The notes beneath the pieces were generated by a model. It was given only the letters and a program-made list of their open reading frames with translations, had not been told where the DNA came from and searched no databases. A stretch of 64,000 bases of DNA, from the sequence record PZ154895.1; one strand, 5' to 3'. Positions within the stretch are counted from its first letter, which is position 1, and the number at the start of each line of letters is the position of its first letter. Position numbers and translations under genes: made by a program. The stretch comes from a phage. This document shows, piece by piece, positions 1 to 64,000 of this stretch.

Positions 1-1
1 C

Positions 2-217
2 AATGCTCCTTTTACTTTCTATAAAGTTCTTACAAATAATGGTAAGATTGAGTATGATCGTCCACTAATTGTATCTCTTGCTAAACGAGCTGGATTCACA
101 TCTCTTAACATTCGTTATCCAGTCATTTTCATTAATGATTCTAGACAAAAGAACATTAAACACTTCAAAGAAACTCTCATTTCACTTGGATATGATAGAG
201 ATATCATAGAAGACTAA
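2..217 (+). CDS. 3' end of a glutaredoxin-like protein (NrdH-like), partial at window edge
   Basis: Frame open from window edge to TAA 215-217; tail ...RYPVIFINDSRQ...LISLGYD resembles glutaredoxin C-terminus; lies upstream of the gene 55 cluster. Confidence 0.4.
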   Translation, partial: NAPFTFYKVLTNNGKIEYDRPLIVSLAKRAGFTSLNIRYPVIFINDSRQKNIKHFKETLISLGYDRDIIED

Positions 218-218
218 G

Positions 219-241
219 ACGGGCCCTCTGGGCCTTTCTTT
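219..241 (+). terminator. GC hairpin (GGGCCC-tct-GGGCC) followed by T-rich run
   Basis: Inverted repeat directly after stop codon, then TTTCTTTCT. Confidence 0.45.
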
Positions 242-313
242 CTCACATTCTGTATATTACCATTCTAACTATCATTCACTTCTTATCATTCCCTAAAATA
301 ATTTCACAAAGTT

Positions 314-343
314 GTTTACAACAAGTTCAAACTGTGGTATTAT
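314..343 (+). promoter_or_regulatory. T4-type early promoter (GTTTACA, 17-18 nt spacer, TGnTATTAT)
   Basis: GTTTACA at 314-320, extended -10 TGGTATTAT at 335-343, about 30 nt before ATG 374. Confidence 0.6.
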
Positions 344-373
344 TAACATATGAATTGCCTTTGAGGATTTGAT

Positions 374-556
374 ATGGTTGTGGTTGATAAAGAAATTAAA
401 AAGGGACAATATTATTTTATTAATGGTAATGTTGTTCGTGTTACTTACGTAAACGGTTTTGAAGTTTATTATCTTATACTCAAGTTACATAAACAGATGA
501 TTTGTGATCGTGCTGTATTTAGTTCAGTTGCTAAGGAAATTAAACTCCATGGGTAA
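374..556 (+). CDS. hypothetical protein, 60 aa
   Basis: ORF directly downstream of early promoter; stop overlaps next start. Confidence 0.4.
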   Translation: MVVVDKEIKKGQYYFINGNVVRVTYVNGFEVYYLILKLHKQMICDRAVFSSVAKEIKLHG

Positions 557-842
557 AACGTATCGTCGTAAAGATTTAAAAGTACGTGATTATGACTATT
601 TTGGAAAGCGCAAAGCTCCTGATGGTGTAAGTCATAAAGATATGGTTGAAAACATTTTTCGCTCTGATAAATGGCGTAGAATGAAAGGCATTGATTCAGA
701 AGTTAAAGATGAGCTAAATCGTCAATTACGTAGTGAAGTAAGAAAGTTGAAAAAATCAGTTTACATTGACGATGATTTTGATTATAATACTTCTCAACGA
801 GTTGCTAAGCGTAAATCAAACGAGTGCTATCGTTACAGCTGA
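549..842 (+). CDS. hypothetical basic protein, 97 aa
   Basis: ATG 549 overlaps stop of upstream ORF; track ORF 504 trimmed to this ATG. Confidence 0.4.
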   Translation: MGKTYRRKDLKVRDYDYFGKRKAPDGVSHKDMVENIFRSDKWRRMKGIDSEVKDELNRQLRSEVRKLKKSVYIDDDFDYNTSQRVAKRKSNECYRYS

Positions 843-849
843 GGAAAAT

Positions 850-981
850 ATGAATATCAAACGAATGCTTTTTAAACAAGGATTATACACTTTAAATGTT
901 GCTCCAAAAGGTGATACGACTAAGTGGTCAATAAATGACTGGATTAAATTCATTGATGAAAACGGTAACTGGAAAATTTAA
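850..981 (+). CDS. hypothetical protein, 43 aa
   Basis: GAGGAAA RBS then ATG 850; track ORF 766 trimmed. Confidence 0.35.
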   Translation: MNIKRMLFKQGLYTLNVAPKGDTTKWSINDWIKFIDENGNWKI

Positions 982-1182
982 ATGAATCCTGAATCTAAAT
1001 TATCGCAACGAATTGCTGAAGCTCGTCGCCAGTTCTTTGAAAATATGATATCTCAAGGTATTGATGACGAAGTTTTTCTAAACTGGTTTTGGAATCACAA
1101 ATATTCAAGTTGCTCAGGAGCAATATTAATATCAGCCGCAATGATGTACGAAGGCTGGAAGGGTGCCAAGAAGTTTAGCTAA
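982..1182 (+). CDS. hypothetical protein, 66 aa
   Basis: TAAATG overlap with upstream ORF; followed by terminator. Confidence 0.4.
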   Translation: MNPESKLSQRIAEARRQFFENMISQGIDDEVFLNWFWNHKYSSCSGAILISAAMMYEGWKGAKKFS

Positions 1183-1200
1183 GGGCTTCGGCCCTTTTTG
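1181..1200 (+). terminator. intrinsic terminator AAGGGC-TTCG-GCCCTT plus T run
   Basis: 6-bp GC stem, UUCG tetraloop, TTTTT. Confidence 0.8.
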
Positions 1201-1234
1201 GATAATAAAATTTTAATGTAATTGAGGATAATGT

Positions 1235-1561
1235 ATGACTATTCAAATTAAAAACGCCATCAATTCTTACGCATATGATAAAGTAGTTTCTTTGCTAGAA
1301 AAAGGCGATATTGTAACTCCTCAAATTTTGGATAAATGGGAAAAAGAGCTTCATCAGACGATGAAACAGAATGATCAGAAAATTGGACGCAATACTGTCC
1401 GTGAATTGTTGGTTCAATATATCTTGTCAGAATTTGATGTTAAAGCTTTTGGTGTAGAATCTAAAGCTTATCAAAAACATGAAATTTCCGATAAAACTAT
1501 TCGTCGTATGAAAAATCAACGCAAGAAAAAATTTGCTGACCTGAAAATTGCTAAGGTATGA
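1235..1561 (+). CDS. hypothetical protein, 108 aa
   Basis: ORF with AGGA RBS; gene-55-proximal small-ORF cluster. Confidence 0.5.
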   Translation: MTIQIKNAINSYAYDKVVSLLEKGDIVTPQILDKWEKELHQTMKQNDQKIGRNTVRELLVQYILSEFDVKAFGVESKAYQKHEISDKTIRRMKNQRKKKFADLKIAKV

Positions 1562-1779
1562 ATATGAACGAAGCTCTTATTAACGATTTGCGTCTTGCCG
1601 GATATGAAGTAAATACAAATGGCATTGGTTTAACTCAAATTGAAGGAAATGGATTCATCCTTGAGTATGAATTTAGCCAATGGTGGTTATACGCTAATTA
1701 TGGCGAATTGATTGAATACGTTGACCAATTTGATTCACTAGATGCAGCTCTTGAAGCGGCTAAGTTGATGAATGTATGA
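1558..1779 (+). CDS. hypothetical protein, 73 aa
   Basis: Start overlaps upstream stop (ATGA). Confidence 0.45.
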   Translation: MNMNEALINDLRLAGYEVNTNGIGLTQIEGNGFILEYEFSQWWLYANYGELIEYVDQFDSLDAALEAAKLMNV

Positions 1780-2045
1780 AATTTATTAATATTTCTATTA
1801 CTATTGAAAATTATGGAATTTTCTATGTTGATCAATACATGAAAATTTCATTTTTCCCAAATAAGACTGGTGTTGGATATTGGGAAAGCCATGTTTCTGA
1901 ATTAAATGAAAGTGAATATGCTAGCACACATGAAAAGTTTTTAGACTTTTTATATCATGCTGATTTAACTAGTCATTATATAGATATTCATGAATTTAAA
2001 AAGATGATGGAGAAAGTGTTCCAAGCATACTGCTTACTTAGATAA
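1776..2045 (+). CDS. hypothetical protein, 89 aa
   Basis: Start overlaps upstream stop (ATGA). Confidence 0.45.
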   Translation: MKFINISITIENYGIFYVDQYMKISFFPNKTGVGYWESHVSELNESEYASTHEKFLDFLYHADLTSHYIDIHEFKKMMEKVFQAYCLLR

Positions 2046-2057
2046 CTGATATCCTCT

Positions 2058-2094
2058 ATGCTTTAAGATAGATCTTCAAATATTATGATATAAT
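2058..2094 (+). promoter_or_regulatory. candidate MotA-dependent middle promoter upstream of gene 55
   Basis: aTGCTTtA MotA-box-like at 2058-2065 and TATTAT/TATAAT about 17-25 nt downstream. Confidence 0.3.
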
Positions 2095-2123
2095 AGATCT
2101 ATGAATTGAGCTAAGAGGTGAAA

Positions 2124-2681
2124 ATGTCAGAAACTAAGCCTAAATATAATTACGTAAACAATAAAGAGCTTTTACAAGCTATTATTGATTGGAAAACAGA
2201 ATTAGCAAATAATAAAGACCCAAATAAAGTAGTTCGTCAGAATGATACTATCGGATTAGCCATTATGCTTATTGCAGAAGGTTTATCTAAACGTTTCAAC
2301 TTTTCAGGATACACCCAGTCTTGGAAACAAGAAATGATTGCAGATGGTATAGAAGCTTCTATTAAAGGACTTCATAATTTTGATGAAACGAAATATAAAA
2401 ACCCACATGCATATATAACTCAAGCTTGTTTTAATGCATTCGTCCAACGTATTAAAAAAGAACGTAAGGAAGTTGCAAAGAAATACAGTTACTTCGTTCA
2501 CAATGTCTATGACAGTCGTGACGACGATATGGTTGCGTTAGTAGATGAAACTTTTATTCAAGACATCTACGATAAAATGACGCATTACGAAGAATCAACC
2601 TATAGAACACCGGGGGCTGAAAAGAAAAGTGTTGTAGACGATTCTCCTAGTTTGGATTTTTTATATGAGGCTAACGATTAA
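2124..2681 (+). CDS. 55: gp55, sigma factor for late transcription
   Basis: 185 aa; [20 protein letters not shown]... matches T4 gp55 as recalled; AAGAGG RBS; track GTG start at 2118 trimmed to ATG. Confidence 0.93.
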
Positions 2682-2883
2682 CCTCTCCGGATTCTTGGAA
2701 GAAATACCTGAAGTTGAAGCTATTCCCTATTTACTTAAAATGTATCTCAGGGAAGTTTTAGCTCTTGACATTGATATTGATCCAGAAAATCCGTATGATA
2801 CCGCTTTTAAATCTAATGGTGTAGAATTAAACTATCGGTATCATTTAACAGATGATGATTTTTATTTTATATTAGAGAAATAA
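2665..2883 (+). CDS. hypothetical protein, 72 aa
   Basis: ORF overlapping 3' end of gene 55. Confidence 0.4.
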
Positions 2884-2884
2884 T

Positions 2885-3202
2885 ATGACTGATAAACCCG
2901 AAATTAATGATGAAGTGGAAAAGCTTATTTCTTCTATTGAAGAAAAGAACCGTCTTGAAGCAGAAAGAAAAGCAAATAAGTTATTGTCTAAAAATAAACG
3001 CGAACTGAACCGTCTTTATAAGCACGCTCAGATTGCAGCTGAAAACAATAATTTCGCTCAATACGAATATGCTATCAAGAAAAGTCGGGATATTCTAAAA
3101 CAGCCATATAACGATGAACTCATTAGTATTCTTTGGAAGACTACTAGATCGCAGATTGAGGATATGATTGATGCTTACACGCGTAAAATTCAAGCGTCTT
3201 AA
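2885..3202 (+). CDS. hypothetical coiled-coil protein, 105 aa
   Basis: ORF starting 1 nt after upstream stop. Confidence 0.5.
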   Translation: MTDKPEINDEVEKLISSIEEKNRLEAERKANKLLSKNKRELNRLYKHAQIAAENNNFAQYEYAIKKSRDILKQPYNDELISILWKTTRSQIEDMIDAYTRKIQAS

Positions 3203-3374
3203 AATTAATGCAGGATTTACTGAATCTTTGAATGGTCATCTTTGCGTGAAAATTTCTGAAAAAGAATACCATGATAGTTCAATTAAAGAAGTTAATCCTC
3301 CTATTGTAAGAGCAGACCCTAATATGAAAGTGTGGGTTGATTCCTATCAAGTCAAAAAATGGTGGCAGCTGTGA
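3168..3374 (+). CDS. hypothetical protein, 68 aa
   Basis: Six-frame ORF overlapping upstream ORF by 35 nt. Confidence 0.3.
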   Translation: MMLTRVKFKRLKINAGFTESLNGHLCVKISEKEYHDSSIKEVNPPIVRADPNMKVWVDSYQVKKWWQL

Positions 3375-3377
3375 AAG

Positions 3378-3551
3378 ATGAACACCCAGACTTCTGAAAT
3401 AGATTATAATAAAATTCGTTCCTCTAAAGTAGAAATGATGAGGCGCTTTAAAGAGTCTCATGATAAAGCTAAAGCAGAAGGAACTATAACACATAAACGT
3501 ATAAAATTTAGAAGCTCTAATGAGCCTCTGTATGGCGTATTATGTGGATAG
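3378..3551 (+). CDS. hypothetical basic protein, 57 aa
   Basis: ATG 3378 to TAG 3549-3551, immediately followed by terminator; not in ORF track (under 60 aa). Confidence 0.3.
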   Translation: MNTQTSEIDYNKIRSSKVEMMRRFKESHDKAKAEGTITHKRIKFRSSNEPLYGVLCG

Positions 3552-3570
3552 GAGCTTCGGCTCCTATATT
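3551..3570 (+). terminator. intrinsic terminator GGAGC-TTCG-GCTCC
   Basis: 5-bp stem, UUCG loop, T/A-rich tail. Confidence 0.6.
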
Positions 3571-3617
3571 GCTTTACAAATTTTTGGTAAAATAAACCAA
3601 AACAATGAGGATATTAA

Positions 3618-4820
3618 ATGAAAGTATGCATTTTTATGGCTCGAGGTCTTGAAGGTTGTGGCGTAACTAAATTTTCTCTTGAGCAACGTGATTGGTTTAT
3701 TAAAAATGGTCATGAAGTAACTTTGGTTTATGCTAAAGATAAATCATTTACTCGTAATTGCGCACATGATTATAAGTCATTTTCAATTCCGGTTTTATTG
3801 GCAAAAGAATACGATAAAACACTTAAGTTGGTAAATGATTGTGATATTCTAATTATCAATTCAGTTCCTGCTACTTCAGTAGAAGAAGACACTATTAATA
3901 ACTATAAAAAAATTATTGATAACATTAAACCTTCAGTTCGTGTTGTAGTTTATCAGCATGACCATTCTTCTCTTTCTTTGCGCCGAAATTTGGGATTAGA
4001 AGAAACTGTTCGTCGAGCTGATGTTATTTTTAGTCATTCTGATAATGGTGATTTTAATAAAGTTCTGATGAAAGAATGGTATCCGGAAACTGTTTCTCTG
4101 TTTGATGATATTGAAGAAGCACCGACCGTATATAACTTTCAGCCTCCTATGGATATTGCGAAGGTTCGATCAACTTACTGGAAAGATGTTTCTGAAATTA
4201 ACATGAATATCAACCGTTGGATTGGTCGTACTACTACATGGAAAGGCTTTTATCAGATGTTTGATTTTCACGAAAAACATCTTAAACCTGCAGGACTAAG
4301 TACTATTATGGAAGGTCTGGAACGTTCTCCAGCGTTCATTCCTATTAAAGAAAAAGGAATTCCATACGAGTATTATCGTCTTCATCAAGTAGACCAAATT
4401 AAAATTGCTCCTAATTTGCCAACGCAAATTCTCGACCGTTATGTAAATAGCGAAATGCTTGAACGCATGAGTAAATCCGGATTTGGTTATCAGCTGAGTA
4501 AATTAGATAAAAAATATCTACAACGTTCTTTAGAATATACTCATCTCGAGCTTGGTGCATGCGGAACAATTCCAGTATTTTGGAAATCTACTGGCGAAAA
4601 TTTAAAATTCCGTGTTGATAATACTCCGTTAATTTCTCATGATAGCGGTATCGTTTGGTTTGATGAAAATGACATGGAATCAACATTTGAGCGTATTAAA
4701 GAACTGTCATCTGACCGAGCTCTTTATGACCGTGAACGCGAAAAAGCTTATGAATTTTTGTATCAGCATCAAGATTCAAGCTTCTGCTTTAAAGAACAGT
4801 TTGACATTATTACAAAATAA
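3618..4820 (+). CDS. a-gt: DNA alpha-glucosyltransferase
   Basis: 400 aa; near-identical along its length to T4 alpha-gt as recalled (ends ...SSFCFKEQFDIITK). Confidence 0.95.
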   Translation: MKVCIFMARGLEGCGVTKFSLEQRDWFIKNGHEVTLVYAKDKSFTRNCAHDYKSFSIPVLLAKEYDKTLKLVNDCDILIINSVPATSVEEDTINNYKKIIDNIKPSVRVVVYQHDHSSLSLRRNLGLEETVRRADVIFSHSDNGDFNKVLMKEWYPETVSLFDDIEEAPTVYNFQPPMDIAKVRSTYWKDVSEINMNINRWIGRTTTWKGFYQMFDFHEKHLKPAGLSTIMEGLERSPAFIPIKEKGIPYEYYRLHQVDQIKIAPNLPTQILDRYVNSEMLERMSKSGFGYQLSKLDKKYLQRSLEYTHLELGACGTIPVFWKSTGENLKFRVDNTPLISHDSGIVWFDENDMESTFERIKELSSDRALYDREREKAYEFLYQHQDSSFCFKEQFDIITK

Positions 4821-4838
4821 AGGGCTTCGGCCCTTTAG
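4821..4838 (+). terminator. intrinsic terminator AGGGC-TTCG-GCCCT
   Basis: Directly after a-gt stop. Confidence 0.75.
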
Positions 4839-4859
4839 CTTTATACGGAGTTTGATATA

Positions 4860-5000
4860 ATGATATTTCTTGGATATGTGATACTTTTTCTAGCGTTTTA
4901 TTTGTTCACCAGAGCATGTTGGATTGGGTTCTTTAGTACTCCAGATGGATTTATTTCAATAATTTTATTTTGCATTTCAATGACGGTTCTTGATATATGA
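4860..5000 (+). CDS. hypothetical small hydrophobic protein, 46 aa
   Basis: GGAG RBS, ATG 4860; single predicted TM helix; not in track. Confidence 0.3.
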   Translation: MIFLGYVILFLAFYLFTRACWIGFFSTPDGFISIILFCISMTVLDI

Positions 5001-5620
5001 AAAAATATATAACTTATTTAACAATATATAGTGGAGATAAACTTCCTCCTTTTTATATTGGATCTACATCTTTAGACAGGCATTTAGCCGGATATCATGG
5101 ATCAGTTTTATCTAAAAAGTATAAGAAAATTTATAATGAAGAACTTTCAAATAACCCACATTTATTTGATTCATGCATTTTAGATGAATTTGATACACGC
5201 GAAGAAGCTATTAAATGCGAGCTATATTATCAACGTTTGCATGATGCGGTTAAAAATCCATTATTCTTTAATATGTCATATGCTGCTCCAAAAGGTTCAT
5301 TTGGAAGAGATATTAAAGGACAAAATCATCCATTATATGGTTCTCATAATTGTAAAGGAAACATACATTCACATGACCCATTAACAGGAAAATCTGCCTT
5401 TTTACCGTATATTCCAGAAGGTTATGTAAAAGGAAGGTCAAATAAATTTAAAGCTTCATCACATAATAAAGGTAAAAAATGGTATAATAACGGAGTTAAG
5501 CAAATGTTATGTCATGAACCTCCTGGTCCTGAATGGACAAAAGGAAAAATTAAAGAACTAGTTTCAAAAGCAGCTAAATTAGGATGGAAAAGACACCATG
5601 AAAATACTAAACTTGGGTGA
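4997..5620 (+). CDS. Seg-like (degenerate GIY-YIG) freestanding endonuclease
   Basis: 207 aa; N-terminal ITYL...PPFYIGST...R..H block and E..YYQ..NP.FFN block; paralogous to ORF 61737-62369. Confidence 0.5.
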   Translation: MKKYITYLTIYSGDKLPPFYIGSTSLDRHLAGYHGSVLSKKYKKIYNEELSNNPHLFDSCILDEFDTREEAIKCELYYQRLHDAVKNPLFFNMSYAAPKGSFGRDIKGQNHPLYGSHNCKGNIHSHDPLTGKSAFLPYIPEGYVKGRSNKFKASSHNKGKKWYNNGVKQMLCHEPPGPEWTKGKIKELVSKAAKLGWKRHHENTKLG

Positions 5621-6617
5621 TTGGCATTTAGGCGTTAAAGCTGATGATGAATGGATTCGCGGTATTCAAATTGATGGAATTAAGCAAGCGATAGAATATT
5701 CTAAGAAAAATGGAATTACTGTATGGATTCAATACGGTGATATTTTTGATGTACGAAAAGCGATCACGCATAAAACTATGGAGTTTGCCCGTGAAATAGT
5801 TCAAATGCTTGATGCCGCTGGAATCACATTACATACTATTGTAGGAAATCACGATCTCCACTATAAAAATGTAATGCATCCAAATGCTTCTACTGAGCTT
5901 TTGGCTAAATATCCTAATGTTAAAGTATATGATAAGCCTACTACAGTAGATTTTGACGGATGTTTGATTGATTTAATTCCTTGGATGTGTGAAGAAAATA
6001 CCGGTGAAATTCTTGAACACATCAAAACTTCATCTGCTTCTTTTTGTGTCGGTCACTGGGAGCTGAATGGATTTTATTTTTATAAAGGAATGAAATCTCA
6101 CGGTCTTGAACCTGATTTCCTTAAGACTTATAAAGAGGTGTGGTCTGGTCACTTCCATACTATCTCTGAGGCTGCTAACGTCAGATATATTGGGACACCA
6201 TGGACACTAACTGCAGGTGACGAGAATGACCCTCGTGGGTTCTGGGTGTTTGATACAGAAACAGAACGAATGGAATTTATTCCAAACAACACTACCTGGC
6301 ATCGTCGAATTCAATATCCATTTAAGGGAAAAATTGACTATAAAGATTTTACAAATCTATCAGTGCGTGTTATAGTAACTGAAGTAGACAAAAATCTAAC
6401 GAAGTTCGAATCTGAACTAGAAAAAGTTGTGCATTCATTACGAGTTGTGTCAAAGATTGATAACTCTGTCGAGTCAGATGATAGTGAAGAAGTTGAAGTT
6501 CAATCTCTTCAGACATTGATGGAAGAATACATTAATGCAATTCCAGACATCACTGATTCTGACCGTGAAGCACTTATTCAATATGCAAATCAGTTATATG
6601 TAGAGGCAACACAATGA
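5598..6617 (+). CDS. 47: gp47 recombination nuclease subunit (SbcD/Mre11-like)
   Basis: 339 aa; phosphoesterase motifs (GDWHLG, GNHD, GHWE, GHFH); synteny with gene 46. Confidence 0.93.
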   Translation: MKILNLGDWHLGVKADDEWIRGIQIDGIKQAIEYSKKNGITVWIQYGDIFDVRKAITHKTMEFAREIVQMLDAAGITLHTIVGNHDLHYKNVMHPNASTELLAKYPNVKVYDKPTTVDFDGCLIDLIPWMCEENTGEILEHIKTSSASFCVGHWELNGFYFYKGMKSHGLEPDFLKTYKEVWSGHFHTISEAANVRYIGTPWTLTAGDENDPRGFWVFDTETERMEFIPNNTTWHRRIQYPFKGKIDYKDFTNLSVRVIVTEVDKNLTKFESELEKVVHSLRVVSKIDNSVESDDSEEVEVQSLQTLMEEYINAIPDITDSDREALIQYANQLYVEATQ

Positions 6618-6877
6618 CTTTTGATGAATTTAAAAATGATATGATGAGTCAGCATTTTGAATGCGAAGTAAAAGATGATATTGGGCATAAAGAAATTATT
6701 GAATATTGGTTTGAACCGCTAGAAGTTGAAGATAATTGTATTAAAAAGGTTACGGTCTGTACTGACTGGGCTGTATCTTTTAACTTCAACATTTTAGATA
6801 ATGACACACCTAAATCATTACAAGATATGGCTGTATCTTGTATTAAGGATGCATACTGTGAAGTTTTCGACATTTGA
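6614..6877 (+). CDS. hypothetical protein, 87 aa
   Basis: ATGA overlap with gene 47 stop. Confidence 0.5.
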   Translation: MTFDEFKNDMMSQHFECEVKDDIGHKEIIEYWFEPLEVEDNCIKKVTVCTDWAVSFNFNILDNDTPKSLQDMAVSCIKDAYCEVFDI

Positions 6878-7064
6878 CATTAACGATGAATTCATAGCAA
6901 ATATTGATTACACCGAAGAAGATTCTAGATATGTTGGAATAATTTATATCACATCAAAAGCAGCACAAGGTGTTGTTTGCATGGCTGAATTTGATGAATA
7001 CTTTTTAGATTATGATGATATGATAGAATGGTCTAAAAGATACATTAAAAGGAATCTTTTGTGA
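6849..7064 (+). CDS. hypothetical protein, 71 aa
   Basis: Track ORF 6801 trimmed to ATG 6849; stop overlaps gene 46 start. Confidence 0.4.
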   Translation: MHTVKFSTFDINDEFIANIDYTEEDSRYVGIIYITSKAAQGVVCMAEFDEYFLDYDDMIEWSKRYIKRNLL

Positions 7065-8749
7065 AGAATTTTAAACTAAACCGAGTTAGGTATCAAAATA
7101 TAATGTCAGTAGGTGGAAATCCTATTGACATTCAACTAGATAAGGTTCAAAAAACTCTTATTACTGGGCGAAATGGTGGTGGTAAGTCTACTATGTTAGA
7201 AGCCATCACATTTGGGCTTTTTGGCAAGCCATTTCGTGATGTAAAGAAAGGTCAATTAATAAACAGCACAAATAAGAAAGAACTTTTAGTTGAACTGTGG
7301 ATGGAATATGATGAGAAAAAGTACTATATCAAAAGAGGACAAAAACCAAACGTTTTCGAAATCACCGTTAACGGTACACGTCTTAATGAATCTGCCAGCA
7401 GTAAAGATTTCCAAGCAGAATTTGAACAGCTTATCGGAATGTCATATGCCAGTTTCAAGCAGATTGTTGTCCTTGGTACAGCAGGGTATACCCCTTTCAT
7501 GGGTTTGTCGACCCCTGCGCGAAGAAAGCTTGTGGAAGACCTGCTCGAGGTAGGAACATTAGCTGAAATGGATAAGCTTAATAAAGCACTAATACGTGAA
7601 TTAAATTCACAAAACCAAGTGCTTGATGTTAAAAAAGATAGTATTATCCAACAAATTAAAATATATAATGATAACGTTGAACGCCAGAAAAAATTAACTG
7701 GTGATAACCTTACTCGTCTGCAGAACATGTATGATGATTTGGCAAAAGAAGCTAGAACGTTAAAATCGGAAATAGAAGAAGCTAATGAAAGATTAGTTAA
7801 TATTGTTTTGGATGAAGACCCGACTGATGCATTTAATAAAATCGGTCAAGAAGCATTTTTAATTAAATCAAAAATTGACTCGTATAATAAAGTCATTAAT
7901 ATGTATCACGAAGGTGGATTATGTCCAACCTGTTTGTCACAATTAAGTTCCGGTGATAAAGTTGTTTCTAAAATTAAAGATAAAGTTTCTGAATGCACGC
8001 ATTCATTTGAACAGCTTTCAACACATCGTGATAATTTAAAAGTTCTTGTTGATGAATACCGAGATAATATTAAAACCCAGCAGACGTTGGCAAATGATAT
8101 TCGCAATAAAAAGCAATCCTTAATCACGACGGTAGATAAAGCTAAAAAAGTTAAAGCGGCTATAGAAAAAGCATCATCTGAGTTTATTGACCATGCTGAT
8201 GAAATAGCACTGCTTCAAGAAGAACTTGATAAAATTGTTAAGACAAAAACTAATTTAGTAATGGAAAAATACCACAGAGGAATTTTGACTGATATGCTCA
8301 AAGATTCTGGTATTAAAGGTGCTATTATTAAAAAGTACATTCCATTATTTAATAAGCAGATTAACCATTATCTTAAAATAATGGAAGCGGATTATGTGTT
8401 TACATTAGATGAAGAATTTAATGAAACAATTAAATCCCGTGGTCGTGAAGATTTTAGTTATGCTTCATTTAGTCAAGGTGAAAAAGCACGAATTGATATT
8501 GCTCTTTTATTTACTTGGCGTGATATTGCTGAAAAAGTTTCAGGTGTTAAAATAAGCTGTTTATTTCTTGATGAAGTATATGACGGTGCATTTGATGCTG
8601 AAGGTATTAAAAATGTAGCTAAAATTTTAGATGGTTTGAAGGATACCAACTTCTTCATAATTTCGCATAAAGACCATGACCCACAAGAATATGGTCAGCA
8701 TATTCAGATGGAAAAAGTTGGTAGATTTAGTTTAGCTAAGATTAGCTAG
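7061..8749 (+). CDS. 46: gp46 recombination nuclease subunit (SbcC/Rad50-like ATPase)
   Basis: 562 aa, GTG start; Walker A GRNGGGKST, zinc hook CPTC, coiled coil, Walker B LFLDE. Confidence 0.93.
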   Translation: MKNFKLNRVRYQNIMSVGGNPIDIQLDKVQKTLITGRNGGGKSTMLEAITFGLFGKPFRDVKKGQLINSTNKKELLVELWMEYDEKKYYIKRGQKPNVFEITVNGTRLNESASSKDFQAEFEQLIGMSYASFKQIVVLGTAGYTPFMGLSTPARRKLVEDLLEVGTLAEMDKLNKALIRELNSQNQVLDVKKDSIIQQIKIYNDNVERQKKLTGDNLTRLQNMYDDLAKEARTLKSEIEEANERLVNIVLDEDPTDAFNKIGQEAFLIKSKIDSYNKVINMYHEGGLCPTCLSQLSSGDKVVSKIKDKVSECTHSFEQLSTHRDNLKVLVDEYRDNIKTQQTLANDIRNKKQSLITTVDKAKKVKAAIEKASSEFIDHADEIALLQEELDKIVKTKTNLVMEKYHRGILTDMLKDSGIKGAIIKKYIPLFNKQINHYLKIMEADYVFTLDEEFNETIKSRGREDFSYASFSQGEKARIDIALLFTWRDIAEKVSGVKISCLFLDEVYDGAFDAEGIKNVAKILDGLKDTNFFIISHKDHDPQEYGQHIQMEKVGRFSLAKIS

Positions 8750-9458
8750 GTTTATATTTACAGTTATCATTATGCCATCTTGATAAATTTCCGAAAGTGG
8801 TAACTTTACCACAATGGACGCAAGTACCAGTCTTTTCAGTTTTCTTGCGTCCATTTGGATTTTTCTTGCAGAAATTTCTATGCGCTGCGATAACGCATTT
8901 CTTGCCTATCATTCCACAGAATTCGCAGGATGTTTCTTCAAGAACGATTGCTTTAAGCCCGTTTGAGATATTATTTCTGTGTTCTTTAGACATTGGTGGT
9001 CTAACTTTAGGATTAGGGTGATTTGGACAGTTATCAAAATGCCAACGATTCATATTCCCGCTTAATCCAGACTTACCGCAATGAGGACAAGTTAGTCTTG
9101 CTTTATTAGCTACTGCATCAGACATTTTCTTTCGTGTCTCCTGGGAGAATTCTTTGTTCTTTTCTATTTCCCAGAGTTTACGACGAATCCAACCGAAAGT
9201 TTTATTGTTGCGTTTAGCGTATTTCGTGGAAACTGTCATCATGTTAGCAGCATAGACTAATTTTGGTTCAGAAGGATAAATTTTTACTAAAAGTTGATGA
9301 GCTACATAGTGCTCTTCTGGCGTTAAATCTACTAAGTTTGAAGCATCATCACTACCGTTTAAACAGCGTGGTATAATGTGATGAGATTCAGTATAGCAAT
9401 CAAGTTTTCGAGATTTAGCATTAGAGATTAACTTTTCATAAATTAGTTTATAATTCAT
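8742..9458 (-). CDS. HNH homing endonuclease with three C-terminal CxxC...W..DNC zinc-finger repeats
   Basis: 238 aa; HNH motif ESHHIIPRCLNGSDDASNLVDLTPEEHYVAH; opposite strand to flanking genes. Confidence 0.7.
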   Translation of the reverse strand: MNYKLIYEKLISNAKSRKLDCYTESHHIIPRCLNGSDDASNLVDLTPEEHYVAHQLLVKIYPSEPKLVYAANMMTVSTKYAKRNNKTFGWIRRKLWEIEKNKEFSQETRKKMSDAVANKARLTCPHCGKSGLSGNMNRWHFDNCPNHPNPKVRPPMSKEHRNNISNGLKAIVLEETSCEFCGMIGKKCVIAAHRNFCKKNPNGRKKTEKTGTCVHCGKVTTFGNLSRWHNDNCKYKPS

Positions 9459-9509
9459 AACATATCCTTTTGATACAGCGAGTGATAAACATATTTATAC
9501 GGAGGAACT

Positions 9510-9701
9510 GTGGCAGAATATTTAACTGGACAGCATCTATTAACTATTCCTGAAATAAAACGATATATTCTGAGAAATAATTTTTCTAATGAAGAGCATA
9601 TAGTTACTGAATCTATGCTTAAGAATGCATTTAAATCAGAATATACGAAAATAATGTCCAACAGGAATGAAGCTTGGACTGTTACTGATTATTATGACTA
9701 A
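9510..9701 (+). CDS. hypothetical protein, 63 aa
   Basis: ORF with GGAGGAA RBS. Confidence 0.45.
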   Translation: MAEYLTGQHLLTIPEIKRYILRNNFSNEEHIVTESMLKNAFKSEYTKIMSNRNEAWTVTDYYD

Positions 9702-9710
9702 AGGTGTATT

Positions 9711-10100
9711 ATGACTAAAATTACTGTGAATTATACTGTTGATGTAAAAGATATTCAGCCAAAACACGTGCGTTCTGAATCAAATCCGCAAAACCAAAAT
9801 AAAATTCGTCGAGCATGGGTTTTGTCTCTTTCTGATAACGCAATGGAAGTTATTCAGAATAAAATTAAATCTGCACCTGCTCGTCATGCGTATTATGAAG
9901 CTATCGATCGTGAAGTGAGTGATAAATGGATTGAACTAATGCGCAAACATACGACAGAATCTCTAAATGCTGGCGCTAAATTTATTATGACTTCATGCGG
10001 TGAACGCCTTGAAGATGATTATTGCGGTAATGCAGATGAACGTCTAATTGTTGCTGCTCAAATTGTTGCGGAAACAATTGCTGCTGATTTTAATCGTTAA
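9711..10100 (+). CDS. rpbA: RNA polymerase binding protein RpbA (by position and size)
   Basis: 129 aa ORF directly upstream of gene 45, as in T4. Confidence 0.6.
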
Positions 10101-10124
10101 TTGCTTTATTAAATTAGTTATAAA
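10101..10124 (+). promoter_or_regulatory. MotA-dependent middle promoter of gene 45
   Basis: MotA box tTGCTTtA at 10101-10108, -10 TATAAA at 10119-10124. Confidence 0.55.
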
Positions 10125-10155
10125 ATTAAATCTCATTTGAATTGAAGGAAATTAC

Positions 10156-10842
10156 ATGAAACTGTCTAAAGATACTACTGCTCTGCTTAAAAATTTCGCT
10201 ACTATTAACTCCGGTATTATGCTTAAATCCGGTCAATTTATTATGACTCGCGCAGTTAATGGTACAACTTATGCAGAAGCAAATATTTCTGACACTATTG
10301 ATTTTGATGTAGCAATTTACGATTTGAACGGTTTTCTCGGTATTCTGTCTCTAGTTAATGACGATGCAGAAATTTCCCAGTCAGAAGATGGAAATATTAA
10401 AATTGCTGATGCCCGTTCAACAATTTTTTGGCCAGCAGCCGATCCGAGTACAGTAGTTGCTCCTAATAAACCAATTCCATTCCCGGTAGCATCTGTTGTT
10501 ACTGAAATTAAAGCTGAAGACCTTCAACAACTGTTGCGTGTATCTCGCGGTCTGCAGATTGATACAATTGCTATCACAGTAAAAGAAGGTAAAATCGTAA
10601 TTAACGGTTTTAATAAAGTAGAAGATTCTGCTTTGACCCGTGTTAAATATTCTTTGACTCTTGGTGATTATGATGGTGAAAATACATTTAATTTCATTAT
10701 CAATATGGCAAATATGAAAATGCAACCAGGAAATTATAAACTTCTGCTCTGGGCAAAAGGTAAACAAGGCGCTGCTAAATTTGAAGGTGAACATGCGAAT
10801 TATGTAGTAGCTCTTGAAGCTGATTCTACCCACGATTTTTAA
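10156..10842 (+). CDS. 45: gp45 sliding clamp
   Basis: 228 aa; MKLSKDTTALLKNFATINSGIMLKSGQF... matches T4 gp45. Confidence 0.95.
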   Translation: MKLSKDTTALLKNFATINSGIMLKSGQFIMTRAVNGTTYAEANISDTIDFDVAIYDLNGFLGILSLVNDDAEISQSEDGNIKIADARSTIFWPAADPSTVVAPNKPIPFPVASVVTEIKAEDLQQLLRVSRGLQIDTIAITVKEGKIVINGFNKVEDSALTRVKYSLTLGDYDGENTFNFIINMANMKMQPGNYKLLLWAKGKQGAAKFEGEHANYVVALEADSTHDF

Positions 10843-10844
10843 TA

Positions 10845-10862
10845 AAGGGCTTCGGCCCTTTA
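10845..10862 (+). terminator. intrinsic terminator AAGGGC-TTCG-GCCCTT
   Basis: Directly after gene 45 stop. Confidence 0.75.
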
Positions 10863-10893
10863 TAATTTACACTAAAACTTGAATGAGGAAATT

Positions 10894-11853
10894 ATGATTA
10901 CTGTAAATGAAAAAGAACACATTCTTGAACAGAAATATCGTCCATCTACTATCGATGAATGTATTCTTCCCGCCTTTGATAAAGAAACCTTTAAATCTAT
11001 TACAAGTAAAGGTAAGATTCCACATATTATTCTTCATTCTCCTTCTCCAGGAACAGGTAAAACAACTGTAGCAAAAGCATTGTGTCATGATGTAAATGCT
11101 GATATGATGTTTGTGAATGGGTCAGATTGTAAAATTGATTTCGTTCGTGGTCCTTTGACTAATTTTGCTAGTGCAGCTTCATTTGATGGTCGTCAAAAAG
11201 TAATTGTTATTGATGAATTTGACCGTTCAGGGTTAGCAGAGTCTCAGCGACATCTTCGTTCCTTTATGGAAGCTTATAGTTCAAACTGTAGTATTATTAT
11301 TACTGCTAACAATATTGATGGTATTATTAAACCGCTTCAGTCACGCTGCCGAGTTATTACGTTCGGTCAACCGACCGATGAAGATAAAATTGAAATGATG
11401 AAGCAGATGATTCGTCGATTGACTGAAATCTGTAAGCATGAAGGAATTGCTATAGCTGATATGAAAGTTGTAGCAGCTTTGGTTAAAAAGAATTTTCCTG
11501 ATTTTCGTAAAACTATTGGTGAGCTCGATAGTTATTCATCTAAAGGTGTTTTGGATGCTGGTATTTTATCACTGGTTACTAACGATCGTGGTGCTATTGA
11601 TGATGTTCTTGAGTCTCTCAAAAATAAAGATGTTAAACAGCTCAGAGCTTTAGCACCAAAATATGCAGCTGATTATTCGTGGTTCGTTGGTAAACTTGCC
11701 GAAGAAATCTATACACGTGTAACTCCGCAAAGTATTATTCGTATGTATGAAATTGTTGGTGAAAATAACCAGTATCATGGAATTGCGGCTAATACGGAAT
11801 TACATTTAGCATATCTTTTCATTCAATTAGCATGCGAAATGCAGTGGAAGTGA
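10894..11853 (+). CDS. 44: gp44 clamp-loader ATPase subunit
   Basis: 319 aa from MITVNEKEH...; Walker A GTGKTT; track TTG start trimmed to ATG. Confidence 0.93.
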
Positions 11854-11854
11854 T

Positions 11855-12418
11855 ATGAGCTTATTTGAAGATGATATTCAATTAAACGAGCATCAAGTTG
11901 CTTGGTATTCAAAAGATTGGACAGCTGTCCAATCTGCTGCTGATTCTTTCAAGGAAAAAGCTGAAAATGAATTTTTTGAAATAATTGGGGCTATCAATAA
12001 TAAAACTAAATGCTCTATTGCTCAAAAAGATTATTCAAAATACATGGTTGAGAATGCATTATCACAATTTCCTGAATGCATGCCAGCTGTATATGCTATG
12101 AATTTAATTGGATCAGGTTTAAGCGATGAAGCCCATTTTAATTACCTGATGGCTGCTGTTCCTCGGGGTAAAAGATATGGTAAATGGGCAAAACTGGTCG
12201 AAGATTCTACTGAAGTATTGATTATTAAGTTACTTGCTAAGCGGTATCAAGTTAATACAAATGATGCAATTAACTATAAATCAATTCTTACTAAAAATGG
12301 AAAACTTCCTTTAGTATTAAAAGAACTAAAAGGTTTAGTCACGGATGATTTTTTGAAAGAAGTGACTAAGAACGTAAAAGAACAGAAACAACTCAAAAAA
12401 CTAGCATTGGAATGGTAA
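11855..12418 (+). CDS. 62: gp62 clamp-loader subunit
   Basis: 187 aa; position between 44 and regA. Confidence 0.9.
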
Positions 12419-12419
12419 A

Positions 12420-12788
12420 ATGATTGAAATTACTCTTAAAAAACCTGAAGATTTTCTGAAAGTAAAAGAAACTTTGACTCGCATGGGAATTGCTAATAAT
12501 AAAGATAAAGTTCTGTATCAGTCCTGTCATATTCTTCAGAAAAAAGGACTATACTATATCGTTCATTTTAAAGAAATGCTTCGTATGGATGGTCGCCAGG
12601 TTGAAATGACAGAAGAAGATGAAGTTCGTCGTGATTCGATTGCATGGCTGTTAGAAGATTGGGGGCTGATTGAAATCGTTCCTGGTCAAAGAACTTTTAT
12701 GAAAGATTTAACCAATAACTTCCGAGTTATTTCTTTTAAACAAAAACATGAATGGAAACTCGTTCCAAAATATACGATTGGTAATTAA
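12420..12788 (+). CDS. regA: RegA translational repressor
   Basis: 122 aa; MIEITLKKPEDFLKVKETLTRMGIA... matches T4 RegA. Confidence 0.9.
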   Translation: MIEITLKKPEDFLKVKETLTRMGIANNKDKVLYQSCHILQKKGLYYIVHFKEMLRMDGRQVEMTEEDEVRRDSIAWLLEDWGLIEIVPGQRTFMKDLTNNFRVISFKQKHEWKLVPKYTIGN

Positions 12789-12789
12789 T

Positions 12790-13011
12790 ATGACTGCTAT
12801 AACCCCGCAAGAATACATGGCGTCTCTTAAAGAAAAATATAATCTTTCTGCAACAGAAACACTTTTTGATTTACCAGAAAATCTCCAACTAAAATTTCAG
12901 GTAGAATTTCAAAAATTAGTTCACCCAGAACAAAAACACTTTACCGCAGTGGTTAAGTCAATTAATGCAGATGGATTGACAATTTTTCACCGACAAATGG
13001 TATTAATTTAA
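12790..13011 (+). CDS. hypothetical protein, 73 aa
   Basis: Track ORF 12748 trimmed to ATG 12790. Confidence 0.45.
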   Translation: MTAITPQEYMASLKEKYNLSATETLFDLPENLQLKFQVEFQKLVHPEQKHFTAVVKSINADGLTIFHRQMVLI

Positions 13012-13014
13012 GCA

Positions 13015-13035
13015 AGGGGCTTCGGCCCCTTATTT
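13015..13035 (+). terminator. intrinsic terminator AGGGGC-TTCG-GCCCCT
   Basis: 6-bp stem, UUCG loop, TATTT. Confidence 0.7.
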
Positions 13036-13089
13036 AGAGTATAATATATCAAGAGCCTAATAACTCGGGCTATAAACTAAGGAATATCT

Positions 13090-15786
13090 ATGAAAGAATT
13101 TTATATCTCTATCGAAACAGTCGGAAATAATATTGTTGAGCGTTATATTGATGAAAACGGAAAGGAACGTACTCGTGAAGTAGAATATCTTCCGACTATG
13201 TTTAGGCATTGTAAGGAAGAGTCAAAGTACAAAGACATTTACGGTAAAAATTGCGCTCCTCAAAAATTTCCATCAATGAAAGATGCACGAGACTGGATGA
13301 AGCGAATGGAAGACATCGGTCTCGAAGCTCTTGGTATGAACGATTTTAAACTCGCTTATATCAGTGATACATATGGTTCAGAAATTGTTTATGACCGAAA
13401 ATTTGTTCGTGTAGCTAACTGTGACATTGAGGTTACTGGCGATAAATTTCCTGACCCAATGAAAGCAGAATATGAAATTGATGCTATCACTCATTATGAT
13501 TCAATTGACGACCGTTTTTACGTCTTTGATTTGTTGAATTCAATGTACGGTTCAGTATCAAAATGGGATGCAAAGTTAGCTGCTAAACTTGACTGTGAAG
13601 GTGGTGATGAAGTTCCTCAAGAAATTCTTGACCGAGTAATTTATATGCCATTTGATAATGAGCGTGATATGCTCATGGAATATATTAATCTCTGGGAACA
13701 GAAACGACCTGCTATTTTTACTGGTTGGAATATTGAGGGATTTGACGTTCCGTATATCATGAATCGCGTTAAAATGGTTCTTGGTGAACGTAGTATGAAA
13801 CGCTTCTCTCCAATCGGTCGAGTAAAATCTAAACTAATTCAAAATATGTACGGTAGCAAAGAAATTTATTCTATTGATGGCGTATCTATTCTTGATTATT
13901 TAGATTTGTACAAGAAATTCGCATTTACTAATTTGCCATCATTCTCTTTGGAATCAGTTGCTCAACATGAAACCAAAAAAGGTAAATTGCCGTACGATGG
14001 TCCTATTAATAAACTTCGTGAGACTAATCATCAACGATACATTAGTTATAACATTATTGACGTAGAATCAGTTCAAGCAATTGATAAAATTCGTGGGTTT
14101 ATCGATCTAGTTTTAAGTATGTCTTATTATGCTAAAATGCCTTTTTCTGGTGTAATGAGTCCTATTAAAACTTGGGATGCTATTATTTTTAACTCACTGA
14201 AAAGTGAACATAAGGTTATTCCTCAACAAGGTTCGCACGTTAAGCAGAGTTTTCCAGGCGCATTTGTGTTTGAACCTAAACCGATTGCCCGTCGATACAT
14301 TATGAGTTTTGACTTGACATCTCTGTATCCTAGCATTATTCGTCAGGTTAACATTAGTCCTGAGACTATTCGTGGACAGTTTAAAGTTCATCCAATTCAT
14401 GAATATATCGCAGGAACAGCTCCTAAGCCAAGTGATGAATATTCTTGTTCTCCGAATGGATGGATGTATGATAAGCACCAAGAAGGTATCATTCCAAAGG
14501 AAATCGCTAAAGTATTTTTCCAGCGTAAAGATTGGAAAAAGAAAATGTTCGCCGAAGAAATGAATGCCGAAGCTATTAAAAAGATTATTATGAAAGGTGC
14601 AGGGTCTTGCTCAACTAAGCCAGAAGTTGAACGATATGTTAAGTTCAGTGATGATTTCTTAAATGAATTATCGAATTACACCGAATCTGTTCTTAATAGT
14701 CTGATCGAAGAATGTGAAAAAGCAGCTACACTTGCTAACACAAATCAGCTGAACCGTAAAATTCTTATCAACAGTCTTTATGGTGCTCTTGGTAATATTC
14801 ATTTCCGTTACTATGATTTGCGAAATGCTACTGCTATCACAATTTTTGGTCAAGTTGGTATTCAGTGGATTGCTCGTAAAATTAATGAATATCTGAATAA
14901 AGTGTGTGGAACTGATGGTGAAGATTTCATCGCAGCAGGTGATACTGATTCGGTATATGTTTGTGTAGATAAAGTAATTGAAAAAGTAGGTCTTGACCGC
15001 TTTAAAGAACAAAATGATTTAGTTGAATTCATGAATCAGTTTGGTAAGAAAAAGATGGAACCTATGATTGATGTTGCATATCGTGAGTTATGTGATTATA
15101 TGAATAACCGCGAGCATCTGATGCATATGGACCGTGAAGCTATTTCTTGCCCTCCACTCGGTTCAAAGGGTGTTGGTGGATTTTGGAAAGCGAAAAAACG
15201 TTATGCTCTGAACGTTTATGATATGGAAGATAAGCGATTTGCTGAACCACATCTAAAAATCATGGGTATGGAAACTCAACAGAGTTCAACACCAAAAGCA
15301 GTGCAAGAAGCTCTCGAAGAAAGTATTCGTCGTATTCTTCAGGAAGGTGAAGAGTCTGTCCAAGAATACTATAAGAACTTTGAGAAAGAATACCGTCAAC
15401 TTGACTATAAAGTTATTGCTGAAGTAAAAACCGCGAACGATATAGCAAAATATGACGATAAGGGTTGGCCAGGATTTAAATGTCCGTTCCATATTCGTGG
15501 TGTGCTAACTTATCGTCGAGCTGTTAGCGGTTTAGGTGTAGCTCCAATTTTGGATGGAAATAAGGTAATGGTTCTTCCGTTACGTGAGGGAAATCCATTT
15601 GGTGACAAGTGTATTGCTTGGCCGTCGGGCACAGAACTTCCAAAAGAAATTCGTTCTGATGTACTGTCTTGGATTGACTACTCAACTTTGTTCCAAAAAT
15701 CGTTTGTTAAACCGCTTGCGGGCATGTGTGAATCGGCAGGTATGGACTATGAGGAAAAAGCTTCGTTAGACTTCCTGTTTGGCTGA
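13090..15786 (+). CDS. 43: gp43 DNA polymerase (family B, proofreading)
   Basis: 898 aa, same length as T4 gp43; MKEFYISIETVGNNIVERYIDENGKER...; no intein or intron. Confidence 0.97.
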   Translation: MKEFYISIETVGNNIVERYIDENGKERTREVEYLPTMFRHCKEESKYKDIYGKNCAPQKFPSMKDARDWMKRMEDIGLEALGMNDFKLAYISDTYGSEIVYDRKFVRVANCDIEVTGDKFPDPMKAEYEIDAITHYDSIDDRFYVFDLLNSMYGSVSKWDAKLAAKLDCEGGDEVPQEILDRVIYMPFDNERDMLMEYINLWEQKRPAIFTGWNIEGFDVPYIMNRVKMVLGERSMKRFSPIGRVKSKLIQNMYGSKEIYSIDGVSILDYLDLYKKFAFTNLPSFSLESVAQHETKKGKLPYDGPINKLRETNHQRYISYNIIDVESVQAIDKIRGFIDLVLSMSYYAKMPFSGVMSPIKTWDAIIFNSLKSEHKVIPQQGSHVKQSFPGAFVFEPKPIARRYIMSFDLTSLYPSIIRQVNISPETIRGQFKVHPIHEYIAGTAPKPSDEYSCSPNGWMYDKHQEGIIPKEIAKVFFQRKDWKKKMFAEEMNAEAIKKIIMKGAGSCSTKPEVERYVKFSDDFLNELSNYTESVLNSLIEECEKAATLANTNQLNRKILINSLYGALGNIHFRYYDLRNATAITIFGQVGIQWIARKINEYLNKVCGTDGEDFIAAGDTDSVYVCVDKVIEKVGLDRFKEQNDLVEFMNQFGKKKMEPMIDVAYRELCDYMNNREHLMHMDREAISCPPLGSKGVGGFWKAKKRYALNVYDMEDKRFAEPHLKIMGMETQQSSTPKAVQEALEESIRRILQEGEESVQEYYKNFEKEYRQLDYKVIAEVKTANDIAKYDDKGWPGFKCPFHIRGVLTYRRAVSGLGVAPILDGNKVMVLPLREGNPFGDKCIAWPSGTELPKEIRSDVLSWIDYSTLFQKSFVKPLAGMCESAGMDYEEKASLDFLFG

Positions 15787-15799
15787 TAGAATAAATCTA

Positions 15800-15820
15800 G
15801 GGACCTCCGGGTCCCTTTTT
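15800..15820 (+). terminator. intrinsic terminator GGGACC-TCCG-GGTCCC-TTTTT
   Basis: Directly after gene 43. Confidence 0.8.
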
Positions 15821-15903
15821 CATACAAGTAATATAAATCTATACTTAGGAAAAATAGATGATTCTAGGTCCTGTAAATTCATTAAAAATTTTTTCACAAA
15901 ACT

Positions 15904-15933
15904 GTTTACATCCCCGTTCTTCCATGGTACTAT
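15904..15933 (+). promoter_or_regulatory. T4-type early promoter cassette
   Basis: GTTTAC 15904-15909, 18 nt, TGGTACTAT; near-identical copy at 63326-63366. Confidence 0.6.
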
Positions 15934-15967
15934 ACAACTATCAACTGATATGGATTTGGAGAATAAA

Positions 15968-16204
15968 ATGAAAATTGTTTATGGTTGTTTAGCAGTGTGT
16001 TTAGTTGCATTAGCAACTGTTCCATTTATTGATATTGAAAATGACACTCAGAATGTGATTGAATCTAATACTATTATTCACATGAATGGTAAAGTATCAA
16101 CAAAAATTGATGATAATCTTCATATGAATACTAATGGAACGTTGGGTGTTCAATTAGGTAATACCTGTGTAAGCACTACTGGAGTAATTACTACTTGTAT
16201 TTGA
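15968..16204 (+). CDS. hypothetical secreted or membrane protein, 78 aa
   Basis: TTGGAGAATAAAATG leader; N-terminal hydrophobic signal-like segment. Confidence 0.45.
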   Translation: MKIVYGCLAVCLVALATVPFIDIENDTQNVIESNTIIHMNGKVSTKIDDNLHMNTNGTLGVQLGNTCVSTTGVITTCI

Positions 16205-16214
16205 GGAAATTATT

Positions 16215-16595
16215 ATGAAAATCGCTATTTTGGTTATTGCATTAGGTCTTACTGGCTGTGTAGCTCAAGGACCAGTAGTAAATCAGTCTGATGTAGGAAA
16301 AATTGTAAACTGTTCAAGCAAATTTTATAATCCTAACGTCAAGTGTTATAAAGAAGCTCCAAAACAGACAGTAGAACAAATGCAGGCGAATTTTGACGAA
16401 GCTATTCGTCCAGATGAATCTGCTCAAGCATATCGTAATTCAGATGTGATTACACGTGAAGAAAAAATTGAAAACTACTGTGCTGAACTTTGGGCAAATT
16501 GGGCTAATAATTACCAATGGCGTACCGGTAAAAATGCTCCGATGGAGTATGTAGTAAATTCTTATAATTCATGCGTAAAAAATTTGACTAAGTGA
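16215..16595 (+). CDS. putative lipoprotein, 126 aa
   Basis: Signal peptide with lipobox LTGC; next to imm. Confidence 0.55.
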   Translation: MKIAILVIALGLTGCVAQGPVVNQSDVGKIVNCSSKFYNPNVKCYKEAPKQTVEQMQANFDEAIRPDESAQAYRNSDVITREEKIENYCAELWANWANNYQWRTGKNAPMEYVVNSYNSCVKNLTK

Positions 16596-16602
16596 GGAAA
16601 AC

Positions 16603-16854
16603 ATGGAAACTTTAGTAGCAGGTTCAATTTTTATGGTTTTAGTTTCAGGCGTGTTGGCTATTATTATATACATGCTTCCATGGTTCATCGCCTTGATGCG
16701 TGGGTCAAAATCGACAGTAGGAATCTTTTTCACATCTTTACTGTTTAACTGGTCAATCATTGGTTGGTTTATTACATTTATTTGGTCAATTGCAGGTGAA
16801 ACTAAAAAATCTGTACAGCAAAATCAAGTAATTATCATCAGAGAGAAGGAATGA
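16603..16854 (+). CDS. imm: Imm superinfection immunity membrane protein (by size and position)
   Basis: 83 aa, two hydrophobic helices, between genes 43 and 42 as in T4. Confidence 0.6.
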   Translation: METLVAGSIFMVLVSGVLAIIIYMLPWFIALMRGSKSTVGIFFTSLLFNWSIIGWFITFIWSIAGETKKSVQQNQVIIIREKE

Positions 16855-17000
16855 AAAGCAAAATTTTAGCAGTATTGCTTTTAATCTTGATGATTATAAT
16901 AAGTATATACTATAGCGTAACAGTTCCTTGTATGATTCCAACGCTTATTATAGGGTGGAGTTTATTACTGTTACAAGTTAAATATGAATGCATCAATTGA
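16851..17000 (+). CDS. hypothetical small membrane protein, 49 aa
   Basis: ATGA overlap with imm stop; hydrophobic; not in track. Confidence 0.3.
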   Translation: MKSKILAVLLLILMIIISIYYSVTVPCMIPTLIIGWSLLLLQVKYECIN

Positions 17001-17007
17001 GGTTTAA

Positions 17008-17748
17008 ATGATTAACGATTATATGACAGTTGAAGAAATCCGTCTTGATTTGGGTCTTGCATTAAAGGAAAAAGATTTCGTAATTGATAAAACCGGTGTT
17101 AAAACTATTGAAATTATTGGTGCATCATTTGTAGCAGATGAACCTTTTATTTTTGGCGCTCTTAATGATGAATACATTCAACGTGAACTTGAATGGTATA
17201 AGTCTCAAAGTCTGTTTGTTAAAGATATTCCAGGTGAAACGCCGAAGATTTGGCAGCAGGTAGCATCTTCTAAAGGCGAAATTAACTCGAATTATGGTTG
17301 GGCCATCTGGTCAGAAGATAACTATGCCCAGTATGATATGTGTTTAGCTGAACTTGGTCAAAATCCTGATTCTCGACGCGGTATCATGATTTATACTCGT
17401 CCATCCATGCAGTTTGACTACAATAAAGATGGTATGTCAGATTTCATGTGTACGAATACAGTACAGTACCTGATTCGTGATAAGAAAGTCAATGCAGTAG
17501 TAAGCATGCGTTCAAATGACGTAGTCTTCGGATTCCGTAATGATTATGCGTGGCAAAAATACGTACTAGATAAATTAGTATCTGATTTGAATGCAGGTGA
17601 TTCAACTCGTCAGTATAAAGCAGGTTCCATTATATGGAATGTCGGGAGCCTTCATGTGTATTCCCGTCATTTTTATTTGGTTGACCATTGGTGGAAAACT
17701 GGCGAAACTCATATTGCGAAAAAAGATTATAACGGTGAGTGGAAATGA
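17008..17748 (+). CDS. 42: gp42 dCMP hydroxymethylase
   Basis: 246 aa; closely matches T4 gp42 as recalled. Confidence 0.95.
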   Translation: MINDYMTVEEIRLDLGLALKEKDFVIDKTGVKTIEIIGASFVADEPFIFGALNDEYIQRELEWYKSQSLFVKDIPGETPKIWQQVASSKGEINSNYGWAIWSEDNYAQYDMCLAELGQNPDSRRGIMIYTRPSMQFDYNKDGMSDFMCTNTVQYLIRDKKVNAVVSMRSNDVVFGFRNDYAWQKYVLDKLVSDLNAGDSTRQYKAGSIIWNVGSLHVYSRHFYLVDHWWKTGETHIAKKDYNGEWK

Positions 17749-18587
17749 TTCAATTCGTAATTCCAAGCTATCAACGCGGAGGGGCAGTTTCTGCCCTTGA
17801 TATGTTTCCGACTGATTATGAACCTCATATTGTAGTACGTGAACACGAAGAAAAAGCTTATTATGACGCTTACGGGTCTAGAGCTAAAATTATAACTATT
17901 CCTGATGATGTTAATGGAATTGCTGGTACTCGTAAAGCAATTACTGATATGTATGCAGGTCAACGAATCTGGATGATTGATGATGATACTACTATTCGTA
18001 TGAGTTCAATGCGAAAGAAAGATGATCGTCGCTGTGTAGATAAAATTAATCAATTAACTCGTGAACAGTTCTATGAATTGATTCAATACGTGGAAGATGC
18101 CATGGATTGCGGGTATTATCACGGCCATGCTCGTCTACCTATTTTTAAAATTACTTCATCTTGGGGTAATTATCGTGAAAATTCATACGGATTCACGAAT
18201 ACCTGGTATGATTTAGGAAAACTTACAACAGAACAAATTGGGTATGGAAAAATTGATTTATGCGAAGATATGTATGCATTTCTCAATTTAATTAATCAAG
18301 GTTATCCGCATTTGGCCTTGTTCAAATATCTAGTTGTATCTGGAAAAGCGCAAGCTCCTGGCGGATGTAGTTCAATTCGTAGTAATTCAAAACATAATAG
18401 AGCTCTTGAGCAAATCAATAGAGAGTTTCCAGAGCAAGCTCGTTGGAAAACTTCTAATATTGAAAAACGAAAATCGTTGGGTGAAGAAGACGAGCCATTA
18501 AAGGTTCTTCGCATGTGTGTTTCGCGCAAAGAAAAGTCAGAAGCATTTCATAAGTTTAATGCTATTCATCCAATAGCAGTTGATTAA
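17745..18587 (+). CDS. putative DNA-modifying glycosyltransferase (GT-A-like, DxD motif) occupying the beta-gt slot
   Basis: 280 aa; WMIDDDTTIRM acidic motif; ATGA overlap with gp42; too short and dissimilar to T4 beta-gt (351 aa). Confidence 0.6.
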   Translation: MIQFVIPSYQRGGAVSALDMFPTDYEPHIVVREHEEKAYYDAYGSRAKIITIPDDVNGIAGTRKAITDMYAGQRIWMIDDDTTIRMSSMRKKDDRRCVDKINQLTREQFYELIQYVEDAMDCGYYHGHARLPIFKITSSWGNYRENSYGFTNTWYDLGKLTTEQIGYGKIDLCEDMYAFLNLINQGYPHLALFKYLVVSGKAQAPGGCSSIRSNSKHNRALEQINREFPEQARWKTSNIEKRKSLGEEDEPLKVLRMCVSRKEKSEAFHKFNAIHPIAVD

Positions 18588-18611
18588 TGCCTAAATTTAT
18601 TGTGTTATAAT
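18587..18611 (+). promoter_or_regulatory. candidate middle promoter for uvsX
   Basis: Partial MotA box aTGCcTaA and extended -10 TGTGTTATAAT. Confidence 0.35.
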
Positions 18612-18664
18612 TACCCTATCTTTAACCAGTGAGGAAAATATAATGATGCCTATGGAAAAAATGA

Positions 18665-19846
18665 ATGTCTATTGCAGATTTAAAATCCCGTTTGATTAAA
18701 GCTTCCACTTCTAAAATGACTGCTGAACTGACTACATCTAAATTCTTTAATGAAAAGGATGTAATCCGTACAAAAATCCCAATGCTTAATATCGCTATTT
18801 CCGGTGCGATTGATGGTGGAATGCAGTCTGGTTTAACCATTTTTGCAGGTCCTTCTAAACACTTTAAATCAAATATGTCTTTGACTATGGTTGCGGCGTA
18901 TTTGAACAAATATCCTGATGCGGTTTGTTTATTCTATGATAGCGAATTTGGTATTACTCCAGCTTATTTGCGATCCATGGGAGTTGACCCGGAACGAGTA
19001 ATTCATACACCAATTCAGTCAGTTGAACAGCTGAAAATTGATATGGTGAATCAGCTTGAAGCTATTGAGCGCGGTGAAAAGGTTATTGTATTCATCGACT
19101 CAATCGGTAATATGGCTTCTAAGAAAGAAACGGAAGATGCCTTGAATGAAAAATCTGTGGCAGATATGACTCGTGCTAAATCACTGAAGTCATTATTCCG
19201 TATTGTTACTCCTTATTTTAGTATCAAAAACATTCCATGTGTTGCGGTTAACCATACAATTGAAACAATTGAAATGTTTAGTAAAACCGTGATGACAGGT
19301 GGTACAGGCGTAATGTATTCGGCTGATACTGTATTCATTATCGGTAAGCGTCAGATTAAAGATGGTTCTGATCTTCAGGGGTATCAATTTGTTCTAAATG
19401 TAGAAAAATCTCGTACCGTCAAAGAAAAAAGTAAATTCTTTATTGATGTTAAATTTGACGGTGGTATCGATCCTTATTCTGGATTGTTAGATATGGCTCT
19501 TGAATTAGGATTTGTAGTAAAACCTAAAAATGGCTGGTATGCTCGTGAATTTCTTGATGAAGAAACCGGCGAGATGATTCGCGAAGAAAAATCTTGGCGC
19601 GCAAAAGATACCAACTGTACTACATTCTGGGGTCCTTTATTTAAGCATCAACCATTCCGAGATGCTATTAAACGCGCTTATCAGTTGGGTGCTATTGATA
19701 GTAATGAAATTGTTGAAGCTGAAGTTGATGAATTAATTAACTCAAAGGTTGAAAAATTTAAATCTCCAGAAAGTAAAAGTAAATCAGCAGCTGATTTAGA
19801 AACTGACCTAGATCAGTTAAGTGATATGGAAGAATTTAATGAATAA
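18665..19846 (+). CDS. uvsX: UvsX recombinase (RecA-like)
   Basis: 393 aa; MSIADLKSRLIKAST... and C-terminal half match T4 UvsX. Confidence 0.95.
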   Translation: MSIADLKSRLIKASTSKMTAELTTSKFFNEKDVIRTKIPMLNIAISGAIDGGMQSGLTIFAGPSKHFKSNMSLTMVAAYLNKYPDAVCLFYDSEFGITPAYLRSMGVDPERVIHTPIQSVEQLKIDMVNQLEAIERGEKVIVFIDSIGNMASKKETEDALNEKSVADMTRAKSLKSLFRIVTPYFSIKNIPCVAVNHTIETIEMFSKTVMTGGTGVMYSADTVFIIGKRQIKDGSDLQGYQFVLNVEKSRTVKEKSKFFIDVKFDGGIDPYSGLLDMALELGFVVKPKNGWYAREFLDEETGEMIREEKSWRAKDTNCTTFWGPLFKHQPFRDAIKRAYQLGAIDSNEIVEAEVDELINSKVEKFKSPESKSKSAADLETDLDQLSDMEEFNE

Positions 19847-20183
19847 AGATGATTTGGATTTAGATCTAGAAATTATCGACGAATCCCCCTCTTCGGAGGG
19901 GGAAGAAGAAAGAAAAGAACGTCTTTTTAATGAATCTCTTAAGATAATTAAATCTGCCATGGAAAATGTTATCCAGGAGATTGTCATTAAACTAGAAGAC
20001 GGTTCTACACACATTGTGTATGTGACAAAATTAGATTGGGTTGATGGAAAAGTCGTAATGGACTTTGCTGTTCTTGACCAAGAAAGAAAAGCTGAGTTAG
20101 CTCCTCATGTAGAAAAATGTATTACAATGCAACTACAAGATGCATTTAATAAAAGGTCAAAGAAAAAATTTAAATTCTTTTAA
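19839..20183 (+). CDS. 40: gp40 head vertex assembly chaperone (by position)
   Basis: 114 aa from ATG 19839 overlapping uvsX stop; track GTG start 19821 trimmed. Confidence 0.6.
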   Translation: MNKDDLDLDLEIIDESPSSEGEEERKERLFNESLKIIKSAMENVIQEIVIKLEDGSTHIVYVTKLDWVDGKVVMDFAVLDQERKAELAPHVEKCITMQLQDAFNKRSKKKFKFF

Positions 20184-20192
20184 GGAGTAAGT

Positions 20193-21620
20193 GTGGTAGA
20201 AATTATTCTTTCTCATCTCATATTTGATCAAGCTTATTTTTCAAAAGTTTGGCCATATATGGATTCAGAATATTTTGAAAGTGGTCCAGCTAAAAATACA
20301 TTCAAATTAATTAAATCTCATGTTAATGAATACCATAGCGTTCCATCTATTAATGCGTTAAATGTTGCATTAGAAAATAGTTCATTTACTGAAACAGAAT
20401 ATTCTGGTGTAAAAACACTTATTTCAAAACTGGCCGATTCTCCGGAAGACCATAGCTGGTTAGTAAAAGAAACAGAAAAATATATTCAGCAAAGGGCGAT
20501 GTTTAACGCCACATCTAAAATAATTGAAATTCAAACTAATGCTGAGCTTCCTCCGGAAAAACGAAATAAGAAAATGCCAGATGTAGGTGCTATTCCTGAC
20601 ATCATGCGCCAAGCATTATCAATTTCATTTGATAGCTACGTTGGTCATGATTGGATGGATGACTACGAAGCACGTTGGCTATCTTATATGAATAAAGCTC
20701 GTAAGGTTCCATTTAAACTCAAAATTCTAAATAAAATTACTAAAGGCGGAGCTGAGACTGGAACACTGAACGTTTTAATGGCTGGTGTTAACGTTGGTAA
20801 GTCATTAGGATTGTGTTCATTGGCAGCAGATTATTTGCAGCTCGGACACAATGTTCTTTACATTTCCATGGAAATGGCAGAAGAAGTCTGCGCTAAGCGT
20901 ATTGACGCTAACATGCTCGATGTTTCTCTTGATGACATTGATGATGGGCATATTTCTTACGCTGAATATAAAGGAAAAATGGAAAAATGGCGTGAGAAAT
21001 CTACTCTTGGACGTTTAATCGTTAAACAGTATCCTACTGGTGGAGCAGACGCTAATACATTTCGGTCGCTTTTAAATGAATTAAAGCTCAAGAAGAATTT
21101 TGTTCCAACAATCATTATTGTTGACTATCTGGGTATTTGTAAATCTTGCCGCATTAGAGTTTATTCAGAAAATAGTTACACAACTGTTAAAGCCATCGCA
21201 GAAGAATTGCGTGCTCTGGCTGTTGAAACCGAAACTGTTCTTTGGACTGCAGCACAGGTTGGTAAGCAAGCTTGGGATTCTTCTGATGTTAACATGAGCG
21301 ATATTGCAGAATCTGCCGGTCTTCCAGCAACAGCCGATTTTATGCTTGCGGTCATTGAAACCGAGGAGTTAGCAGCTGCTGAACAACAACTCATTAAGCA
21401 AATCAAATCACGATACGGTGATAAGAATAAATGGAATAAGTTTTTGATGGGTGTTCAAAAAGGAAATCAGAAATGGGTAGAAATTGAACAAGATTCTACT
21501 CCAACTGAAGTGAACGAAGTAGCAGGTTCACAGCAGATTCAGGCTGAACAGAATCGCTATCAAAGAAACGAATCCGCTCGAGCTCAGTTAGATGCTTTGG
21601 CAAATGAATTAAAATTTTAG
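20193..21620 (+). CDS. 41: gp41 replicative DNA helicase (DnaB-like)
   Basis: 475 aa, GTG start; MVEIILSHLIFDQAYFSKVW... matches T4 gp41; Walker A GVNVGKS. Confidence 0.95.
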   Translation: MVEIILSHLIFDQAYFSKVWPYMDSEYFESGPAKNTFKLIKSHVNEYHSVPSINALNVALENSSFTETEYSGVKTLISKLADSPEDHSWLVKETEKYIQQRAMFNATSKIIEIQTNAELPPEKRNKKMPDVGAIPDIMRQALSISFDSYVGHDWMDDYEARWLSYMNKARKVPFKLKILNKITKGGAETGTLNVLMAGVNVGKSLGLCSLAADYLQLGHNVLYISMEMAEEVCAKRIDANMLDVSLDDIDDGHISYAEYKGKMEKWREKSTLGRLIVKQYPTGGADANTFRSLLNELKLKKNFVPTIIIVDYLGICKSCRIRVYSENSYTTVKAIAEELRALAVETETVLWTAAQVGKQAWDSSDVNMSDIAESAGLPATADFMLAVIETEELAAAEQQLIKQIKSRYGDKNKWNKFLMGVQKGNQKWVEIEQDSTPTEVNEVAGSQQIQAEQNRYQRNESARAQLDALANELKF

Positions 21621-21657
21621 TTTACAAGCCGACAAGACTATGGTATAGTAGTCTTGT
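21620..21657 (+). promoter_or_regulatory. early promoter with inverted repeat around the -10
   Basis: Stop TAG fused to GTTTAC (21620-21625); -10 TATAGT 21644-21649 inside stem ACAAGACTA/TAGTCTTGT (21632-21657). Confidence 0.55.
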
Positions 21658-21678
21658 TGGTTAAATGAGGAGATTTTT

Positions 21679-21861
21679 ATGGAATTGGTAAAGGTAGTTT
21701 TTATGGGGTGGTTTAAGAATGAAAGCATGTTTACTAAAGAAATCACAATGATGAAAGATGACGTTCAATGGGCTACTACTCAATATGCTGAAGTTAATAA
21801 AGCGCTAGTTAAAGCTTTCATTGATGACAAGAAAGTATGCGAAGTGGATTGCCGAGGATAA
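21679..21861 (+). CDS. dmd: Dmd antitoxin (discriminator of mRNA degradation)
   Basis: 60 aa; MELVKVVFMGWFKNESMFTKEI... matches T4 Dmd as recalled. Confidence 0.8.
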   Translation: MELVKVVFMGWFKNESMFTKEITMMKDDVQWATTQYAEVNKALVKAFIDDKKVCEVDCRG

Positions 21862-21862
21862 T

Positions 21863-22120
21863 ATGCATATTGTTTTATTTAAACCTACTCCGTATAACGT
21901 CAGGAAAAATACTCAATTCAAAGCACTTATCGCAGATACGTGGGAATTGGTATTAGATATTCCAGCAGAAGAAAGCCCTCCATTTGGTCGAGTGGAATTT
22001 ATTAAGTTTGCTGTGCGCCCTACGAAGCGACAGATTCGTCAATGCAAAAGATACTTTCGTAAAATCGTCAAGTTAGAGAAACAGTTTGTAACATGTGATT
22101 ATACAGAAGTTTTAAAATAG
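21863..22120 (+). CDS. hypothetical protein, 85 aa (61.4 position)
   Basis: ATG 2 nt after dmd stop; track ORF 21821 trimmed. Confidence 0.45.
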   Translation: MHIVLFKPTPYNVRKNTQFKALIADTWELVLDIPAEESPPFGRVEFIKFAVRPTKRQIRQCKRYFRKIVKLEKQFVTCDYTEVLK

Positions 22121-22122
22121 TA

Positions 22123-22164
22123 GTTTACAAGCTGATAGAGTTGTGTTATAGTAATTCTATCAGC
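22123..22164 (+). promoter_or_regulatory. early promoter with inverted repeat around the -10
   Basis: TAG-GTTTAC fusion; -10 TATAGT 22147-22152 between GCTGATAGA and TCTATCAGC. Confidence 0.55.
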
Positions 22165-22183
22165 TAATCGCGGAGAAAAGAAA

Positions 22184-22438
22184 ATGATGCTAGTTAATAG
22201 AGAATATCAGTTTAAATCAGAAGAAGATTTGGAAAAATTCGCGAGTGGTTGTGAACTGAATAGACGCACAGCTAAAGTCATAGGATTAAAACCCTTTACA
22301 GTTCTAGATTGTGAAGTTTCTAAATTCCGCAGAGGGTGTTCTATTAGCAGTCATGCTCTGGTTGATGGGAACACATTTTTCTTTGTTTTTAGCGTCAGAG
22401 AACTTTTATTGATTAACGAACTTGAGGAAATAAAATAG
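22184..22438 (+). CDS. hypothetical protein, 84 aa
   Basis: ORF downstream of early promoter. Confidence 0.45.
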   Translation: MMLVNREYQFKSEEDLEKFASGCELNRRTAKVIGLKPFTVLDCEVSKFRRGCSISSHALVDGNTFFFVFSVRELLLINELEEIK

Positions 22439-22502
22439 TTTACTTTTGTTTTAAACATGTTATTATAGACCTATCAAAACAAACGAGTAAATGGAGAATA
22501 AA

Positions 22503-22682
22503 ATGTCTAAAGTATCAGGTTATCAATTATTAACACAAGAACAACGTTCAGAGATGGATTCTTTACAAGAACGGTGTCAGCATAGAAATAACGCACTTGA
22601 TTCATTTTTATTAATTGAATATGAAAACTTGTGCTCTAGACTTGAAAAAGAATATGTTCATCAACATGGAGGAGAAGAATGA
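22503..22682 (+). CDS. hypothetical protein, 59 aa
   Basis: GGAGAATAAAATG leader; track ORF 22491 trimmed. Confidence 0.4.
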   Translation: MSKVSGYQLLTQEQRSEMDSLQERCQHRNNALDSFLLIEYENLCSRLEKEYVHQHGGEE

Positions 22683-22730
22683 AACTGAAATCACCAATTA
22701 TTGTAATTTGTCTGTTTGCTTCTACTAGTG

Positions 22731-22760
22731 TTTACTTTTGTTGAAAATTGAGATACTATA
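22731..22760 (+). promoter_or_regulatory. early promoter upstream of sp
   Basis: GTTTAC 22731-22736, 18 nt, TACTAT 22755-22760. Confidence 0.5.
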
Positions 22761-22785
22761 AACATAAACTACTGAGGAGATTATC

Positions 22786-23079
22786 ATGAAAAAATTTATC
22801 TTTGCTGCAATTTTTGCTTTATCTTCTTGCGCTGCTCAGCCTACTATGGCAGGCTATGATAAAGATTTGTGTGAGTGGTCTATGACTGCAGATCAGACTG
22901 AAGTTGAAACTCAAATTGAAGCCGATATTATGAATATCGTTGAGCGTGATCGTCCTGAAATGAAAGCTGAAGTGCAAAAACAACTTAAGTCTGGTGGTGT
23001 AATGCAGTATAATTATGTTCTGTATTGCGATAAAAACTTTAATAATAAAAATATCATCGCTGAAGTGGTAGGTGAGTAA
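22786..23079 (+). CDS. sp: Spackle (Sp) periplasmic superinfection-exclusion protein
   Basis: 97 aa with N-terminal signal peptide; sequence and position between dmd and 61 match T4 sp. Confidence 0.75.
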   Translation: MKKFIFAAIFALSSCAAQPTMAGYDKDLCEWSMTADQTEVETQIEADIMNIVERDRPEMKAEVQKQLKSGGVMQYNYVLYCDKNFNNKNIIAEVVGE

Positions 23080-23091
23080 ATAGAGGTTAGT

Positions 23092-23448
23092 ATGTATAGT
23101 TCTGAATTTTCATATTTAAAAATGGAAAAAATTTCATACGATTTCATAGATGAAAAGATTTATTACAGTTTCCATGAACCACGTTTTAATAGTGAAGTTG
23201 GGTTTATTGTAGTAAAAGACAATTTCATTTTAAAAATATATTCGGCATTAAAGGATTTTCACTACGAAAATATTAACCTAAAATTTGATAAAGAAAACGT
23301 TCGTAATTGCGCAGTAACAATTACAGGAAATAAAGGTACATGCGTTATGCTATCTGATGAAATTAATGATTTGTTAAATGATGCCGAAAAGGTTGCTATT
23401 CCATCGATTGATGACCAAATTTTTAATGCTTTTATGAATAGAGGTTAA
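23092..23448 (+). CDS. hypothetical protein, 118 aa
   Basis: ORF with RBS between sp and 61. Confidence 0.5.
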   Translation: MYSSEFSYLKMEKISYDFIDEKIYYSFHEPRFNSEVGFIVVKDNFILKIYSALKDFHYENINLKFDKENVRNCAVTITGNKGTCVMLSDEINDLLNDAEKVAIPSIDDQIFNAFMNRG

Positions 23449-23449
23449 T

Positions 23450-23614
23450 ATGAAAACATATAAAGAATTTATCAAAGAAGATATGGTAGCTGGAGATTCG
23501 GGTGGTAATCCTGAAAATATCTCTACTGGAACAACGTCAGGCGCTGTAGTAAATAAAGGTCCTGAACAGATTCCTAAAAAGAAAAAAGAGGAATCTAAAG
23601 AAAAAGAAGAGTAA
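23450..23614 (+). CDS. hypothetical Lys/Glu-rich protein, 54 aa
   Basis: ATG 23450 to TAA 23612-23614, 2 nt before gene 61; not in track. Confidence 0.35.
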   Translation: MKTYKEFIKEDMVAGDSGGNPENISTGTTSGAVVNKGPEQIPKKKKEESKEKEE

Positions 23615-23616
23615 AA

Positions 23617-24645
23617 ATGTCATCAATACCTTGGATTGATAATGAGTTTGCATATCGTGCATTAGCTCATTTACCTAAATTCACACAAGTAAATAATAGT
23701 TCAACTTTTAAATTACGGTTTAGATGCCCTGTTTGTGGAGATTCAAAAACCGACCAAAATAAAGCCCGTGGATGGTATTATGGCGATAATAATGAAGGAA
23801 ATATTCATTGTTATAACTGCAACTATCATGCACCAATCGGAATATATTTAAAGGAGTTTGAACCCGATTTATATCGTGAGTATATCTTTGAAATAAGAAA
23901 AGAAAAAGGTAAAAGTCGTCCAGTAGAAAAACCTAAAGAACTTCCTAAACAACCTGAGAAGAAAATAATTAAATCTCTTCCGTCATGCATTAGATTAGAT
24001 AAATTGGCGGAAGACCATCCAATTATAAAATATGTAAAAGCTCGCTGTATTCCAAAGGATAAATGGAAATATCTTTGGTTTACAACCGAATGGCCTAAAT
24101 TAGTTAATAGCATAGCACCAGGAACATACAAAAAGGAAATACCTGAGCCTCGTCTTGTTATTCCAATTTATAATGCTAATGGAAAAGCTGAGTCTTTTCA
24201 AGGACGTGCATTAAAGAAAGATGCTCCTCAAAAATATATCACCATCAAAGCTTATCCTGAAGCAACAAAAATCTATGGCGTTGAACGAGTTAAAGATGGT
24301 GATGTATATGTTCTAGAAGGACCTATAGATTCACTTTTTATTGAAAATGGTATAGCTATTACGGGCGGTCAATTAGACCTAGAAATTGTTCCATTTAAAG
24401 ATAGACGTGTGTGGGTTTTGGATAATGAACCTCGTCATCCTGACACTATTAAACGAATGACTAAATTAGTTGATGCAGGAGAAAGGGTTATGTTTTGGGA
24501 CAAATCTCCCTGGAAATCAAAAGATGTTAATGATATGATTAGAAAGGAAGGTGCAACCCCTGAACAAATTATGGAATATATGAAAAATAATATTGCCCAG
24601 GGGTTGATGGCTAAAATGCGGCTATCTAAATATGCTAAGATTTAA
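23617..24645 (+). CDS. 61: gp61 DNA primase
   Basis: 342 aa; zinc ribbon CPVCGDS...CYNC; length equals T4 gp61. Confidence 0.95.
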   Translation: MSSIPWIDNEFAYRALAHLPKFTQVNNSSTFKLRFRCPVCGDSKTDQNKARGWYYGDNNEGNIHCYNCNYHAPIGIYLKEFEPDLYREYIFEIRKEKGKSRPVEKPKELPKQPEKKIIKSLPSCIRLDKLAEDHPIIKYVKARCIPKDKWKYLWFTTEWPKLVNSIAPGTYKKEIPEPRLVIPIYNANGKAESFQGRALKKDAPQKYITIKAYPEATKIYGVERVKDGDVYVLEGPIDSLFIENGIAITGGQLDLEIVPFKDRRVWVLDNEPRHPDTIKRMTKLVDAGERVMFWDKSPWKSKDVNDMIRKEGATPEQIMEYMKNNIAQGLMAKMRLSKYAKI

Positions 24646-24842
24646 ATTAACCCAACTAAAGCAAATGCTAAATCTACGAATGTATCAAGAGTAATTACTG
24701 GAATATTAACACCATGAGCAATAGCAATTGGTGATAAAACAAAATTCCAAAGTAAAATTCCTACCATAGCAGAAATAGTAAAAGCTATACGTTTTTTATT
24801 ACCTTTTATGGCATTAACAAGTGCCATTAATTTTTGTACCAT
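24642..24842 (-). CDS. hypothetical small membrane protein, 66 aa (antisense to flanking genes)
   Basis: Strong TAAGGAGG RBS 4 nt before ATG on - strand; two hydrophobic segments. Confidence 0.4.
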   Translation of the reverse strand: MVQKLMALVNAIKGNKKRIAFTISAMVGILLWNFVLSPIAIAHGVNIPVITLDTFVDLAFALVGLI

Positions 24843-24854
24843 ATGTCCTCCTTA

Positions 24855-24879
24855 TTGCTTTATATATTTATTGTATAAT
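24855..24879 (+). promoter_or_regulatory. MotA-dependent middle promoter of gene 56
   Basis: MotA box TTGCTTTA 24855-24862, -10 TATAAT 24874-24879. Confidence 0.55.
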
Positions 24880-24913
24880 TAATCTACTAACCCATGAATT
24901 GAAAGGAAAAATA

Positions 24914-25432
24914 ATGGCATACTTTAATGAATGTTCACAACTGATCGAAGGCGCTGATAAAGCTCAAAATGAATACTGGGATATTCTCGGTGATGAAAAA
25001 GACCCACTACAGGTTATGCTTGATATGCAGAAATCTTTGCAGGTTCGTTTAGCTAAAGATAAACCTGAATATAACCGTCATCCTGATGATTTGGCTACTG
25101 CAGGCGAAGTTGTTGATTGGCTGCGTAATCAAAAAGATTATATTGACGATGAATTCCGTGAACTTCTGACTTCTCTTGGCGGCATGAGCAATGGTGAAAA
25201 AGATGCATCTGCTGTATGGAAGCCTTGGAAAGCTCAACATGGTGAACGCCGTGAAACTCTAATTACTGATTTGTCTCCGCAAGATCAGTTGGAAATTAAA
25301 TTCGAAATGATTGATATTCTTCATTTCGTTCTGAACATGTTCCAAGGTCTTGGTCTTACGGCTGAAGAAATCTTTAAACTTTATTATCTGAAAAATGCTG
25401 AAAACTTCGCTCGTCAAGACCGAGGTTATTGA
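24914..25432 (+). CDS. 56: gp56 dCTPase/dUTPase
   Basis: 172 aa from MAYFNECSQLIEGADKAQNEYWDILGDEKDPLQVMLDMQ...; matches T4 gp56; track start trimmed. Confidence 0.9.
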   Translation: MAYFNECSQLIEGADKAQNEYWDILGDEKDPLQVMLDMQKSLQVRLAKDKPEYNRHPDDLATAGEVVDWLRNQKDYIDDEFRELLTSLGGMSNGEKDASAVWKPWKAQHGERRETLITDLSPQDQLEIKFEMIDILHFVLNMFQGLGLTAEEIFKLYYLKNAENFARQDRGY

Positions 25433-25632
25433 TGGCTCGTTTAAATAAACGCCAGCTTAAGAAAGCCCGCAAGAAACGTATTGACCAGCTATTTAAAAAT
25501 TATGATAAGGAGCTCGTATGTGAGCTCTTATCTAATCAGCTCCGCAAAGCTCACACAATTAAAACTGGACATATACCAGGTAAGTGGGTGCATGAAGAAG
25601 CCTTAAAATTAATTATAGAGCATTCAAAATGA
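25429..25632 (+). CDS. hypothetical basic protein, 67 aa
   Basis: ATGA overlap with gene 56 stop. Confidence 0.45.
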   Translation: MMARLNKRQLKKARKKRIDQLFKNYDKELVCELLSNQLRKAHTIKTGHIPGKWVHEEALKLIIEHSK

Positions 25633-25838
25633 AATTTGATTTTTATGCATGGCAAAAAGCCGGTAGACCTGCTAGTCGAGCATTTGGTTCTGATGGATAT
25701 AATATTAGAGCCCATTGGAAGTTTAATGCTCCAGCCGATTATTCTCCGGTAATTATTAATGGTGATGTTGTTATATTAACTAAAATTGGATATTTTAACG
25801 TTCCGCGAGAATTTATTATAAATAATCATGTAATTTAA
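25629..25838 (+). CDS. hypothetical protein, 69 aa
   Basis: ATGA overlap with upstream ORF. Confidence 0.45.
   Translation: MKFDFYAWQKAGRPASRAFGSDGYNIRAHWKFNAPADYSPVIINGDVVILTKIGYFNVPREFIINNHVI
25817..25824 (+). promoter_or_regulatory. late promoter TATAAATA for soc
   Basis: Exact TATAAATA about 30 nt upstream of soc ATG. Confidence 0.65.
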
Positions 25839-25854
25839 ATAAAAGGAGAATTAC

Positions 25855-26100
25855 ATGGCTAGTACTCGCGGTTATGTTAATATCAAAACGTTTGAGCAGA
25901 AATTAGATGGAAATAAGAAAATTGAAGGAAAGGAAATTTCTGTAGCTTTCCCTCTTTATTCTGATGTTCACAAAATTTCTGGCGCTCATTACCAGACATT
26001 CCCTTCAGAAAAAGCAGCATATTCTACAGTATATGAAGAAAATCAACGTACTGAATGGATTACTGCAAACGAAGATTTGTGGAAAGTAACTGGTGAATAA
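25855..26100 (+). CDS. soc: Soc small outer capsid protein
   Basis: 81 aa; MASTRGYVNIKTFEQKLDGNKKIEGKEISVAFPLYSD... matches T4 Soc. Confidence 0.9.
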   Translation: MASTRGYVNIKTFEQKLDGNKKIEGKEISVAFPLYSDVHKISGAHYQTFPSEKAAYSTVYEENQRTEWITANEDLWKVTGE

Positions 26101-26105
26101 ATTCA

Positions 26106-26130
26106 AGGACTCCTCCGGGAGTCCTTTTTT
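26106..26130 (+). terminator. intrinsic terminator GGACTCC-TCCG-GGAGTCC-TTTTTT
   Basis: Directly after soc. Confidence 0.8.
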
Positions 26131-26196
26131 CATTTTACTGGTTTACTTTCCAAAATGAGTATGGTATAATAGAATTATCTTATAGAGGAGAGCACT

Positions 26197-26403
26197 ATGT
26201 TAAATCGTTGGATTAAACCAAATGAAGATTTAGATATTATCATTTCACGGCATGTAATGAAGAAATATGAACTGCAGCCATGGTCTACAGAAGTTGTTGT
26301 GCATTCATTTATGATGTACGCAGATGGTTCTGTCGAATTTAATGCAGAGATTCGATATGATTATGGCGAGAAGCAAGTTGAATTCAAGAGAGGCTTTTTG
26401 TAA
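26197..26403 (+). CDS. hypothetical protein, 68 aa
   Basis: ORF with AGGAG RBS. Confidence 0.45.
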   Translation: MLNRWIKPNEDLDIIISRHVMKKYELQPWSTEVVVHSFMMYADGSVEFNAEIRYDYGEKQVEFKRGFL

Positions 26404-26744
26404 TGTTTATCTTTAATTGGTTTAAAAGCTTCTTTACAGATTTTTTCTCTACAACTCCTGGAGAAGGTGTAGTTCCTATTTCAAACGACTACCTTCCTTT
26501 AACTGTAGTTGAATATGTTTATATGGGAGATGGAACAGTAGAAGCAGTTACTATGACTTATGAAGAAGCCCAAGAATATTATAAAAATCCTTGGCGCTGG
26601 TCAACACCTACTACATCATCTAATACGCAGAATACACAGTCTAGTTCTGATTCATATGACACTAATGTTCCTGTTCATGTATGGACGGGCGATTCGTGTG
26701 GAAGTTCTTGCGATTCTAGTTGTTCATCTACATCTTGTGATTGA
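26403..26744 (+). CDS. hypothetical protein with Ser/Cys-rich C-terminal tail, 113 aa
   Basis: Tail ...[19 protein letters not shown]; start overlaps upstream stop. Confidence 0.45.
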
Positions 26745-27238
26745 GGAAAATTATGGAAGCGATTTTGTTTGAAATGTATATTAGCAGTGATAGCATGGCG
26801 TTTGCTAAAGATATTCCAATTACAGTAGCAGTAATGATTGATAAAAGATATGATAATAACATGTATCTAGTAGAAGATTTTATTTCAATGCCAGTTCCAG
26901 AAGATGTTGAAATAAAACTTAAAAAGATCGGAATTATTGAAACTGTACGAAATTCTCCATTTATGTCAATTCAAGCATTTACTAAATCTAACTATATTGA
27001 TGTTGCTGAATCATATTATAACAATAAACCATTGCCATTATATTCATATGATTCAATATATGACTGGAAAATAGATAAGGGAAATAAATTTATAATTACA
27101 GAAGAAAATGCACTATCATATTTTATTACCTCTTTATGGAATAATTTAAATCCAAATTTACTCAAAATTCATAAATTTGACGATGCTCCTACTGTTGTTT
27201 TAGGTAAAACAAATGAAAGTTCTGAAGAAAATGCTTGA
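26741..27238 (+). CDS. hypothetical protein, 165 aa (mrh position)
   Basis: ORF in soc-to-modB interval. Confidence 0.5.
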
Positions 27239-27416
27239 ATGGTTCAGTAGACCAAACTCAATGTACATTGACGATGGTTGGGTTGAACAAGCAAATAAAG
27301 AAATGCAGAACGAATCAGAAGAATGGATGAAATCAATGATTAGCGTTGAGAAAGAAAAGAAATTAGAACGCTCAGCGCTTAAATTGATGAGAGACATCTA
27401 TGGGGATAAATCATGA
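27213..27416 (+). CDS. hypothetical protein, 67 aa
   Basis: Six-frame ORF overlapping upstream ORF 3' end. Confidence 0.35.
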
Positions 27417-27577
27417 ACAAAGATATAACGTTAGAAGAGGCTAAAGCTAAAGCAAATGAAGCATTGGATTTGCTTCTTAAAATTGGCAGTAAAATGATGG
27501 AAGAAAATGAGAAATATATCCAGGAAAACAAAATTCCTGACGGCCCATTAGTAGGCAAGAGGAAATCACATGATTGA
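27413..27577 (+). CDS. hypothetical protein, 54 aa
   Basis: ATGA overlap both ends; not in track. Confidence 0.35.
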
Positions 27578-28040
27578 AGTAGCAAAACATTATTCAATAG
27601 AATTTATGTCTAAAGAAGGTAAATCAGTAAATACACTTGATAAAAAGTGCTCATTAATTATTCCTTTAGCAGAAAATCCGGATATTTTAATTAAAGATAT
27701 AAAAGAAAGAAAATATCCAGAAAATGTTATTCTAATTATAAAGCATACTGAAGATATTTTGCAGAATACTGATTCACCATTTTCTTCTTCTGAAGCTTTA
27801 ACTATTAAAGGCTATAAAAGAGCTCATGAATATGGTCTTTTTGACCTGTTTGAAGACGATAAAGTTAAATTAGCGAGTCAACCTTCTAAAAGTAAAACAT
27901 TCATTATTGAAGATATTAAAGATATAAATGCATTTGTTAAGATGGTCTGGGCTCATTTTGATGTTGGACTGCGCTGGAGAATGTCCGAAGAAGAAAGAAA
28001 AATTATTGAAGCTAATCGTTATTTTGGTTTTTATCGCTAG
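27570..28040 (+). CDS. hypothetical protein, 156 aa
   Basis: ORF with GAGGAAA RBS. Confidence 0.5.
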
Positions 28041-28048
28041 GAATTAAT

Positions 28049-28231
28049 ATGGATTTATTTGAGATGTTAGAAGATAATCATTCTACGAATATCCAGAATG
28101 ATTCTAGTGATTATAAGAAAGAGTACCGTATAGTATTACAGAATTATGGAATTGAAGCCCCAGATGCTCTTCTAGAAGAACTAGCTTCATACCATCTTGA
28201 CCCTCCGCCCTGGGCTCCCTGGGCAAAATAA
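28049..28231 (+). CDS. hypothetical acidic protein, 60 aa
   Basis: ORF upstream of mod promoter. Confidence 0.4.
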   Translation: MDLFEMLEDNHSTNIQNDSSDYKKEYRIVLQNYGIEAPDALLEELASYHLDPPPWAPWAK

Positions 28232-28242
28232 TTCACAAAGTT

Positions 28243-28272
28243 GTTTACTTTCCTTCCTAACAATGATATGAT
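28243..28272 (+). promoter_or_regulatory. early promoter upstream of modB
   Basis: CACAAAGTTGTTTAC cassette (as at 301-320), 18 nt, TATGAT. Confidence 0.5.
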
Positions 28273-28298
28273 AGCTTCTGAAGTATATGGAGGCTATC

Positions 28299-28922
28299 AT
28301 GATTATTAATCTTGCAGATGTTGAACAATTATCTATAAAAGCTGAAAGCGTTGATTTTCAATATGATATGTATAAAAAAGTCTGTGAAAAATTTACTGAC
28401 TTTGAACAGTCAGTTCTTTGGCAATGTATGGAAGCCAAAAAGAATGAAGCTCTTCATCGGCAGTTGAATAAAATCGTTAAAAAGCATTTAACTAAATCGC
28501 CTTATCAGTTATATCGTGGTATATCAAAATCGACAAAAGAACTCATTAAAGATTTACAAGTTGGAGAAGTGTTTTCAACGAACAGAGTAGATTCATTTAC
28601 TACTAGTTTGCATACAGCGTGTTCTTTTTCTTATGCTGAATATTTCACTGAAACAATACTTCGCTTAAAAACTGATAAAGCTTTTAATTACTCTGACCAT
28701 ATCAGCGATATTATACTTTCTTCTCCTAATACTGAGTTTAAGTATACATATGAAGATACTGATGGATTAGATTCAGAACGTACTGATAACTTAATGATGA
28801 TTGTGCGTGAACAAGAATGGATGATTCCAATTGGAAAGTATAAAATAACTTCTATTTCAAAAGAAAAATTACACGATTCATTTGGAACATTTAAAGTGTA
28901 TGATATTGAGGTAGTTGAATGA
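28299..28922 (+). CDS. modB: ADP-ribosyltransferase ModB (by position, size and motifs)
   Basis: 207 aa; ART-like Arg / S-T-S / EQEWMIP motifs; tandem with paralogue. Confidence 0.6.
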   Translation: MIINLADVEQLSIKAESVDFQYDMYKKVCEKFTDFEQSVLWQCMEAKKNEALHRQLNKIVKKHLTKSPYQLYRGISKSTKELIKDLQVGEVFSTNRVDSFTTSLHTACSFSYAEYFTETILRLKTDKAFNYSDHISDIILSSPNTEFKYTYEDTDGLDSERTDNLMMIVREQEWMIPIGKYKITSISKEKLHDSFGTFKVYDIEVVE

Positions 28923-29521
28923 AATATTCAGCAATGCAATTAAAAGATTTTAAAATCAAATCAATGGATGCATCGGTGCGTGCTTCTATTCGTGAAGAAT
29001 TACTTTCTGAAGGATTTAATTTATCTGAAATTGAACTTTTAATTCATTGTATTACTAATAAGCCAGACGATCATTCTTGGTTAAATGAAATAATCAAATC
29101 TCGTTTGGTTCCAAACGATAAACCTCTTTGGAGAGGTGTTCCAGTTGAGACTAAGCAGGCGTTAAATCAAGGAATTGATATTATTACATTTGATAAAGTA
29201 GTATCAGCTTCATATGATAAAAATATAGCTCTACATTTTGCTTCTGGATTAGAATACAATACGCAAGTTATTTTTGAATTCAAAGCTCCTATGGTATTTA
29301 ATTTTCAGGAGTATGCTATAAAAGCTCTACGTTGTAAAGAATATAGTCCGAGTTTTAAATTTCCGGATAGCCATCGTTATCGTAATATGGAATTAGTTTC
29401 AGATGAACAGGAAGTAATGATACCAGCTGGAAGTGTATTTAGAATTGCGGATAGATATGAGTATAAAAAGTATTCAACATACACTATCTATACTCTTGAC
29501 TTTGAAGGATTTAATCTATAA
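28919..29521 (+). CDS. modA: ADP-ribosyltransferase ModA (by position, size and motifs)
   Basis: 200 aa; LWRG...EQEVMIPAGSVF motifs; ATGA overlap with modB. Confidence 0.6.
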   Translation: MKYSAMQLKDFKIKSMDASVRASIREELLSEGFNLSEIELLIHCITNKPDDHSWLNEIIKSRLVPNDKPLWRGVPVETKQALNQGIDIITFDKVVSASYDKNIALHFASGLEYNTQVIFEFKAPMVFNFQEYAIKALRCKEYSPSFKFPDSHRYRNMELVSDEQEVMIPAGSVFRIADRYEYKKYSTYTIYTLDFEGFNL

Positions 29522-29577
29522 TGGAAGGACTTAGATTCATTATACCATGAAAGTTTTAAAGCATTTTTCATAAAGTT

Positions 29578-29607
29578 GTTTACAAGCTAAAGTAAAAATG
29601 ATATAGT
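29578..29607 (+). promoter_or_regulatory. early promoter upstream of srd
   Basis: GTTTAC 29578-29583, 18 nt, TATAGT. Confidence 0.5.
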
Positions 29608-29636
29608 ATAAGTAGTTAACCGTCCGTGAGAAAAAT

Positions 29637-30383
29637 ATGAAACTGTCTAATAATCAAATTCGTAAAATTACACGTCGTTTAGAGCACACTCAGGCATCTG
29701 CCAAAAGACGTTCTAAAGATTTTAACTTAGACTTCAATTACATTAAGAACATTTTAGATCAGAAAGTTTGCGCTTACTCGGGAGAACCTTTTGATAATCG
29801 TATTGAAGGAGAGAAATTATCATTAGAACGTTTTGATAATAATGTTGGATACATTAAAGGGAATGTTATTGCAGTAAAGAAAAAGTATAATACATTTCGT
29901 TCTGATTATACTTTAGAAGAGTTGATTGAAAAGCGTGATTTATTTGCTTTGCGAATTGGTCGTTCATCTGCGAAAAAAGTTCATAAACTAAATTTAGATG
30001 AAAAGAAATGGGCTAAAATCAAAAAGACTTATAATCAAATTAAAGCTATACAGAAAAAACGTGAAAACCGAATTGAGCACATTTCTCAGCTTTCTAAATC
30101 AAAACAAACTTCTGACGTTAAGCTAACGATTATAGCACTCAAAGCTCGTATTGATGGTTCTCGTATAGCAGAAGGCGCTGAAGTTGTTAAATTGAACGTT
30201 CTTCTTAAAGGCTCGGATTGGAAAACTGTGAAAAAGCTGTCAGAAGCAGAAATGCAATATGATATGTGTGATAAAATTATTCAAGGTGTAGAGCGGTATC
30301 AAAACTTGTCTTTTATTGATAAACTTAAACTGAAAAGAGGATACCCGCTAAATTGTTCAATTTTTAAACTTATCCGAGGATAA
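29637..30383 (+). CDS. srd: Srd (sigma-70-related anti-sigma-like protein), by position and size
   Basis: 248 aa basic protein between modA and dda as in T4. Confidence 0.55.
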   Translation: MKLSNNQIRKITRRLEHTQASAKRRSKDFNLDFNYIKNILDQKVCAYSGEPFDNRIEGEKLSLERFDNNVGYIKGNVIAVKKKYNTFRSDYTLEELIEKRDLFALRIGRSSAKKVHKLNLDEKKWAKIKKTYNQIKAIQKKRENRIEHISQLSKSKQTSDVKLTIIALKARIDGSRIAEGAEVVKLNVLLKGSDWKTVKKLSEAEMQYDMCDKIIQGVERYQNLSFIDKLKLKRGYPLNCSIFKLIRG

Positions 30384-30384
30384 T

Positions 30385-30696
30385 ATGTTTTATGTATATG
30401 CGATAGTGTATAGAGATAAAGATGGATTTGCGGTGCCTGTTCCTCTTGATGAACATCGTCCTGCTGTATTTTTTGAAAGGGAGATTGCTGATAAAGTATT
30501 TACTACTCTTAAAGAGCAGTATCGACTAGCTTTAGGTATGGGAATTCCGAGATTAGTTGAGACTCCACGCAAGTTTTGGTTTAATAAAATAGAAGTTAAA
30601 CATGTTAAGCCTGATGTAGACACACAAAGATTATATCAGCGAATTTTAGATACTGGGCGTATTGTTAGTATACCAATTGCAGGGAATTTACGATGA
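30385..30696 (+). CDS. hypothetical protein, 103 aa (dda.1 position)
   Basis: ORF abutting dda start. Confidence 0.5.
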   Translation: MFYVYAIVYRDKDGFAVPVPLDEHRPAVFFEREIADKVFTTLKEQYRLALGMGIPRLVETPRKFWFNKIEVKHVKPDVDTQRLYQRILDTGRIVSIPIAGNLR

Positions 30697-32012
30697 CATT
30701 TGATGATTTGACAGAAGGCCAGAAAAATGCCTTTAACATCGTTATGAGGGCTATTAAAGAAAAGAAACATCATGTAACTATTAATGGACCTGCTGGTACT
30801 GGTAAGACTACTCTTACTAAGTTCATCATTGAAGCCTTAATATCTACGGGCGAAACTGGCATTATTTTAGCAGCTCCTACACATGCAGCTAAAAAGATTC
30901 TTTCAAAACTATCAGGAAAAGAAGCAAGTACTATTCACAGTATTCTTAAAATTAACCCAGTAACATACGAAGAAAACGTTCTTTTTGAACAAAAAGAAGT
31001 ACCGGATTTAGCTAAATGCAGAGTATTAATCTGCGACGAAGTGTCAATGTATGATAGAAAGCTATTTAAAATTCTGCTTTCAACTATCCCGCCATGGTGT
31101 ACTATAATTGGAATAGGTGATAATAAGCAAATTAGACCTGTTGACCCAGGAGAAAACACTGCTTATATTAGTCCATTCTTTACGCACAAAGACTTTTATC
31201 AGTGTGAACTCACTGAAGTTAAACGCAGTAATGCTCCTATTATTGATGTAGCTACTGATGTTCGTAACGGTAAGTGGATTTATGATAAAATTGTTGACGG
31301 ACATGGAGTACGTGGATTTACTGGTGATACCGCTTTACGCGATTTTATGGTAAATTATTTTTCAATCGTCAAATCACTAGATGATTTGTTTGAAAATCGT
31401 GTAATGGCATTTACGAATAAATCTGTTGATAAGTTAAATAGCATTATTCGTAAAAAGATTTTTGAAACTGATAAAGATTTTATTGTCGGTGAAATTATTG
31501 TAATGCAGGAACCATTAATTAAAACATATAAAATTGATGGAAAGCCTGTGTCAGAAATTATTTTTAATAACGGACAATTAGTTCGTATTATAGAAGCAGA
31601 ATATACATCAACATTTGTTAAAGCTCGTGGTGTTTCTGGAGAATATCTAATTCGTCATTGGGATTTAACAGTAGAAACTTACGGCGATGATGAATATTAT
31701 CGTGAAAAGATTAAAATAATTTCATCTGATGAAGAGCTGTATAAGTTTAACTTATTTTTAGGTAAAACTGCAGAAACTTACAAAAATTGGAATAAAGGTG
31801 GAAAAGCTCCGTGGAGTGATTTTTGGGATGCTAAATCACAGTTTAGTAAAGTGAAAGCACTTCCTGCATCAACATTCCACAAAGCTCAGGGCATGTCTGT
31901 AGACCGTGCTTTCATCTATACGCCTTGTATTCATTATGCAGACGCTGAACTAGCTCAGCAGCTTCTTTATGTTGGTGTAACACGTGGTCGTTATGATGTG
32001 TTTTATGTATGA
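30693..32012 (+). CDS. dda: Dda DNA helicase (SF1B)
   Basis: 439 aa; MTFDDLTEGQKNAFNIVM...; Walker A GPAGTGKTT; matches T4 Dda. Confidence 0.95.
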   Translation: MTFDDLTEGQKNAFNIVMRAIKEKKHHVTINGPAGTGKTTLTKFIIEALISTGETGIILAAPTHAAKKILSKLSGKEASTIHSILKINPVTYEENVLFEQKEVPDLAKCRVLICDEVSMYDRKLFKILLSTIPPWCTIIGIGDNKQIRPVDPGENTAYISPFFTHKDFYQCELTEVKRSNAPIIDVATDVRNGKWIYDKIVDGHGVRGFTGDTALRDFMVNYFSIVKSLDDLFENRVMAFTNKSVDKLNSIIRKKIFETDKDFIVGEIIVMQEPLIKTYKIDGKPVSEIIFNNGQLVRIIEAEYTSTFVKARGVSGEYLIRHWDLTVETYGDDEYYREKIKIISSDEELYKFNLFLGKTAETYKNWNKGGKAPWSDFWDAKSQFSKVKALPASTFHKAQGMSVDRAFIYTPCIHYADAELAQQLLYVGVTRGRYDVFYV

Positions 32013-32018
32013 TTAAAT

Positions 32019-32279
32019 TTGAGGAAGCTATTCGTGGAAATAACTAAAGACCAGTTTTATCTACTTCAAGATAAAGTGAGCGAAATTTATGAAATAGCTT
32101 ATAGTAAAAATCGCAAAAATGTGAAAATTGAATCAGGCAAGTTAATGCTTCAATTGGAAGAAATTGAACGAGATTTGATTGCGTTAGAATTCTTTTGCGG
32201 TGAAGTGAAAACTGTTACAATCAGTGATTATGTTTTAGGTGAAATTAGTCATCTTTATAAGGCGATTATTAATGATTGA
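32019..32279 (+). CDS. hypothetical protein, 86 aa
   Basis: ORF after dda. Confidence 0.45.
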   Translation: MRKLFVEITKDQFYLLQDKVSEIYEIAYSKNRKNVKIESGKLMLQLEEIERDLIALEFFCGEVKTVTISDYVLGEISHLYKAIIND

Positions 32280-32514
32280 ATTAAGTTTGCATCAGTTTAA
32301 ATCTCTTATGACAAATGTTAAAGCTGTCATTGAGGAAAATCCAGGACCTGATAATGTTACTATTCGCGAAAAAGCTTCAAAGATAGTATACAGTCTTGAA
32401 GAGATACAAAAAGATATTGAATCTATGGAAAAATTTATTGATGAGCCCATTAATAAAGTTTATATCCAAGATTATACTGTAGGTCAAATTCGCGATTTAG
32501 CGAGGAAAATTTAA
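32272..32514 (+). CDS. hypothetical protein, 80 aa
   Basis: ATG 32272 overlapping upstream stop; paralogue-like of previous ORF (both end ...KDI/RDL). Confidence 0.45.
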   Translation: MIELSLHQFKSLMTNVKAVIEENPGPDNVTIREKASKIVYSLEEIQKDIESMEKFIDEPINKVYIQDYTVGQIRDLARKI

Positions 32515-33197
32515 TGTTTGATTTTATTATAGATTTTGAAACAATGGGAAGCGGTGAAAAGGCAGCTGTTATTGATTTGGCTGTTATTGCCTTTGACCCT
32601 AATCCAGAAGTAGTTGAAACATTTGATGAATTAGTTTCACGCGGCATTAAAATCAAGTTTGATTTAAAAAGCCAAAAAGGACATCGTCTTTTTACTAAAA
32701 GCACTATCGAATGGTGGAAAAATCAGTCTCCCGAAGCTCGAAAAAATATTGCACCATCAGATGAAGATGTAAGCACCATCGATGGTATTGTAAAATTTAA
32801 TGATTACATCAATGCACATAACATCGATCCTTGGAAATCTCAAGGCTGGTGCCGTGGAATGTCGTTTGATTTTCCAATTTTAGTCGATCTCATTCGCGAT
32901 ATTCAACGTCTTAATGGCGTTTCTGAGAATGAACTTGACACATTTAAGTTAGAACCATGTAAATTCTGGAATCAGCGTGATATTCGTACCAGAATTGAAG
33001 CACTTCTCCTTGTTCGTGATATGACCACGTGTCCTCTTCCAAAGGGAACTTTAGATGGATTCGTTGCACATGATTCTATTCATGACTGTGCGAAAGACAT
33101 CCTGATGATGAAGTATGCTTTGCGGTATGCTATGGGTCTTGAAGATGCTCCGTCAGAGGAAGAGTGCGATCCTCTATCTCTTCCAACAAAACGATAA
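32514..33197 (+). CDS. dexA: DexA exonuclease A (DnaQ-like 3'-5' exonuclease)
   Basis: 227 aa; MFDFIIDFETMG... DEDD-type motifs; length equals T4 DexA. Confidence 0.9.
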   Translation: MFDFIIDFETMGSGEKAAVIDLAVIAFDPNPEVVETFDELVSRGIKIKFDLKSQKGHRLFTKSTIEWWKNQSPEARKNIAPSDEDVSTIDGIVKFNDYINAHNIDPWKSQGWCRGMSFDFPILVDLIRDIQRLNGVSENELDTFKLEPCKFWNQRDIRTRIEALLLVRDMTTCPLPKGTLDGFVAHDSIHDCAKDILMMKYALRYAMGLEDAPSEEECDPLSLPTKR

Positions 33198-33203
33198 AAA
33201 GTT

Positions 33204-33233
33204 GTTTACTTCCTCGGTTAGTTGTGGTATTAT
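33204..33233 (+). promoter_or_regulatory. early promoter
   Basis: GTTTAC 33204-33209, 18 nt, TGTGGTATTAT. Confidence 0.5.
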
Positions 33234-33260
33234 AACACCATAGCTACTGAGGATAATAAA

Positions 33261-33761
33261 ATGAAAATTTATCGTGTTGAATCATCGTTTAGTATTCTTG
33301 ATTATGAAGATGCTATAACAATACGTCGAAATCTTTGTGTTCAAATAACGCCGTACAGGAGTATAATAGATTCATGGAGCGAAGAGTGGCTATTACACGT
33401 AGGTTATGACAGACCTAATTTTATGCATCATAGCGATAATAATAAAAGAATTCCTTTACCGCACGAAGATAAACTATTAGTTAAAAACGCTAATATAGTA
33501 ATTAATACTAAGTTCAAGAAAGATTATGTTGGAGTAGAATATCATATTCCAGGATGGTTTATAGCTCTTTATCATTTTGCTTTCGCTAGCGAATATGATA
33601 TGATGAGATGGTTCACACGAGAAGAGCGGGAAGAATTATCTTCTAAAGGATTTTATCTCGCTGTATACGAAGTTCCTGAAGATGAAGTTATCATTGGCGG
33701 GCACCAAGTAATGTTCCGCAAATCGCATGCTGAACTCATAGATTTTATTGAAATGAGATAA
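33261..33761 (+). CDS. hypothetical protein, 166 aa
   Basis: GGATAATAAAATG leader. Confidence 0.5.
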   Translation: MKIYRVESSFSILDYEDAITIRRNLCVQITPYRSIIDSWSEEWLLHVGYDRPNFMHHSDNNKRIPLPHEDKLLVKNANIVINTKFKKDYVGVEYHIPGWFIALYHFAFASEYDMMRWFTREEREELSSKGFYLAVYEVPEDEVIIGGHQVMFRKSHAELIDFIEMR

Positions 33762-33763
33762 TT

Positions 33764-34306
33764 ATGAAATTTAATTATAATCCTGAATACATACCAAATC
33801 CGGTAGCTAAACTGATTGATTTTGATGTTGTAAGCACTTATGTATGCCCTGTTAAACCATTGGAAATTAAGGAACCTACTATGACTACCGCTATTGAAAT
33901 CGGCAAAACCTACAAACTGGTTGAACCTGAAATTAAAACTAATGCCTTGATTTCCGGCCATAAAACTCTGACTGATGTTTTTGGTGAAGGCGAATTTACT
34001 GTTGAAGACTTTGAAAAAAGTAAATGGTTTACTAAATCTTATATTGTCCACGGTCGTCGTTTAGACAATAACAAAATAGAGAAAATCCTGGTTTATGAAG
34101 CAGAGTTCATCCTGTTCCAAGAAGTTGAAGAACAAGACCCTACAGACCTTCTAACTCGTGCGGTAGCTATCAAGACTCCATTTATTTCAGTCTGTGGTTG
34201 GGTAACAGACCAATGGATTGAAGATGGCGTTGAACTTCTGAACGTTGTTCATGCAGGTGATTTTAGCGTAGTACCTCGTAGTGCAGTGGTAGCTATTTTG
34301 AATTAA
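33764..34306 (+). CDS. hypothetical protein, 180 aa; paralogue of downstream MotB-like ORF
   Basis: C-terminal TDQWIEDGVELLNVV shared with ORF 34383-34880 (TDQWVEDGVKLYNAV). Confidence 0.5.
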   Translation: MKFNYNPEYIPNPVAKLIDFDVVSTYVCPVKPLEIKEPTMTTAIEIGKTYKLVEPEIKTNALISGHKTLTDVFGEGEFTVEDFEKSKWFTKSYIVHGRRLDNNKIEKILVYEAEFILFQEVEEQDPTDLLTRAVAIKTPFISVCGWVTDQWIEDGVELLNVVHAGDFSVVPRSAVVAILN

Positions 34307-34308
34307 TA

Positions 34309-34344
34309 GTTTACAAACTCTTGGGACCAGAGTATAATGGTCCC
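34309..34344 (+). promoter_or_regulatory. early promoter with inverted repeat around the -10
   Basis: TAG-GTTTAC fusion; TATAAT 34333-34338 inside GGGACCA/TGGTCCC stem. Confidence 0.55.
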
Positions 34345-34382
34345 GCGGAGTATAAAATCTTTTTAACAAGTGAGAGATAACT

Positions 34383-34880
34383 ATGATTATTAATATTGGT
34401 GAAATTGCTCGTGTATCTGATAAATCCCGTTCTAAAGCAGCAGGAAAATTGGTCGAAATTGTAAGCATTCAGCTTAAACATGGTGTTAAAGATGAAGATT
34501 CTGAAGTAAAAGTGCGTATCATTCCTAAAGATGGAAAGTCTAAACCTCAGTTTGGCTATGTTCGTGCGAAATTTCTTGAGTCTGCGTTTTTGAAAGCTGT
34601 TCCTGCTAAAGGAATTGAAACGATTGATACTTCGCATGTAGGTGTAGACTTTAAGTGGAAACTCGGTCAGGCTATTAAGTTCGTTGCTCCTTATGAATTC
34701 GAATTTACTGAAGATGAGGAAGGGGTTGTTCAAAAACATCGTACTCGTGCTATGTGTGCATACATTACTGATCAATGGGTAGAAGATGGTGTTAAGCTAT
34801 ACAACGCGGTATTTTTAGGAACATACAAAGTCATTCCTGAAAGTTGGATTAAACACTATAGCAAAGCTCGCTGTGCATAA
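34383..34880 (+). CDS. motB: MotB-like protein (by position and size)
   Basis: 165 aa between dexA and gene 39 blocks. Confidence 0.45.
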   Translation: MIINIGEIARVSDKSRSKAAGKLVEIVSIQLKHGVKDEDSEVKVRIIPKDGKSKPQFGYVRAKFLESAFLKAVPAKGIETIDTSHVGVDFKWKLGQAIKFVAPYEFEFTEDEEGVVQKHRTRAMCAYITDQWVEDGVKLYNAVFLGTYKVIPESWIKHYSKARCA

Positions 34881-34977
34881 AGTTTAAAATTTTTTCATAA
34901 AACTATATACATCAGTAGTTGATTATGGTACTATATCAATATCAACTACTGATACAGAAAACAACTTGGAGAATAAA

Positions 34978-35247
34978 ATGGAAAACTTAATTATCATCGA
35001 GCAATCTTTCAACGATTATGGTATGGCTTACGGTTATCGTGCGATAATGGAAGATTCTTGTGGATGTGTTATCGATATTGCTGAATGTAAAGATTTACTG
35101 CAGCTTTTGAAGATTGTTCGTAAAAATTGGGATTGTGAAAACATTAAAGTTCGTGTTGTAACGGAAGAAGAAACTGTTTTTCATGATGTAAAATTTGCCA
35201 AAGGTGCTGCTACTCTTCTGAAACGCATCGCTCCACTGTTCAATTAA
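34978..35247 (+). CDS. hypothetical protein, 89 aa
   Basis: TTGGAGAATAAAATG leader; track ORF trimmed. Confidence 0.45.
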   Translation: MENLIIIEQSFNDYGMAYGYRAIMEDSCGCVIDIAECKDLLQLLKIVRKNWDCENIKVRVVTEEETVFHDVKFAKGAATLLKRIAPLFN

Positions 35248-35260
35248 TGAGGAAATTGTA

Positions 35261-35476
35261 ATGAAACGTAAAATTGTTCAGAACTGCACTAATGACGAAT
35301 TTGAAGATGTATTATTCGATCCAGATTTGGTAGTAGTTCAAAAGGAACACACCATTAAGTTTACTCACTTGACTTCGGTTTATGTTTATGAAAAGGTTGG
35401 TGATAAACAGCCAATTTACGGTGTATTTCGTGAAATTACTGAAGATGGCACAACTTACTGGAAGGAAATTTATTAA
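35261..35476 (+). CDS. hypothetical protein, 71 aa
   Basis: GAGGAAA RBS. Confidence 0.45.
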
Positions 35477-35895
35477 TGGCTATTAGATTTGAAGTTAATA
35501 AATGGTATCAATTTAAAAATAAACAAGCTCAAGAAAATTTTATTAAAGACCATACTGATAACGGAATCTATGCACGACGTTTAGGTATGTATCCTTTTAA
35601 AATTTTAGATGTGGACGCTCTTGGGCGTCCTATTAAAATTTTGTCATCTACTGGAAATTTAGTACTATCTTCTGGTAAAGATGTTTTGGATGAAGACTTT
35701 ATTTGGCTTTCAAAAAGTGAAGCTGGGTTCTTTGATGAAGTGGAAAATCCATATCAGGCTGCTGAAGAACAAGAGCAGGAAGAGCAAGAACAAATAGAAG
35801 ATTTCACAGAATTCCCGGTAATGAAAGTTACTATTGAAAATAATGAACAGGCATGGTCCTTGTATCAGATGTTGAAAGCACATTTTAAGGAATAA
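35476..35895 (+). CDS. hypothetical protein with acidic [10 protein letters not shown] tract, 139 aa
   Basis: ORF with start overlapping upstream stop. Confidence 0.45.
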
Positions 35896-35897
35896 TT

Positions 35898-36074
35898 ATG
35901 CCAATGTATGATTATAAATGCCAATCCGAAGATTGTGGGCATGAATATGAAAAAATTAAAAAGATTTCTGAACGAGAAAATGATGTTTGCCCTAAATGTC
36001 ATCGTTTGTCTACTCGTCGGCCTTCTGCTCCTAAGCATGTGAATGGTGGATTTTACGACTTACTTAAAGGGTGA
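35898..36074 (+). CDS. small zinc-ribbon protein (CxxC-N-CxxC), 58 aa
   Basis: MPMYDYKCQSEDCGHEYE...CPKCH; not in track. Confidence 0.45.
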   Translation: MPMYDYKCQSEDCGHEYEKIKKISERENDVCPKCHRLSTRRPSAPKHVNGGFYDLLKG

Positions 36075-36076
36075 TT

Positions 36077-36448
36077 ATGTTTAAAATCGGTAAGAAATAT
36101 CGTGTTCGCGAAGGTGAAGAAAAGAAATATCTACTTTCTGCTAGTAATAGGAATAGTTCTATTAATGCTGTAATATTGACTAGTGAATTTATCGTTGAAG
36201 ATATGAAAGGTCATAATGTTACAATGATTAGTACAGCATCTGGAAATGATGGAAAAGTTCTTCATAGTCTGCGGAGTAGTGTTCTAATTTATGATGAAGA
36301 ATTTGACTTCTTCAAAGAAGTTTCCGAAGATTTTGATTTTGAATGCACTATCACTATGAAATCTGGCGACCCTCTTTCTTTTACAGTTAAAGATGAAAGA
36401 AGTCGCTTGAGAATTATTAGTCTTCTTCAAGCCATTAAATTTGAGTGA
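36077..36448 (+). CDS. hypothetical protein, 123 aa
   Basis: Track ORF 36071 trimmed to ATG. Confidence 0.45.
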   Translation: MFKIGKKYRVREGEEKKYLLSASNRNSSINAVILTSEFIVEDMKGHNVTMISTASGNDGKVLHSLRSSVLIYDEEFDFFKEVSEDFDFECTITMKSGDPLSFTVKDERSRLRIISLLQAIKFE

Positions 36449-36713
36449 AATTATGAAATATGTTAATCGTTCTATCGCGGCAATAGTATTAGCAGTATCT
36501 TTAGTAGGATGTACTGATGCTGATAATGCAACCAAAGTTCTGTCTTCAAGTGGTTTTACTAATATTGAAATCACTGGATATAATTGGTTCGGTTGCTCTG
36601 AAAATGATTTCCAACATACTGGATTTCGTGCTATTGGACCTACCGGGCAGAAAGTAGAAGGAACAGTATGTTCTGGTCTTTTCTTCAAGGATTCGACTAT
36701 CCGTTTTAAATAA
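36441..36713 (+). CDS. putative lipoprotein, 90 aa
   Basis: Signal peptide with lipobox LVGC. Confidence 0.5.
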   Translation: MSEIMKYVNRSIAAIVLAVSLVGCTDADNATKVLSSSGFTNIEITGYNWFGCSENDFQHTGFRAIGPTGQKVEGTVCSGLFFKDSTIRFK

Positions 36714-36732
36714 AAGGCCTTCGGGCCTTTAG
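36714..36732 (+). terminator. intrinsic terminator AAGGCC-TTCG-GGCCTT
   Basis: Directly after lipoprotein ORF. Confidence 0.75.
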
Positions 36733-36782
36733 CTTTATGATTACCGGAGTATAATATTCCCGAAACCAAACGAGGATAAGTG

Positions 36783-38600
36783 ATGATTAAGAATGAAATT
36801 AAAATTCTGAGCGATATTGAACATATCAAAAAGCGTAGCGGCATGTACATTGGTTCTTCTGCTAATGAAATGCATGAGCGCTTTCTGTTTGGTAAATGGG
36901 AAAGTGTTCAGTATGTACCTGGTCTTGTTAAGCTTATTGATGAAATTATCGATAACTCAGTAGATGAAGGTATTCGTACTAAGTTTAAATTCGCAAATAA
37001 AATTAATGTTACTATTAAAAACAATCAAGTAACAGTTGAAGATAACGGTCGTGGTATTCCGCAGGCGATGGTTAAAACACCTACTGGTGAAGAAATTCCT
37101 GGTCCAGTTGCTGCATGGACTATTCCAAAAGCAGGTGGTAACTTCGGTGATGATAAAGAACGCGTCACTGGTGGTATGAACGGTGTTGGTTCTAGTTTAA
37201 CTAACATTTTTTCTGTGATGTTTGTCGGTGAAACTGGTGATGGTCAAAATAATATTGTAGTTCGTTGTTCAAACGGCATGGAAAATAAATCGTGGGAAGA
37301 TATTCCTGGAAAATGGAAAGGAACTCGCGTTACTTTCATTCCTGATTTTATGTCATTTGAAACTAATGAGCTATCTCAAGTTTATCTTGACATTACACTG
37401 GATCGTCTCCAGACACTTGCAGTAGTTTATCCTGATATTCAATTTACATTTAATGGTAAAAAGGTTCAGGGTAATTTTAAGAAATATGCACGCCAATATG
37501 ATGAACATGCTATTGTTCAAGAACAAGAAAATTGTTCTATTGCGGTCGGTCGTTCACCTGATGGTTTTCGTCAATTAACATACGTCAATAACATTCATAC
37601 TAAGAATGGTGGCCATCATATTGACTGTGTTATGGATGATATTTGTGAAGACCTTATTCCACAAATCAAACGTAAATTCAAAATTGATGTAACTAAAGCA
37701 CGTGTTAAAGAATGCTTGACTATCGTTATGTTTGTTCGTGATATGAAAAACATGCGATTTGATTCTCAAACTAAAGAGCGTTTGACTTCTCCATTTGGTG
37801 AAATCCGTAGTCATATTCAGCTTGATGCTAAAAAGATTTCACGTGCTATTTTGAATAATGAAGCAATTTTAATGCCAATTATTGAAGCTGCATTGGCTCG
37901 TAAATTGGCGGCAGAAAAAGCAGCTGAAACTAAAGCAGCTAAAAAGGCCTCTAAAGCTAAGGTTCATAAACATATTAAAGCGAATCTTTGTGGTAAAGAT
38001 GCTGACACTACTCTTTTCTTGACTGAGGGTGATTCTGCTATCGGATATCTTATTGATGTTCGTGATAAAGAACTTCATGGCGGTTATCCATTGCGTGGTA
38101 AAGTTCTCAACAGTTGGGGTATGTCATATGCTGATATGCTTAAAAACAAAGAACTGTTTGATATTTGCGCAATCACTGGATTAGTTCTTGGTGAAAAAGC
38201 CGAAAACTTGAATTATCATAATATTGCTATTATGACTGATGCTGACCATGATGGTCTAGGAAGCATTTATCCTTCTCTGCTCGGATTTTTTAGTAATTGG
38301 CCAGAATTGTTTGAACAAGGAAGAATTCGCTTTGTCAAAACTCCTGTAATCATCGCTCAGGTCGGTAAAAAACAAGAATGGTTTTATACAGTCGCTGAAT
38401 ATGAGAGTGCCAAAGATGCTCTACCTAAACATAGCATCCGTTATATTAAAGGACTTGGCTCTTTGGAAAAATCTGAATATCGTGAGATGATTCAAAATCC
38501 AGTATATGATGTTGTTAAACTTCCTGAGAATTGGAAAGAGCTTTTTGAAATGCTCATGGGAGATAATGCTGACCTTCGTAAAGAATGGATGAGCCAGTAG
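36783..38600 (+). CDS. 39: gp39 topoisomerase II large subunit, uninterrupted (GyrB-like, includes the part encoded by gene 60 in T4)
   Basis: 605 aa single ORF; GHKL ATPase and TOPRIM motifs; C-terminus ...MGDNADLRKEWMSQ. Confidence 0.93.
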   Translation: MIKNEIKILSDIEHIKKRSGMYIGSSANEMHERFLFGKWESVQYVPGLVKLIDEIIDNSVDEGIRTKFKFANKINVTIKNNQVTVEDNGRGIPQAMVKTPTGEEIPGPVAAWTIPKAGGNFGDDKERVTGGMNGVGSSLTNIFSVMFVGETGDGQNNIVVRCSNGMENKSWEDIPGKWKGTRVTFIPDFMSFETNELSQVYLDITLDRLQTLAVVYPDIQFTFNGKKVQGNFKKYARQYDEHAIVQEQENCSIAVGRSPDGFRQLTYVNNIHTKNGGHHIDCVMDDICEDLIPQIKRKFKIDVTKARVKECLTIVMFVRDMKNMRFDSQTKERLTSPFGEIRSHIQLDAKKISRAILNNEAILMPIIEAALARKLAAEKAAETKAAKKASKAKVHKHIKANLCGKDADTTLFLTEGDSAIGYLIDVRDKELHGGYPLRGKVLNSWGMSYADMLKNKELFDICAITGLVLGEKAENLNYHNIAIMTDADHDGLGSIYPSLLGFFSNWPELFEQGRIRFVKTPVIIAQVGKKQEWFYTVAEYESAKDALPKHSIRYIKGLGSLEKSEYREMIQNPVYDVVKLPENWKELFEMLMGDNADLRKEWMSQ

Positions 38601-38629
38601 TTTACTTTACCACAAGGATGTGGTATAAT
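38600..38629 (+). promoter_or_regulatory. early promoter
   Basis: TAG-GTTTAC fusion with gene 39 stop; 18 nt; TGTGGTATAAT. Confidence 0.55.
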
Positions 38630-38654
38630 TAATTGGGTAAATGAGGATATTGAA

Positions 38655-38858
38655 ATGAAATCATATAGAGTAAATTTAGAACTTTTTGATAAAGCAGTTC
38701 ATCGAGAATATAGAATCATTCAACGCTTTTTCGATATGGGAGAAGCCGAAGAGTTTAAAAACCGCTTTAAGGACATTAGAGATAAAATTCAATCCGACAC
38801 TGCAACTAAAGATGAACTACTAGAAGTTGCTGAAGTTATTAAACGCAATATGAATTAA
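38655..38858 (+). CDS. hypothetical protein, 67 aa
   Basis: ORF directly upstream of rIIA. Confidence 0.45.
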
Positions 38859-38868
38859 TGAGGAAATT

Positions 38869-41046
38869 ATGATTATCACCACTGAAAAAGAAACAATTCT
38901 TGGTAATGGTTCTAAATCAAAAGCATTTAGCATCGCAGCAAATCCTAAAGTATTTAAAATTCTATCATCTGATTTGTATACAAACAAGATTCGTGCAGTA
39001 GTCCGTGAATTGATTACCAACATGATTGATGCCCATGCTCTCAATGGAAATCCTGAAAAATTTATCATTCAAGTTCCAGGACGATTAGATCCGCGATTTG
39101 TTTGTCGAGATTTTGGTCCGGGTATGAGCGATTTTGATATTCAGGGTGATGATAATTCTCCTGGGTTGTATAATTCATACTTTAGTTCATCTAAGGCTGA
39201 ATCTAACGATTTCATTGGCGGATTTGGTTTAGGTTCTAAATCCCCGTTTAGTTATACTGATACATTCAGTATTACTTCATATCATAAAGGCGAAATTCGC
39301 GGTTATGTAGCTTACATGGATGGTGACGGTCCGCAAATTAAACCTACATTCGTAAAAGAAATGGGTCCAAATGATAAAACTGGTATTGAAATCGTAGTTC
39401 CAGTTGAAGAAAAAGATTTTAGAAACTTTGCTTATGAAGTTTCTTATATCATGCGACCATTCAAAGATTTAGCTATCATTAACGGTCTTGACCGCGAAAT
39501 TGATTATTTTCCGGATTTTGATGATTATTACGGCGTAAATCCAGAAAGATACTGGCCAGATCGCGGTGGATTGTATGCTATCTATGGCGGCATTGTTTAT
39601 CCTATCGAAGGTGTTATTAGAGATCGTAACTGGTTAAGCATCCGCAATGAAGTGAATTACATTAAGTTTCCAATGGGTTCACTTGATATTGCTCCATCAC
39701 GCGAAGCTCTTTCATTAGATGATCGTACTCGTAAAAATATTATTGAGCGTGTTAAAGAGCTTAGTGAAAAGGCATTCAATGAAGATGTAAAACGATTTAA
39801 AGAATCTACATCTCCTCGTCATACATACCGTGAATTGATGAAGATGGGATATTCTGCTCGAGATTATATGATTAGTAATTCAGTCAAATTTACGACTAAA
39901 AATCTGTCATATAAGAAGATGCAGAGCATGTTTGAACCTGATAGTAAACTATGCAATGCAGGAGTTGTGTATGAAGTAAATCTTGACCCTCGACTGAAAC
40001 GCATTAAGCACAGCCATGAAACTTCAGCCGTTGCATCAAGTTATCGTCTGTTTGGTATTAATACGACAAAAATTAATATTGTTATTGATAATATTAAAAA
40101 TCGTGTTAATATTGTCCGTGGATTAGCACGTGCATTAGATGATAGCGAATTTAATAACACCTTAAATATTCATCACAATGAACGCCTTTTGTTTATTAAT
40201 CCGGAAGTAGAATCACAGATTGATTTGCTTCCTGATATTATGGCAATGTTTGAAAGTGATGAAGTTAACATTCATTATTTGTCAGAAATTGAGGCTTTAG
40301 TTAAAAGTTATATTCCAAAGGCAGTAAAAAGTACAGCTCCTCGTCCTAAAACTGCTACTGCATTTAAGTTTGAAATTAAAGACGGGCGTTGGGAAAAAGA
40401 GGAACTGTTTACACTTACGTCAGAAGCAGATGAAATTACTGGTTATGTAGCATACATGCATCGTTCTGATATTTTCTCTATGGATGGTACTACATCGCTT
40501 TGTCATCCATCTACGAATATTTTGATTCGTATGGCTAATCTTATTGGCATTAATGAATTTTATGTTATTCGTCCGCTTTTACAGAAAAAGGTAAAAGAAC
40601 TTGGTCAGTGCCAATGTATTTTTGAAACTCTACGTGATTTATATGTAGATGCTTTTGACGATGTAGATTATGATAAGTATGTAGGTTATTCAAGTTCAGC
40701 TCAGCGATATATTGATAAAATTATTAAGTATCCTGAACTTGATTTTATGATGAAATATTTCAGTACAGATGAAGTTTCCGAAGAATATACTCGCCTTGGT
40801 AATATGGTTAGTTCATTGCGGGGCGTATATTTCAATGGTGGAAAAGATACCATCGGTCATGACATCTGGACCGTAACTAATCTTTTTGATGAATTATCAC
40901 GTAATGCTTCAAAAAACAGTGATAAAATGGTTGCTGAGTTTACCAAGAAATTCCGTATTGTTTCCGACTTCATCGGTTATCGCAATTCTTTAAGTGATGA
41001 TGAAGTTTCCCAAATCGCTAAAACTATGAAGGCCCTTGCGGCCTAA
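38869..41046 (+). CDS. rIIA: rIIA protein
   Basis: 725 aa; [20 protein letters not shown]... matches T4 rIIA; same length. Confidence 0.95.
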
Positions 41047-41057
41047 TAAGGAAAATT

Positions 41058-41996
41058 ATGTACAATATTAAATGCCTGACCAAAAACGAACAAGCTGAAA
41101 TTGTCAAACTGTATTCAAGTGGTAATTACACCCAACAGGAATTGGCTGATTGGCAAGGTGTATCGGTTGATACAATCCGTCGTGTTTTGAAAAATGCTGA
41201 AGAAGCTGAGCGCTCCAAAGTTACCATTAACGGTGACATTACAGTTGAAGTTAAGAGCGATGTAGCTATTGCTCCAGTTGCTAAATCTGACATTATTTGG
41301 AATGCATCTAAAAAATTCATTTCAATTACTGTTGACGGTGTAACTTATAACGCAACTCCTAATACTCATTCAAACTTCCAAGAAATTCTTAATCTGCTTG
41401 TTGCAGATAAATTGGAAGAAGCAGCGCAAAAAATTAACGTTCGTCGCGCTGTTGAAAAATATATTTCCGGCGATGTTCGAATTGAAGGTGGAAGCTTGTT
41501 CTATCAAAACATTGAATTGCGGTCTGGTTTAGTTGATCGTATTCTCGATTCGATGGAAAAAGGCGAAAACTTTGAATTTTATTTTCCGTTCTTGGAAAAT
41601 CTGCTGGAAAACCCAAGCCAAAAAGCGGTATCTCGACTCTTTGATTTCTTGGTAGCAAACGATATTGAAATTACAGAAGACGGCTACTTCTATGCTTGGA
41701 AAGTAGTTCGCAGCAATTACTTTGACTGTCACTCAAATACCTTTGATAACAGTCCTGGTAAAGTAGTTAAAATGCCACGTACTCGTGTAAATGACGATGA
41801 TACACAAACTTGTTCTCGTGGTCTGCATGTGTGTTCTAAATCTTATATTCGTCACTTTGGCAGTTCAACCAGCCGAGTTGTAAAAGTTAAAGTACATCCT
41901 CGCGATGTAGTATCAATTCCGATTGATTACAACGATGCTAAAATGCGTACCTGCCAATATGAAGTAGTCGAAGACGTTACTGAACAATTTAAATAA
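41058..41996 (+). CDS. rIIB: rIIB protein
   Basis: 312 aa; MYNIKCLTKNEQAEIVKLYSSGNYTQQELADWQGVSVDTIRRV... matches T4 rIIB. Confidence 0.95.
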   Translation: MYNIKCLTKNEQAEIVKLYSSGNYTQQELADWQGVSVDTIRRVLKNAEEAERSKVTINGDITVEVKSDVAIAPVAKSDIIWNASKKFISITVDGVTYNATPNTHSNFQEILNLLVADKLEEAAQKINVRRAVEKYISGDVRIEGGSLFYQNIELRSGLVDRILDSMEKGENFEFYFPFLENLLENPSQKAVSRLFDFLVANDIEITEDGYFYAWKVVRSNYFDCHSNTFDNSPGKVVKMPRTRVNDDDTQTCSRGLHVCSKSYIRHFGSSTSRVVKVKVHPRDVVSIPIDYNDAKMRTCQYEVVEDVTEQFK

Positions 41997-42012
41997 GGGC
42001 TTCGGCCCTTAT
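41995..42012 (+). terminator. intrinsic terminator AAGGGC-TTCG-GCCCTT
   Basis: Directly after rIIB. Confidence 0.75.
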
Positions 42013-42028
42013 CACATTAAGGAAAATT

Positions 42029-42223
42029 ATGTTAGGTTATCAAGCACGAGTAAAAGAAGAATACGATCAATTAATGCTCAAAATTAATGCACTGAGCAAA
42101 TTTTTAGAAAGCGCAAAGTTTCTAACAGTTAGCGCAGTTGAGCAAGAACTGCTACTTTCGCAGTTTATCTCAATGAAATCTTATGCTGAATGTCTAGAGA
42201 AAAGAATTGCACAATTCAAGTAA
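42029..42223 (+). CDS. hypothetical protein, 64 aa
   Basis: ORF between two terminators. Confidence 0.45.
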   Translation: MLGYQARVKEEYDQLMLKINALSKFLESAKFLTVSAVEQELLLSQFISMKSYAECLEKRIAQFK

Positions 42224-42227
42224 AATA

Positions 42228-42246
42228 AAGGGCTTCGGCCCTTTTG
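42228..42246 (+). terminator. intrinsic terminator AAGGGC-TTCG-GCCCTT-TTG
   Basis: 6-bp stem, UUCG loop, T run. Confidence 0.8.
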
Positions 42247-42309
42247 TTTTAAGGGAAGTTATGATTTATTATATGAATATCAGTAATTCCGACGTGAAAG
42301 GAAAGTTTA

Positions 42310-42867
42310 ATGCAGAAAACAAATCCGGGTTTACAGAGACTATTTCAGATTCCGACATTTATCCTATCGAACGGTGACTTGACTAGTGAAATGAAGGTCA
42401 AAATTGCTGATACAGCAAGATACTCTTTAAAACAAAATCCTAATCAGGATAAAGCAGAAGTCATCGAAAGATGCCGTATCGCTGTGTATGCAGAGTTTTT
42501 TGTAGCAGATTGGCTGAGCGGGTATGTTAACAAAGGCCAAGAGGATGTTAATGACCCGTATACATACGCATGGGATGTATTGGCGCATCCAAGATATTGC
42601 GGGCTTCGTGTAGAAGTTAAGACACACCAAACTGACTCACGTTGGATTTCTGTAACAACCGGATGCAGCGGAGAGTATCCATATGGTTCTGGAATAAATC
42701 TAGGGCCCATTCTAAATCATCAAGTCGCTGACTGTATAATTATATTCAACACTAAAGAAATTCATCCAGGTGTCATCCAGTACACTCCGAAGTTCATCGG
42801 TGACAGAGAAGACCTTCGTAAGGTTGTAAGAAAAAGCAACTACAACGGATGGTATCTTTCCATTTAA
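42310..42867 (+). CDS. denB: DenB endonuclease IV (by size and position)
   Basis: 185 aa ORF next to rIIB, as in T4. Confidence 0.75.
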   Translation: MQKTNPGLQRLFQIPTFILSNGDLTSEMKVKIADTARYSLKQNPNQDKAEVIERCRIAVYAEFFVADWLSGYVNKGQEDVNDPYTYAWDVLAHPRYCGLRVEVKTHQTDSRWISVTTGCSGEYPYGSGINLGPILNHQVADCIIIFNTKEIHPGVIQYTPKFIGDREDLRKVVRKSNYNGWYLSI

Positions 42868-42885
42868 AAAAAATTTCACAAAACA

Positions 42886-42915
42886 GTTTACATACCACAA
42901 GGACTGTGGTACTAT
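42886..42915 (+). promoter_or_regulatory. early promoter cassette
   Basis: GTTTAC 42886-42891, 18 nt, TGGTACTATAC. Confidence 0.55.
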
Positions 42916-42942
42916 ACAACTATCAGCTACGGAGGAGTAAAA

Positions 42943-43206
42943 ATGAAATTTAAATTTTATTACGCTAAACATAAAATTACCGGTGAATTTATTGCATTTA
43001 CGACTTCAACTACAGGTGAAGGAGATATTTTTACTGCAGTATTTTTATCAAAATGGGAATCAGATCAACCTTACTTATCATCACGTGAAGATCTCCAACG
43101 ATTAGTTAATGGAGAATATAATGATTCATGGTCATATTTAGTCCATGATTGTGTTAAAAAGGCAATAAAACAAAAACACCTGGAAATCGTTGAGATTGAA
43201 CTATGA
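42943..43206 (+). CDS. hypothetical protein, 87 aa
   Basis: GGAGGAG RBS. Confidence 0.45.
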   Translation: MKFKFYYAKHKITGEFIAFTTSTTGEGDIFTAVFLSKWESDQPYLSSREDLQRLVNGEYNDSWSYLVHDCVKKAIKQKHLEIVEIEL

Positions 43207-43391
43207 GTTCACTGTGGTGGTGTTTTGTTTGGTTAATTAGTATTCCAGTAATTTGTTTAACATTTACTTTTGTGATGAGGTTATTATGAAAATTTTGAAT
43301 TCTGTACTTATTGCTTGTGCGTGGTGGGTTGTGCAAGTTTCAGCGGTAGTAGTTGGTATTCACATTTATTACGAATATTTTTAAAAAAGTT

Positions 43392-43421
43392 GTTTACAAG
43401 ACTGTTCTTCCGTGGTACTAT
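43392..43421 (+). promoter_or_regulatory. early promoter cassette
   Basis: GTTTAC 43392-43397, 18 nt, TGGTACTAT. Confidence 0.55.
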
Positions 43422-43449
43422 TACCCTATCAACTACGGAGGAACAGAAA

Positions 43450-43563
43450 ATGAAAAAGATTGTTAAAGCTATATGGAATGTAGTTATAATACTAATAGTT
43501 TTGAGTATATTCCCAATCGTTTTAATGATTGATGTATTAAACGTTTACTTTGGATTTATGTGA
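43450..43563 (+). CDS. hypothetical small membrane peptide, 37 aa
   Basis: GGAGGAA RBS; single TM helix; track ORF 43315 trimmed. Confidence 0.3.
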   Translation: MKKIVKAIWNVVIILIVLSIFPIVLMIDVLNVYFGFM

Positions 43564-43570
43564 GGAAAAT

Positions 43571-43768
43571 ATGAAGCGTAAACGCAGTGCTTTTACATTT
43601 ATTGAATGGTTTTTCGATAATATTTTTCCGGCTTTATTCATTTTCATGCTGATTTTTGCCTTAGGTTCAGTTGTAGTTGGAATCTATTTGATGACAGTAG
43701 TCGGAATTGATATTCGTCAAAATGGTTTAAAATCTGTGGTTGAAACAATTTGGAATGGTGTAAAATAA
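43571..43768 (+). CDS. hypothetical small membrane protein, 65 aa
   Basis: GAGGAAA RBS; hydrophobic core. Confidence 0.4.
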   Translation: MKRKRSAFTFIEWFFDNIFPALFIFMLIFALGSVVVGIYLMTVVGIDIRQNGLKSVVETIWNGVK

Positions 43769-43871
43769 GCATTTGGTTTTATATTCTTATGTTTTACATT
43801 GGTGCAAATTTTCCATATTGGATGGGATGGTCAACAACTGCATTTGGATTTTATACTCCTTGAGGTGAATT

Positions 43872-44087
43872 ATGAAAAGTTTTAAAGATGTAAAAGTTGG
43901 TGAAATTTTTTGTTTAGATAACGGTGATCAGTTAATTCGTATTTCACCTCTTAAGAGCACTAGCGAGAAACCGACAGTTAACGCTACTTTAGCAAATAAC
44001 AGTAATGAACGTTTCTGTATTGAAAATGATACTGAAACTTATACCGTAGAAGAGTTCTGGGAATTGAGCGTCGACTGCGACGATTAA
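43872..44087 (+). CDS. hypothetical protein, 71 aa
   Basis: ORF with GAGG RBS. Confidence 0.45.
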   Translation: MKSFKDVKVGEIFCLDNGDQLIRISPLKSTSEKPTVNATLANNSNERFCIENDTETYTVEEFWELSVDCDD

Positions 44088-44146
44088 TTTATCGGCCGTA
44101 TGTATTCATGCGGCCTTGGAGTAGAAAATAATTAGAGGAAATTAAT

Positions 44147-44605
44147 ATGAAATATATGACTGTTACTGATCTGAACAATGCAGGCGCTACTGTTATTGGT
44201 ACAATCAAGGGTGGTGAATGGTTTTTAGGAACTCCGCATAAAGATATTTTATCTAAACCTGGATTTTACTTTTTAGTAAGTAAATTAGATGGTCGTCCAT
44301 TTAGTAATCCATGTGTGTCTGCACGATTTTATGTAGGTAATCAGCGTTCTAAGCAAGGATTCAGTGCAGTTCTAAGTCATATTCGTCAACGTCGGTCTCA
44401 GCTTGCACGTACTATTGCAAATAACAATGTTCCATACACAGTATTTTATCTGCCTGCTTCTAAGATGAAACCTCTGACGACGGGATTTGGTAAAGGTCAG
44501 TTAGCTTTGGCGTTTACTCGTAATCATCATTCTGAGTATCAAACACTTGAAGAAATGAATCGTATGTTGGCTGATAACTTTAAATTCGTTTTGCAGGCAT
44601 ATTAA
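44147..44605 (+). CDS. ndd: Ndd nucleoid disruption protein (by size and position)
   Basis: 152 aa, immediately upstream of stp as in T4. Confidence 0.8.
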
Positions 44606-44685
44606 TGAGTAATTTCCACAACGAACACGTGATGCAGTTCTATCGTAACAATCTTAAAACCAAAGGCGTCTTCGGACGCCAGTGA
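44605..44685 (+). CDS. stp: Stp peptide (activator of host PrrC anticodon nuclease)
   Basis: 26 aa [26 protein letters not shown] matching T4 Stp as recalled; TAATG overlap with ndd. Confidence 0.75.
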
Positions 44686-44692
44686 GGAAAAT

Positions 44693-44851
44693 ATGAATAT
44701 CGCAAAATTATTAGGAGTTATTTCATTTATTTGTTGGATAGTAGCATGTGTTTTAACTATCTGTATTGATGCCAGCAGTGTGTTTTCGCAAGCTTTAGCT
44801 CAGGGTATGTGTGCATATTTAACATTTGTGTTGTTATCTACTAATGATTAA
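44693..44851 (+). CDS. ac: small membrane protein at the ac (acridine sensitivity) position
   Basis: 52 aa hydrophobic ORF between stp and gene 52. Confidence 0.45.
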   Translation: MNIAKLLGVISFICWIVACVLTICIDASSVFSQALAQGMCAYLTFVLLSTND

Positions 44852-44984
44852 GAAAATCTTGGGCTATTCATTAGCCCTTGCTATTTTATTGATAGCATTA
44901 TATTACGGAATAATGTTCGGATTAATTCAAGTCGTGCTTTTCATTTCCGATGTTATTATGGCACTACATTCACTAGTATGGTAA
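44844..44984 (+). CDS. hypothetical small membrane protein, 46 aa
   Basis: Hydrophobic ORF overlapping ac stop; not in track. Confidence 0.3.
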   Translation: MIKKILGYSLALAILLIALYYGIMFGLIQVVLFISDVIMALHSLVW

Positions 44985-44988
44985 ATTT

Positions 44989-46317
44989 ATGCAACTGAAT
45001 AATCGCGATTTAAAAAGTATCATTGATAATGAAGCATTGGCTTATGCTATGTACACGGTTGAAAATCGTGCTATTCCAAATATGATTGATGGATTTAAGC
45101 CAGTCCAACGATTTGTTATTGCTCGAGCTCTTGATTTGGCGCGAGGAAATAAAGATAAGTTTCACAAACTTGCTTCTATTGCAGGTGGTGTAGCGGACCT
45201 TGGATATCATCATGGTGAAAACTCTGCGCAAGACGCGGGGGCTTTGATGGCTAATACTTGGAATAATAACTTTCCTTTGTTAGATGGTCAAGGAAACTTT
45301 GGTTCTCGTACCGTTCAAAAAGCAGCGGCAAGTCGTTATATTTTTGCTCGTGTAAGTAAAAATTTCTATAGCGTATATAAAGATACTGAATATGCTCCGG
45401 TACATCAAGATAAAGAACACATTCCTCCTGCTTTCTATTTGCCTATTATTCCTACTGTTCTTCTTAATGGTGTTTCCGGTATTGCAACTGGTTATGCAAC
45501 TTACATTCTTCCTCATAGTGTTTCTTCTGTCAAGAAAGCTGTATTGCAAGCTCTTCAAGGAAAGAAAGTAACTAAACCGAAGGTAGAATTCCCAGAATTT
45601 CGCGGTGAAGTCGTTGAAATTGACGGTCAATATGAAATTCGTGGAACGTACAAGTTTACTTCACGAACTCAAATGCATATCACTGAGATTCCGTATAAGT
45701 ATGATCGTGAAACTTATGTGAGTAAAATCTTAGACCCGCTTGAAGATAAAGGCTTCATTACGTGGGATGATGCTTGCGGTGAGCATGGTTTTGGCTTTAA
45801 AGTTAAATTCCGCAAAGAATATTCTTTGAGCGATAACGAAGAAGAACGCCATGCAAAAATCATGAAAGACTTCGGGTTGATTGAGCGTCGTTCCCAAAAT
45901 ATTACAGTCATCAACGAGAAAGGAAAGTTACAAGTTTACGATAACGTAGTTGATTTAATTAAAGACTTCGTTGAAGTTCGTAAAACTTATGTCCAAAAAC
46001 GAATTGATAACAAAATCAAAGAAACTGAATCAGCATTTCGTTTAGCCTTTGCCAAGGCGCATTTCATTAAGAAAGTAATTTCAGGTGAAATTGTTGTGCA
46101 GGGTAAAACTCGTAAAGAACTGACCGAAGAACTTTCTAAAATTGAGATGTATTCTTCTTATGTTGATAAACTAGTCGGAATGAATATTTTTCATATGACT
46201 TCCGACGAAGCAAAGAAACTTGCTGAAGAAGCTAAAGCTAAGAAAGAAGAAAACGAATATTGGAAAACTACTGATGTAGTTACAGAATACACCAAAGATT
46301 TAGAGGAAATCAAATGA
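44989..46317 (+). CDS. 52: gp52 topoisomerase II medium subunit (GyrA-like)
   Basis: 442 aa; ...IDGFKPVQRFVIARA... active-site region. Confidence 0.93.
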   Translation: MQLNNRDLKSIIDNEALAYAMYTVENRAIPNMIDGFKPVQRFVIARALDLARGNKDKFHKLASIAGGVADLGYHHGENSAQDAGALMANTWNNNFPLLDGQGNFGSRTVQKAAASRYIFARVSKNFYSVYKDTEYAPVHQDKEHIPPAFYLPIIPTVLLNGVSGIATGYATYILPHSVSSVKKAVLQALQGKKVTKPKVEFPEFRGEVVEIDGQYEIRGTYKFTSRTQMHITEIPYKYDRETYVSKILDPLEDKGFITWDDACGEHGFGFKVKFRKEYSLSDNEEERHAKIMKDFGLIERRSQNITVINEKGKLQVYDNVVDLIKDFVEVRKTYVQKRIDNKIKETESAFRLAFAKAHFIKKVISGEIVVQGKTRKELTEELSKIEMYSSYVDKLVGMNIFHMTSDEAKKLAEEAKAKKEENEYWKTTDVVTEYTKDLEEIK

Positions 46318-46463
46318 GTCCATTTATAGGTATTACAAGCGCTGCATTAGTATCCGGTGGCATTTTACTGGCGGGTTTAGGTGTTGTTCCAGCTGTAGCA
46401 GGAGGTCTTCTTGCGTTCGGCATTCAACGTGTTATCATGACAGTTATCACAGTCATGCAGTAA
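46314..46463 (+). CDS. hypothetical small membrane protein, 49 aa
   Basis: ATGA overlap with gene 52; Gly/Ala-rich hydrophobic; not in track. Confidence 0.35.
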   Translation: MSPFIGITSAALVSGGILLAGLGVVPAVAGGLLAFGIQRVIMTVITVMQ

Positions 46464-46468
46464 TTTTA

Positions 46469-46490
46469 GGGAGAGCCGAGGCTCTCCCTT
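46469..46490 (+). terminator. intrinsic terminator GGGAGAGC-CGAG-GCTCTCCC
   Basis: 8-bp stem then TT. Confidence 0.6.
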
Positions 46491-46553
46491 CCAAAGCATA
46501 CTGTGGTACTATACAACTATCAACTACTGATACAGAATTACGGAGATTAGAAA

Positions 46554-47189
46554 ATGTCTAAAGTAACTTACATCATCAAAGCTTCTAACGATGTTCTGAA
46601 TGAAAAAACTGCTGCGATTTTAATTACCATTGCTAAGAAAGATTTCATTACAGCTGCAGAAGTTCGTGAGGTGCATCCAGATTTAGGTAACGCAGTAGTT
46701 AATAGTAATATTGGGGTATTGATTAAAAAAGGCCTGGTGGAGAAATCTGGTGATGGATTAATCATTACAGGTGAAGCTCAGGATATTATTTCAAATGCAG
46801 CAACTTTATACGCACAGGAAAACGCTCCTGAACTGCTGAAAAAACGAGCAACTCGTAAAGCTCGTGAGATTACTTCTGATATGGAAGAAGATAAAGACTT
46901 CATGTTAAAACTTTTAGATGAAAATGGATTTGTTCTTAAAAAGGTTGAAACTTATCGTAGTAACTATCTCGCTATTTTAGAAAAACGCACTCACGGAATT
47001 CGCAATTTTGAAATTAACAACAATGGAAATATGCGAATTTTTGGATACAAAATGATGGAACATCATATTCAGAAATTTACTGATATCGGAATGTCATGTA
47101 AAATCGCTAAAAACGGTAATGTGTATCTTGACATTAAACGCTCAGCAGAAAACATTGAAGCTGTAATCACCGTGGCATCTGAACTGTGA
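46554..47189 (+). CDS. motA: MotA middle-transcription activator
   Basis: 211 aa; MSKVTYIIKASNDVLNEKTAAILITIAKKDFITAAEVREVHPDLGNAVVNSNIGVLIKKG... matches T4 MotA. Confidence 0.95.
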   Translation: MSKVTYIIKASNDVLNEKTAAILITIAKKDFITAAEVREVHPDLGNAVVNSNIGVLIKKGLVEKSGDGLIITGEAQDIISNAATLYAQENAPELLKKRATRKAREITSDMEEDKDFMLKLLDENGFVLKKVETYRSNYLAILEKRTHGIRNFEINNNGNMRIFGYKMMEHHIQKFTDIGMSCKIAKNGNVYLDIKRSAENIEAVITVASEL

Positions 47190-47199
47190 GGAATAAATA

Positions 47200-47529
47200 A
47201 TGAACAAGTTAGAAATTATTAATGAACTTCGTCGCTGTGCAGAACCCACTCAAGAGGGGTGGGACATCTGGTACCACGGGGCTTATCTTGGAACCATCGT
47301 AAAGATTAAGACCGGTAAATACATGATTATTCGTGAAAGTAAAGATGCTCCAGTAGGTATTCGCAATAATTTCATGGCAGCGATAAGTTCCTTTACGGAT
47401 TCAGCTTACGAAATTTACCTTGCTGATTATAAAGAATTCCAGGAATCTCAACCGGTTATTCGTTCAATTGGTGTTAACAAAGCTCAACAGAAAACTTTGT
47501 GGCAGCGTATTAAAGGATGGTTTAAATGA
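47200..47529 (+). CDS. hypothetical protein, 109 aa
   Basis: ORF after motA. Confidence 0.45.
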
Positions 47530-47987
47530 ACCCATTTATCAATCGTTTAAAAATGCTGAATGTTCCTTTATCTCGTGAAACTCCAGAAAGTCTTGTTGAA
47601 AAATTTAAAGCGCATGGTTATAAATGCACAGAAGAAGATATTCTGAAAGAAGTTCCTGAAATTTGTTGGCAGACTGCATATTGGGATGAAAACCAAAAGT
47701 ATCAACGACGAATTGTCTGTGCAGCCAACCGTTTTAAATTAAAAGATGGACGAACTCTTGTTATTCCAGGTGCTCGTCATTATTCTAAAGATATGGCAGA
47801 AGTTTTAGATGTAGTTAAACCTCAATTAGTTACTCAACAAGTTTGTGATGATGACCAAGGGTTTATTGACCAATATAGTAATTATTGGACACGTGAAGAA
47901 GCAATGATTATTGCAACTTACGCTGGACAAGTACGTATTGAACGTGGTGGTAGTGAAAAAGAACTTTACTCCGAGGACCTTTACTAA
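47526..47987 (+). CDS. hypothetical protein, 153 aa
   Basis: ATGA overlap. Confidence 0.5.
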
Positions 47988-48283
47988 TGAATATTAAAAA
48001 GTTTCAAATTGATGGAATTATGAATCAAATCCAGGCATTGGAATATGCCAATAAAATGATGTCAACCAAATGGGGAATTTATGCCAATGAACCGGCATTT
48101 CAGTTCTGTAATATGGAATTCACTAAAAAGCTCGTAGGAAAAGATTATGTATGTCCATTTAGTTCCCCAATAAATGGAATGCTAAAACCTGCTTTACGCG
48201 ATCTTTATATTGCGATGAACGAAGAGATGATAAAAGAGCTAAAACGTCAACTGAAGGTGATTCAATTTGGCCAGGGAAATTAA
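47987..48283 (+). CDS. hypothetical protein, 98 aa
   Basis: TAATG overlap. Confidence 0.45.
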   Translation: MNIKKFQIDGIMNQIQALEYANKMMSTKWGIYANEPAFQFCNMEFTKKLVGKDYVCPFSSPINGMLKPALRDLYIAMNEEMIKELKRQLKVIQFGQGN

Positions 48284-48485
48284 TTCAAAATCCGATTATT
48301 TTAATTCTCTCAATGATAAAGATAAAAATCTAATACGACATTTTATCGTTGAGATGGGATATACTGACACGCGTGATTTAAGAGAACATATATTTGAATG
48401 TGGTGTAGCTAAAAAGTTTTCATTCACATGCAAATGTTTAAGAGAGGTAATTCAACATTATGAACAATTTAGTCGCAAAACATAA
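48267..48485 (+). CDS. hypothetical protein, 72 aa (TTG start, doubtful)
   Basis: Six-frame ORF with alternative start only. Confidence 0.3.
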   Translation: MAREINSKSDYFNSLNDKDKNLIRHFIVEMGYTDTRDLREHIFECGVAKKFSFTCKCLREVIQHYEQFSRKT

Positions 48486-48568
48486 TTTTAATAAAGCTTC
48501 TGTTCATAAAGATAAGAAGAAAGCGTTTAAAGAATCTAATCGCAAACAGAAACATAAGGGGAAGGTCT

Positions 48569-48847
48569 ATGATTATTGATTCTCAATCTGTGGTTCAATA
48601 CACAATCAAAATTGATATTCTAGAAAAGCTATATAAGTTTCTACCAAATTTATACCACTCAATTGTTAATGAATTAGTTGAAGAACTACATCTTGAGAAT
48701 AATGATTTCTTGGTTGGAACTTATAAAGACCTCTCAAAAGCAGGGTATTTTTACGTAATTCCAGCTCCAGGAAAAAGTATTGATGATGTATTAAAAACTA
48801 TAATGATTTACGTCCATGATTACGAAATTGAAGACTATTTCGAATGA
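48569..48847 (+). CDS. arn: Arn anti-restriction (McrBC inhibitor, DNA mimic), by size and position
   Basis: 92 aa acidic protein upstream of asiA. Confidence 0.55.
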   Translation: MIIDSQSVVQYTIKIDILEKLYKFLPNLYHSIVNELVEELHLENNDFLVGTYKDLSKAGYFYVIPAPGKSIDDVLKTIMIYVHDYEIEDYFE

Positions 48848-48996
48848 GTCATAATCTTGAAAAGGTAATCGAGCATAATGTAGCTCAGGAACGCGAGTCG
48901 TTCAAGGAATTCGTAGAAAAAATTTTTGAAGAAAATAACACAGACCAGTTTACAAATCAAGCGTCTGATGATATTATAATAAAGTCAACTAATTGA
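48844..48996 (+). CDS. hypothetical protein, 50 aa
   Basis: ATGA overlap with arn; not in track. Confidence 0.35.
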   Translation: MSHNLEKVIEHNVAQERESFKEFVEKIFEENNTDQFTNQASDDIIIKSTN

Positions 48997-49008
48997 GTGG
49001 TATAGTTA

Positions 49009-49281
49009 ATGAATAAAAACATTGATACAGTTCGTGAAATTATTACTGTTGCGTCTATTTTGATTAAATTTTCCAGAGAAGATATTGTTGAGAATCGTGC
49101 TAATTTTATTGCATTTCTGAATGAGATTGGAGTAACGCATGAAGGTAGAAAGTTAAATCAGAATTCATTCCGTAAAATTGTTTCTGAATTAACTCAAGAA
49201 GATAAGAAAACCCTCATCGACGAATTCAACGAGGGTTTTGAGGGTGTATATCGATATCTAGAGATGTATACAAACAAATAA
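49009..49281 (+). CDS. asiA: AsiA anti-sigma-70 factor
   Basis: 90 aa; MNKNIDTVREIITVASILIKFSREDIVENRANFIAFLNEIG... matches T4 AsiA. Confidence 0.9.
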   Translation: MNKNIDTVREIITVASILIKFSREDIVENRANFIAFLNEIGVTHEGRKLNQNSFRKIVSELTQEDKKTLIDEFNEGFEGVYRYLEMYTNK

Positions 49282-49938
49282 TTATTTAGCCCTTCCTAAT
49301 ATTCTGGCCGCCTGAGCACATATTGATTCAAGGCGGTCATTACTTATATGATCATTTCTATACCAGTACATGGTTATTGTTCCAGCATAGATATTATCCA
49401 AATTGAAATATGGACAACTGTACATGTAATTTATTTCGGGAGTAGGCTTTTTAGTTGGTAAAAAAGCAAATTTTGAATTGGAATAATAGTGACGTCCATT
49501 TAAATGAACTGTATATTCATCCATAGTTTTATCAACAGGATATCCTCCAAGTGATTTTTCAGTTATTGTTGAAGGTAATCTTCCTTCGTATGCTATAATA
49601 TCAACAAAATAGTTTAAGTTTTTAGGGCGGAAAGAATACACCGCACTAAAGTCTGCCTCAGATGATATATGAACTATCTGGAGTTGTTCCAGGGCGACAG
49701 ATTCAAAGCGTGCAGTTCTTTCCTTTTCAATAATTTCACTGTATGTTTCATACTTTGATTGCTTATAGTACTCAAAGAAACTATCTCCCCTATACCAAAC
49801 AATCGCCATCATAAATAAAAGAATTACGACAGCTACTCGGGAAGCAAGAACTTTCCCGGTAGCGTTATCTTTGAACAAGCGATCTAGAACACCAAATAGA
49901 ATATCAGAGGGCGAAAATGATATTCTAGGTGCTGCCAT
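49282..49938 (-). CDS. t: holin T
   Basis: 218 aa; MAAPRISFSPSDILFGVLDRLFKDNATGKV... matches T4 holin; single N-terminal TM. Confidence 0.93.
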   Translation of the reverse strand: MAAPRISFSPSDILFGVLDRLFKDNATGKVLASRVAVVILLFMMAIVWYRGDSFFEYYKQSKYETYSEIIEKERTARFESVALEQLQIVHISSEADFSAVYSFRPKNLNYFVDIIAYEGRLPSTITEKSLGGYPVDKTMDEYTVHLNGRHYYSNSKFAFLPTKKPTPEINYMYSCPYFNLDNIYAGTITMYWYRNDHISNDRLESICAQAARILGRAK

Positions 49939-49956
49939 AGACCCTCCTTTTTAAGA

Positions 49957-49964
49957 TATTTATA
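49957..49964 (-). promoter_or_regulatory. late promoter TATAAATA for t
   Basis: Exact TATAAATA on - strand 18 nt upstream of t ATG. Confidence 0.6.
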
Positions 49965-50511
49965 CGTAATGCTTGAATAAACGCTTATACCAAGGCTTCC
50001 GTTCTTTTTCAGGCCATGCAGGGAATTCACCACCTAAATGCTCATGCTTTTCTAAAAGAGCAAAGAACCGTTTAAGGTTTTGATGATAGAATTTTTCCTT
50101 TTTATTTGCAGCTGAAGCTTCGATCATATTACTCAATACTTGAAATTCTTTATATAATTCTTCAATTTTTCTATTACGAATTAAAACCCGTTTATATGTT
50201 TCATCTTCTTTCCAACCATCATCAGTCCATATGTCAAATTCGCCGGGTTCATCAAAAGTTATACCAACTGGGCTTCCAATGTCATTTATAAAAATTTCTT
50301 CTTTATTAAAAGTCCATGCTCGTTTGCCGCGATGGTCTTCTTCATAAATCCAATCCTGAATACGTTCATCAAATACAACCGCGTATCCTTCTTTAGGTTC
50401 TAAAGGTTTTTTAATTGTTGAATGAGCAGGAAGACCAAGACCTTTAATCGGTTTGTAATTTTCTTCTTTGTAAAATTCTTTTGTGTCAAAATAATAATGA
50501 TAGATTTTCAT
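49960..50511 (-). CDS. 38: gp38 tail-fibre assembly chaperone (T4 type)
   Basis: 183 aa, same length as T4 gp38; downstream of gene 37. Confidence 0.85.
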   Translation of the reverse strand: MKIYHYYFDTKEFYKEENYKPIKGLGLPAHSTIKKPLEPKEGYAVVFDERIQDWIYEEDHRGKRAWTFNKEEIFINDIGSPVGITFDEPGEFDIWTDDGWKEDETYKRVLIRNRKIEELYKEFQVLSNMIEASAANKKEKFYHQNLKRFFALLEKHEHLGGEFPAWPEKERKPWYKRLFKHYV

Positions 50512-50540
50512 ATTTAGAAGGGGCCGAAGCCCCTCTCCTT
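50512..50540 (-). promoter_or_regulatory. gene 38 translation initiation region: SD and AUG separated by a stable hairpin
   Basis: - strand reads AAGGAG-AGGGGC-UUCG-GCCCCU-UCUAAAU-AUG; SD overlaps gene 37 stop. Confidence 0.6.
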
Positions 50541-53500
50541 ATGCTAAACGAACGATATAGTTAAAAGCAATGTTTTTAACCGTGTTTTCTGTATTACCTG
50601 TACTATTTACAGTGATAGTATGACCATGCGAACCAATCGCTACCGTGTGGGTATGAGCACCAATACCTACAGAGTGGGAATGGTTACCATCACCGCTTGT
50701 AGTACCAGACCATGTGTGTGTATGGTTACCAGTTGTGTTAGTGTTAGGGAACTTATTGTCTCTTCTGTCAAGCCAGTCAAGTGTTCTAGGTAGACTGTTA
50801 CCAATGGTTGTATAACCGTACAAAGCATCACCGCCGTTAACTAATAGTAGACCTAAGTGATGAGCGTGGTTACCAGCAGCACTTGTTGTACCACTTACAG
50901 AGTGAGTGTGAGCACCAGTACTATTAGTGTTCTTCGTACCATAGTCAAAGCTTGATGTGGTTTTAGTGCCTAAGTCAGTACTTGAAGCAGATGCACTATG
51001 GCTATGAGCCTTAACACCATCTTCTTCTGTGCTCAAAACAGCACGACCACTTGGTTTACCTTTGATAGTTTGCCCGCGCATATCTGGAATAACACCGCTA
51101 GGATATGCAACAGCTAGCTTTGGATATGCAGACTTATCAAAGGTCTGACCTTCCATAATAGCGTAACCGTTAGGAGGAGTATCTGTAGGCCATGGAATTG
51201 GAGCTCCAATAGGATAACTTGAAACAATATCAGTTTTAAGTGATTCAATTGTACTGTTTAAGTTAGCAAAATTACCAGAACCACCAGTAATATTACCATC
51301 AGTGCCAAGAGTGGCAGCGCCGGCAATAATTTTACCTGCCGCGCGGAAATCGCCTGTGCGACGGAATTCCCAACTCAAATCTACGCCATTGGTGCTAGTT
51401 CCCTGGTGATAATGGACGCGGAAGTCTCCCTGAGAAATCAAGGTACCAATAGAATAAGTACTATCTCCTTGAACGTAACGTTGCTTCAAAATTGGAATAT
51501 AAGTACTATTATCACCACGGTCGATATTCATATAGAACGGTGCACGAACATTTTCGTTATTCTGTGAAGCAAACGAACCAGCACCTGCCGGGCGAACAGA
51601 GTTAGTGCATTCAACATCAATATAAGACGAGTGGCCTATTTGCATGCGGAAATTAGGGCTTAATCTGGTATTAGAAGTTATCACAACAAGTTTACTATCA
51701 TTATCAATAGTAACCATATTGCCGCCTAATCCATCGTCGCCTAATGTAACCGAATGACGCATTTGTACCATACCATTATTAAGACTAATACTTAATGGGC
51801 GGAGATTACTTATTCCACCACTTTCACCAGCATCTTTAGGAGTCGGGATAATATGTAATGCTGCTTCTGAACGACGGAAAATAGCACCGTATTCAGCATT
51901 CCAAATTCTCAATGCATCAGCTGTTCCACCAATTTTTACTTGGCCTGTAATAGAAGAACCCCCAGTTAAATTAAGCCCATTGCTCATTGTAACTGCGCCG
52001 ACTAAAGTGCTCAATCCATTAACTTTAAGATTTCCTGCAGTGCTAATAGAGCCGTTAGCATTAACTGGTCCATTGAACTGGGTTACAACGGGCCCAACAG
52101 TTTCAGAACCTTCTGGGCGCTGGCGTTGTGAATAAAAATAATAACCTTGTGAATCATATACTTCAAATACAGTTTCTCTAATACCGGGAACTGAGTTAAA
52201 GGCATTACCCCATGCTTTAATTGAAACAGTATTTTTATTCTGTCCGTTACGAGTGCCTGCATCCCAGTTAATAGTTTTGGTACCATCTACACCGGAAGGA
52301 GCTTTAAACGATAAAGCATTAGTATTATCATCACCATTTAAAAACAAGCCCGTACGCATAGAAATACGTTGGGTTGAGTCAAATGTACCATCTGCTCTAA
52401 TAGCAACTCTATTAGACCCAGTTTTAATATCTAAAATACCTGGCTCAACAAGAAGTCCATCGCCCATGCTAACAGACATACGACCCGTGCCACGGAAATA
52501 GTGATACATTTTAGAATTACTGTTATAACCGATATGAGTTTGCCCATCACCGTTATTATTGCCATCAACATCAGTACGTGCAGTAAACATTGCTTGGTTG
52601 TTATTTGGGAAAACCCAAGTAGAACCGGAATCTCGACTATAACCAACCATCAATTTTTTAGTACTGTTAATACCATTATTAATAATAGTCGCCGCAGAAA
52701 TACCGTTAGCCATCAGGTCATAAACGCCATCACGGACCCATTTAATACCGGTGTCATTATCACCAATTGCAATACCGATAGAAATGGCAGAATCTAAAGG
52801 ATAACGTCCATTTGCACCGTTATCAGGAAGACCTACTGAAATAGATTTACCTGCAGTAATACGACCGGAGATATCAAACGCCCATAGGAAAGATTCCGGG
52901 CCTACGCCTGTCCACCAAGAAATTTCTTGTGGCTTACCTTTTCGGCAATCGGCAATTTCATGGAAAATACTTGCTGCACTTGATGCACGCAATTTACGCA
53001 AATAGTTTAAACCATTAGTGGTATTATCAGAACCATCAGCCGGTGGGTTATAAACCCAAGTAGGTAAAGAAACCCAATCATACCCGATGTTGGCGTTAGC
53101 GACAAATGTTTTTGTACTGAAATTAATATTTTTAGTAACAATTTCAGGCCCGGTGATAATACCATTAGCGGAGTTAATATTGCCTGACGCAGAAATATTA
53201 CCGGCACGAACTTCAATACTACCGGAATCTACGATGAAATTACCATTTCTATTAAAAGTCCAGTATTTTGAATCACCAGATTCATTGATATATTGAATTT
53301 TAAAACTTCCTTCATTTACTAACGTACCAACAGAAAAAGTTCCATCTTTATAGCGTTGTTTAATTAGCGGATGGTATTCTGAAGTAGAAGTAGTTGAACT
53401 CAAATCGGTAAAGATAGGAGCTTTATTTTTATGTTGGTTTGCCCAAGCACCATTACCCGCGGTTTTAGGCAGGAATTCAATATATTTACCAGCATAAACA

Positions 53501-53742
53501 AACTGGTTTCCATTAAGATTATATGTTCCATTTTGTAAATAATCACCAGTTTGAGTGATATTTCCACTGATATTACCGCCAGCGGAAATGCTTAAGTCGA
53601 TGATATTTCCTGAATCATCTTTAGTAAAAATTGTTCTATCTTTTAAGTTTATAGCCAATTCACCTTCGGCTAATACTGAAGCAGCAGGACGTGCACCTGC
53701 GGTTTTGCTTCTTTTAAATTGTATTTGTTTTAAAGTAGCCAT
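50539..53742 (-). CDS. 37: gp37 long tail fibre distal subunit (receptor-binding)
   Basis: 1067 aa; C-terminal HxH repeats and ...NYIVRLA end as in T4 gp37. Confidence 0.95.
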
Positions 53743-53750
53743 AAGTCCTC

Positions 53751-54413
53751 TTAATAATAGCCGAAATCTTGAACAGAATCCTTAATTACGATTTGGTCAA
53801 ATCGTGGAACGTGTGAAGGTTGAGATGCAGGATTCTGCGAGAAAAAGTTTGGTGCTGTTAAGTTACCCGTCATAGTGTCGCCAGATCGTAACACTCTAGA
53901 GTTCGCATTTGCCGTAACAGTATTTATTGCTCCATCAACATAGTCCTTTCTAGTAAGGTCATTTGCTGATACAGGAGAAACTGCATTACTTCTTATTTGA
54001 CCTACTGCTGTCACAACGCCTTTTGTACTAATATCACCATTACGTGCATTAATTACAACAGTTCGGTCTGCTGAACCTTGTGATGATTTAAAACCAATAC
54101 CATTCCACGAAACGATGTCAATATTTGCCATAGCAAAAGTAGCTGCATCACCGTTACCTGGATAAACACCGCACTGTTGACTACTACCTATAGTAGGAAC
54201 ATGTACTCCTCCATTAAATCGAACAGTCGCGGCATAAGTACCACCATTAGCTTTAGAAACGAAATCGTTATCAGCAGCTTGTGGTTTATTGTATTCTGAA
54301 TATATTTTAAATGATTTATAGAGTACATCGTCACCGGCTGGATTCAATGGAAAATTTCCTTGATGCCAAATGACAGAGCCTCCAGTTGTTGAACCTACTT
54401 TTAAATCAGCCAT
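53751..54413 (-). CDS. 36: gp36 long tail fibre hinge/distal connector
   Basis: 220 aa; position between 35 and 37. Confidence 0.9.
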
Positions 54414-54436
54414 TGTATGCCCCTTTATTTTAATAG

Positions 54437-54444
54437 TATTTATA
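54437..54444 (-). promoter_or_regulatory. late promoter TATAAATA for gene 36
   Basis: Exact TATAAATA on - strand about 24 nt upstream of gene 36 ATG. Confidence 0.6.
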
Positions 54445-54470
54445 AAGAAAAAGGGAACCCGAAGGCTCCC
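54445..54470 (-). terminator. intrinsic terminator after gene 35 (GGGAGCC-UUCG-GGUUCCC plus U run)
   Basis: 7-bp stem with one G-U pair, UUCG loop, UUUUUCUUU on - strand. Confidence 0.6.
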
Positions 54471-54475
54471 TCAAT

Positions 54476-55591
54476 TTATACTTCTCTAAATTCTTGCCCA
54501 AACACTTTACCAGTTTTAGACGATGCTTGCGTAGGAAGTACCATTATATCCGGAGGTGAAGCAGATTCACAGATATAATTAACACGAATGCCGTTGACGC
54601 CAAATTCAGCAGGTTTCGAAATACCTCCATTTCTTGACACTTCAGAAAAGCTTAAATTTCTCATGCCACCTTGACCAGCTTGTGCTGTTCTTTGTGCATA
54701 TATCGTAAATCCCACAGCGTTTTCTGGAACAACTACATAATCTTCCTTTAATTCCCAAGACCCAGCTTGTCCGGTAAACTCAGCTTGTGTTGAAGAAATA
54801 TATCCATTTGATGCGTTATAAAAACGGATAGATATATTTGTGGTTCCAAGCGCAAGTAAATCGGCATCAGCATATAACTGAGCTTTAAGATAAAGAACAT
54901 CGCCAGGAATTAAATTATAATCAGAGAGTTTACTTATAGCAGCTGAAGTTGGCAATCGCGCAATTTCGTTATTAGTTCCACCAACCGCTGACATAAATTG
55001 CTCGATGCTTTCATATGTTCTTTTAGGAAATCCCGTAGCTCCAACGTCTTCTAAACTGTCAAATACAACATCTAAAATAGTTTGATAGTCATCTGTGCTT
55101 TTTCTATTACTTAGTTTAACGTGTTCTAATGCAATAGCTCTTTTAGAAGAAGTGTAAAAAGCAGCATATGATACGTCAAATCTTGACAATATAGAATCAG
55201 ATGGAAAAGCAGACGTTCCTGCGGTTCTTAGCCAAGATACTACTTCAGGAGGAAAATTAACCTTTCCGTTAGTTAATATAGCAACAAGTCTATTATTCGC
55301 CAAAGAATTCATGAAACTAACAAAAGCAGCTGATGTAGTATCATTTGAAGTCGAAAAAGCATATGACTTACTATCAACTAATGCTCCGGTGGAAGGGTCA
55401 AAAACTCTTAAATGAAGACCCGCGCTAAATGTTTGACTTCCAACCGGATTATCTTGAAATTTAACGTATGGTCCTGCAGTAGAAAGCGGGCAAGAACCCG
55501 CTATACTTATTTTGTATCTTACTGAATTACTTTCCGATAAAAATGGCGTTTGGACATATCCTTGTCCAAACTCTGCCATAAATTTTTCCAT
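54476..55591 (-). CDS. 35: gp35 long tail fibre hinge
   Basis: 371 aa; position after gene 34. Confidence 0.9.
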   Translation of the reverse strand: MEKFMAEFGQGYVQTPFLSESNSVRYKISIAGSCPLSTAGPYVKFQDNPVGSQTFSAGLHLRVFDPSTGALVDSKSYAFSTSNDTTSAAFVSFMNSLANNRLVAILTNGKVNFPPEVVSWLRTAGTSAFPSDSILSRFDVSYAAFYTSSKRAIALEHVKLSNRKSTDDYQTILDVVFDSLEDVGATGFPKRTYESIEQFMSAVGGTNNEIARLPTSAAISKLSDYNLIPGDVLYLKAQLYADADLLALGTTNISIRFYNASNGYISSTQAEFTGQAGSWELKEDYVVVPENAVGFTIYAQRTAQAGQGGMRNLSFSEVSRNGGISKPAEFGVNGIRVNYICESASPPDIMVLPTQASSKTGKVFGQEFREV

Positions 55592-55599
55592 AATACCTC

Positions 55600-58500
55600 T
55601 TATTCAATCCATTCAAATTTAACAGATTTATTCACTGGGTCAGGAATAATGCGAACATTACCAATTCGTAAGAAATCACGAATAGTAAGATTCCCTATTG
55701 TAGCATTATCAGATGGCAAAGCACCGATATCAGACGGCTGAGGAGGGTTACCTCCATCAAATACCTGAACAAAACTCGACCAAGAATTTTTGGTTTTCTG
55801 CCATGTACGTGTCCAGCGAGTGGTACGTGCTTCTGGAGTCGTTGGATAAGTAATCCAATCTTGGTAAAGCGAATCAAGTGTGTTACCAAACTGGGTCAAT
55901 GTACCAGGAGATTTAACCTCTTCTCCGCGTTCTAAGTATGGAAGTCCAGTCACTTCATTAGTTTTTTCAACCATTTTAAAATAACCTGGGAACTGGTTAT
56001 AAGTAGCTGAATCATTAATGTCAATTGACCAGAATCCTACAGTATCAGATGTTGGCGCTCGGGTGTATAGGTCAGCAGTTTTAGTGCCCTGAGAACGAAT
56101 TCTCGAGTTAACAGTTAAACCACCTGAATTTATAGTAGCACCTTTGGCAATGATTAAGCTTTCACCAATCGTTACTTGACCGGACTGATTATTAATAGCT
56201 AAAGGGCGTAATCCATTAAATCCACCAGTCTGATCGCCCGATGCAGTGAGCATAAAATATGTGCTGCCGCCATCATTCCTGATAAAGAATCCATAATTAC
56301 CACTTATTGCTCTAAAAGCATTCGATGACTTGCTGATGAATTCACCATTAGCAGTAACTGAACTACCAAATGTTGCAACGCCGTTCGCGTTCAAAGAACC
56401 CGAAGCATTGACATTTATCGGCATCACAGTACCATTGATACTAAACGTTATATTCCCAGCTTTATTACGTTGAGAATAAAAGTGATTAGACGTTTCATCA
56501 CCAACTTCAAATACAGTAGAACGTGTTGTATCTGAACCGCCACCAAACTGATTTCCCCAAACTCTGATAGTCATCGTCTGTACTGGGTTAGTTCCAGTTT
56601 GAGGTCCTTTCTCAAAAATCAGACGAGTTGCCGTTCCAGTATTAGAAATAGTTAATGTGCTGTTTGCCGAAACTGATCCGCCAAACGTAGCAGTACTAGA
56701 TGATACAAGAGGGGCACTCAGATTCGTTTGCTGGGTTAATGTTAGTGAACCATTAACCGTCTGTGCAATATCCCTACGAATGAACTGGGATGAATCTAGA
56801 CCATCCAATAAATTTGTGTCAGCGGCTTTTGCTTTTAACGGCAAATAATTTGCTAATACACGGTTTAATTCATATGGTGATACTGCATAGCTATTTTTCT
56901 CATATAACTCTAAGTCCTGCGTAGAACCAGCTGTATCATTACCAACGAATGTAATTGAACCAGATGAAGTTTTAACAAAGCCTCTTATCGCAGTAGTAGC
57001 TGCCCAAGTAGGTTCACTCTGCACAATCCATTTTAAATTTTTTGGAGATACAGCAGTATTTGCTGACGTTCCAGTTACAGTTTCAGACTGAGTTGCAACT
57101 TTAATAACACCTTCTTGCGATTCGGTAGATTTAGTACCTAAAAGCTTTTTAGGAGTTATTAAAACATTATCCAATGTTCCTGCAGCAGCTTCAACCTGTG
57201 TAGCCACACGAAGTGTACCACGCTGTGTCTCATTTGCTTCAAGAATATTAAGGGTATAATGGTCCCAGAGAGTTCCTGATTCAACTAATCCAGATAGAGC
57301 AACAACAGAAGTACGATCAGTACTATTAAATCTAGTTTTAATTTTTAATGGTGTAGAGATACGAGTATCGTCGACGCCTGCGTCGAATTCAACTTGTGTA
57401 GCAATTTCAGCTACACCACTTAAACTTTCAGTTGCTTTACGGTCATTTAAAGTTTTAGGAGTGACTGCACGAGTATAATCAGTTCCTGTATTAACTTCAC
57501 TTTGCGTAGCAATTTCAATTAAACCAATTCTTCCATCAGTTGATGTCTTTTTATGTAACGTTTCTGGCGTTACAACAGCATTTGCCCATCCTTCTTGACT
57601 CTGTCCAGCAATTACTTCACTTTCAACTGCTAAAATTACTGCACCTTGCTGTGTTGGAGTAGCTTTATACTGATCCAAAGCTTTAGGCGAAACGACTAAA
57701 TTATTAGTGTTTTTATTATAAACGTTTGTACCATTTAATTCACGGCTAGAAGCTGGAGTAGCTCCTGCAGTAGATACAAAGGTTACAATACCAGATAATG
57801 ATTCAGAACCTTGACGAGCTTGAAGCTTTTTAGGAGTGATGATTGTAGTATCATCAGTACCTGCATTAGTTTCCTGCTGCGTAGCAATTTCAGCGACACC
57901 TCTACGAGTTTCTGTAGCAGTTCTTTCATTCAGCTTTTTAGGAGTAATGATAATATCATCAGCAAAAGAGAATGTGGTGTTCTGATTTACTTGAGCAGTG
58001 GTTGCTATTCTTGCGATACCTCTACGAGTTTCTGTAGCAGTACGGTTAGCTAATGTTTCTGGAGTAATTGCTAATTCTTTTTGCGGAGAATTTTCTAAAT
58101 CGACATTAGCTTGAGCTTGTGTAGCTAAAGCAATTACGCCTAATCTTGCTCTAGTAGAATTATTTAAAGAATCGACTCTTTCAACCGTTGGAACGTTTTG
58201 TTGTACAACCCAGTATTTTCCGTCAGAATCTTCTATATAAGCAAGTTGTAAAACCGGAACATAATTGGTTTCGCCGTTAAAAACTAATTCTTGAACAGTC
58301 ACCCATTCAGCTTCAGGTGGATATTCTGAACGTTTTGGGAATTGCAGCAATTGAACTGAAGAAGCAATTTTATCTTCACCGGCAGCTTTGATTTTAACTG
58401 TTTGTCCTTTTCTCATGTAATTCATGGAAATTTTAACAGTATCACCAATGGAAATATCGGTTGGAAGCTGAAGTTCAATTGTTTGGGCTGTTCCGTTATT

Positions 58501-59469
58501 CGCACCAAATACCATAACTTCTTCATTTGGACGAATATTAGAATTAGTTGTTATAATGCGTAAACGTGCTTTACTATCCCCGTCAAACAGTCTCCATAAT
58601 TTTTCATTATCATCATACATCAAGAAACCATCAATCGATGTACGGCCTTCAATAGAATGAGTTCCATCTTCTTGTATTGAAGTAGTTTCATCGTATGTAG
58701 TAACAATTGTATGATAAAGAGGATTTAATTTATCCAAATCGACGAAATTAATAATATCGCCGTGATTAGCAAATCTCGGAAGTTTAATATTTATCGGTGC
58801 AGCAGAAGTAAATCTACGTACGATAAAATCATTAGATTGCGCTTGATAAGTATTCGCTGGTGTTACAACTACAGCTTCTCTACTATAATCAGCTACATAC
58901 ATTTGCCACAGACGATTACTAAAAATTAAAACTAACTGCGACTTTGGATGAGTCATTAGTACTGAACGTACTTGTTCGCCTCTAAAGTTTACAATACTTT
59001 GCACTGGAGCTACAATTAAAACTTGATTAACTCCAGGTTTTCCTCCAATATCTTGGAGAACGATAGTATCACCGTCAATTGGAGTAGATGGTAAAGTAAA
59101 TGTAATATCATTACCAGCTGCAGTGTTAACTGAAATAGCTTCACCGGATTTTAATTGATATGAACCAGATGAAACTGTAATCCAGTTAGCATCAGTACGT
59201 AATGCTCTCCAGCGCCCGCTATTAAAAGCTCCTGCCGGTTTTGGAATATCATTTATAGCAGCCCAAAAGCGGTTATCATAAATGATTACAAAATCTTTTA
59301 AATATCCACGAGTTGGATCATATTGTTGAACTGTGTTTTCTTGAATTAGGTAATCAACGTTAACACCGTCAGTTCCTACGGTACGATCAGCTAAAGCTAC
59401 GTTGATTATTTTATCGCCACCTGCGTCCAGACCATCTTCTGCTCTGAACTTTCTTTTAATCTCGGCCAT
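55600..59469 (-). CDS. 34: gp34 long tail fibre proximal subunit
   Basis: 1289 aa, same length as T4 gp34; MAEIKRKFRAEDGLDAGGDKIINVALADRTVGTDGVNVDYL... Confidence 0.95.
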   Translation of the reverse strand: MAEIKRKFRAEDGLDAGGDKIINVALADRTVGTDGVNVDYLIQENTVQQYDPTRGYLKDFVIIYDNRFWAAINDIPKPAGAFNSGRWRALRTDANWITVSSGSYQLKSGEAISVNTAAGNDITFTLPSTPIDGDTIVLQDIGGKPGVNQVLIVAPVQSIVNFRGEQVRSVLMTHPKSQLVLIFSNRLWQMYVADYSREAVVVTPANTYQAQSNDFIVRRFTSAAPINIKLPRFANHGDIINFVDLDKLNPLYHTIVTTYDETTSIQEDGTHSIEGRTSIDGFLMYDDNEKLWRLFDGDSKARLRIITTNSNIRPNEEVMVFGANNGTAQTIELQLPTDISIGDTVKISMNYMRKGQTVKIKAAGEDKIASSVQLLQFPKRSEYPPEAEWVTVQELVFNGETNYVPVLQLAYIEDSDGKYWVVQQNVPTVERVDSLNNSTRARLGVIALATQAQANVDLENSPQKELAITPETLANRTATETRRGIARIATTAQVNQNTTFSFADDIIITPKKLNERTATETRRGVAEIATQQETNAGTDDTTIITPKKLQARQGSESLSGIVTFVSTAGATPASSRELNGTNVYNKNTNNLVVSPKALDQYKATPTQQGAVILAVESEVIAGQSQEGWANAVVTPETLHKKTSTDGRIGLIEIATQSEVNTGTDYTRAVTPKTLNDRKATESLSGVAEIATQVEFDAGVDDTRISTPLKIKTRFNSTDRTSVVALSGLVESGTLWDHYTLNILEANETQRGTLRVATQVEAAAGTLDNVLITPKKLLGTKSTESQEGVIKVATQSETVTGTSANTAVSPKNLKWIVQSEPTWAATTAIRGFVKTSSGSITFVGNDTAGSTQDLELYEKNSYAVSPYELNRVLANYLPLKAKAADTNLLDGLDSSQFIRRDIAQTVNGSLTLTQQTNLSAPLVSSSTATFGGSVSANSTLTISNTGTATRLIFEKGPQTGTNPVQTMTIRVWGNQFGGGSDTTRSTVFEVGDETSNHFYSQRNKAGNITFSINGTVMPINVNASGSLNANGVATFGSSVTANGEFISKSSNAFRAISGNYGFFIRNDGGSTYFMLTASGDQTGGFNGLRPLAINNQSGQVTIGESLIIAKGATINSGGLTVNSRIRSQGTKTADLYTRAPTSDTVGFWSIDINDSATYNQFPGYFKMVEKTNEVTGLPYLERGEEVKSPGTLTQFGNTLDSLYQDWITYPTTPEARTTRWTRTWQKTKNSWSSFVQVFDGGNPPQPSDIGALPSDNATIGNLTIRDFLRIGNVRIIPDPVNKSVKFEWIE

Positions 59470-59503
59470 TCTCCCGGGCTCCTATTGTGTTTTCAATAAT
59501 AAG

Positions 59504-59511
59504 TATTTATA
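59504..59511 (-). promoter_or_regulatory. late promoter TATAAATA for gene 34
   Basis: Exact TATAAATA on - strand 34 nt upstream of gene 34 ATG. Confidence 0.6.
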
Positions 59512-59514
59512 CTT

Positions 59515-59544
59515 GTTTACTTTAAGATTCGGATGGTATATAAT
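59515..59544 (+). promoter_or_regulatory. early promoter for rnh (divergent from gene 34 late promoter)
   Basis: GTTTAC 59515-59520, 18 nt, TGGTATATAAT. Confidence 0.6.
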
Positions 59545-59573
59545 AGAAATCTCACTAATTGAACGAGGTTCAT

Positions 59574-60491
59574 ATGGATTTAGAAATGATGCTGGATGAA
59601 GATTACAAAGAAGGAATCTGCTTAATTGATTTTAGTCAAATTGCGCTTTCAACTGCTCTAGTAAACTTCCCAGATAAAGAAAAAATTAATTTATCAATGG
59701 TTCGTCATTTGATATTGAACTCAATTAAGTTTAATGTCAAAAAAGCAAAAACTCTTGGATACACTAAAATTGTACTGTGTATTGATAACGCGAAATCTGG
59801 ATACTGGCGTCGTGATTTCGCGTACTATTACAAGAAAAACCGTGGAAAAGCACGAGAAGAATCTACTTGGGATTGGGAAGGTTATTTTGAATCCAGTCAT
59901 AAAGTTATAGATGAATTGAAAGCTTATATGCCATACATCGTTATGGATATTGATAAGTATGAAGCAGATGACCATATTGCTGTTCTTGTTAAAAAGTTCT
60001 CCTTAGAAGGACATAAGATTTTAATCATTTCGTCGGATGGTGACTTTACTCAACTTCACAAATACCCAAATGTTAAGCAATGGTCACCGATGCACAAGAA
60101 ATGGGTTAAAATTAAAAGCGGTTCTGCTGAAATTGACTGTATGACTAAAATCCTTAAAGGTGACAAAAAGGATAACGTTGCTTCAGTTAAAGTACGATCT
60201 GACTTTTGGTTTACCAGAGTTGAAGGTGAACGAACTCCTTCAATGAAAACCTCTATTGTTGAAGCTATTGCTAATGACCGTGAGCAAGCTAAGGTGCTTC
60301 TCACTGAATCTGAATATAATCGGTATAAAGAAAATTTAGTTCTAATTGATTTTGATTATATTCCTGATAATATTGCTTCAAACATTGTGAATTACTATAA
60401 TTCATATAAATTACCACCGCGCGGCAAAATTTATTCATATTTTGTAAAAGCGGGTCTTTCTAAATTAACTAATAGCATTAATGAATTTTGA
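59574..60491 (+). CDS. rnh: RNase H (5'-3' exonuclease, FEN-1 family)
   Basis: 305 aa from MDLEMMLDEDYKEGICLIDF...; matches T4 RNase H; track start trimmed. Confidence 0.93.
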   Translation: MDLEMMLDEDYKEGICLIDFSQIALSTALVNFPDKEKINLSMVRHLILNSIKFNVKKAKTLGYTKIVLCIDNAKSGYWRRDFAYYYKKNRGKAREESTWDWEGYFESSHKVIDELKAYMPYIVMDIDKYEADDHIAVLVKKFSLEGHKILIISSDGDFTQLHKYPNVKQWSPMHKKWVKIKSGSAEIDCMTKILKGDKKDNVASVKVRSDFWFTRVEGERTPSMKTSIVEAIANDREQAKVLLTESEYNRYKENLVLIDFDYIPDNIASNIVNYYNSYKLPPRGKIYSYFVKAGLSKLTNSINEF

Positions 60492-60499
60492 GGTGAATA

Positions 60500-60769
60500 A
60501 TGGCTAAAAAAGAAATGATTGAATTTGATGAAGCTATCCATGGCGAAGACTTAGCTAAATTTATTAAAGAAGCATCTGATCATAAACTGAAAATTTCTGG
60601 TTATAATGAATTGATTAAAGATATTCGAATTCGTGCCAAAGATGAACTTGGCGTTGATGGTAAGATGTTTAATCGTCTGTTAGCTTTGTATCATAAAGAT
60701 AACCGTGATGTGTTTGAAGCTGAAACCGAAGAGGTAGTTGAACTTTATGACACAGTTTTCTCTAAATGA
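60500..60769 (+). CDS. dsbA: DsbA double-stranded DNA binding protein (late transcription)
   Basis: 89 aa; MAKKEMIEFDEAIHGEDLAKFIKE...; position between rnh and 33. Confidence 0.85.
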   Translation: MAKKEMIEFDEAIHGEDLAKFIKEASDHKLKISGYNELIKDIRIRAKDELGVDGKMFNRLLALYHKDNRDVFEAETEEVVELYDTVFSK

Positions 60770-61085
60770 TATTCGTCCGGTCGATGAGACCGGTCTTTCA
60801 GAAAAAGAACTTTCAATTAAGAAAGAAAAGGATGAAATAGCAAAACTTCTTGACCGTCAAGAAAATGGATTTATTATTGAAAAAATGGTAGAAGAATTTG
60901 GAATGAGTTATCTTGAAGCTACAACAGCATTCTTGGAAGAAAATTCTATTCCTGAAACTCAATTTGCTAAATTTATTCCTTCGGGTATAATTGAAAAAAT
61001 TCAGTCAGAAGCTATCGACGAAAATCTTTTACGTCCTTCTGTTGTTCGTTGTGAAAAAACTAATACATTAGATTTTCTACTATGA
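60747..61085 (+). CDS. 33: gp33 late transcription co-activator
   Basis: 112 aa from MTQFSLNDIRPVDETGLSEKEL...; track start trimmed. Confidence 0.88.
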   Translation: MTQFSLNDIRPVDETGLSEKELSIKKEKDEIAKLLDRQENGFIIEKMVEEFGMSYLEATTAFLEENSIPETQFAKFIPSGIIEKIQSEAIDENLLRPSVVRCEKTNTLDFLL

Positions 61086-61735
61086 TTAAACTCCGCATGC
61101 CTGCTGGTGGTGAAAGATACATTGATGGTAAATCAGTTTATAAATTATACTTAATGATAAAACAACATATGAATGGAAAGTATGATGTAATTAAGTATAA
61201 TTGGTGCATGCGGGTGTCTGATGCCGCTTATCAAAAGCGAATGGATAAGTATTTTTTCCAGAAGTTATCAGAAAAATATAAATTAAAGGAACTTGCTTTA
61301 ATCTTTATAAGCAATCTTGTTGCTAACCAAGATGCTTGGATTGGTGACATCTCTGACGCTGATGCACTTGTGTTTTATCGTGAATATATCGGACGCTTAA
61401 AGCAAATTAAATTTAAGTTTGAAGAAGATATTCGCAACATTTATTATTTTAGTAAAAAAGTTGAAGTTTCTGCTTTTAAAGAAATTTTTGAATATAATCC
61501 AAAAGTTCAATCAAGTTATATTTTTAAACTACTTCAATCGAATATAATTTCGTTTGAGACGTTTATCTTGCTTGATTCGTTTTTAAATATAATTGATAAA
61601 CATGATGAACAGACTGATAATTTAGTCTGGAATAATTATTCTATAAAGTTAAAAGCTTATAGAAAAATTTTAAATATTGATTCACAGAAAGCTAAAAGTG
61701 TTTTCATTGAAACTGTGAAATCCTGTAAGTATTAA
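61082..61735 (+). CDS. 59: gp59 helicase loader
   Basis: 217 aa; MIKLRMPAGGERYIDGKSVYKLYLMIKQHMNGKYDVIKYNW... Confidence 0.93.
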   Translation: MIKLRMPAGGERYIDGKSVYKLYLMIKQHMNGKYDVIKYNWCMRVSDAAYQKRMDKYFFQKLSEKYKLKELALIFISNLVANQDAWIGDISDADALVFYREYIGRLKQIKFKFEEDIRNIYYFSKKVEVSAFKEIFEYNPKVQSSYIFKLLQSNIISFETFILLDSFLNIIDKHDEQTDNLVWNNYSIKLKAYRKILNIDSQKAKSVFIETVKSCKY

Positions 61736-61736
61736 T

Positions 61737-62369
61737 ATGAATATAGTATATTGGTTTACATTTGAAGACCGTGTCAAAAATAAGACTCCGCCGTACTACT
61801 ATATCGGCAGTAAATTAAATTGCTCATTTGAGAATGGAATAATATATGACTCTTCCGGAAAGGAATACTGGAGCTCATGTAAACAAAAAAGATTTTTGAA
61901 TGCGGTAATGCTTCAAAAACCGAGCGTTAAAATAATTCAAATTGATGATGACTTGGATGTTATTGAAGCAGAACGAAAATACCAACTTGAAGTAAATGCC
62001 AGAGATAATCCAGACTATTTCAATCTGGTATATGCTGGTGGTGGATTTGGTGTGAGTGGTGAAACTCATCCAGCCAAAGACCCGGAAGTTAGAGAGCATA
62101 TGAGATTGGCTAATTATATGAACCGTGACGATTTTAGACCTTGGAAAACATCACGAGCTAATATAGAGTCTTGGAAATTATCTCATATTGCTTACGAGAA
62201 TTATGTGTTATTATTATCCTCTAATCTGTACGGTAAAACTCCTGGATGGCGAAGAGTTAGAGGTAATATAAATATAACTGATGCAACTGCTAAATCGATG
62301 GTAAAGTATTTCAACTCAGGTTGGATACCTCTCGAAGACCCAGAGTATTGCGAATTATGCCAGCTATGA
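61737..62369 (+). CDS. Seg-like (degenerate GIY-YIG) freestanding endonuclease at the segG position
   Basis: 210 aa between 59 and 32; IVYWF...PPYYYIGSK and EAERKYQLEVNARDNPDYFN blocks; paralogue of ORF 4997-5620. Confidence 0.5.
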   Translation: MNIVYWFTFEDRVKNKTPPYYYIGSKLNCSFENGIIYDSSGKEYWSSCKQKRFLNAVMLQKPSVKIIQIDDDLDVIEAERKYQLEVNARDNPDYFNLVYAGGGFGVSGETHPAKDPEVREHMRLANYMNRDDFRPWKTSRANIESWKLSHIAYENYVLLLSSNLYGKTPGWRRVRGNINITDATAKSMVKYFNSGWIPLEDPEYCELCQL

Positions 62370-62424
62370 GGTAAAGTGTCATAGCACCAACTGTTAATTA
62401 AATTAAATTAAAAAGGAAATAAAA

Positions 62425-63381
62425 ATGTTTAAACGTAAATCTACTGCTGAACTCGCTGCACAAATGGCTAAACTGGCTGGAAATAAAGGTGGTTTTTCTT
62501 CTGAAGATAAAGGCGAGTGGAAACTGAAACTCGATAATGCGGGTAACGGTCAAGCAGTAATTCGTTTTCTTCCGTCTAAAAATGATGAACAAGCACCATT
62601 CGCACTTCTTGTAAATCACGGTTTCAAGAAAAATGGTAAATGGTATATTGAAACATGCTCATCTACCTACGGTGATTACGATTCTTGCCCAGTATGTCAG
62701 TACATCAGTAAAAATGATTTGTACAACACTGACAATAAAGAGTACAGTCTTGTTAAACGTAAAACTTCTTACTGGGCTAACATTCTTGTTGTAAAAGACC
62801 CGGCTGCTCCAGAAAATGAAGGTAAAGTATTTAAATACCGTTTTGGTAAGAAAATCTGGGATAAAATCAATGCAATGATTGCAGTTGATGTTGAAATGGG
62901 TGAAACTCCGGTTGATGTAACTTGTCCGTGGGAAGGTGCTAACTTTGTACTGAAAGTTAAACAAGTTTCTGGTTTTAGTAACTACGACGAATCTAAATTC
63001 CTGAATCAATCTGCGATTCCAAACATTGATGATGAATCTTTCCAGAAAGAACTGTTCGAACAAATGGTTGACCTTTCTGAAATGACTTCTAAAGATAAAT
63101 TCAAATCGTTTGAAGAACTGAGCACTAAGTTCAGTCAAGTTATGGGAACTGCTGCTATGGGTGGTGCCGCAGCAACTGCCGCTAAGAAAGCCGATAAAGT
63201 TGCTGATGATTTGGATGCATTCAATGTTGATGACTTCAAAACAAAAACTGAAGATGATTTTATGAGCTCAAGCTCTGGCAGTTCATCTAGTGCTGATGAC
63301 ACGGACCTGGATGACCTTTTGAATGGCTGTTTACATCCTTGTCCTTCCGTGGTACTATACAACTATCGGCAATACTGCTGA
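62425..63381 (+). CDS. 32: gp32 single-stranded DNA binding protein with non-canonical C-terminal tail
   Basis: 318 aa; matches T4 gp32 through ...[18 protein letters not shown], then 18 extra residues [18 protein letters not shown] read through an early-promoter cassette. Confidence 0.88.
63329..63358 (+). promoter_or_regulatory. early promoter cassette embedded in the 3' end of the gene 32 ORF
   Basis: GTTTAC 63329-63334, 18 nt, TGGTACTATAC; near-identical to cassette at 15901-15945. Confidence 0.55.
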
Positions 63382-63401
63382 TGATTAAAGAGGAAAATAA
63401 T

Positions 63402-63629
63402 ATGGCTAAAGTTGATATTGACATCGTTGATTTTGAATATATTGAAGAAATTATTCGTAATCGTTATCCTGAACTTAGTATCACAAGCGTGCAAGATTCT
63501 AAGTTTTGGAGTATTCAAATCGTTATTAAAGGTCCTCTTGAAGACCTCACCCTCTTTATGGCTAATGAATATTGTGATGGCATGGATTCTGAAGACGCAG
63601 AATTTTACATGGGACTGATTGAACAATAA
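63402..63629 (+). CDS. hypothetical acidic protein, 75 aa
   Basis: GAGGAAAATAATATG leader; track ORF 63339 trimmed. Confidence 0.45.
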
Positions 63630-63665
63630 TTATCAAGGGGCTATTACAGCCCCGTTAAAATGAGG

Positions 63666-64000
63666 AAAATCAAAAATGGAAATCGGCAAAAAATATGAGT
63701 TAAATCCACACCGTATTAAATCTTTCATTGATATTAGTTCATCAAATGCTAGTATGGTCGGCATCATTCAAGAAAATGGTGGTTGGTTTGAAGTTAAATC
63801 AATATCAAGTTTAGATGGCTTTGATTATGTAACCGAAATCATTTGTGCTAACGGTGAAATCTATAATGATGATGGTATGGGTGATGATTATTTTGAACTT
63901 AGTGAAGAAGAGTTTTATTGTTTCCGCGAATATAAAGAACCGACTTCTGAAGAGGATGAAGTTAAAGACAAGGTTTCTGGCGTAACAAAAATTCACTGCA
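63666..64000 (+). CDS. hypothetical protein, 5' part (runs off window end)
   Basis: GAGGAAA RBS, ATG 63666, open to window end. Confidence 0.45.

Follow-up and report, generated by a model that had tools for sequence, protein, structure and literature searches.

The window analyzed here, a stretch of 64,000 nucleotides of phage DNA (record PZ154895.1), comes from a Tequatrovirus; its DNA is 99.3% identical to that of Shigella phage SH-2 and is matched by 552 T-even records. The interval between genes 41 and 61, which encode the replicative helicase and the DNA primase, respectively, contains seven small genes on the + strand, arranged in four early-promoter units (Table 1). The first-pass annotation had recognized Dmd and Spackle in this interval, which their Pfam matches confirm, and had listed five further small ORFs of 85, 84, 59, 118 and 54 aa, all of which are present on the + strand with these lengths. 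Since tblastn searches showed protein-level conservation of each of the small ORFs among other phages (in 21 to 1397 records), we regard all seven as real genes rather than chance ORFs. For the 84-, 59- and 118-aa ORFs divergent homologues (45-57% identity) were also found.

Table 1. Genes, early promoters and a conserved protein segment of the gene 41–gene 61 interval.
Feature	Position	Strand	Remarks
Gene 41 (replicative helicase)	20193..21620	+	Upstream boundary of island; 475-aa ORF; gp41/DnaB-like helicase annotation in matching phage records
Early promoter upstream of dmd-tifA	21621..21662	+	TTTACA-17-TATAGT, TG-extended; scan 10/12
dmd (gp61.5)	21679..21861	+	60 aa
tifA (gp61.4)	21863..22120	+	85-aa ORF
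Early promoter, start of 84-aa cassette	22124..22165	+	TTTACA-17-TATAGT; promoter scan
84-aa ORF	22184..22438	+	
Early promoter for 59-aa cassette	22439..22466	+	TTTACT-16-TATTAT (TG); promoter scan
59-aa ORF	22503..22682	+	
Early promoter for sp-118aa-61.1(-61)	22731..22759	+	TTTACT-17-TACTAT; by eye; 8/12
sp (Spackle)	22786..23079	+	97 aa
118-aa ORF	23092..23448	+	
Tail segment of the 118-aa ORF	23407..23445	+	Invariant C-terminal motif (S)IDDQIFNAFMNRG; common to all AdfA-family architectures
Gene 61.1	23450..23614	+	54 aa
Gene 61 (DNA primase)	23617..24645	+	Downstream boundary; 342-aa ORF; DNA primase annotation in matching records

The description of these ORFs as either preceded by an early promoter or tightly coupled to the upstream gene also holds. 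A scan with the T4-early-type consensus (GTTTAC...TATAGT kind; 12 scored positions) located sites at 21621, 22124 and 22439, and a fourth, at 22731, was identified by eye, its score of 8/12 falling under the scanner's threshold. The coupled genes are separated by 1 nt (dmd and the 85-aa ORF, the 118- and 54-aa ORFs), 12 nt (sp and the 118-aa ORF) and 2 nt (from the stop codon of the 54-aa ORF to the ATG of gene 61).

Genes shared with the T4 island

The interval resembles the dmd-tifA-sp-adfA-61.1 region of T4 in its flanking genes, in its early promoters and in the gene order dmd, tifA, sp, adfA slot, 61.1, with protein identities of 100% (Dmd), 98% (TifA) and 96% (both Sp and gp61.1). It differs in carrying the 84- and 59-aa cassettes, which are absent from T4, and in having a 118-aa paralogue in the slot of the 208-aa AdfA; within T4 61.1-61.4, 61.4 (TifA) and 61.1 have counterparts here, and the 61.2 slot is occupied by the 118-aa ORF. 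As the first-pass annotation had proposed, T-even phages differ in their gene set here, which record comparisons confirmed.

Dmd is identical to its T4 counterpart at 60 of 60 residues (Pfam PF17587, 1.6e-46, 156.9 bits) and would bind and neutralize the RnlA/LsoA RNase toxins, as characterized in T4. The 85-aa ORF is, judged by its similarity and position, TifA (gp61.4), a published inhibitor of ToxN (PMC9391042): 83 of its 85 residues are identical to T4 gp61.4, it matches the Pfam family DUF7279 (PF23945; 72.8 bits, cut-off 24.5), and its gene is the second of the dmd operon, beginning 1 nt past the dmd stop codon and led by the promoter at 21621, which is the layout of T4, where dmd-tifA has been reported as an early-promoter operon (PMC9391042). 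Residues 1-80 equal those of T4 TifA, so that the basic RNA-binding patch (RPTKRQIR...; K55, R56 and R59 of RB69 TifA) is intact, and at interface residue 41 the protein has the Phe of the weaker, T4-type allele (PMC10853763). Since it is 98% identical to T4 TifA, which has been tested, we infer that the TifA encoded here inhibits ToxN in vivo; it would trap the ToxN RNase on RNA, as characterized in T4. The first-pass annotation had rightly placed a ToxN inhibitor in the T4 interval, but had left the 85-aa ORF unrecognized as this protein, and its term "uncharacterized" suits only the other four ORFs, which are unstudied. By sequence comparison these four belong to recognizable protein families occurring in many sequenced phages, and we infer their roles below.

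Spackle (93 of 97 residues identical to T4 Sp; PF25676, 1.2e-44, 151.3 bits over residues 1-96) is full-length, including its signal peptide. Spackle is a periplasmic inhibitor of the gp5 lysozyme of incoming phage, a superinfection-exclusion factor, and was rejected as an anti-defence protein; the copy in the window would block the gp5 lysozyme of superinfecting phage, as characterized in T4.

The 54-aa ORF is, by its similarity, T4 gp61.1 (52 of 54 residues identical; phrog_1823, 7e-34). The first-pass annotation had counted it among the anti-defence candidates. Its N-terminal 42 aa recur in 1397 phage records with Escherichia, Klebsiella, Acinetobacter, Aeromonas and other hosts, and because these records span many host genera, a host-specific anti-defence role is unlikely. 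Such a distribution fits a near-core gene linked to the primase; rather than having a part in defence, the protein, which is largely of low complexity, is more likely connected with the expression or function of the primase.

The 118-aa AdfA-like ORF

As judged by profile and pairwise comparisons, the 118-aa ORF is a stand-alone, single-domain protein homologous to the C-terminal half of the anti-DarT factor AdfA (gp61.2). It matches the Pfam AdfA profile (PF23813; 34 bits, cut-off 27, E 2.5e-8) exclusively at positions 114-211 of 211 and shares 35% identity with residues 109-208 of T4 AdfA (BLASTP); profile-profile alignment (hhalign) pairs the short 118-aa family with the AdfA C-terminal half at a probability of 98% (E 1.6e-13). 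Both the profile match and BLASTP place the N-terminal half of AdfA outside this ORF (118 vs. 208-212 aa). The AlphaFold2 (AF2) model is confident (pLDDT 82.9), with low values (about 52-55) in the C-terminal tail. This tail is the DDQIFNAFM(N/K)(R/K)(G/D) segment of the AdfA family, in which D107, D108 and Q109-M115 are invariant or nearly so (alignments A1 and A2). Its codons differ synonymously within the family while the peptide is unchanged, and the invariant tail is, on this reading of the alignments, under selection at the protein level.

A decayed, N-terminally truncated remnant of adfA, as opposed to a distinct gene, would account for the location of this ORF in the adfA position, for the match to only one half of the profile and for its last 42 nt, which equal those of T4 adfA bar one synonymous position (TCG/TCT). 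However, an identity of only 35% to the AdfA C-terminal half speaks against recent truncation, and in GEP001 and Ozark the gene lies in tandem with an intact, full-length adfA. The ORF also occurs in 337 phage records, in 295 of them at at least 90% identity, and is conserved over its whole length; Gaprivervirus orthologues of equal length are 45-50% identical, and the confident model comprises a single domain. Tandem co-occurrence and deep divergence effectively refute decay, which we consider extremely improbable. Because both genes can co-occur, AdfA and the 118-aa protein are paralogues rather than alleles of one gene.

The region homologous to the 118-aa ORF includes residue 164 of the RB69 AdfA protein ORF034, which decides DarT1 binding and neutralization (R164H, His being the neutralizing allele; PMC11257639). 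At this position the 118-aa protein carries neither His nor Arg but Asn72 or Cys73, depending on a one-residue uncertainty in the alignment. The T2 copy of the protein is 93% identical, and T2 devoid of adfN suffers a four-log drop on DarTG1, while T4 AdfA itself has no phenotype (PMC11257639). T2 thus carries the 118-aa gene yet is sensitive to DarTG1 without adfN, and its copy therefore fails to neutralize that DarT1 at native expression. In the proposed mechanism, the 118-aa paralogue would bind a host toxin, DarT-like or other, stoichiometrically. The most likely function, which we put forward tentatively and as somewhat short of probable, is that of a toxin binder with a specificity other than the tested DarT1, and an anti-defence role of this ORF is plausible.

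The 84- and 59-aa ORFs

The 84-aa ORF resembles the N-terminal domain (NTD) of GoF, predicted to be LSm-like with a bent, five-stranded antiparallel beta-sheet (LSm/SH3-like; Kim et al., 2025; PMC12152347). It matches several GoF-type PHROGs at their N-termini (phrog_2980, 5.9e-20; phrog_13003, 1.7e-3) and shares 37% identity with residues 7-47 (41 residues) of T4 GoF (BLASTP, E 2e-8); a MAFFT alignment (A3) lines it up with the remainder of the NTD, where similarity is weak. [quoted passage not shown] Unlike GoF, the protein stops at the end of the NTD in the MAFFT alignment and lacks the flexible, acidic linker and the C-terminal domain, and Gly22 occupies the position of GoF D25. A normal goF is kept separately by the same phage (35443-35892; E 2.9e-4 against the 84-aa ORF). 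The AF2 model, built from only 6 sequences, is of low confidence (pLDDT 62; residues 47-76 unreliable) and predicts strands and two helices; a Foldseek search of BFVD returned many small proteins of T4-like phages at a probability of >0.9 but an E of about 1e-2. The 84-aa protein would act on RNA or on an RNA-handling protein. We regard this as its most likely activity only with considerable reservation; the label "RNA-related" is weak, because no activity is known for wild-type GoF or MotB.1, nor any phenotype of their deletion (PMC12152347).

The 59-aa ORF (phrog_37915, 7.7e-43) is a rare helical mini-protein without a match in Pfam, NCBIfam or PDB. Translation from the ATG at 22491 would yield 63 aa; a GGAG Shine-Dalgarno sequence favors the start at 22503. 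Ten remote relatives were found among 1.84 billion representative proteins, and these conserve the motif GYxLLTxEQRxEMD...EYExLCxRLE. For both the 84- and the 59-aa ORF an anti-defence role is speculative.

Both cassettes might instead be ORFan passengers of promoter-mediated recombination, of little or no benefit to the phage. They are patchy and infrequent (84 and 21 of 50,697 phage records, respectively, the latter all at least 95% identical), each is a self-contained unit of promoter and ORF at a shared promoter sequence, deletions of the related goF and motB.1 of T4 have no laboratory phenotype, and just such ORFan shuffling has been described for promoter-early stem-loop (PeSL) cassettes (Arbiol, 2010; Comeau, 2014; PMC4122927). 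On the other hand, the 84-aa ORF is conserved over a large distance (55-57% identity in Gaprivervirus), the 59-aa family, whose members on unrelated contigs are 44-59% identical, retains 15 invariant columns, both ORFs have good Shine-Dalgarno sites, and the capsid constrains T4-like genome size (PMC9391042), so that useless DNA should be lost. We consider passenger status unlikely.

The island as a whole and its promoter junctions

The first-pass annotation had viewed all five small ORFs as uncharacterized and each as a fresh anti-toxin or anti-defence candidate. They do adjoin Dmd and TifA and include the occupant of the T4 AdfA slot, they are early and small, three of them are patchily distributed, and the published hypothesis agrees: Srikant et al. 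(eLife 2022; PMC9391042) had already proposed an anti-toxin island in the 41-61 interval and called its remaining genes "attractive anti-toxin candidates", so that the idea itself is not new. This view is refuted for the 85-aa ORF, since TifA is characterized, the only one of the five that is a characterized T4 protein. Against the others stand the conservation of gp61.1 in about 1400 phages that infect many genera, unlike host-specific counter-defence, the membership of the 84-aa ORF in a GoF/LSm-like family with no defence link so far, and, for the 118-aa gene, the lack of DarTG1 protection by its T2 copy. For all five together the proposal is very unlikely. The observations of the first-pass annotation are thus confirmed, and its interpretation is partly supported. 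We favor a different reading: the interval is very probably a hyperplastic early-gene region of the T4-like (Tequatrovirus) type, a candidate "anti-TA island" with a four-promoter cassette scheme.

In this scheme, four sigma-70 early promoters would drive dmd-tifA, orf84, orf59 and sp-orf118-61.1(-61), respectively. Neighbouring cassettes meet at early-promoter sequence that they share, with a promoter at the junction of every cassette. The junction at the start of the 84-aa cassette is also present in SH7, GTTTACTTTTGTT is common to the promoters of the 59-aa cassette and of sp, and the sp promoter is close to identical with the tifA-sp intergenic promoter region of T4 and pSs-1. Of the four promoters, RNA folding predicted significant stem-loops for just two. 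The dmd-tifA promoter embeds a PeSL-like stem-loop (inverted repeat I6; -21.8 kcal/mol, z -5.6), as does that of the 84-aa cassette (inverted repeat I5; -18 kcal/mol, z -3.7), whereas folding of the 59-aa cassette promoter gave no significant stem-loop (z -0.95). Cassettes of this kind, shuffled at their promoters, are known from T4-type phages (Arbiol, 2010; Comeau, 2014; PMC4122927). The island promoters resemble them in lying near the published TTTACW-N17-TAYWAT, in their location at indel junctions between close relatives and in the two strong stem-loops. They differ in that the stem-loop overlaps the -10 element in both promoters bearing one, and the PeSL label is partial because the other two promoters lack a significant stem-loop. 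The proposed recombination at promoters matches the PeSL descriptions for T4-type phages, by analogy with which cassettes with their own promoters would be gained, lost or swapped through recombination in the shared promoter sequence (GTTTACTTTTGTT...).

Gene content and transcription units of the gene 41–gene 61 interval

The window phage is T4-like and belongs to the genus Tequatrovirus. Over window bases 21400-23800 it shares 99.3% identity with Shigella phage SH-2, and this stretch has matches in 552 phage records. The first-pass annotation placed an anti-defence island between gene 41 (helicase) and gene 61 (primase), and seven plus-strand ORFs of exactly the claimed lengths were found there (see the table; orf85, orf84, orf59, orf118 and orf54 are named after their lengths in amino acids). 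The early promoters or tight coupling that it had described were likewise found: from the positions of four promoters, and from gaps of 1, 12, 1 and 2 nt coupling the remaining genes to their upstream neighbours, four transcription units are distinguished, i.e., dmd-orf85, orf84, orf59 and sp-orf118-orf54(-61). A promoter region nearly identical to the fourth promoter lies between tifA and sp in T4 and pSs-1. RNA folding revealed stem-loops in the dmd promoter (-21.8 kcal/mol, z -5.6) and the orf84 promoter (-18 kcal/mol, z -3.7), and no strong stem-loop in the orf59 and sp promoters. No Rfam family was found across the whole window, and none of the seven island proteins matched NCBIfam.

Positions of the features discussed (window coordinates)
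Feature	Position	Strand	Length	Remarks
gene 41	20193-21620			upstream flank of the island
T4-early-type promoter	21621			TTTACA-17-TATAGT, TG upstream; promoter scan
dmd	21679-21861	+	60 aa	
orf85	21863-22120	+	85 aa	
T4-early-type promoter	22124			TTTACA-17-TATAGT, TG upstream; promoter scan
orf84	22184-22438	+	84 aa	
T4-early-type promoter	22439			promoter scan
orf59	22503-22682	+	59 aa	
fourth promoter	22731-22759			TTTACT-17-TACTAT; below scanner threshold
sp	22786-23079	+	97 aa	
orf118	23092-23448	+	118 aa	
orf118 tail segment	23407-23445			tail also at comparison loci L001, L003, L008 (SP18), L009 (VR25), L011 (RB69)
orf54	23450-23614	+	54 aa	
gene 61	23617-24645			downstream flank of the island
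goF, full-length	35443-35892			normal gene; present as well as orf84 in the same genome
gp55	2115-2678			expected clamp-binding C-terminus
gp43 polymerase	13081-15783			expected clamp-binding C-terminus
gp33	60738-61082			expected clamp-binding C-terminus

Both proteins that the annotation had recognized are present: Dmd is identical to its T4 counterpart (60/60 residues; Pfam 1.6e-46) and Spackle is nearly so (93/97; Pfam 1.2e-44). The other five ORFs had been regarded as uncharacterised, which holds for orf118, orf84, orf59 and orf54. The exception is orf85, which shares 83 of 85 residues with T4 gp61.4 (DUF7279, 72.8 bits); gene 61.4 has been renamed tifA, and encodes a protein that inhibits the endoribonuclease ToxN (PMC9391042) by trapping it on RNA (PMC10853763). 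Because of this near-identity and the published identity of 61.4, orf85 is identified as TifA, i.e., the very ToxN inhibitor that had been listed apart from the five ORFs. It carries Phe41, which marks the weaker, T4-type TifA allele. TifA is present in 676 phage records, and no relatives of orf85 with solved structures were detected by sequence.

The product of orf54 is gp61.1 (52/54 residues identical to T4), whose residues 1-42 recur in 1397 phage records with hosts including Escherichia, Klebsiella, Acinetobacter, Aeromonas, Enterobacter and Serratia, a breadth far exceeding that of TifA, AdfA (anti-DarT factor A, T4 gp61.2; 487 records) and the other island genes. The protein ends in a low-complexity tail rich in Lys/Glu, and in every locus examined its gene is followed immediately by that of the primase. 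Since such broad conservation and tight coupling to the primase gene disfavour a host-specific counter-defence role, gp61.1 is better regarded as the product of a near-core gene and, contrary to the initial proposal, an unlikely anti-defence candidate. We found no paper on gp61.1.

Variable slots of the island

The ORF set differs between T-even phages, as the first-pass annotation had stated, and the variants compared here concern two slots. The first, between tifA and sp, is empty in T4, T2 and pSs-1, holds orf84 in SH7 and Ozark, orf84 and orf59 in the window phage, PP01 and GEP001, and the superinfection-immunity genes imm and imm.1 in RB69, and therefore gathers superinfection-exclusion genes besides anti-toxin genes. 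The RB69 pair lies next to sp, on the minus strand of its locus (L011, 3512-4190). The second slot, between sp and 61.1, contains adfA in T4, adfA followed by two small ORFs in RB69, orf118 in the window phage, T2, PP01, SH7 and pSs-1, and both adfA and orf118 in GEP001 and Ozark.

In the intergenic alignment, the sp promoter has the same sequence in all phages, and each inserted cassette starts with its own promoter and rejoins the common sequence at GTTTACTTTTGTT. Shuffling mediated by promoter-early stem-loops (PeSL) has been described for T4-type phages (PMC2839356, PMC4122927), and the island junctions fit this process in part, as two of the four promoters are without a strong stem-loop. 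In PP01, SH7 and Ozark, the tifA/orf84-cassette junction is unlike that of the window (SH7 row of the alignment), and the TifA C-terminus appears to have been altered by cassette insertion, as judged from these sequences. The gene labelled 61.4 in these three phages (PP01, L002 1964-2206; SH7, L005 764-1006; Ozark, L007 764-1006) has 243 nt (80 aa) vs. 258 nt (85 aa).

In Gaprivervirus, the interval between genes 41 and 61 (SP18, L008 983-3933; VR25, L009 713-3933) comprises 10-11 small genes in a changed order. The orf84 homologue comes first among the interval genes of SP18, tifA is placed after AdfA-like genes, and more unknown ORFs are present. These layouts show that the interval is plastic beyond Tequatrovirus.

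The single-gene cassettes orf84 and orf59

The orf84 protein has no Pfam match. It matches phrog_2980 ('goF mRNA metabolism modulator'; 5.9e-20) and the N-termini of several longer PHROGs, and shares 37% identity with residues 7-47 of T4 GoF. In a MAFFT alignment it runs along the rest of the N-terminal domain of the window GoF with weak similarity, and its end coincides with that of the domain. Full-length goF and orf84 are thus paralogues within one genome, and orf84 resembles a stand-alone N-terminal domain of the GoF family, with a putative LSm-like fold. Its AF2 model, built from only six sequences, is unreliable (pLDDT 62) and did not confirm this fold; Foldseek matched it to numerous small T4-like phage proteins, at high probability and weak E-values, and the search of solved structures by sequence gave chance-level matches only (E about 0.5-1). 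Deletions in a study of the GoF family had no phenotype, and gene 41 mRNA was stabilised only by the GoF(D25Y) mutant (PMC12152347). The ORF occurs in 84 phage records, 13 of which hold 57%-identical Gaprivervirus copies.

For orf59, phrog_37915 is the sole PHROG match, and the ORF was found in 21 phage records, each at least 95% identical. Searching 1.84 billion representative proteins exhaustively with HMMER yielded ten relatives (40-69% identity), one of them a repetitive 389-aa protein matched over a short stretch only. A core of 55 residues (GYxLLTxEQRxEMDxLxERxTH...LDxxxLxEYExLCxRLExEY) is common to the remaining nine, which shows that orf59 represents a real protein family. No Pfam domains were detected in the ten relatives, no relatives of orf59 with solved structures were found by sequence, and the family had no match in 185,579 GTDB genomes. 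Small unknown ORFs surround family members on a single IMG/VR contig and on a plasmid of Vibrio fluvialis. The latter replicon, pIDH5335-2 (L013), is a 103-kb linear 'plasmid' with an unannotated ORF at 5001-5171 that is 68% identical to a family member. About 1-2 kb upstream of this ORF, an integrase and a RelE/ParE toxin-antitoxin pair are encoded, the pair at a distance of about 1 kb. These contexts gave no functional lead, and orf59 is an orphan mini-protein.

The orf118 protein and the AdfA family

The orf118 protein matches the Pfam AdfA profile above threshold, spanning only positions 114-211 of 211, and is 35% identical to residues 109-208 of T4 AdfA (BLASTP); profile-profile comparison also related the AdfA C-half to the short, 118-aa family (hhalign; probability 98%, E 1.6e-13). 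The possibility that orf118 is a truncated adfA was ruled out, because GEP001 and Ozark carry it together with an intact adfA of 210 aa, the two in tandem, because 337 phage records contain it, and because it has Gaprivervirus orthologues of equal length (45-50% identical). Beside the latter lies a third architecture of the family, of ~146 aa. An origin of AdfA by duplication of the 118-aa domain within the protein was not supported, as its N-half vs. its C-half or the short family scored a probability of 3-10% (hhalign).

All three architectures (118, ~146 and ~210 aa) end in the invariant tail DDQIFNAFM(N/K)(R/K)(G/D), despite bodies that are only 20-35% identical between architectures. Since the codons differ synonymously while the peptide is constant, selection acts on the protein level of the tail. 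The AF2 model of orf118 (44 sequences) is confident (pLDDT 82.9, pTM 0.73) and combines a sheet of five strands with two helices and one further strand, and the tail helix is poorly anchored (pLDDT about 52-55). Invariance over divergent bodies, synonymous codon variation and low pLDDT together suggest that this peptide serves to dock onto a partner that stays constant. Binding to the gp45 clamp was considered and dropped, as IDDQIFNAFMNRG is unlike the (S/T)LDFL motif; as a negative control, the clamp-binding tails of gp43 (SLDFLFG), gp55 (SLDFLY..) and gp33 (TLDFLL) were recognized in the window. No structure outside the family, solved or viral predicted, resembles the orf118 model, and no relatives with solved structures were detected by sequence.

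Neutralisation of DarT1 depends on residue 164 of RB69 AdfA (His, yes; Arg, no) (PMC11257639); its equivalent in orf118 lies in helix 67-78, at Asn72 or Cys73 (two alignments, one register apart). The T2 copy is 93% identical and annotated as '61.2' (108 aa). T2 without adfN plates four logs lower on DarTG1 (PMC11257639), and therefore the natively expressed T2 copy fails to neutralise that DarT1. Deletion of T4 AdfA had no phenotype in the same study (PMC11257639). Although this indirect evidence speaks against an action on DarT1, orf118, an uncharacterised AdfA paralogue, is the best anti-defence candidate of the five ORFs.

A more speculative reading, which we consider rather improbable, is that the AdfA superfamily comprises modular adaptors with a variable body for host toxins or defence proteins and an invariant tail for one partner, orf118 being the minimal functional unit. 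Up to two copies stand side by side in one phage; the fast-evolving body would recognise differing host toxins or defence proteins, the flexibly attached DDQIFNAFM might dock onto a host protease, a chaperone or a phage replication protein, and orf118 would have a target different from the DarT1 on which tests have been made to date.

The region was already proposed as an 'anti-TA island' whose remaining genes are 'attractive anti-toxin candidates' (PMC9391042), and for each island ORF public phage genomes contain counterparts of 95% identity or more, deposited in tens to hundreds of them, mostly as 'hypothetical protein'. No paper was found on the PHROG/DUF identifiers or RB32ORF033c. The island is real and correctly located, and represents a common arrangement of this region, with new members of known families in a known variable island and no new kind of system. 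Its practical value is a short, sorted list of candidates for experiments, in which two likely mis-assignments are corrected: TifA is not an unknown, and gp61.1 is unlikely to be a host-specific counter-defence factor. The clean cassettes orf84 and orf59, present in some T-even phages and missing from close relatives, are for this reason suited to comparative host-range tests. The main new points are the stand-alone AdfA C-domain family, in which orf118 would offer an anti-DarT-type inhibitor in a minimal and tractable form, and its invariant, apparently free C-terminal peptide, a strictly conserved and testable feature.

Follow-up and report, generated by a model that had tools for sequence, protein, structure and literature searches.

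The minus-strand open reading frame between genes 61 and 56 of the phage studied here was identified as dam.1, a gene that is already catalogued and not peculiar to phages lacking dam. Sequence comparisons showed dam.1 to be a genuine protein-coding gene under purifying selection. The layout in which it is embedded, lacking both dam and segF, is ordinary: it is the commonest one among relatives, has been catalogued before and represents no peculiarity of this phage. All positions refer to the window, i.e., the whole 64-kb stretch of DNA that was analyzed, and the features are collected in Table 1.

Layout of the 61-to-soc segment

The source phage is a T4-like phage (Tequatrovirus) whose 61-to-soc segment carries the commonest alleles at two variable intervals. 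Over its full 2511 bp, this segment is 97–98.6% identical to SH-2, KFS-EC3, ime09, slur02 and others, and the gp61 it encodes is 98–100% identical to Tequatrovirus gp61. The annotated order in ime09 reads 61 / RB69ORF029w-like / 56 / soc.2 / soc.1 / soc; the one in the T4 RefSeq record reads 61, a 310-bp gap, dam, 56, segF, soc. The original prediction had placed dam between 61 and 56 and segF between 56 and soc on the T4 map, in agreement with the RefSeq order. Its figure of 268 bp for the 61–56 gap was also reproduced: the last nucleotide of gene 61 is 24645 and the first of gene 56 is 24914, leaving 24646–24913 between them. An Rfam search gave no match within 23000–27000, and a plus-strand hairpin at 24808–24827 is weak (−8.9 kcal/mol, z = −2.0).

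Table 1 Features of the 61-to-soc segment in window coordinates.
Feature	Position	Strand	Basis
Gene 61, DNA primase, 342 aa	23617–24645	+	ORF list; DNA primase annotated in ime09, HY03 and T4
Palindrome ATTTAAAT, holding both stop codons	24640–24647	.	Read from the sequence
dam.1 orthologue, 66 aa, predicted small inner-membrane protein	24642–24842	-	T4T Dam.1/RB69ORF029w/phrog_2024
Shine-Dalgarno TAAGGAGG of dam.1	24847–24854, 4 nt before ATG	-	Sequence
MotA-type promoter: ATTGCTTTA (24854–24862), 11-nt spacer, −10 TATAAT (24874–24879)	24854–24879	+	T4/HY03 alignment
Predicted gp55-type late promoter AATAAATA for dam.1	24865–24872, end 22 nt upstream of ATG	-	A(−13) variant of TATAAATA
Gene 56, dCTP/dUTP pyrophosphatase (dCTPase), 172 aa	24914–25432, ATG 24914	+	Pfam dUTPase_2, E = 1.1e-6; gp56 in ime09 and T4
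soc.2, 66 aa from ATG 25432 (67 aa from TTG 25429)	to 25632	+	ime09 annotation; phrog_5782, E = 7e-39
soc.1, 69 aa, DUF7422	25629–25838	+	Pfam, E = 2.6e-46; ime09 annotation
Late promoter TATAAATA (consensus) for soc	25817–25824, inside soc.1 3' end	+	Motif scan
soc, small outer capsid protein, 81 aa	25855–26100	+	Pfam Soc, E = 1e-54
Terminator hairpin after soc	26105–26126	.	Terminator scan

dam.1 is a conserved protein-coding gene

Genes 61 and dam.1 each end in an isoleucine codon followed by the stop codon, and they overlap by 4 nt (24642–24645). The identical 4-nt stop overlap is annotated in ime09, HY03, T4T, ST0, VR25 and MX01. Lying on the opposite strand and convergent with gene 61, dam.1 of the window is arranged like its counterparts in ime09, HY03, T4T, ST0, ZQ3, VR25 and MX01. 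The 66-aa hydrophobic reading frame that had been described as antisense proved to be real, with a strong ribosome-binding site and a GRAVY of 1.25. The label antisense did not hold, since the overlap with gene 61 is limited to the 4 nt at the stop codons, which makes dam.1 an opposite-strand gene.

Residues 2–66 of the dam.1 product matched phrog_2024 over its full length (profile positions 1–65 of 65, E = 5.4e-31). The product is 100% identical to ime09 YP_007004415, which bears the note RB69ORF029w, and 94% identical to an unannotated ORF of T4. It is the same gene as T4T Dam.1 (ADJ39749, HM137666; also RB69ORF029w and RB32ORF030w), with 94–100% identity within Tequatrovirus, and T4T Dam.1 shares its length, position, ribosome-binding site and late-promoter core. 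The dam cassette follows dam.1 in T4, T2-type phages and HY03, whereas dam.1 of the window abuts the gene 56 promoter. The gene is intact in T4, where it adjoins dam, and it is unannotated in the RefSeq records of T4 (NC_000866), T2 and PP01. Because it stands intact beside dam in T4, dam.1 is not a replacement for dam, and because it adjoins dam in T4, T2-type phages and HY03 alike, its presence has no connection with dam being absent.

We found dam.1 in 693 phage records across four genera, nearly full length in 687 of them. Identity ranges down to about 48%, and is 23% for the paralogue that VR25 carries intact and in tandem with dam.1. A length of 65–66 aa and seven invariant residues are conserved, the tandem paralogue included. 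Within the genus, dN/dS lies between 0.1 and 0.3; between genera, synonymous sites are saturated and about 50% of the residues are kept. A short, AT-rich and hydrophobic reading frame that is missing from the RefSeq annotation of T4, T2 and PP01, and for which a literature search returned nothing relevant on function, transcript, protein or phenotype, could be taken for an open frame that arose by chance or for a defunct gene, kept through its youth or through some other role of the DNA. Such an explanation is barely credible for a frame that is intact in 687 of 693 records from four genera with dN/dS well below 1, and for which a strong ribosome-binding site and a promoter core have been maintained as well.

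Searches for families homologous to Dam.1 found none in Pfam, NCBIfam and PADLOC, and in PHROGs only phrog_2024, a family without an assigned function. A word-indexed search of 5.8 billion proteins recovered 33 close relatives, and a full profile search gave 6 matches among 1.84 billion representatives, with no bridge to a characterized family. Scanning IMG/VR yielded only 5 near-identical loci. When all ORFs of at least 30 aa from ime09 and the window were searched with the profile for a paralogue, only dam.1 itself was retrieved.

Predicted late expression of dam.1

An (A)AGGAG(G) site upstream of dam.1 is kept in all five lineages compared, and the core NATAAATA recurs 16–22 nt upstream of the dam.1 ATG in five sequence contexts that cannot otherwise be aligned. 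The promoter core of dam.1 reads GATAAATA in T4, T2-type phages and HY03, as opposed to AATAAATA in the window, where it lies inside the spacer of the gene 56 promoter. Dhakavirus MX01 has a perfect TATAAATA upstream of dam.1. The sequence at dam.1 has the form of a putative T4 late promoter, namely a TATAAATA-type box without a −35 element. The A(−13) form is the commonest variant among T4 late promoters, accounting for 9 of the 50 sites listed in PMC2988020. The dam.1 promoter is such a variant, matching at 7 of 8 positions; how strong variant late promoters are relative to one another in vivo has yet to be established (PMC2988020). Within the window the late-promoter heptamer is depleted, and six of the nine [TA]ATAAATA sites precede ORF starts, including those of soc, 34, 36 and t.

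Judging from the sequence, gp55-bound RNA polymerase would start a few bases downstream of AATAAATA late in infection and produce a short leader with a strong ribosome-binding site. Neither the dam.1 leader nor the region past the dam.1 stop codon folds better than shuffled sequences (z = −1.3 for the stop region).

The surrounding genes have early or middle expression driven by sigma-70-type promoters, and dam.1 might follow them instead of being late. A TACAAT-like hexamer upstream of dam.1 on the minus strand would suit such a promoter, as would the timing of Imm and Sp, other small membrane proteins of T4 that act on the envelope and whose genes are early. A promoter scan of the minus strand from 24843 to 24913 listed no sigma-70-like site, however, and the conserved upstream element is a late-promoter core and not a −35/−10 pair, so that early or middle expression appears very unlikely.

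The predicted late promoter of dam.1 shares its position with a putative middle promoter on the other strand. A MotA-box middle promoter for gene 56 had been proposed on the plus strand, and it aligns with the annotated T4 promoter P(M)16.53. The aligned sequence in T4 and HY03 sits just past the dam stop codon, and entry X01416 labels it 'mot-box of promoter P(M) 16.53', together with a −10 element. A note in the T4 RefSeq record places oriA at the P(M)16.53 region, and P(M)16.53 is the oriA primer promoter. MotA boxes have the consensus (a/t)(a/t)(a/t)TGCTT(t/c)A and precede a sigma-70-type −10 element by about 12 bp; upstream of gene 56 we found a sequence of this kind, a putative MotA-dependent promoter.

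With the T4 dam-56 region (X01416) the window shares gene 56, the architecture of MotA box and −10 element, and the Shine-Dalgarno region. It differs in having no dam upstream and in its promoter spacer, which is TATATTTATTG as compared to CATACTCAAATGA in T4. The spacer of the window additionally holds the predicted dam.1 late-promoter core on the other strand. The late promoter of dam.1 and the MotA-dependent promoter of gene 56 would overlap back to back within 72 bp.

This arrangement also bears on whether the peptide is the main product of the dam.1 unit, or whether it is secondary to a late antisense RNA. Late transcripts would meet no terminator past dam.1 and would enter the opposite strand of the gene 61 3' end. 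Pairing with early or middle mRNA reading through from 61 to 56 would then help to shut off primase or gene 56; alternatively, transcription could interfere with the oriA promoter. Compatible with a regulatory RNA are the convergent genes with overlapping stops in every lineage compared, the lack of a terminator-like site downstream of dam.1 on the minus strand, where the fold is not significant (z = −1.3), and the physical overlap of the window's late promoter with the gene 56 middle promoter. We nonetheless consider it unlikely that RNA is the main product, given the strong purifying selection on the amino-acid sequence with synonymous change saturated between genera, the conserved ribosome-binding site, ORF length and invariant residues, and the intact tandem paralogue of VR25. 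Taken together, purifying selection, the features kept and the paralogue indicate that selection acts on a protein. An antisense effect could operate alongside this protein; it does not explain the conserved coding features.

Predicted structure of Dam.1 and comparison with known envelope proteins

An AF2 model of Dam.1, of moderate confidence (pLDDT 75.7, pTM 0.44), contains helices at residues 2–12, 16–42 and 52–62. All five lysine and arginine residues are located at positions 4–18, and the C-terminus is hydrophobic. Dam.1 is accordingly predicted to be a small membrane protein consisting of a charged N-terminus, one spanning helix and a short C-terminal helix. It would insert in the inner membrane with the positively charged N-terminal helix in the cytoplasm. 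A single membrane-spanning helix is predicted for residues ~19–42, including the invariant W32, N33 and P38, and the short acidic amphipathic C-terminal helix would lie at or across the periplasmic face; the C-terminal 20 residues may span the membrane.

One of the database names given to a 63-aa variant of Dam.1 is 'Holin'. As criteria for a holin we used one or more membrane helices, a C-terminal tail of high charge, a location linked with lysis genes and the formation of lethal holes. Dam.1 resembles small holins and pinholins (e.g., S21 68, 68 aa) in size, in its hydrophobic helices and in its predicted late expression. Unlike holins, it has no charged C-terminal tail, its charges being N-terminal; its second methionine is not conserved outside Tequatrovirus; and dam.1 is not adjacent to a lysis gene. 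Searches detected no sequence similarity to any holin family. A T-type holin is also encoded in the window, by an ORF of 218 aa that has a TATAAATA promoter of its own at 49964. Assignment of Dam.1 as a holin was rejected on account of the charge distribution, the non-conserved second methionine and the T holin gene already present.

The T4 superinfection-exclusion proteins Imm and Sp are small envelope proteins specific to T-even phages, as Dam.1 is predicted to be, and the same early region encodes them, with sp about 1.5 kb upstream. Their genes are on the early strand, in contrast to dam.1. No sequence similarity was found between Dam.1 and Imm or Sp, and a profile search of the whole ime09 genome revealed no paralogue.

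The 61–56 interval lacks the dam cassette

The absence of a Dam methylase at the 61–56 locus, as originally predicted, was confirmed: tblastn with T4 Dam over the 64-kb window gave a best E of 0.8. The DPPY motif is absent from all reading frames of at least 80 codons in the window, while the T4 locus, used as a control, shows it. Among the same frames the only [DNS]PP[YFW] occurrence is SPPF in a 99-aa ORF at 21821–22120. In T4 the homologue of this ORF is located at annotated gene 61.4, whose product is not a methyltransferase.

Alignment of the junctions showed that the window is without exactly the ~1.4-kb cassette carried by HY03. This 1.4-kb cassette comprises a 186-aa ORF with a restriction-endonuclease fold plus dam, and is carried by about a third of the Tequatroviruses; T4 retains from it only dam and a stub of the 186-aa ORF. 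In the phage collection, 154 records contain the 186-aa ORF at 95% identity or higher, and a sequence search of solved structures with this ORF returned 0 matches. The 61–56 interval of the window represents the 'empty' form, with dam.1 and the gene 56 promoter as its sole contents. About 64% of sequenced Tequatroviruses are dam-less. The collection includes ~502 records with gp61 at least 95% identical and 182 records with a T4-type Dam at least 90% identical.

As the interval is of the 'empty' form and the cassette is absent, the phage is most probably without a Dam methylase of its own, a conclusion drawn by analogy with relatives from the 64 kb seen. The window covers only ~38% of a ~167-kb genome, leaving about 100 kb outside, and other T4-like genera have dam at other loci (e.g., RB49, KP15 and GAP161), so one may ask whether the phage methylates its DNA by a Dam or other methyltransferase encoded elsewhere. 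The chance of this seems slim in view of ime09, which has the same locus layout. Its complete genome contains no Dam homologue (best E = 1, with T4 DPPY as a positive control), and no methyltransferase is found among the annotated features of the whole 166.5-kb record. Phages named after Escherichia or Shigella argue in the same direction, with 590 records containing dam.1 compared to 234 containing any Dam-like match at E ≤ 1e-5. A more speculative possibility is that the 'empty' 61–56 site might be the state that receives a mobile cassette resembling a GATC restriction-modification system and consisting of a MunI-fold nuclease and Dam. T2-type phages might then use this nuclease and Dam against dam-less competitors such as the phage of the window.

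The 56–soc interval carries soc.2 and soc.1

Two small ORFs of 67 and 69 aa had been noted between 56 and soc, and these correspond to soc.2 and soc.1, in place of segF. By comparison with the segF allele of T4, the soc.2/soc.1 allele of the window is annotated in ime09 and many other phages. Its soc.1 is 100% identical to the T6 allele, with 173 records in the phage collection at least 90% identical. The soc ATG follows its TATAAATA motif by 30 nt, and the equivalent place in T4 is annotated as the putative promoter P(L)15.32.

A tblastn search for the GIY-YIG protein SegF over the 64-kb window gave a best E of 9. SegF at 95% identity or higher occurs in 46 records of the phage collection, and ~9% of Tequatroviruses carry segF. 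SegF, a GIY-YIG homing endonuclease of the free-standing type, is inserted between soc and 56, and its target is gene 56 of phages without segF (PMC2988022; PMC2330249). By analogy with this published mechanism, the phage of the window could act as a recipient when crossed with T4.

Discussion

The window itself is of little moment, as its layout is found at 97–98.6% identity in many deposited genomes and dam.1 is annotated in hundreds. Dam.1 appears from its sequence to be a well conserved, probably late-expressed membrane protein. T4 studies relying on the RefSeq annotation would not report it, because dam.1 is missing from NC_000866.

We tentatively propose that Dam.1 might be a late protein of the envelope, dispensable for the phage, which modulates the timing of lysis or lysis inhibition or acts in late superinfection exclusion. 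This proposal is a guess from size, location and timing, and under it the role of Dam.1 has nothing to do with methylation. More doubtful is the broader idea that Dam.1 is a functionally important late inner-membrane protein of the four sampled T-even genera, overlooked since NC_000866 omits dam.1, which would act on the envelope late in infection, e.g., by adjusting lysis inhibition or the lysis that depends on the holin, or by preventing DNA of superinfecting relatives from entering.

For the T4-like phages as a group, dam is optional, and the statement that T-even phages methylate GATC fails for most sequenced Tequatroviruses. The optional nature of dam bears on the choice of restriction enzymes, on 6mA calls and on the predicted sensitivity of these phages to methylation-dependent defences.

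Layout of the 61-to-soc segment

The segment from gene 61 to soc (23600-26110) matches 633 phage records, with full-length matches at 97-98.6% identity in Shigella phage SH-2, KFS-EC3, pSe_SNUABM_01, ime09, slur02 and others, all of them Tequatroviruses. For larger pieces of the window the best relatives differ from piece to piece, as expected if it were part of a mosaic T-even genome that is itself absent from the phage collection. The window's plus strand is the one that corresponds to early and middle transcripts in T4. Three layouts recur among the relatives. That of ime09 is exactly as in the window, with the two small ORFs between gene 56 and soc annotated as soc.2 and soc.1; the Mosigviruses ST0 and ZQ3 show gene 61, a small ORF, gene 56 and soc and nothing more; and in the Gaprivervirus VR25 dam is absent and ORFs resembling soc.1 and soc.2 are present. 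The segment represents a common, already deposited layout.

In the T4 RefSeq record, 310 bp without annotation separate 61 from dam, which is followed by 56, segF and soc, so the gene order given in the original prediction, with dam between 61 and 56 and segF between 56 and soc, was right. The features it described, i.e., the 268-bp 61-56 gap, two small ORFs before soc, a MotA-box promoter and a minus-strand ORF with a TAAGGAGG site, are all real and were read correctly.

Positions of features in the window, and predicted dam.1 late boxes of the lineages compared
Feature	Position	Strand	Sequence or remark
gp46-like gene (judged from translation)	7061-8749	+	
HNH-like ORF, 238 aa	8742-9458	-	starts right after the gp46-like gene
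Perfect TATAAATA	9492-9499		33 nt upstream of the HNH-like ORF's ATG
99-aa ORF with SPPF	21821-22120		T4 homologue at gene 61.4
Gene 61, primase	23617-24645	+	
dam.1 orthologue	24642-24842	-	66 aa
Terminator-like hairpin	24808-24827	+	8-bp stem, then TAATTTTTGT
Gene 56 MotA-type promoter	24854-24879	+	ATTGCTTTA, 11 nt, TATAAT
Gene 56	ATG 24914	+	61-56 gap 268 bp
soc	25855-26100	+	two ORFs (66/67 aa and 69 aa) between gene 56 and soc
dam.1 late box, window type			AATAAATA
dam.1 late box, T4 and HY03			GATAAATA
dam.1 late box, Mosigvirus			AATAAATA
dam.1 late box, VR25			CATAAATA
dam.1 late box, MX01			TATAAATA, perfect

Absence of dam and segF

A tblastn search of the 64-kb window with T4 Dam and SegF gave no match, in agreement with the predicted absence of both genes from the locus. 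The sole [DNS]PP[YFW] motif in a long window frame is the SPPF of the 99-aa ORF. While gp61 at least 95% identical to that of the window occurs in about 502 records and the small minus-strand ORF, dam.1, in 503 (at least 80% identity), T4-type Dam is found in only 182 (at least 90%) and SegF in only 46 (at least 95%), partial T4 records included. Therefore, dam is missing from roughly two thirds of sequenced Tequatroviruses and segF from about nine tenths, and their absence is not unusual. The soc.1 ORF occurs in 173 records at 90% identity or more. Among Escherichia- or Shigella-named phages, 590 records contain dam.1 and only 234 a Dam-like match (E<=1e-5). In a published comparison, 'orphan DAM methylases' figure in the list of genes that vary across the T-even group (PMC11162368). 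SegF belongs to the free-standing homing endonucleases; its gene is inserted between soc and 56, and it drives the exclusion of gene 56 of the segF-less T2L (PMC2988022; PMC2330249).

The complete genome of ime09 (166,499 bp), which shares the locus layout of the window, was also searched with T4 Dam. The best hit had E = 1.0 and was no match, the T4 locus showing the DPPY motif as a positive control, and the four annotation tables spanning the whole ime09 record list no methyltransferase feature. Because the ime09 genome is empty of Dam and the database counts agree, the window phage, about 100 kb of whose genome lies outside the window, is likely Dam-less. Among palindromic tetramers, GATC falls furthest below expectation by a wide margin: its observed/expected ratio is 0.29 for the window and 0.36 for the whole genome of dam-less ime09, and the next lowest ratio is 0.64.

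The dam cassette and the empty site

In HY03, a 186-aa ORF abuts dam, between dam.1 and the gene 56 promoter. The junctions are sharp: in the window CCTCCTT, the reverse complement of the dam.1 ribosome-binding site, passes directly into ATTGCTT of the gene 56 MotA box, and the same two points are ~1.4 kb apart in HY03. In T4, dam is retained and the 186-aa ORF is reduced to its final ~85 bp; 155 records, T2 and the Dhakavirus MX01 among them, have the complete ORF. The 186-aa ORF carries a D...E-x-K motif (FDIVI...IIEIK). Four of six diverged members gave sub-threshold matches to the DpnII family (best E = 8e-5, below Pfam's cut-off), and a further sub-threshold match was to a PADLOC type II REase model. 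Together these traits suggest a nuclease; Dam therefore seems to travel as part of a predicted restriction-modification-like pair, in a cassette lying outside the window. By this comparison T4 looks like a deletion derivative of the cassette, and the window carries the empty site.

dam.1 is a known and conserved gene

The minus-strand ORF is not new. It is annotated as dam.1 in T4T, as RB32ORF030w in RB14 and, by a note, as 'RB69ORF029w' in ime09, and corresponds to PHROG family phrog_2024, labelled unknown function. In T4 it is intact (NC_000866, 17738-17938, plus strand; 94% amino acid identity to the window) inside the unannotated 61-dam gap. The two genes thus stand side by side in T4, and dam.1 is no substitute for dam. 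T4T carries the annotation, whereas it seems to be missing from the RefSeq records of T2 and PP01 as well.

The ORF is nearly full length in 687 of 693 records, and the protein measures 65-66 aa throughout. Most pairwise dN/dS values within Tequatrovirus are 0.1-0.3, and the substitutions are conservative; in comparisons across genera, synonymous change has reached saturation (pS 0.55-0.76) and about half of the residues are kept. Seven residues, M1, L5, W32, N33, P38, G44 and P48, never vary, not even in a paralogue with 23% identity. Judged by this conservation, dam.1 is a real gene. VR25 has two tandem copies (2495-2692 and 2701-2901 of the extracted locus), and the second type (23% identical, W-N...P...G...P kept) is the only copy in MX01 (2326-2526 of the extracted locus). 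The family occurs only among Tequatro-, Mosig-, Gapriver- and Dhakaviruses; in one Karamvirus, one Pseudotevenvirus and Serratia phage 92A1, same-strand ORFs take the place of dam.1 at the locus. A profile search of 1.84 billion proteins returned only six family representatives.

The 5' coding part of dam.1 also contains a weak plus-strand terminator-like hairpin (-8.9 kcal/mol, z = -2.0), 160 nt past the stop codon of gene 61. The palindrome ATGGCA/TGCCAT, encoding M-A...A-I, makes up part of the hairpin.

Promoters and probable timing of dam.1

According to a review of T4 late transcription, the dam.1 strand is used by late transcripts only (PMC2988020). In ime09 (NC_019503, 12-74607, rIIA to gene 4), the dam.1 orthologue is the sole CDS on its strand among roughly 150 annotated. 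In every lineage compared, the dam.1 ATG is preceded at a distance of 16-22 nt by ATAAATA, the core of the late promoter. Nine of the 50 T4 late promoters listed have A(-13), more than have any other variant (PMC2988020). The flanks of the box are otherwise unalignable across lineages: in the window the gene 56 promoter has it between its MotA box and its -10, in Mosigvirus it is found between ribosome-binding site and MotA box, and what is conserved is its distance to the start codon. No sigma-70-like site was found on the minus strand within the 61-56 gap. We infer from these features that dam.1 is expressed late.

Past the stop codon of dam, T4 and HY03 have sequence that aligns with the gene 56 promoter; X01416 annotates it for T4 as mot-box and -10 of P(M)16.53, where the T4 record places oriA. 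Because of this alignment and the late box lying in between, the gene 56 middle and predicted dam.1 late promoters overlap back to back in the window, inside the 71 bp that separate the start codons.

On both strands of the window ATAAATA occurs only 11 times, versus about 48 expected by arithmetic from its base frequencies. Of nine [TA]ATAAATA sites, six are followed by an ORF start at 18-33 nt (for the gp34-like ORF the distance is about 38 nt by our own count); such sites lie just upstream of soc, t, dam.1, the HNH-like ORF and the gp34- and gp36-like ORFs, the latter two identified from translations. Scarcity and placement fit selection against stray late promoters. In the HNH-like ORF the motifs read HHIIPR...EEH and Cys pairs recur; its probable product is a homing endonuclease of the free-standing kind. 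No such minus-strand ORF is listed next to gene 46 in the ime09 annotation.

As the main alternative to a role for the protein, it is plausible that the late dam.1 transcript acts as an antisense RNA on gene 61 and the read-through message, the genes being convergent with no terminator, but this would leave the selection on the Dam.1 protein unexplained.

Dam.1 as a candidate membrane protein

The AF2 model of Dam.1 (11 sequences, pLDDT 75.7) places helices at residues 2-12, 16-42 and 52-62. All five K/R residues fall within positions 4-18, D53 and D57 are the only acidic residues, and hydropathy peaks at residues 19-42 and then 47-66. The simplest reading of the model would be a cytoplasmic amphipathic N-terminus, a single membrane-spanning helix that contains a Pro and a polar Asn, a short loop with the conserved HGVxxP and, at the C-terminus, an acidic amphipathic helix placed at the outer leaflet or within it. 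Two helices forming a hairpin are a possible alternative.

Databases and the searched literature gave nothing on Dam.1 function. One UniRef entry is labelled 'Holin', an assignment that the features do not support: the charges are at the wrong end, the second Met is not conserved, and the window contains the T holin gene, preceded by a consensus late promoter of its own. With low confidence, we propose that Dam.1 may be a dispensable late envelope protein modulating lysis timing or lysis inhibition, or the late exclusion of superinfecting phage. What remains of value is that dam is accompanied by a restriction-enzyme-like gene, and that Dam.1 is an unstudied, probably late membrane protein absent from the reference T4 annotation.

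Follow-up and report, generated by a model that had tools for sequence, protein, structure and literature searches.

Positions 36783–38600 of the window (the whole 64-kb stretch of phage DNA that was analysed) hold an intact and predicted functional gene 39, which we consider, at a probability of about 0.96, to be the parental allele that was never invaded by the MobA/bypass cassette known from T4. No evidence contradicting this reading was present in the data. The gene on which the analysis is centred is the following.

36783–38600, plus strand: gene 39, large (GyrB-like) subunit of a type IIA topoisomerase, 605 residues plus stop codon

In the ORF listing the open frame extends from 36780 to 38600 on the plus strand and would encode 606 residues if started at its GTG, and the ATG that lies one codon past that GTG, at 36783, gives a protein of 605 residues. 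A GAGGA (36771–36775) is situated 7 nt upstream of this ATG, an 1818-nt coding sequence with the same start is annotated in T2, T6 and REP4, and the gp39 chain of T6 in PDB 8ylu begins MIKNEIK, the same N-terminus as that predicted from the start at 36783. A check of all 605 codons found no internal stop codon, and the C-terminus of the listed protein is ...MGDNADLRKEWMSQ. A previous reading made from the letters of the DNA (the sequence-only reading) had proposed a single unbroken frame of this length with this same C-terminal ending, and both proposals were borne out.

Gp39 has all of the sequence features by which the B subunit of a type IIA topoisomerase is recognized, namely a GHKL ATPase, a transducer QTK loop, a TOPRIM domain and a gp52 partner. 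Three Pfam families were matched in it: HATPase_c (residues 47–149, E 2e-9), DNA_gyraseB (residues 250–384, E 1.4e-13) and TOPRIM_C (residues 519–604). The individual motifs and the gene of the partner subunit are located as follows.

36942–37196, plus strand: GHKL ATPase motifs of gp39, placed by motif positions and Pfam HATPase_c; N-box EIIDNSVDE (residues 54–62), G1 DNGRGIP (residues 87–93) and G2 GGMNGVGSS (residues 130–138)
37764–37784, plus strand: transducer QTK loop SQTKERL (residues 328–334), within Pfam DNA_gyraseB
38025–38039, plus strand: TOPRIM catalytic Glu motif EGDSA (residues 415–419)
38238–38255, plus strand: TOPRIM metal-binding motif DADHDG (residues 486–491)
44989–46317, plus strand: gene 52, GyrA-like partner subunit, 442 residues; Pfam DNA_topoisoIV, E 1e-76, residues 27–429

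Both halves of the TOPRIM domain, EGDSA and DADHDG, are on the one gp39 chain, which thus has a complete TOPRIM domain, whereas in T4 the DADHDG motif is on gp60, just before the 50-nt coding gap. In phmmer comparisons, gp39 matched human TOP2B (E 1e-59), ParE (E 1e-47) and GyrB (E 3e-36). The layout of GHKL ATPase, transducer and TOPRIM is common to gp39, to GyrB and ParE and to the N-terminal half of eukaryotic topoisomerase II, although gp39 represents a compact, phage-specific form relative to those bacterial and eukaryotic enzymes. The topoisomerase of T4 relaxes DNA and does not supercoil it. The gp39 of T6 has been shown to relax DNA (Xin et al. 2024, PMC11461880), and since the protein encoded here is identical to that biochemically active T6 protein at 603 of 605 residues, we infer that it too is enzymatically active in ATP-dependent strand passage. 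As in the T6 enzyme, whose structure has been solved, gp39 and gp52 would together form a topoisomerase of the two-subunit type, which would use ATP to drive the passage of DNA strands through each other in phage replication. Translation of gene 39 would be ordinary and colinear, without a ribosome hop.

High levels of similarity to the undivided genes of related phages were found throughout gene 39. Among solved structures, the best match was T6 gp39 (YP_010067157.1; PDB 8ylu), which aligned over residues 1–605 and differs at only two positions (D173 here, T in T6; Q526 here, H in T6); five further entries besides 8ylu also matched, from a cryo-EM set that includes 8yo1. The gp39 of T2 (BBF63163.1) is identical at 604 of 605 residues, with F70 here being L in T2. 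Identity at the nucleotide level is lower, 96.3% to T2 and 96.6% to T6, and the differing codons are nearly all synonymous (synonymous to non-synonymous, 64:1 versus T2 and 58:2 versus T6). Such near-purely synonymous variation points to strong purifying selection over the whole ORF, junction included, which is the signature of a functional gene. The gene order 39.1, 39, rIIA.1, rIIA is common to this phage, T2 and T6. These comparisons confirm the earlier assignment of the locus to a T2/T6-type arrangement, as the same 1818-nt gene is followed by rIIA.1 and rIIA in all three phages and its product differs by one residue from that of T2 and by two from that of T6. Escherichia phage REP4 (OQ174503.1) has 100% nucleotide identity to the window over 36300–39300, and its counterpart to gp39 (WBY53128.1) is annotated as "DNA topoisomerase II large subunit".

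In the T4 record NC_000866 the order of this region is 39, mobA (a pseudogene), 60.1, 60 (annotated with a 50-nt bypass), rIIA.1 and rIIA. The 50-nt translational bypass of T4 gene 60 was reportedly described by Huang in 1988. Blastn returned two colinear blocks between the window and T4, the first pairing 36451–38200 with T4 5661–3911 and the second pairing 38265–39299 with T4 2793–1759, and between them T4 has ~1.1 kb in place of 64 nt (38201–38264) here. The flanking genes are the same and so is the enzyme. At the protein level, residues 1–473 match residues 1–473 of T4 gp39 (98.5%), and residues 472–605 match residues 27–160 of T4 gp60 (95.5%), a direct alignment that substantiates the earlier view of one ORF covering both the 39 and the 60 parts of T4. 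Two features mark the junction.

38201–38264, plus strand: 64-nt segment that is replaced by the MobA element in T4-type genomes, delimited by the ends of the blastn blocks and by fine alignment
38253–38258, plus strand: point equivalent to the T4 bypass, GGT (G491) followed contiguously by CTA (L492)

Viewed by codon, the divergence from T4 begins after GAA AAA GC (E471, K472, A473), which places the left breakpoint after nucleotide 1418 of gene 39, within the A473 codon, and the right end at S494. Over the 300 nt to either side, 286 and 295 nt are identical to T4. Homology to T4 returns at N477–G491, but there T4 is recoded, with 33 of 45 nt identical to the element-encoded "homR", and the 9 nt that follow G491 are recoded as well (4 of 9 identical). 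At the bypass point, 50 nt separate GGA from TTA in T4, whereas here GGT passes directly to CTA. The T4 element encodes a 43-residue tail of gp39, MobA, a new gp60 N-terminus of ~30 residues, the recoded homR and the 50-nt gap, and MobA is an intact ORF of 272 residues in T4T. Manning & Atkins (bioRxiv 10.1101/2022.08.31.505936) described the MobA element of the E. coli clade as deleting 64 nt, its 5' insertion falling at AA 466–473 and its 3' end lying 9 nt past G491, and the junctions and segment length found here match theirs in detail.

The state of mobA differs among T4 records. In the reference T4 record its annotation consists of a 114-nt fragment and, separately, the "60.1" ORF (2971–3767), and an intact MobA of 272 residues is present in the same place in T4T (2971–3789) and in about 40 other records. 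The element of the reference record is 11 nt longer than the elements with an intact MobA and only 98.7% identical to them. MobA has been published as a pseudogene in laboratory T4, a statement that the reference record fits.

Searches for each part of the cassette gave no sign of it at the locus. The gene is not split into two ORFs, there being no second, gene 60 ORF and no 50-nt gap at this position. With T4T MobA as the query, tblastn of the 64-kb window returned nothing significant at the gene 39 locus, its sole match nearby being at chance level (E 2.2, 37151–37011, opposite strand). Neither the 43-residue gp39 tail (CTE) nor the 30-residue gp60 N-terminus (NTE) was found by tblastn in the window, where their best E values were 2.4 and 0.28, respectively, at unrelated positions. 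Blastn-short searches of the same 64 kb gave no match to the T4 50-nt gap sequence at E ≤ 1, and for the whole T4 element only chance matches of 13–17 nt. Together with the T4 alignment, these searches uphold the claim that a separate gene 60, a bypass element and mobA are lacking from the locus. It had also been noted by eye that no take-off or landing GGA codons were to be seen, which was only partly correct: nine GGA codons are present in gene 39 (residues 176, 180, 421, 466, 493, 501, 513, 557 and 593), and that of G493 comes two codons after the bypass-equivalent point, but the ORF contains no GGA followed by a stop and no take-off/landing pair around a gap. The codon that matches the T4 take-off GGA is GGT here (38253–38255). 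The broader claim that the bypass system is absent from this genome holds for the 64-kb window, and for the remainder it depends on the finding of Manning & Atkins (10.1101/2022.08.31.505936) that the topoisomerase large-subunit gene is the only insertion site of MobA elements.

A MobA paralogue was identified away from gene 39. It is an HNH ORF of 238 residues at 8742–9458 on the minus strand, 38% identical to the N-terminal HNH region of MobA (tblastn E 1.6e-16, 9458–9111), which matched phrog_655 "homing endonuclease" (E 8.6e-69) and had no Pfam match. Thus, a Mob-family endonuclease is encoded in this genome, although at a site other than gene 39. The ORF is antisense between gene 46 (7061–8749, SbcC-like) and rpbA (9711–10100), with an 8-nt overlap at the 3' end of gene 46. 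Its gene is present in about 60 relatives and absent from REP4. The region 8500–9800 is closest to phage JE01 (99.8%), and over 1–25000 the best records are only 96–98% identical, none exceeding about 98%. The possibility that the whole window is REP4 was rejected, given the absence of the HNH gene from that phage and the identity of at most about 98% to any record over 1–25000. No single record of the phage collection corresponds to the whole window. By these sequence comparisons, the 64-kb window is from a mosaic Tequatrovirus genome, its mosaicism being of the kind ordinary in that genus.

The uninterrupted form of gene 39 is the majority state among sequenced relatives. A 171-nt query spanning the site identified the intact colinear arrangement in 453 phage records of a 50,697-record collection, T2, T6, RB3 and RB68 among them, and the T4 element was found in 43 records of the same collection, 41 of which have it at full length. 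About 90% of sequenced relatives are without the MobA/bypass insert. A 3-kb query gave 485 colinear records, a number that probably includes T4-type records as gaps of up to 2 kb were joined. The uninterrupted gene is the "parental" allele of the literature (Manning & Atkins 2022; Bonocora 2011), and MobA with the bypass has been described as a mobile cassette that invades gene 39 (Xin et al. 2024, PMC11461880; Edgell et al. 2010, PMC2988022; Bonocora et al. 2011). With 453 intact versus ~43 occupied sites, the counts show once more that the well-known T4 arrangement is derived and in the minority. An uninterrupted gene 39 in T-even phages has already been described and is the textbook state of a well-studied gene. 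Our results have little significance beyond correct annotation, for which we suggest a single "DNA topoisomerase II large subunit (gp39, T2/T6 type)" with no programmed bypass.

An undivided gene might also have arisen in ways other than by never having been invaded. In a hit-and-run history, a MobA element would once have been inserted and later lost, with the single ORF recreated. Secondary fusions after loss do exist in other clades, such as an Aeromonas phage clade (Manning & Atkins), and the mosaic nature of this genome, in which the gene 39 segment, unlike the rest, has 100% identity to REP4, would also suit such a history. However, reported revertants keep both the CTE and the NTE, neither of which was found here by tblastn, and gp39 has exactly 605 residues, as in T2 and T6. 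In its 64-nt segment the gene resembles T2 (63 of 64 nt), as opposed to its 33/45 and 4/9 matches to the T4 element-derived region, and the flanks are 95–98% identical to T4 with the sharp drop occurring only inside the T4 element. We consider a revertant very improbable, and it was rejected on the lack of a CTE and NTE and on the 64-nt segment being of the parental T2 type and not of the element type.

Loss through replacement of the whole segment from a parental phage would look the same as a gene that had never been invaded. There is an equally slight chance that an element was once present and was purged through gene conversion with a parental phage as the donor, in which case the REP4-identical patch would be the conversion tract and the locus would be evidence that the element is actively removed in the E. 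coli clade. Least probable of all, at a level we regard as negligible, is an artefact of assembly or sequencing in which a real genome with a T4-type insert or gap was collapsed or mis-assembled. No supporting points for an artefact were found, and against it are the same colinear arrangement in 453 independently sequenced records, the intact frame with its almost purely synonymous variation relative to T2 and T6 across the junction, and the parental 64-nt segment of T2 type, which would not remain after the collapse of a 1.1-kb insert.

With gene 39 read as a parental allele that was never invaded, the segment at 38201–38264 is probably an unoccupied and MobA-sensitive homing site. This prediction is made because the segment is identical at 63 of 64 nt to the T2 target (61 of 64 for T6), and MobA reportedly nicks and converts the T2 site (Bonocora 2011, as cited by Manning & Atkins). 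The sole difference from T2, a C here for a T in T2, is at 38201, the extreme 5' edge of the segment; an effect of this substitution on recognition by MobA is possible in principle but unlikely. Occupied genomes are protected from MobA by the 50-nt insert (Manning & Atkins, 10.1101/2022.08.31.505936). In a co-infection with a MobA-positive phage, for example T4T, we would expect nicking of the site and its conversion into the split 39/mobA/60 form. This phage is accordingly a predicted recipient of MobA homing, not a donor, in mixed infections with T4-type phages.

Several features were identified to either side of gene 39.

36713–36730, plus strand: hairpin AAAGGCC-TTCG-GGCCTTT, terminator-like, upstream of gene 39
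36732–36755, plus strand: middle-promoter-like GCTT-N14-TATAAT, after the hairpin and upstream of gene 39
38600–38629, plus strand: early-promoter-like GTTTAC-N14-GTGGTATAAT, by match to the T4 consensus only
38655–38858, plus strand: rIIA.1, 67 residues; Pfam T4_RIIA1, E 2.2e-33; phrog_1683
38869–41046, plus strand: rIIA, 725 residues, annotated as RIIA lysis inhibitor in REP4, T4 and T6

The sequence-only reading placed an early promoter and rIIA directly after gene 39. A promoter-like site is indeed present, beginning on the final base of the gene 39 stop codon, but rIIA.1 (38655–38858) lies between it and rIIA, at the same position as in T4, T2 and T6. Neither this correction nor that concerning the GGA codons alters the overall interpretation. 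The promoter scan gave TTTACT-17-TATAAT for this site (10/12, with TG), and OL960580, a 97.6%-identical relative, has an annotated promoter at the corresponding position; the count of promoter-like sites in the region (seven found versus 10.2 expected from shuffles) is not significant. Upstream of gene 39, OL960580 has an annotated terminator and an annotated middle promoter at positions equivalent to the hairpin and the middle-promoter-like site, although the terminator scan of 36400–39000 called none, the hairpin included. The annotation of OL960580 also has a middle-promoter-like site, GCTT-N13-15-TATAAT, inside rIIA.1 and upstream of rIIA (locus 2665–2689, equivalent to 38665–38689).

The gene immediately upstream of the hairpin is a homolog of gp39.1 (36441–36713, plus strand; phrog_902, E 3e-37), whose N-terminus, ...MKYVNRSIAAIVLAVSLVGC, resembles by eye a lipoprotein signal peptide with a lipobox. 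It is called an "XRE family transcriptional regulator" in the T2 and T6 records, which seems doubtful, and its length is given as 65 residues in the original T4 record and 86 residues in T4T. Between 39.2 (35898–36074) and 39.1 there is an ORF of 125 residues (36071–36448, plus strand) with no counterpart in T4 or T4T, which matches phrog_622 and, weakly, a goF-like family. The position is a variable slot beside gene 39, being occupied by a coding sequence of the same size (372 nt) in T6 and by one of a different size in T2.

Follow-up and report, generated by a model that had tools for sequence, protein, structure and literature searches.

The small hydrophobic open reading frames (micro-ORFs) clustered between denB and ndd and on both sides of gene 52 in this phage (sequence record PZ154895.1) are real, conserved genes that have already been catalogued in phage T4, and their novelty is low. 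The phage is T4-like (Tequatrovirus), and the genes occupy its D region, a non-essential segment running from rIIB to gene 52, within a window of 64,000 nucleotides, the whole stretch of DNA analyzed, which is oriented in the direction of early transcription and carries all the micro-ORFs on the + strand. Judged from sequence comparison, they are almost certainly the orthologues of T4 ndd.6, ndd.5, ndd.4, ndd.3+ndd.2a, ndd.2, ac, 52.1, and motA.1. Their products share 94–100% amino acid identity with those of T4, the gene order is unchanged, every micro-ORF has a full-length match among the PHROG families, and the matches to two Pfam families, DUF7248 and DUF7396, exceed the respective cut-offs. 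Taken as a whole, the explanation that we favor, in which known T4-type genes act through a membrane mechanism aimed at specific partners, appears probable.

The preliminary description had supposed that ORFs of this length are usually missed by annotation. This is true of many relatives: in SP21535, the closest one, only the 65-aa gene and motA.1 are annotated among the micro-ORFs, and many RefSeq records have no feature under 52.1. The T4 reference (NC_000866), however, has listed ndd.6, ndd.5, ndd.4, ndd.3/ndd.2a, ndd.2, ac, 52.1, and motA.1 for decades, and PHROG holds families for all of them and Pfam for two.

The block between denB and ndd

A predicted T4-type early (σ70) promoter at positions 42886..42915 (+ strand), consisting of GTTTACA, 17 nt, and TACTAT preceded by TG, heads orf87, ndd.6, and ndd.5. 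The first of these, orf87 (42943..43206, +; phrog_2390), encodes an 87-aa soluble product and overlaps ndd.6 through an ATGA sequence; it is missing from T4 and T2/SV76 and occurs together with ndd.6 in Tequatro-, Mosig-, Dhaka-, and Gaprivervirus loci. The ndd.6 orthologue (43203..43289, +), located just downstream of denB, encodes 28 residues with one predicted transmembrane (TM) segment, matches phrog_8851 over positions 1–28 of 28 (E = 1.6e-17), and is 100% identical to T4 Ndd.6, with a dN/dS of 0.06. Homologues are present in RB69, JS10, VR5, and PSD2001. The preliminary description had counted at least four ORFs at 43200–43870; all of them exist, and ndd.6 is a fifth that it had overlooked.

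The ndd.5 orthologue (43286..43384, +; 32 aa, one predicted TM segment) overlaps ndd.6 through ATGA at 43286–43289, has a GAGG sequence 5 nt upstream of its ATG, and matches phrog_5011 over 1–32 of 32 (E = 1.6e-25). Its product is 97% identical to that of T4, its dN/dS is 0.09, and its polymorphic sites are distributed 1/1/8 over the three codon positions. For this gene the span 43287–43385 had been reported earlier, which translates with stops, whereas the coordinates reported for the other six ORFs (ndd.4, the 65-aa gene, the ndd.2 remnant, ac, 52.1, and motA.1, as given below) were exact.

A second predicted T4-type early promoter (43392..43421, +) lies directly upstream of ndd.4. The earlier reading had placed two of the small ORFs behind an early promoter of their own. 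The 37-aa ORF, that of ndd.4, does have one, but the site at 42886–42915 precedes the soluble 87-aa ORF, to which the 28- and 32-aa ORFs are linked in turn by ATGA overlaps. The ndd.4 orthologue (43450..43563, +; one predicted TM segment, K-rich N-terminus) matches phrog_3098 over 1–37 of 37 (E = 2.9e-21), and Ndd.4 is also assigned to PF26889 in precomputed annotations. The 42-aa version starting with MEEQK that is annotated in T4 is impossible here; because the upstream ATG of T4 is ACG in this phage, the internal ATG at 43450 is likely the true start. A GGAGG Shine-Dalgarno site stands at the right distance from this internal ATG, and the comparison suggests that the annotated T4 start is set too far upstream. 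Homologues 58–61% identical occur in Dhaka- and Gaprivervirus, and a phmmer search among 1.84 billion representative proteins returned only 6 clusters, all of them short proteins of T4-like phages.

The next gene (43571..43768, +) encodes a 65-aa DUF7248 protein that corresponds to T4 ndd.3 and ndd.2a in a single frame (PF23906; score 66.3 bits, cut-off 27; model positions 4–57 of 58). It combines a KRKR N-terminus, a single long predicted TM helix, and, in its C-terminal tail, the invariant sequence NGLKSVxETxWNGxK. An AlphaFold2 model (pLDDT 80) predicts helices at residues 4–17, 19–51, and 53–64, the central one being 33 residues long. The frame is intact in 14 of the 16 Tequatrovirus loci (dN/dS 0.095), and a search of 5.8 billion sequences returned 8 clusters of homologues, every one from T4-like phages. 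Relative to this phage, one G is missing from the T4 reference near position 166,620 of NC_000866, which splits the frame into ndd.3 and ndd.2a; the split probably reflects a one-base error, and T4 "ndd.3" would then be an artefact.

The last micro-ORF of the block, a 24-aa ATG ORF (43789..43863, +) highlighted previously as one of the membrane ORFs, turned out to be a start-deleted remnant of ndd.2 that lacks a TM segment. A 12-nt deletion common to this phage and SP21535 has removed the native ATG(ATG) start, which is kept in 15 other loci. The 24-aa ORF has no Shine-Dalgarno site; a 37-aa reading from an alternative TTG start at 43750 matches phrog_4135 (E = 2.2e-23). The ndd.1 orthologue (43872..44087, +; 71 aa, soluble) closes the block before ndd.

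Genes flanking gene 52

The orthologue of ac (acridine sensitivity; 44693..44851, +) lies between stp and 52.1 and encodes 52 aa (phrog_2501, E = 3.7e-25; dN/dS 0.23). An NCBIfam search of the micro-proteins gave nothing useful, Ac alone producing a sub-threshold bacteriocin match (E = 0.03). The 52.1 orthologue (44844..44984, +; 46 aa) belongs to DUF7396 (PF24129; score 78.3 bits, cut-off 27; positions 1–46 of 46). It overlaps ac by 8 nt, is separated from gene 52 by 4 nt, and is the most widely kept micro-gene, being found in 710 phage records and in four genera. In RB69, JS10, VR5, and PSD2001 it is 72–89% identical and adjoins gene 52 every time.

On the other side, the motA.1 orthologue (46314..46463, +) overlaps the last bases of gene 52 through an ATGA sequence and encodes a hydrophobic, Gly/Ala-rich product of 49 aa (phrog_3487, E = 7e-31) that is 98% identical to T4 MotA.1, with a dN/dS of 0.16; within the comparison sample it was seen in Tequatrovirus loci only. 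It is followed by a G+C-rich hairpin, GGGAGAGCC..GGCTCTCCC (46469..46488, +), at a place where relatives (e11/2, SV76, and Lutter) carry terminator features. The local terminator scan made no call at 46469..46488 because no T-run follows the hairpin.

Promoters, translation signals, and membrane character

The early promoter motif, defined as GTTTAC-N14-18-TGGTAYWAT, was found at 8 sites in the window, always on the + strand, and at 0 in shuffled sequences. Promoter predictions in the Lutter record agree at the 42886 site, but not at 43392. Most micro-ORFs are preceded by Shine-Dalgarno sites (GGAGG/GAGG) or joined to the upstream gene by ATGA overlaps.

One TM helix had been proposed for each of the small ORFs. 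With a 19-residue Kyte-Doolittle window scoring 1.6 or more as the criterion, this was borne out for seven products, namely ndd.6 (28 aa), ndd.5 (32 aa), ndd.4 (37 aa), the 65-aa protein, ac (52 aa), 52.1 (46 aa), and motA.1 (49 aa), whose windows score 2.3–3.1. It did not hold for the 24-aa ndd.2 remnant, whose best window reaches 0.41 (1.23 in the 37-aa TTG-started version). Lys/Arg residues on the N-terminal side of ndd.5, ndd.4, the 65-aa protein, ac, and 52.1 suggest that these products would be oriented with the N-terminus in. Small ATG ORFs of the window pass the same criterion by chance in 22% of cases over six frames and in 32% on the + strand. Hydrophobicity is not unusual here; it is conservation that lifts the micro-ORFs above chance.

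Selection on the encoded peptides

The dN/dS comparison covered 16 Tequatrovirus loci taken from GenBank phage records, because a search of IMG/VR via Ndd gave 5 loci only; ndd.4 is left out of the dN/dS figures, its value not being computable. The preliminary description had made its reading depend on conservation of the reading frames, and the frames are conserved in related genomes. Those of ndd.6, ndd.4, and 52.1 are kept in other genera as well.

An account in which the peptide sequence is irrelevant would hold that translation of the frames serves only to couple or adjust the expression of downstream genes (52.1 for gene 52, the ndd.x chain for ndd), or that they are chance ORFs in a T-rich spacer. 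The tight packing of the genes, with ATGA overlaps and gaps of 4–8 nt, would fit such an account, as would the chance rate of hydrophobic ORFs given above and a mass-spectrometric study of the T4 proteome, which detected Ndd and Ndd.1 (Ndd.1 early) and no micro-protein. A literature search found no ribosome-profiling study of T4. However, the micro-ORF frames have dN/dS values of 0.06–0.23, compared with 0.04–0.075 for denB, ndd, and gp52, whereas shifted frames mostly give 0.5–5. Polymorphic sites fall mostly at the third codon position, with pooled counts of 13/7/42 for ndd.6–ndd.2 (chi-square P = 4e-8) and 29/18/58 for ac, 52.1, and motA.1 (P = 5e-6). Both measures argue for selection on the amino acids. 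Moreover, the family profiles match over their full length, and 52.1 tolerates transposons at 16 of 16 TA sites though gene 52 is essential. This account is thus largely refuted already, and we consider it extremely improbable. Chance ORFs as such were ruled out by the dN/dS and codon-position statistics; hydrophobicity alone would have been insufficient to do so. These patterns of substitution identify the micro-ORFs as protein-coding and under purifying selection.

Two further candidates were examined and rejected. All-against-all local alignments with shuffles disclosed no paralogous family, the sole relationship being that of Ac with the RB68-type Ac. As for a hidden RNA element, Rfam models searched over 42200–46700 gave one weak sub-threshold match (E = 0.57; 15 bits, cut-off 95 bits), and the RNA fold of 43425–43645 reached a z of only -2.4.

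Between genera, the motifs that survive are KAIWN...SIFPIxxMID in ndd.4, IPxIC in ndd.6, and the C-terminal tail of the 65-aa protein; such motifs would fit specific contacts better than bulk hydrophobicity. Individual genes have nevertheless been lost naturally: ndd.2 is without its native start in this phage, SP21535 has lost the start of ac, and SV76 carries stop codons. Selection on the individual micro-genes is therefore weak or conditional.

Function of the micro-genes

In T4, all the micro-genes have transcripts assigned to the early class (PMC9697503 Table S2), and the genes are dispensable singly and jointly on laboratory E. coli. Every one of them was scored "Not Fit" in the genome-wide CRISPRi-ART screen. 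The HIDEN-SEQ transposon screen found all of them non-essential and reported none as a hit under RexAB, RnlAB, CBASS, DarTG1, DarTG2, or minimal medium. The saΔ9 deletion, which takes out 52.1, ac, stp, ndd, ndd.1-6, and denB, leaves the phage viable with a 50% yield and abolishes the phage-induced stimulation of phospholipid synthesis, and the overlapping deletion rIIΔDD2 loses the stimulation of phosphatidylglycerol (PMC6071114). The lipid phenotype is mapped to multi-gene deletions, with denB, ndd, and stp in the same interval. Expression of Ac renders E. coli sensitive to acriflavine and T4Δac is resistant, an acridine-sensitivity phenotype known for T4 and PP01 only; interference of Ac with AcrAB-TolC efflux is the authors' proposal (bioRxiv 10.1101/2025.06.30.662393; repeated in PMC13250531). 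Host transporters, division, or defence systems had been put forward earlier as targets of these peptides. Some support for this comes from ac alone, through the preprint and its proposed AcrAB-TolC target; for the ndd micro-genes such targets are hypothetical. Neither of the two genome-wide screens of T4 gave a phenotype, nor did any of five challenges with defence systems.

We propose that each peptide would insert in the inner membrane within the first minutes of infection and pack helix-to-helix on a host inner-membrane protein, altering its activity. The model is the one proposed for Ac with the AcrAB-TolC pump, and at least one ndd peptide would be the factor behind the switch in lipid synthesis. 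We put forward this specific-partner mechanism for the micro-proteins tentatively. A narrower version, which we regard as rather unlikely, would make one of the ndd.6–ndd.2 peptides the long-sought T4 early factor, which would bind a lipid-synthesis enzyme of the inner membrane, or the regulator of such an enzyme, and thereby shift the phospholipid synthesis of the host towards phosphatidylglycerol. On a wider view, the block would be a battery of peptide inhibitors, each directed against a different host membrane machine, with Ac/AcrAB-TolC as the first example. The best candidates for the lipid factor are ndd.4, which has an early promoter to itself, and the 65-aa DUF7248 protein, whose tail is invariant.

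Both the lipid phenotype of saΔ9 and the uptake of acridine could also be explained without specific partners, if massed small hydrophobic helices stressed the inner membrane and the host responded by shifting its phospholipid synthesis (more phosphatidylglycerol) and permeability. Consistent with such a perturbation of the bilayer, the lipid phenotype maps to the entire block, uninfected E. coli under stress shows a higher PG:PE ratio (PMC6071114), and the micro-ORFs lack sequence similarity to one another. Unrelated hydrophobic ORFs also fill the same slots elsewhere; in JS10, VR5, and PSD2001, ORFs of 53–59 aa with two TM segments replace ac. Yet the sequences themselves are under purifying selection, with short polar or Pro/Cys motifs kept across genera, and the Gly38Arg change in Ac alone is reported to suffice for acridine resistance (bioRxiv 10.1101/2025.06.30.662393), which argues for specificity. 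We judge a general effect on the bilayer to be unlikely.

Equally unlikely, in our assessment, is that the micro-genes are conditional weapons for natural hosts, that is, inhibitors of membrane defence or abortive infection, or superinfection-exclusion or competition factors. They would then be useless on E. coli K-12 or B, which would explain why they have no laboratory phenotype. The mechanism involved overlaps that of the favored explanation, and the target differs. In agreement with this role, the genes belong to a hyperplastic early region whose neighbors have known roles in conflict with the host, namely rIIB, denB, ndd, and stp (the PrrC activator), with arn further on, they are dispensable in all laboratory screens, and they are rapidly gained, lost, or replaced between genera, as is typical of the variable periphery of T4-type phages (PMC2839356, PMC4122927). 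On the other hand, none was conditionally essential against RexAB, RnlAB, CBASS, DarTG1, or DarTG2, nor did any show homology to a known anti-defence protein.

As a discovery the micro-genes carry small weight, as T4 annotation has included them from the time of the genome project, and their families exist in PHROG and Pfam. The region poses two questions: which gene lies behind the T4-induced rise in phosphatidylglycerol synthesis, and which partners the phage-encoded membrane micro-proteins bind. The comparison also supplies corrections to annotation, namely the single 65-aa frame, the probable start of ndd.4 at its internal ATG, and the ndd.6 homologues that lack annotation in RB69 and many other records.

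Comparison with known systems

Small bacterial inner-membrane regulators bind larger membrane complexes, as AcrZ does on AcrB. The phage micro-proteins resemble such regulators in size (about 30–65 aa), in their single TM helix, and in the proposed packing of this helix onto a transporter. The likeness is one of analogy only; the phage proteins have no sequence relationship to the AcrZ-like regulators, differ in their phage origin, and have partners that are putative. The best pair, 52.1 aligned with AcrZ, had a z of 3.6, with 3 of 300 shuffles scoring equal or better, which is not significant over 55 comparisons.

The closest counterparts are those of T4 itself. Its early (σ70) promoters combine a GTTTAC -35 element with an extended -10 element, TGGTAYWAT, and the predicted sites at 42886–42915 and 43392–43421 match them with the right spacing and on the early strand. 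T4 ndd.6–ndd.2 (NC_000866, T4p270–T4p275), annotated there as "hypothetical predicted membrane/periplasmic proteins", share with the present genes their order between denB and ndd and the placement of the early promoters. T4 differs in lacking the 87-aa ORF that precedes ndd.6 and in having an intact ATG start for Ndd.2 that overlaps the stop of the upstream gene. T4 Ac (51 aa) is 96% identical and shares both the position after stp and the overlap with 52.1, whereas the present Ac carries a one-codon Thr insertion near its C-terminus, as in PP01, an insertion reported to leave acriflavine sensitivity unchanged (bioRxiv 10.1101/2025.06.30.662393). A second type of Ac (RB68/RB69), roughly 40% identical and found in tandem in some relatives, is absent from this phage. 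For T4 gp52.1 and MotA.1, the full-length family matches and the flanking of gene 52 are alike, with nothing notable different.

Gene order and conservation of the micro-genes

The window phage is T4-like and belongs to the genus Tequatrovirus; the 4.3-kb segment that holds the finding has matches covering 80% or more of it in 479 phage records, and the top match is Shigella phage SP21535 (97.7%). Gene order was set against the annotated T4 reference and complemented with translations. On the + strand, the direction of T4 early transcription, denB (42310-42867) is followed by an 87-aa ORF that T4 lacks (42943-43206), ndd.6 (43203-43289, 28 aa), ndd.5 (43286-43384, 32 aa), ndd.4 (43450-43563, 37 aa), a 65-aa gene equivalent to T4 ndd.3 plus ndd.2a in a single frame (43571-43768), the C-terminal part of ndd.2 (43789-43863), ndd.1 (43872-44087), ndd (44147-44605), stp (44605-44685), ac (44693-44851), 52.1 (44844-44984), gene 52 (44989-46317), motA.1 (46314-46463), and motA (from 46554). 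The ORF coordinates of the preliminary description agree with this arrangement except for 43287-43385, which meets stops on translation (the real frame is 43286-43384), and its list of micro-ORFs overlooked ndd.6, though this gene lies inside the flagged interval. The 87-aa ORF, encoding a soluble protein (phrog_2390), and ndd.6 are joined by an ATGA overlap and form a pair kept in four genera (window 42943-43289; RB69 locus L020, 1836-2182). The 87-aa gene has been lost from T4 and T2/SV76, and the 28-aa ndd.6 homologue of RB69 lacks annotation.

The finding is already known because every part of it is the orthologue of an annotated T4 gene, and on this sequence comparison the micro-genes of the window are known genes. 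The suggestion that such ORFs had been missed by annotation does not apply to T4 and holds for many relatives: only two of the eight micro-genes are annotated in SP21535, and many records are blank under 52.1.

Hydrophobicity is weak evidence for coding in this 35% G+C genome, where 22% (six frames) to 32% (+ strand) of the small ATG ORFs of the window pass a test requiring a mean Kyte-Doolittle value of at least 1.6 over 19 residues. The decisive evidence beyond chance is conservation. In a sample of 16 Tequatrovirus loci plus four from Mosigvirus, Dhakavirus, and Gaprivervirus, the Tequatrovirus loci keep all micro-gene frames, isolated lesions excepted. Pooled Nei-Gojobori dN/dS was 0.06 for ndd.6, 0.09 for ndd.5, 0.095 for the 65-aa gene, 0.07 for the C-terminal part of ndd.2, 0.23 for ac, 0.155 for 52.1, and 0.156 for motA.1, with controls at 0.04 (denB), 0.075 (ndd), 0.045 (gp52), and 0.12 (stp); shifted frames of the same alignments gave mostly 0.5 to 5. 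No value could be computed for ndd.4, since it showed zero synonymous differences in the sample. Polymorphic sites were in excess at third codon positions both from ndd.6 to ndd.2 (13/7/42 by codon position, P = 4e-8) and in ac, 52.1, and motA.1 combined (29/18/58, P = 5e-6).

Counterparts in RB69, JS10, VR5, and PSD2001 share 40-54% identity with ndd.6 and 72-89% with 52.1, which abuts gene 52 every time, and those of ndd.4 in JS10, VR5, and PSD2001 share 58-61%. All micro-gene products match PHROG families over their full length, and those of the 65-aa gene and 52.1 are assigned to Pfam DUF7248 (66 bits) and DUF7396 (78 bits), respectively, against a cut-off of 27. No relatives were found outside T4-like phages: DUF7248 yielded 8 clusters among 5.8 billion sequences, and ndd.4 yielded 6 among 1.84 billion representatives, restricted to T4-like phages. 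Comparison of the micro-proteins with one another revealed no relationship. The flagged frames are almost certainly genuine T4-type genes.

Promoters, ribosome sites and expression

The analysis shows the micro-genes to be genuine, to encode small hydrophobic proteins, and to lie 3' of early promoters. Eight copies of the T4 early-promoter motif GTTTAC-N14-18-TGGTAYWAT are present in the window, on the + strand only, and 100 shuffles produced none. One copy (43392-43421) lies immediately 5' of ndd.4 and another (42886-42915) 5' of the 87-aa ORF, from which ndd.6 and ndd.5 follow via ATGA overlaps. A near-identical promoter-plus-leader cassette (TGGTACTATACAACTATCAACTAC...GGAG) is common to the early promoters at 42886-42940, 43392-43449, and 46495-46553; repeats of this type have been proposed to mediate shuffling of T4-type small early genes. 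Shine-Dalgarno sequences (GGAGG or GAGG) stand at normal spacing before ndd.4, the 65-aa gene, ac, and motA.1, and ndd.5 has GAGG 5 nt 5' of its ATG; ndd.6, 52.1, and motA.1 each begin within the gene before them. No such site precedes the ATG at 43789.

T4 transcripts from this whole set of genes fall into the early class, and mass spectrometry detected Ndd and Ndd.1 and not the micro-proteins (PMC9697503 Table S2), which is unsurprising for hydrophobic peptides of 28-65 residues. A literature search found no ribosome-profiling data for T4.

Predicted membrane anatomy and proposed function

Seven of the predicted products contain a single clear hydrophobic span scoring 2.3-3.1 over 19 residues. 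In ndd.5, ndd.4, the 65-aa protein, ac, and 52.1, Lys or Arg precedes this span, which by the positive-inside rule suggests an N-in orientation. The model of the 65-aa protein (mean pLDDT 80) comprises helices 4-17, 19-51, and 53-64, and its best-conserved part, the C-terminal tail NGLKSVxETxWNGxK, is unchanged in a 55%-identical homologue. The highest hydropathy window of the 24-aa ORF (43789-43863) is 0.41. This ORF exists because a 12-nt deletion (window 43762-43790), common only to the window and SP21535, took the native ATG(ATG) start of ndd.2, kept in 15 other loci; the remaining frame is intact, and ndd.2 is probably crippled in the window phage.

Expressed Ac makes E. coli acriflavine-sensitive and T4Δac is resistant, and Ac has been proposed to insert into the membrane and hinder AcrAB-TolC (2025 preprint, bioRxiv 10.1101/2025.06.30.662393), a mechanism restated as assumed in a 2026 PNAS paper (PMC13250531). 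The micro-proteins would enter the inner membrane minutes into infection, where each may modulate one host membrane protein via helix packing, as proposed for Ac; we put this specific-partner mechanism forward tentatively. Kutter and colleagues reported that T4 saΔ9, deleted for 52.1, ac, stp, ndd, ndd.1 to ndd.6, and denB, yields 50% of wild type and no longer induces the stimulation of phospholipid synthesis, and that the partly overlapping rIIΔDD2 loses the specific phosphatidylglycerol rise; they described the ndd.1 to ndd.6 products as unknown, several being thought membrane proteins (PMC6071114). One or more ndd peptides could account for the lipid phenotype. A non-specific effect on the bilayer might also accommodate it, and appears unlikely beside the conserved sequences of the individual proteins.

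Two genome-wide T4 screens on E. coli K-12 assign these genes no fitness role. In CRISPRi-ART, motA.1, 52.1, ac, stp, ndd, and ndd.1 to ndd.6 received 'Not Fit' scores, and HIDEN-SEQ disrupted nearly all TA sites per gene (52.1, 16/16; ndd.4, 18/18; motA.1, 11/11), classing them as non-essential. That the peptides are irrelevant by-products is a reading nearly excluded by the purifying dN/dS values. Dispensability on laboratory hosts would fit an anti-defence or exclusion role played only in natural hosts, which overlaps the specific-partner mechanism and is improbable as a separate account; none of these genes was among the reported HIDEN-SEQ hits under RexAB, RnlAB, CBASS, DarTG1, DarTG2, or minimal medium.

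The 65-aa gene and ndd.4

In codon 2 of the 65-aa DUF7248 gene, the T4 reference (L001, NC_000866) is one G short, reading ATGAA-CGT versus ATGAAGCGT in the window (43571-43580). This G is present in the window, in 14 other Tequatroviruses, and in an independent T4 assembly (L021, OZ035787.1) otherwise identical over ~1475 nt; therefore, the ndd.3/ndd.2a split probably arose from an error or from mutation of a stock. T4 'ndd.3' stands alone as a PHROG singleton and probably represents an artefact; 'ndd.2a' is probably a truncated model of the gene, one that RB68 and other records repeat. T4's upstream ATG of ndd.4 reads ACG in the window phage, which suggests that the gene really begins at the internal ATG.

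The stretch 43450-43640, covering ndd.4 and the 5' third of the 65-aa gene, has unusually low nucleotide diversity, with 0 of 37 third codon positions polymorphic in 17 sequences versus ~30% in adjacent genes; the ndd.4 segment is at least 99% identical in 232 of 495 records, versus 39 for an ndd.1 control segment. A sweep, RNA-level constraint, and linkage are candidate causes; the RNA fold (43425-43645) reached only z = -2.4, and Rfam gave no match. In Shigella phage Sf25, a natural deletion has produced a chimera of two adjacent micro-genes: gp120 (P0007) fuses approximately the first 30 residues of ndd.4 in frame to the C-terminal half (~30 residues) of the 65-aa protein.

Variation at the ac slot

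The window ac is intact and of the T4 type only. Two Ac types, ~40% identical and both carrying FxCW...SVFxQ..AQG, were distinguished: the T4 type and the RB68/RB69 type (RB68 L008, 3643-3798; RB69 L020, 3126-3272). They occur in tandem in PST (L009, 3869-4190) and vB_Eco_EL (L014, 3874-4195). A separate 12-nt deletion in SP21535 (L002, 2870-2900, versus window 44680-44710) removed the ac start codon, so that this phage is a natural ac-null for which acridine resistance is predicted. SV76 (L019, T2-like) has in-frame stops in the 65-aa gene (3194-3388) and ac (4339-4491), thus providing further evidence of single-member loss in some lineages or laboratory stocks. Between stp and 52.1, JS10 (L011, 3978-4139, unannotated), VR5 (L013, 3771-4122), and PSD2001 (L012, 4378-4542) carry, in place of ac, unrelated ORFs 53-59 aa long that contain two hydrophobic segments. 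The region behaves as the variable early regions of T4-type phages do (PMC2839356, PMC4122927), its slots being kept while their contents change.
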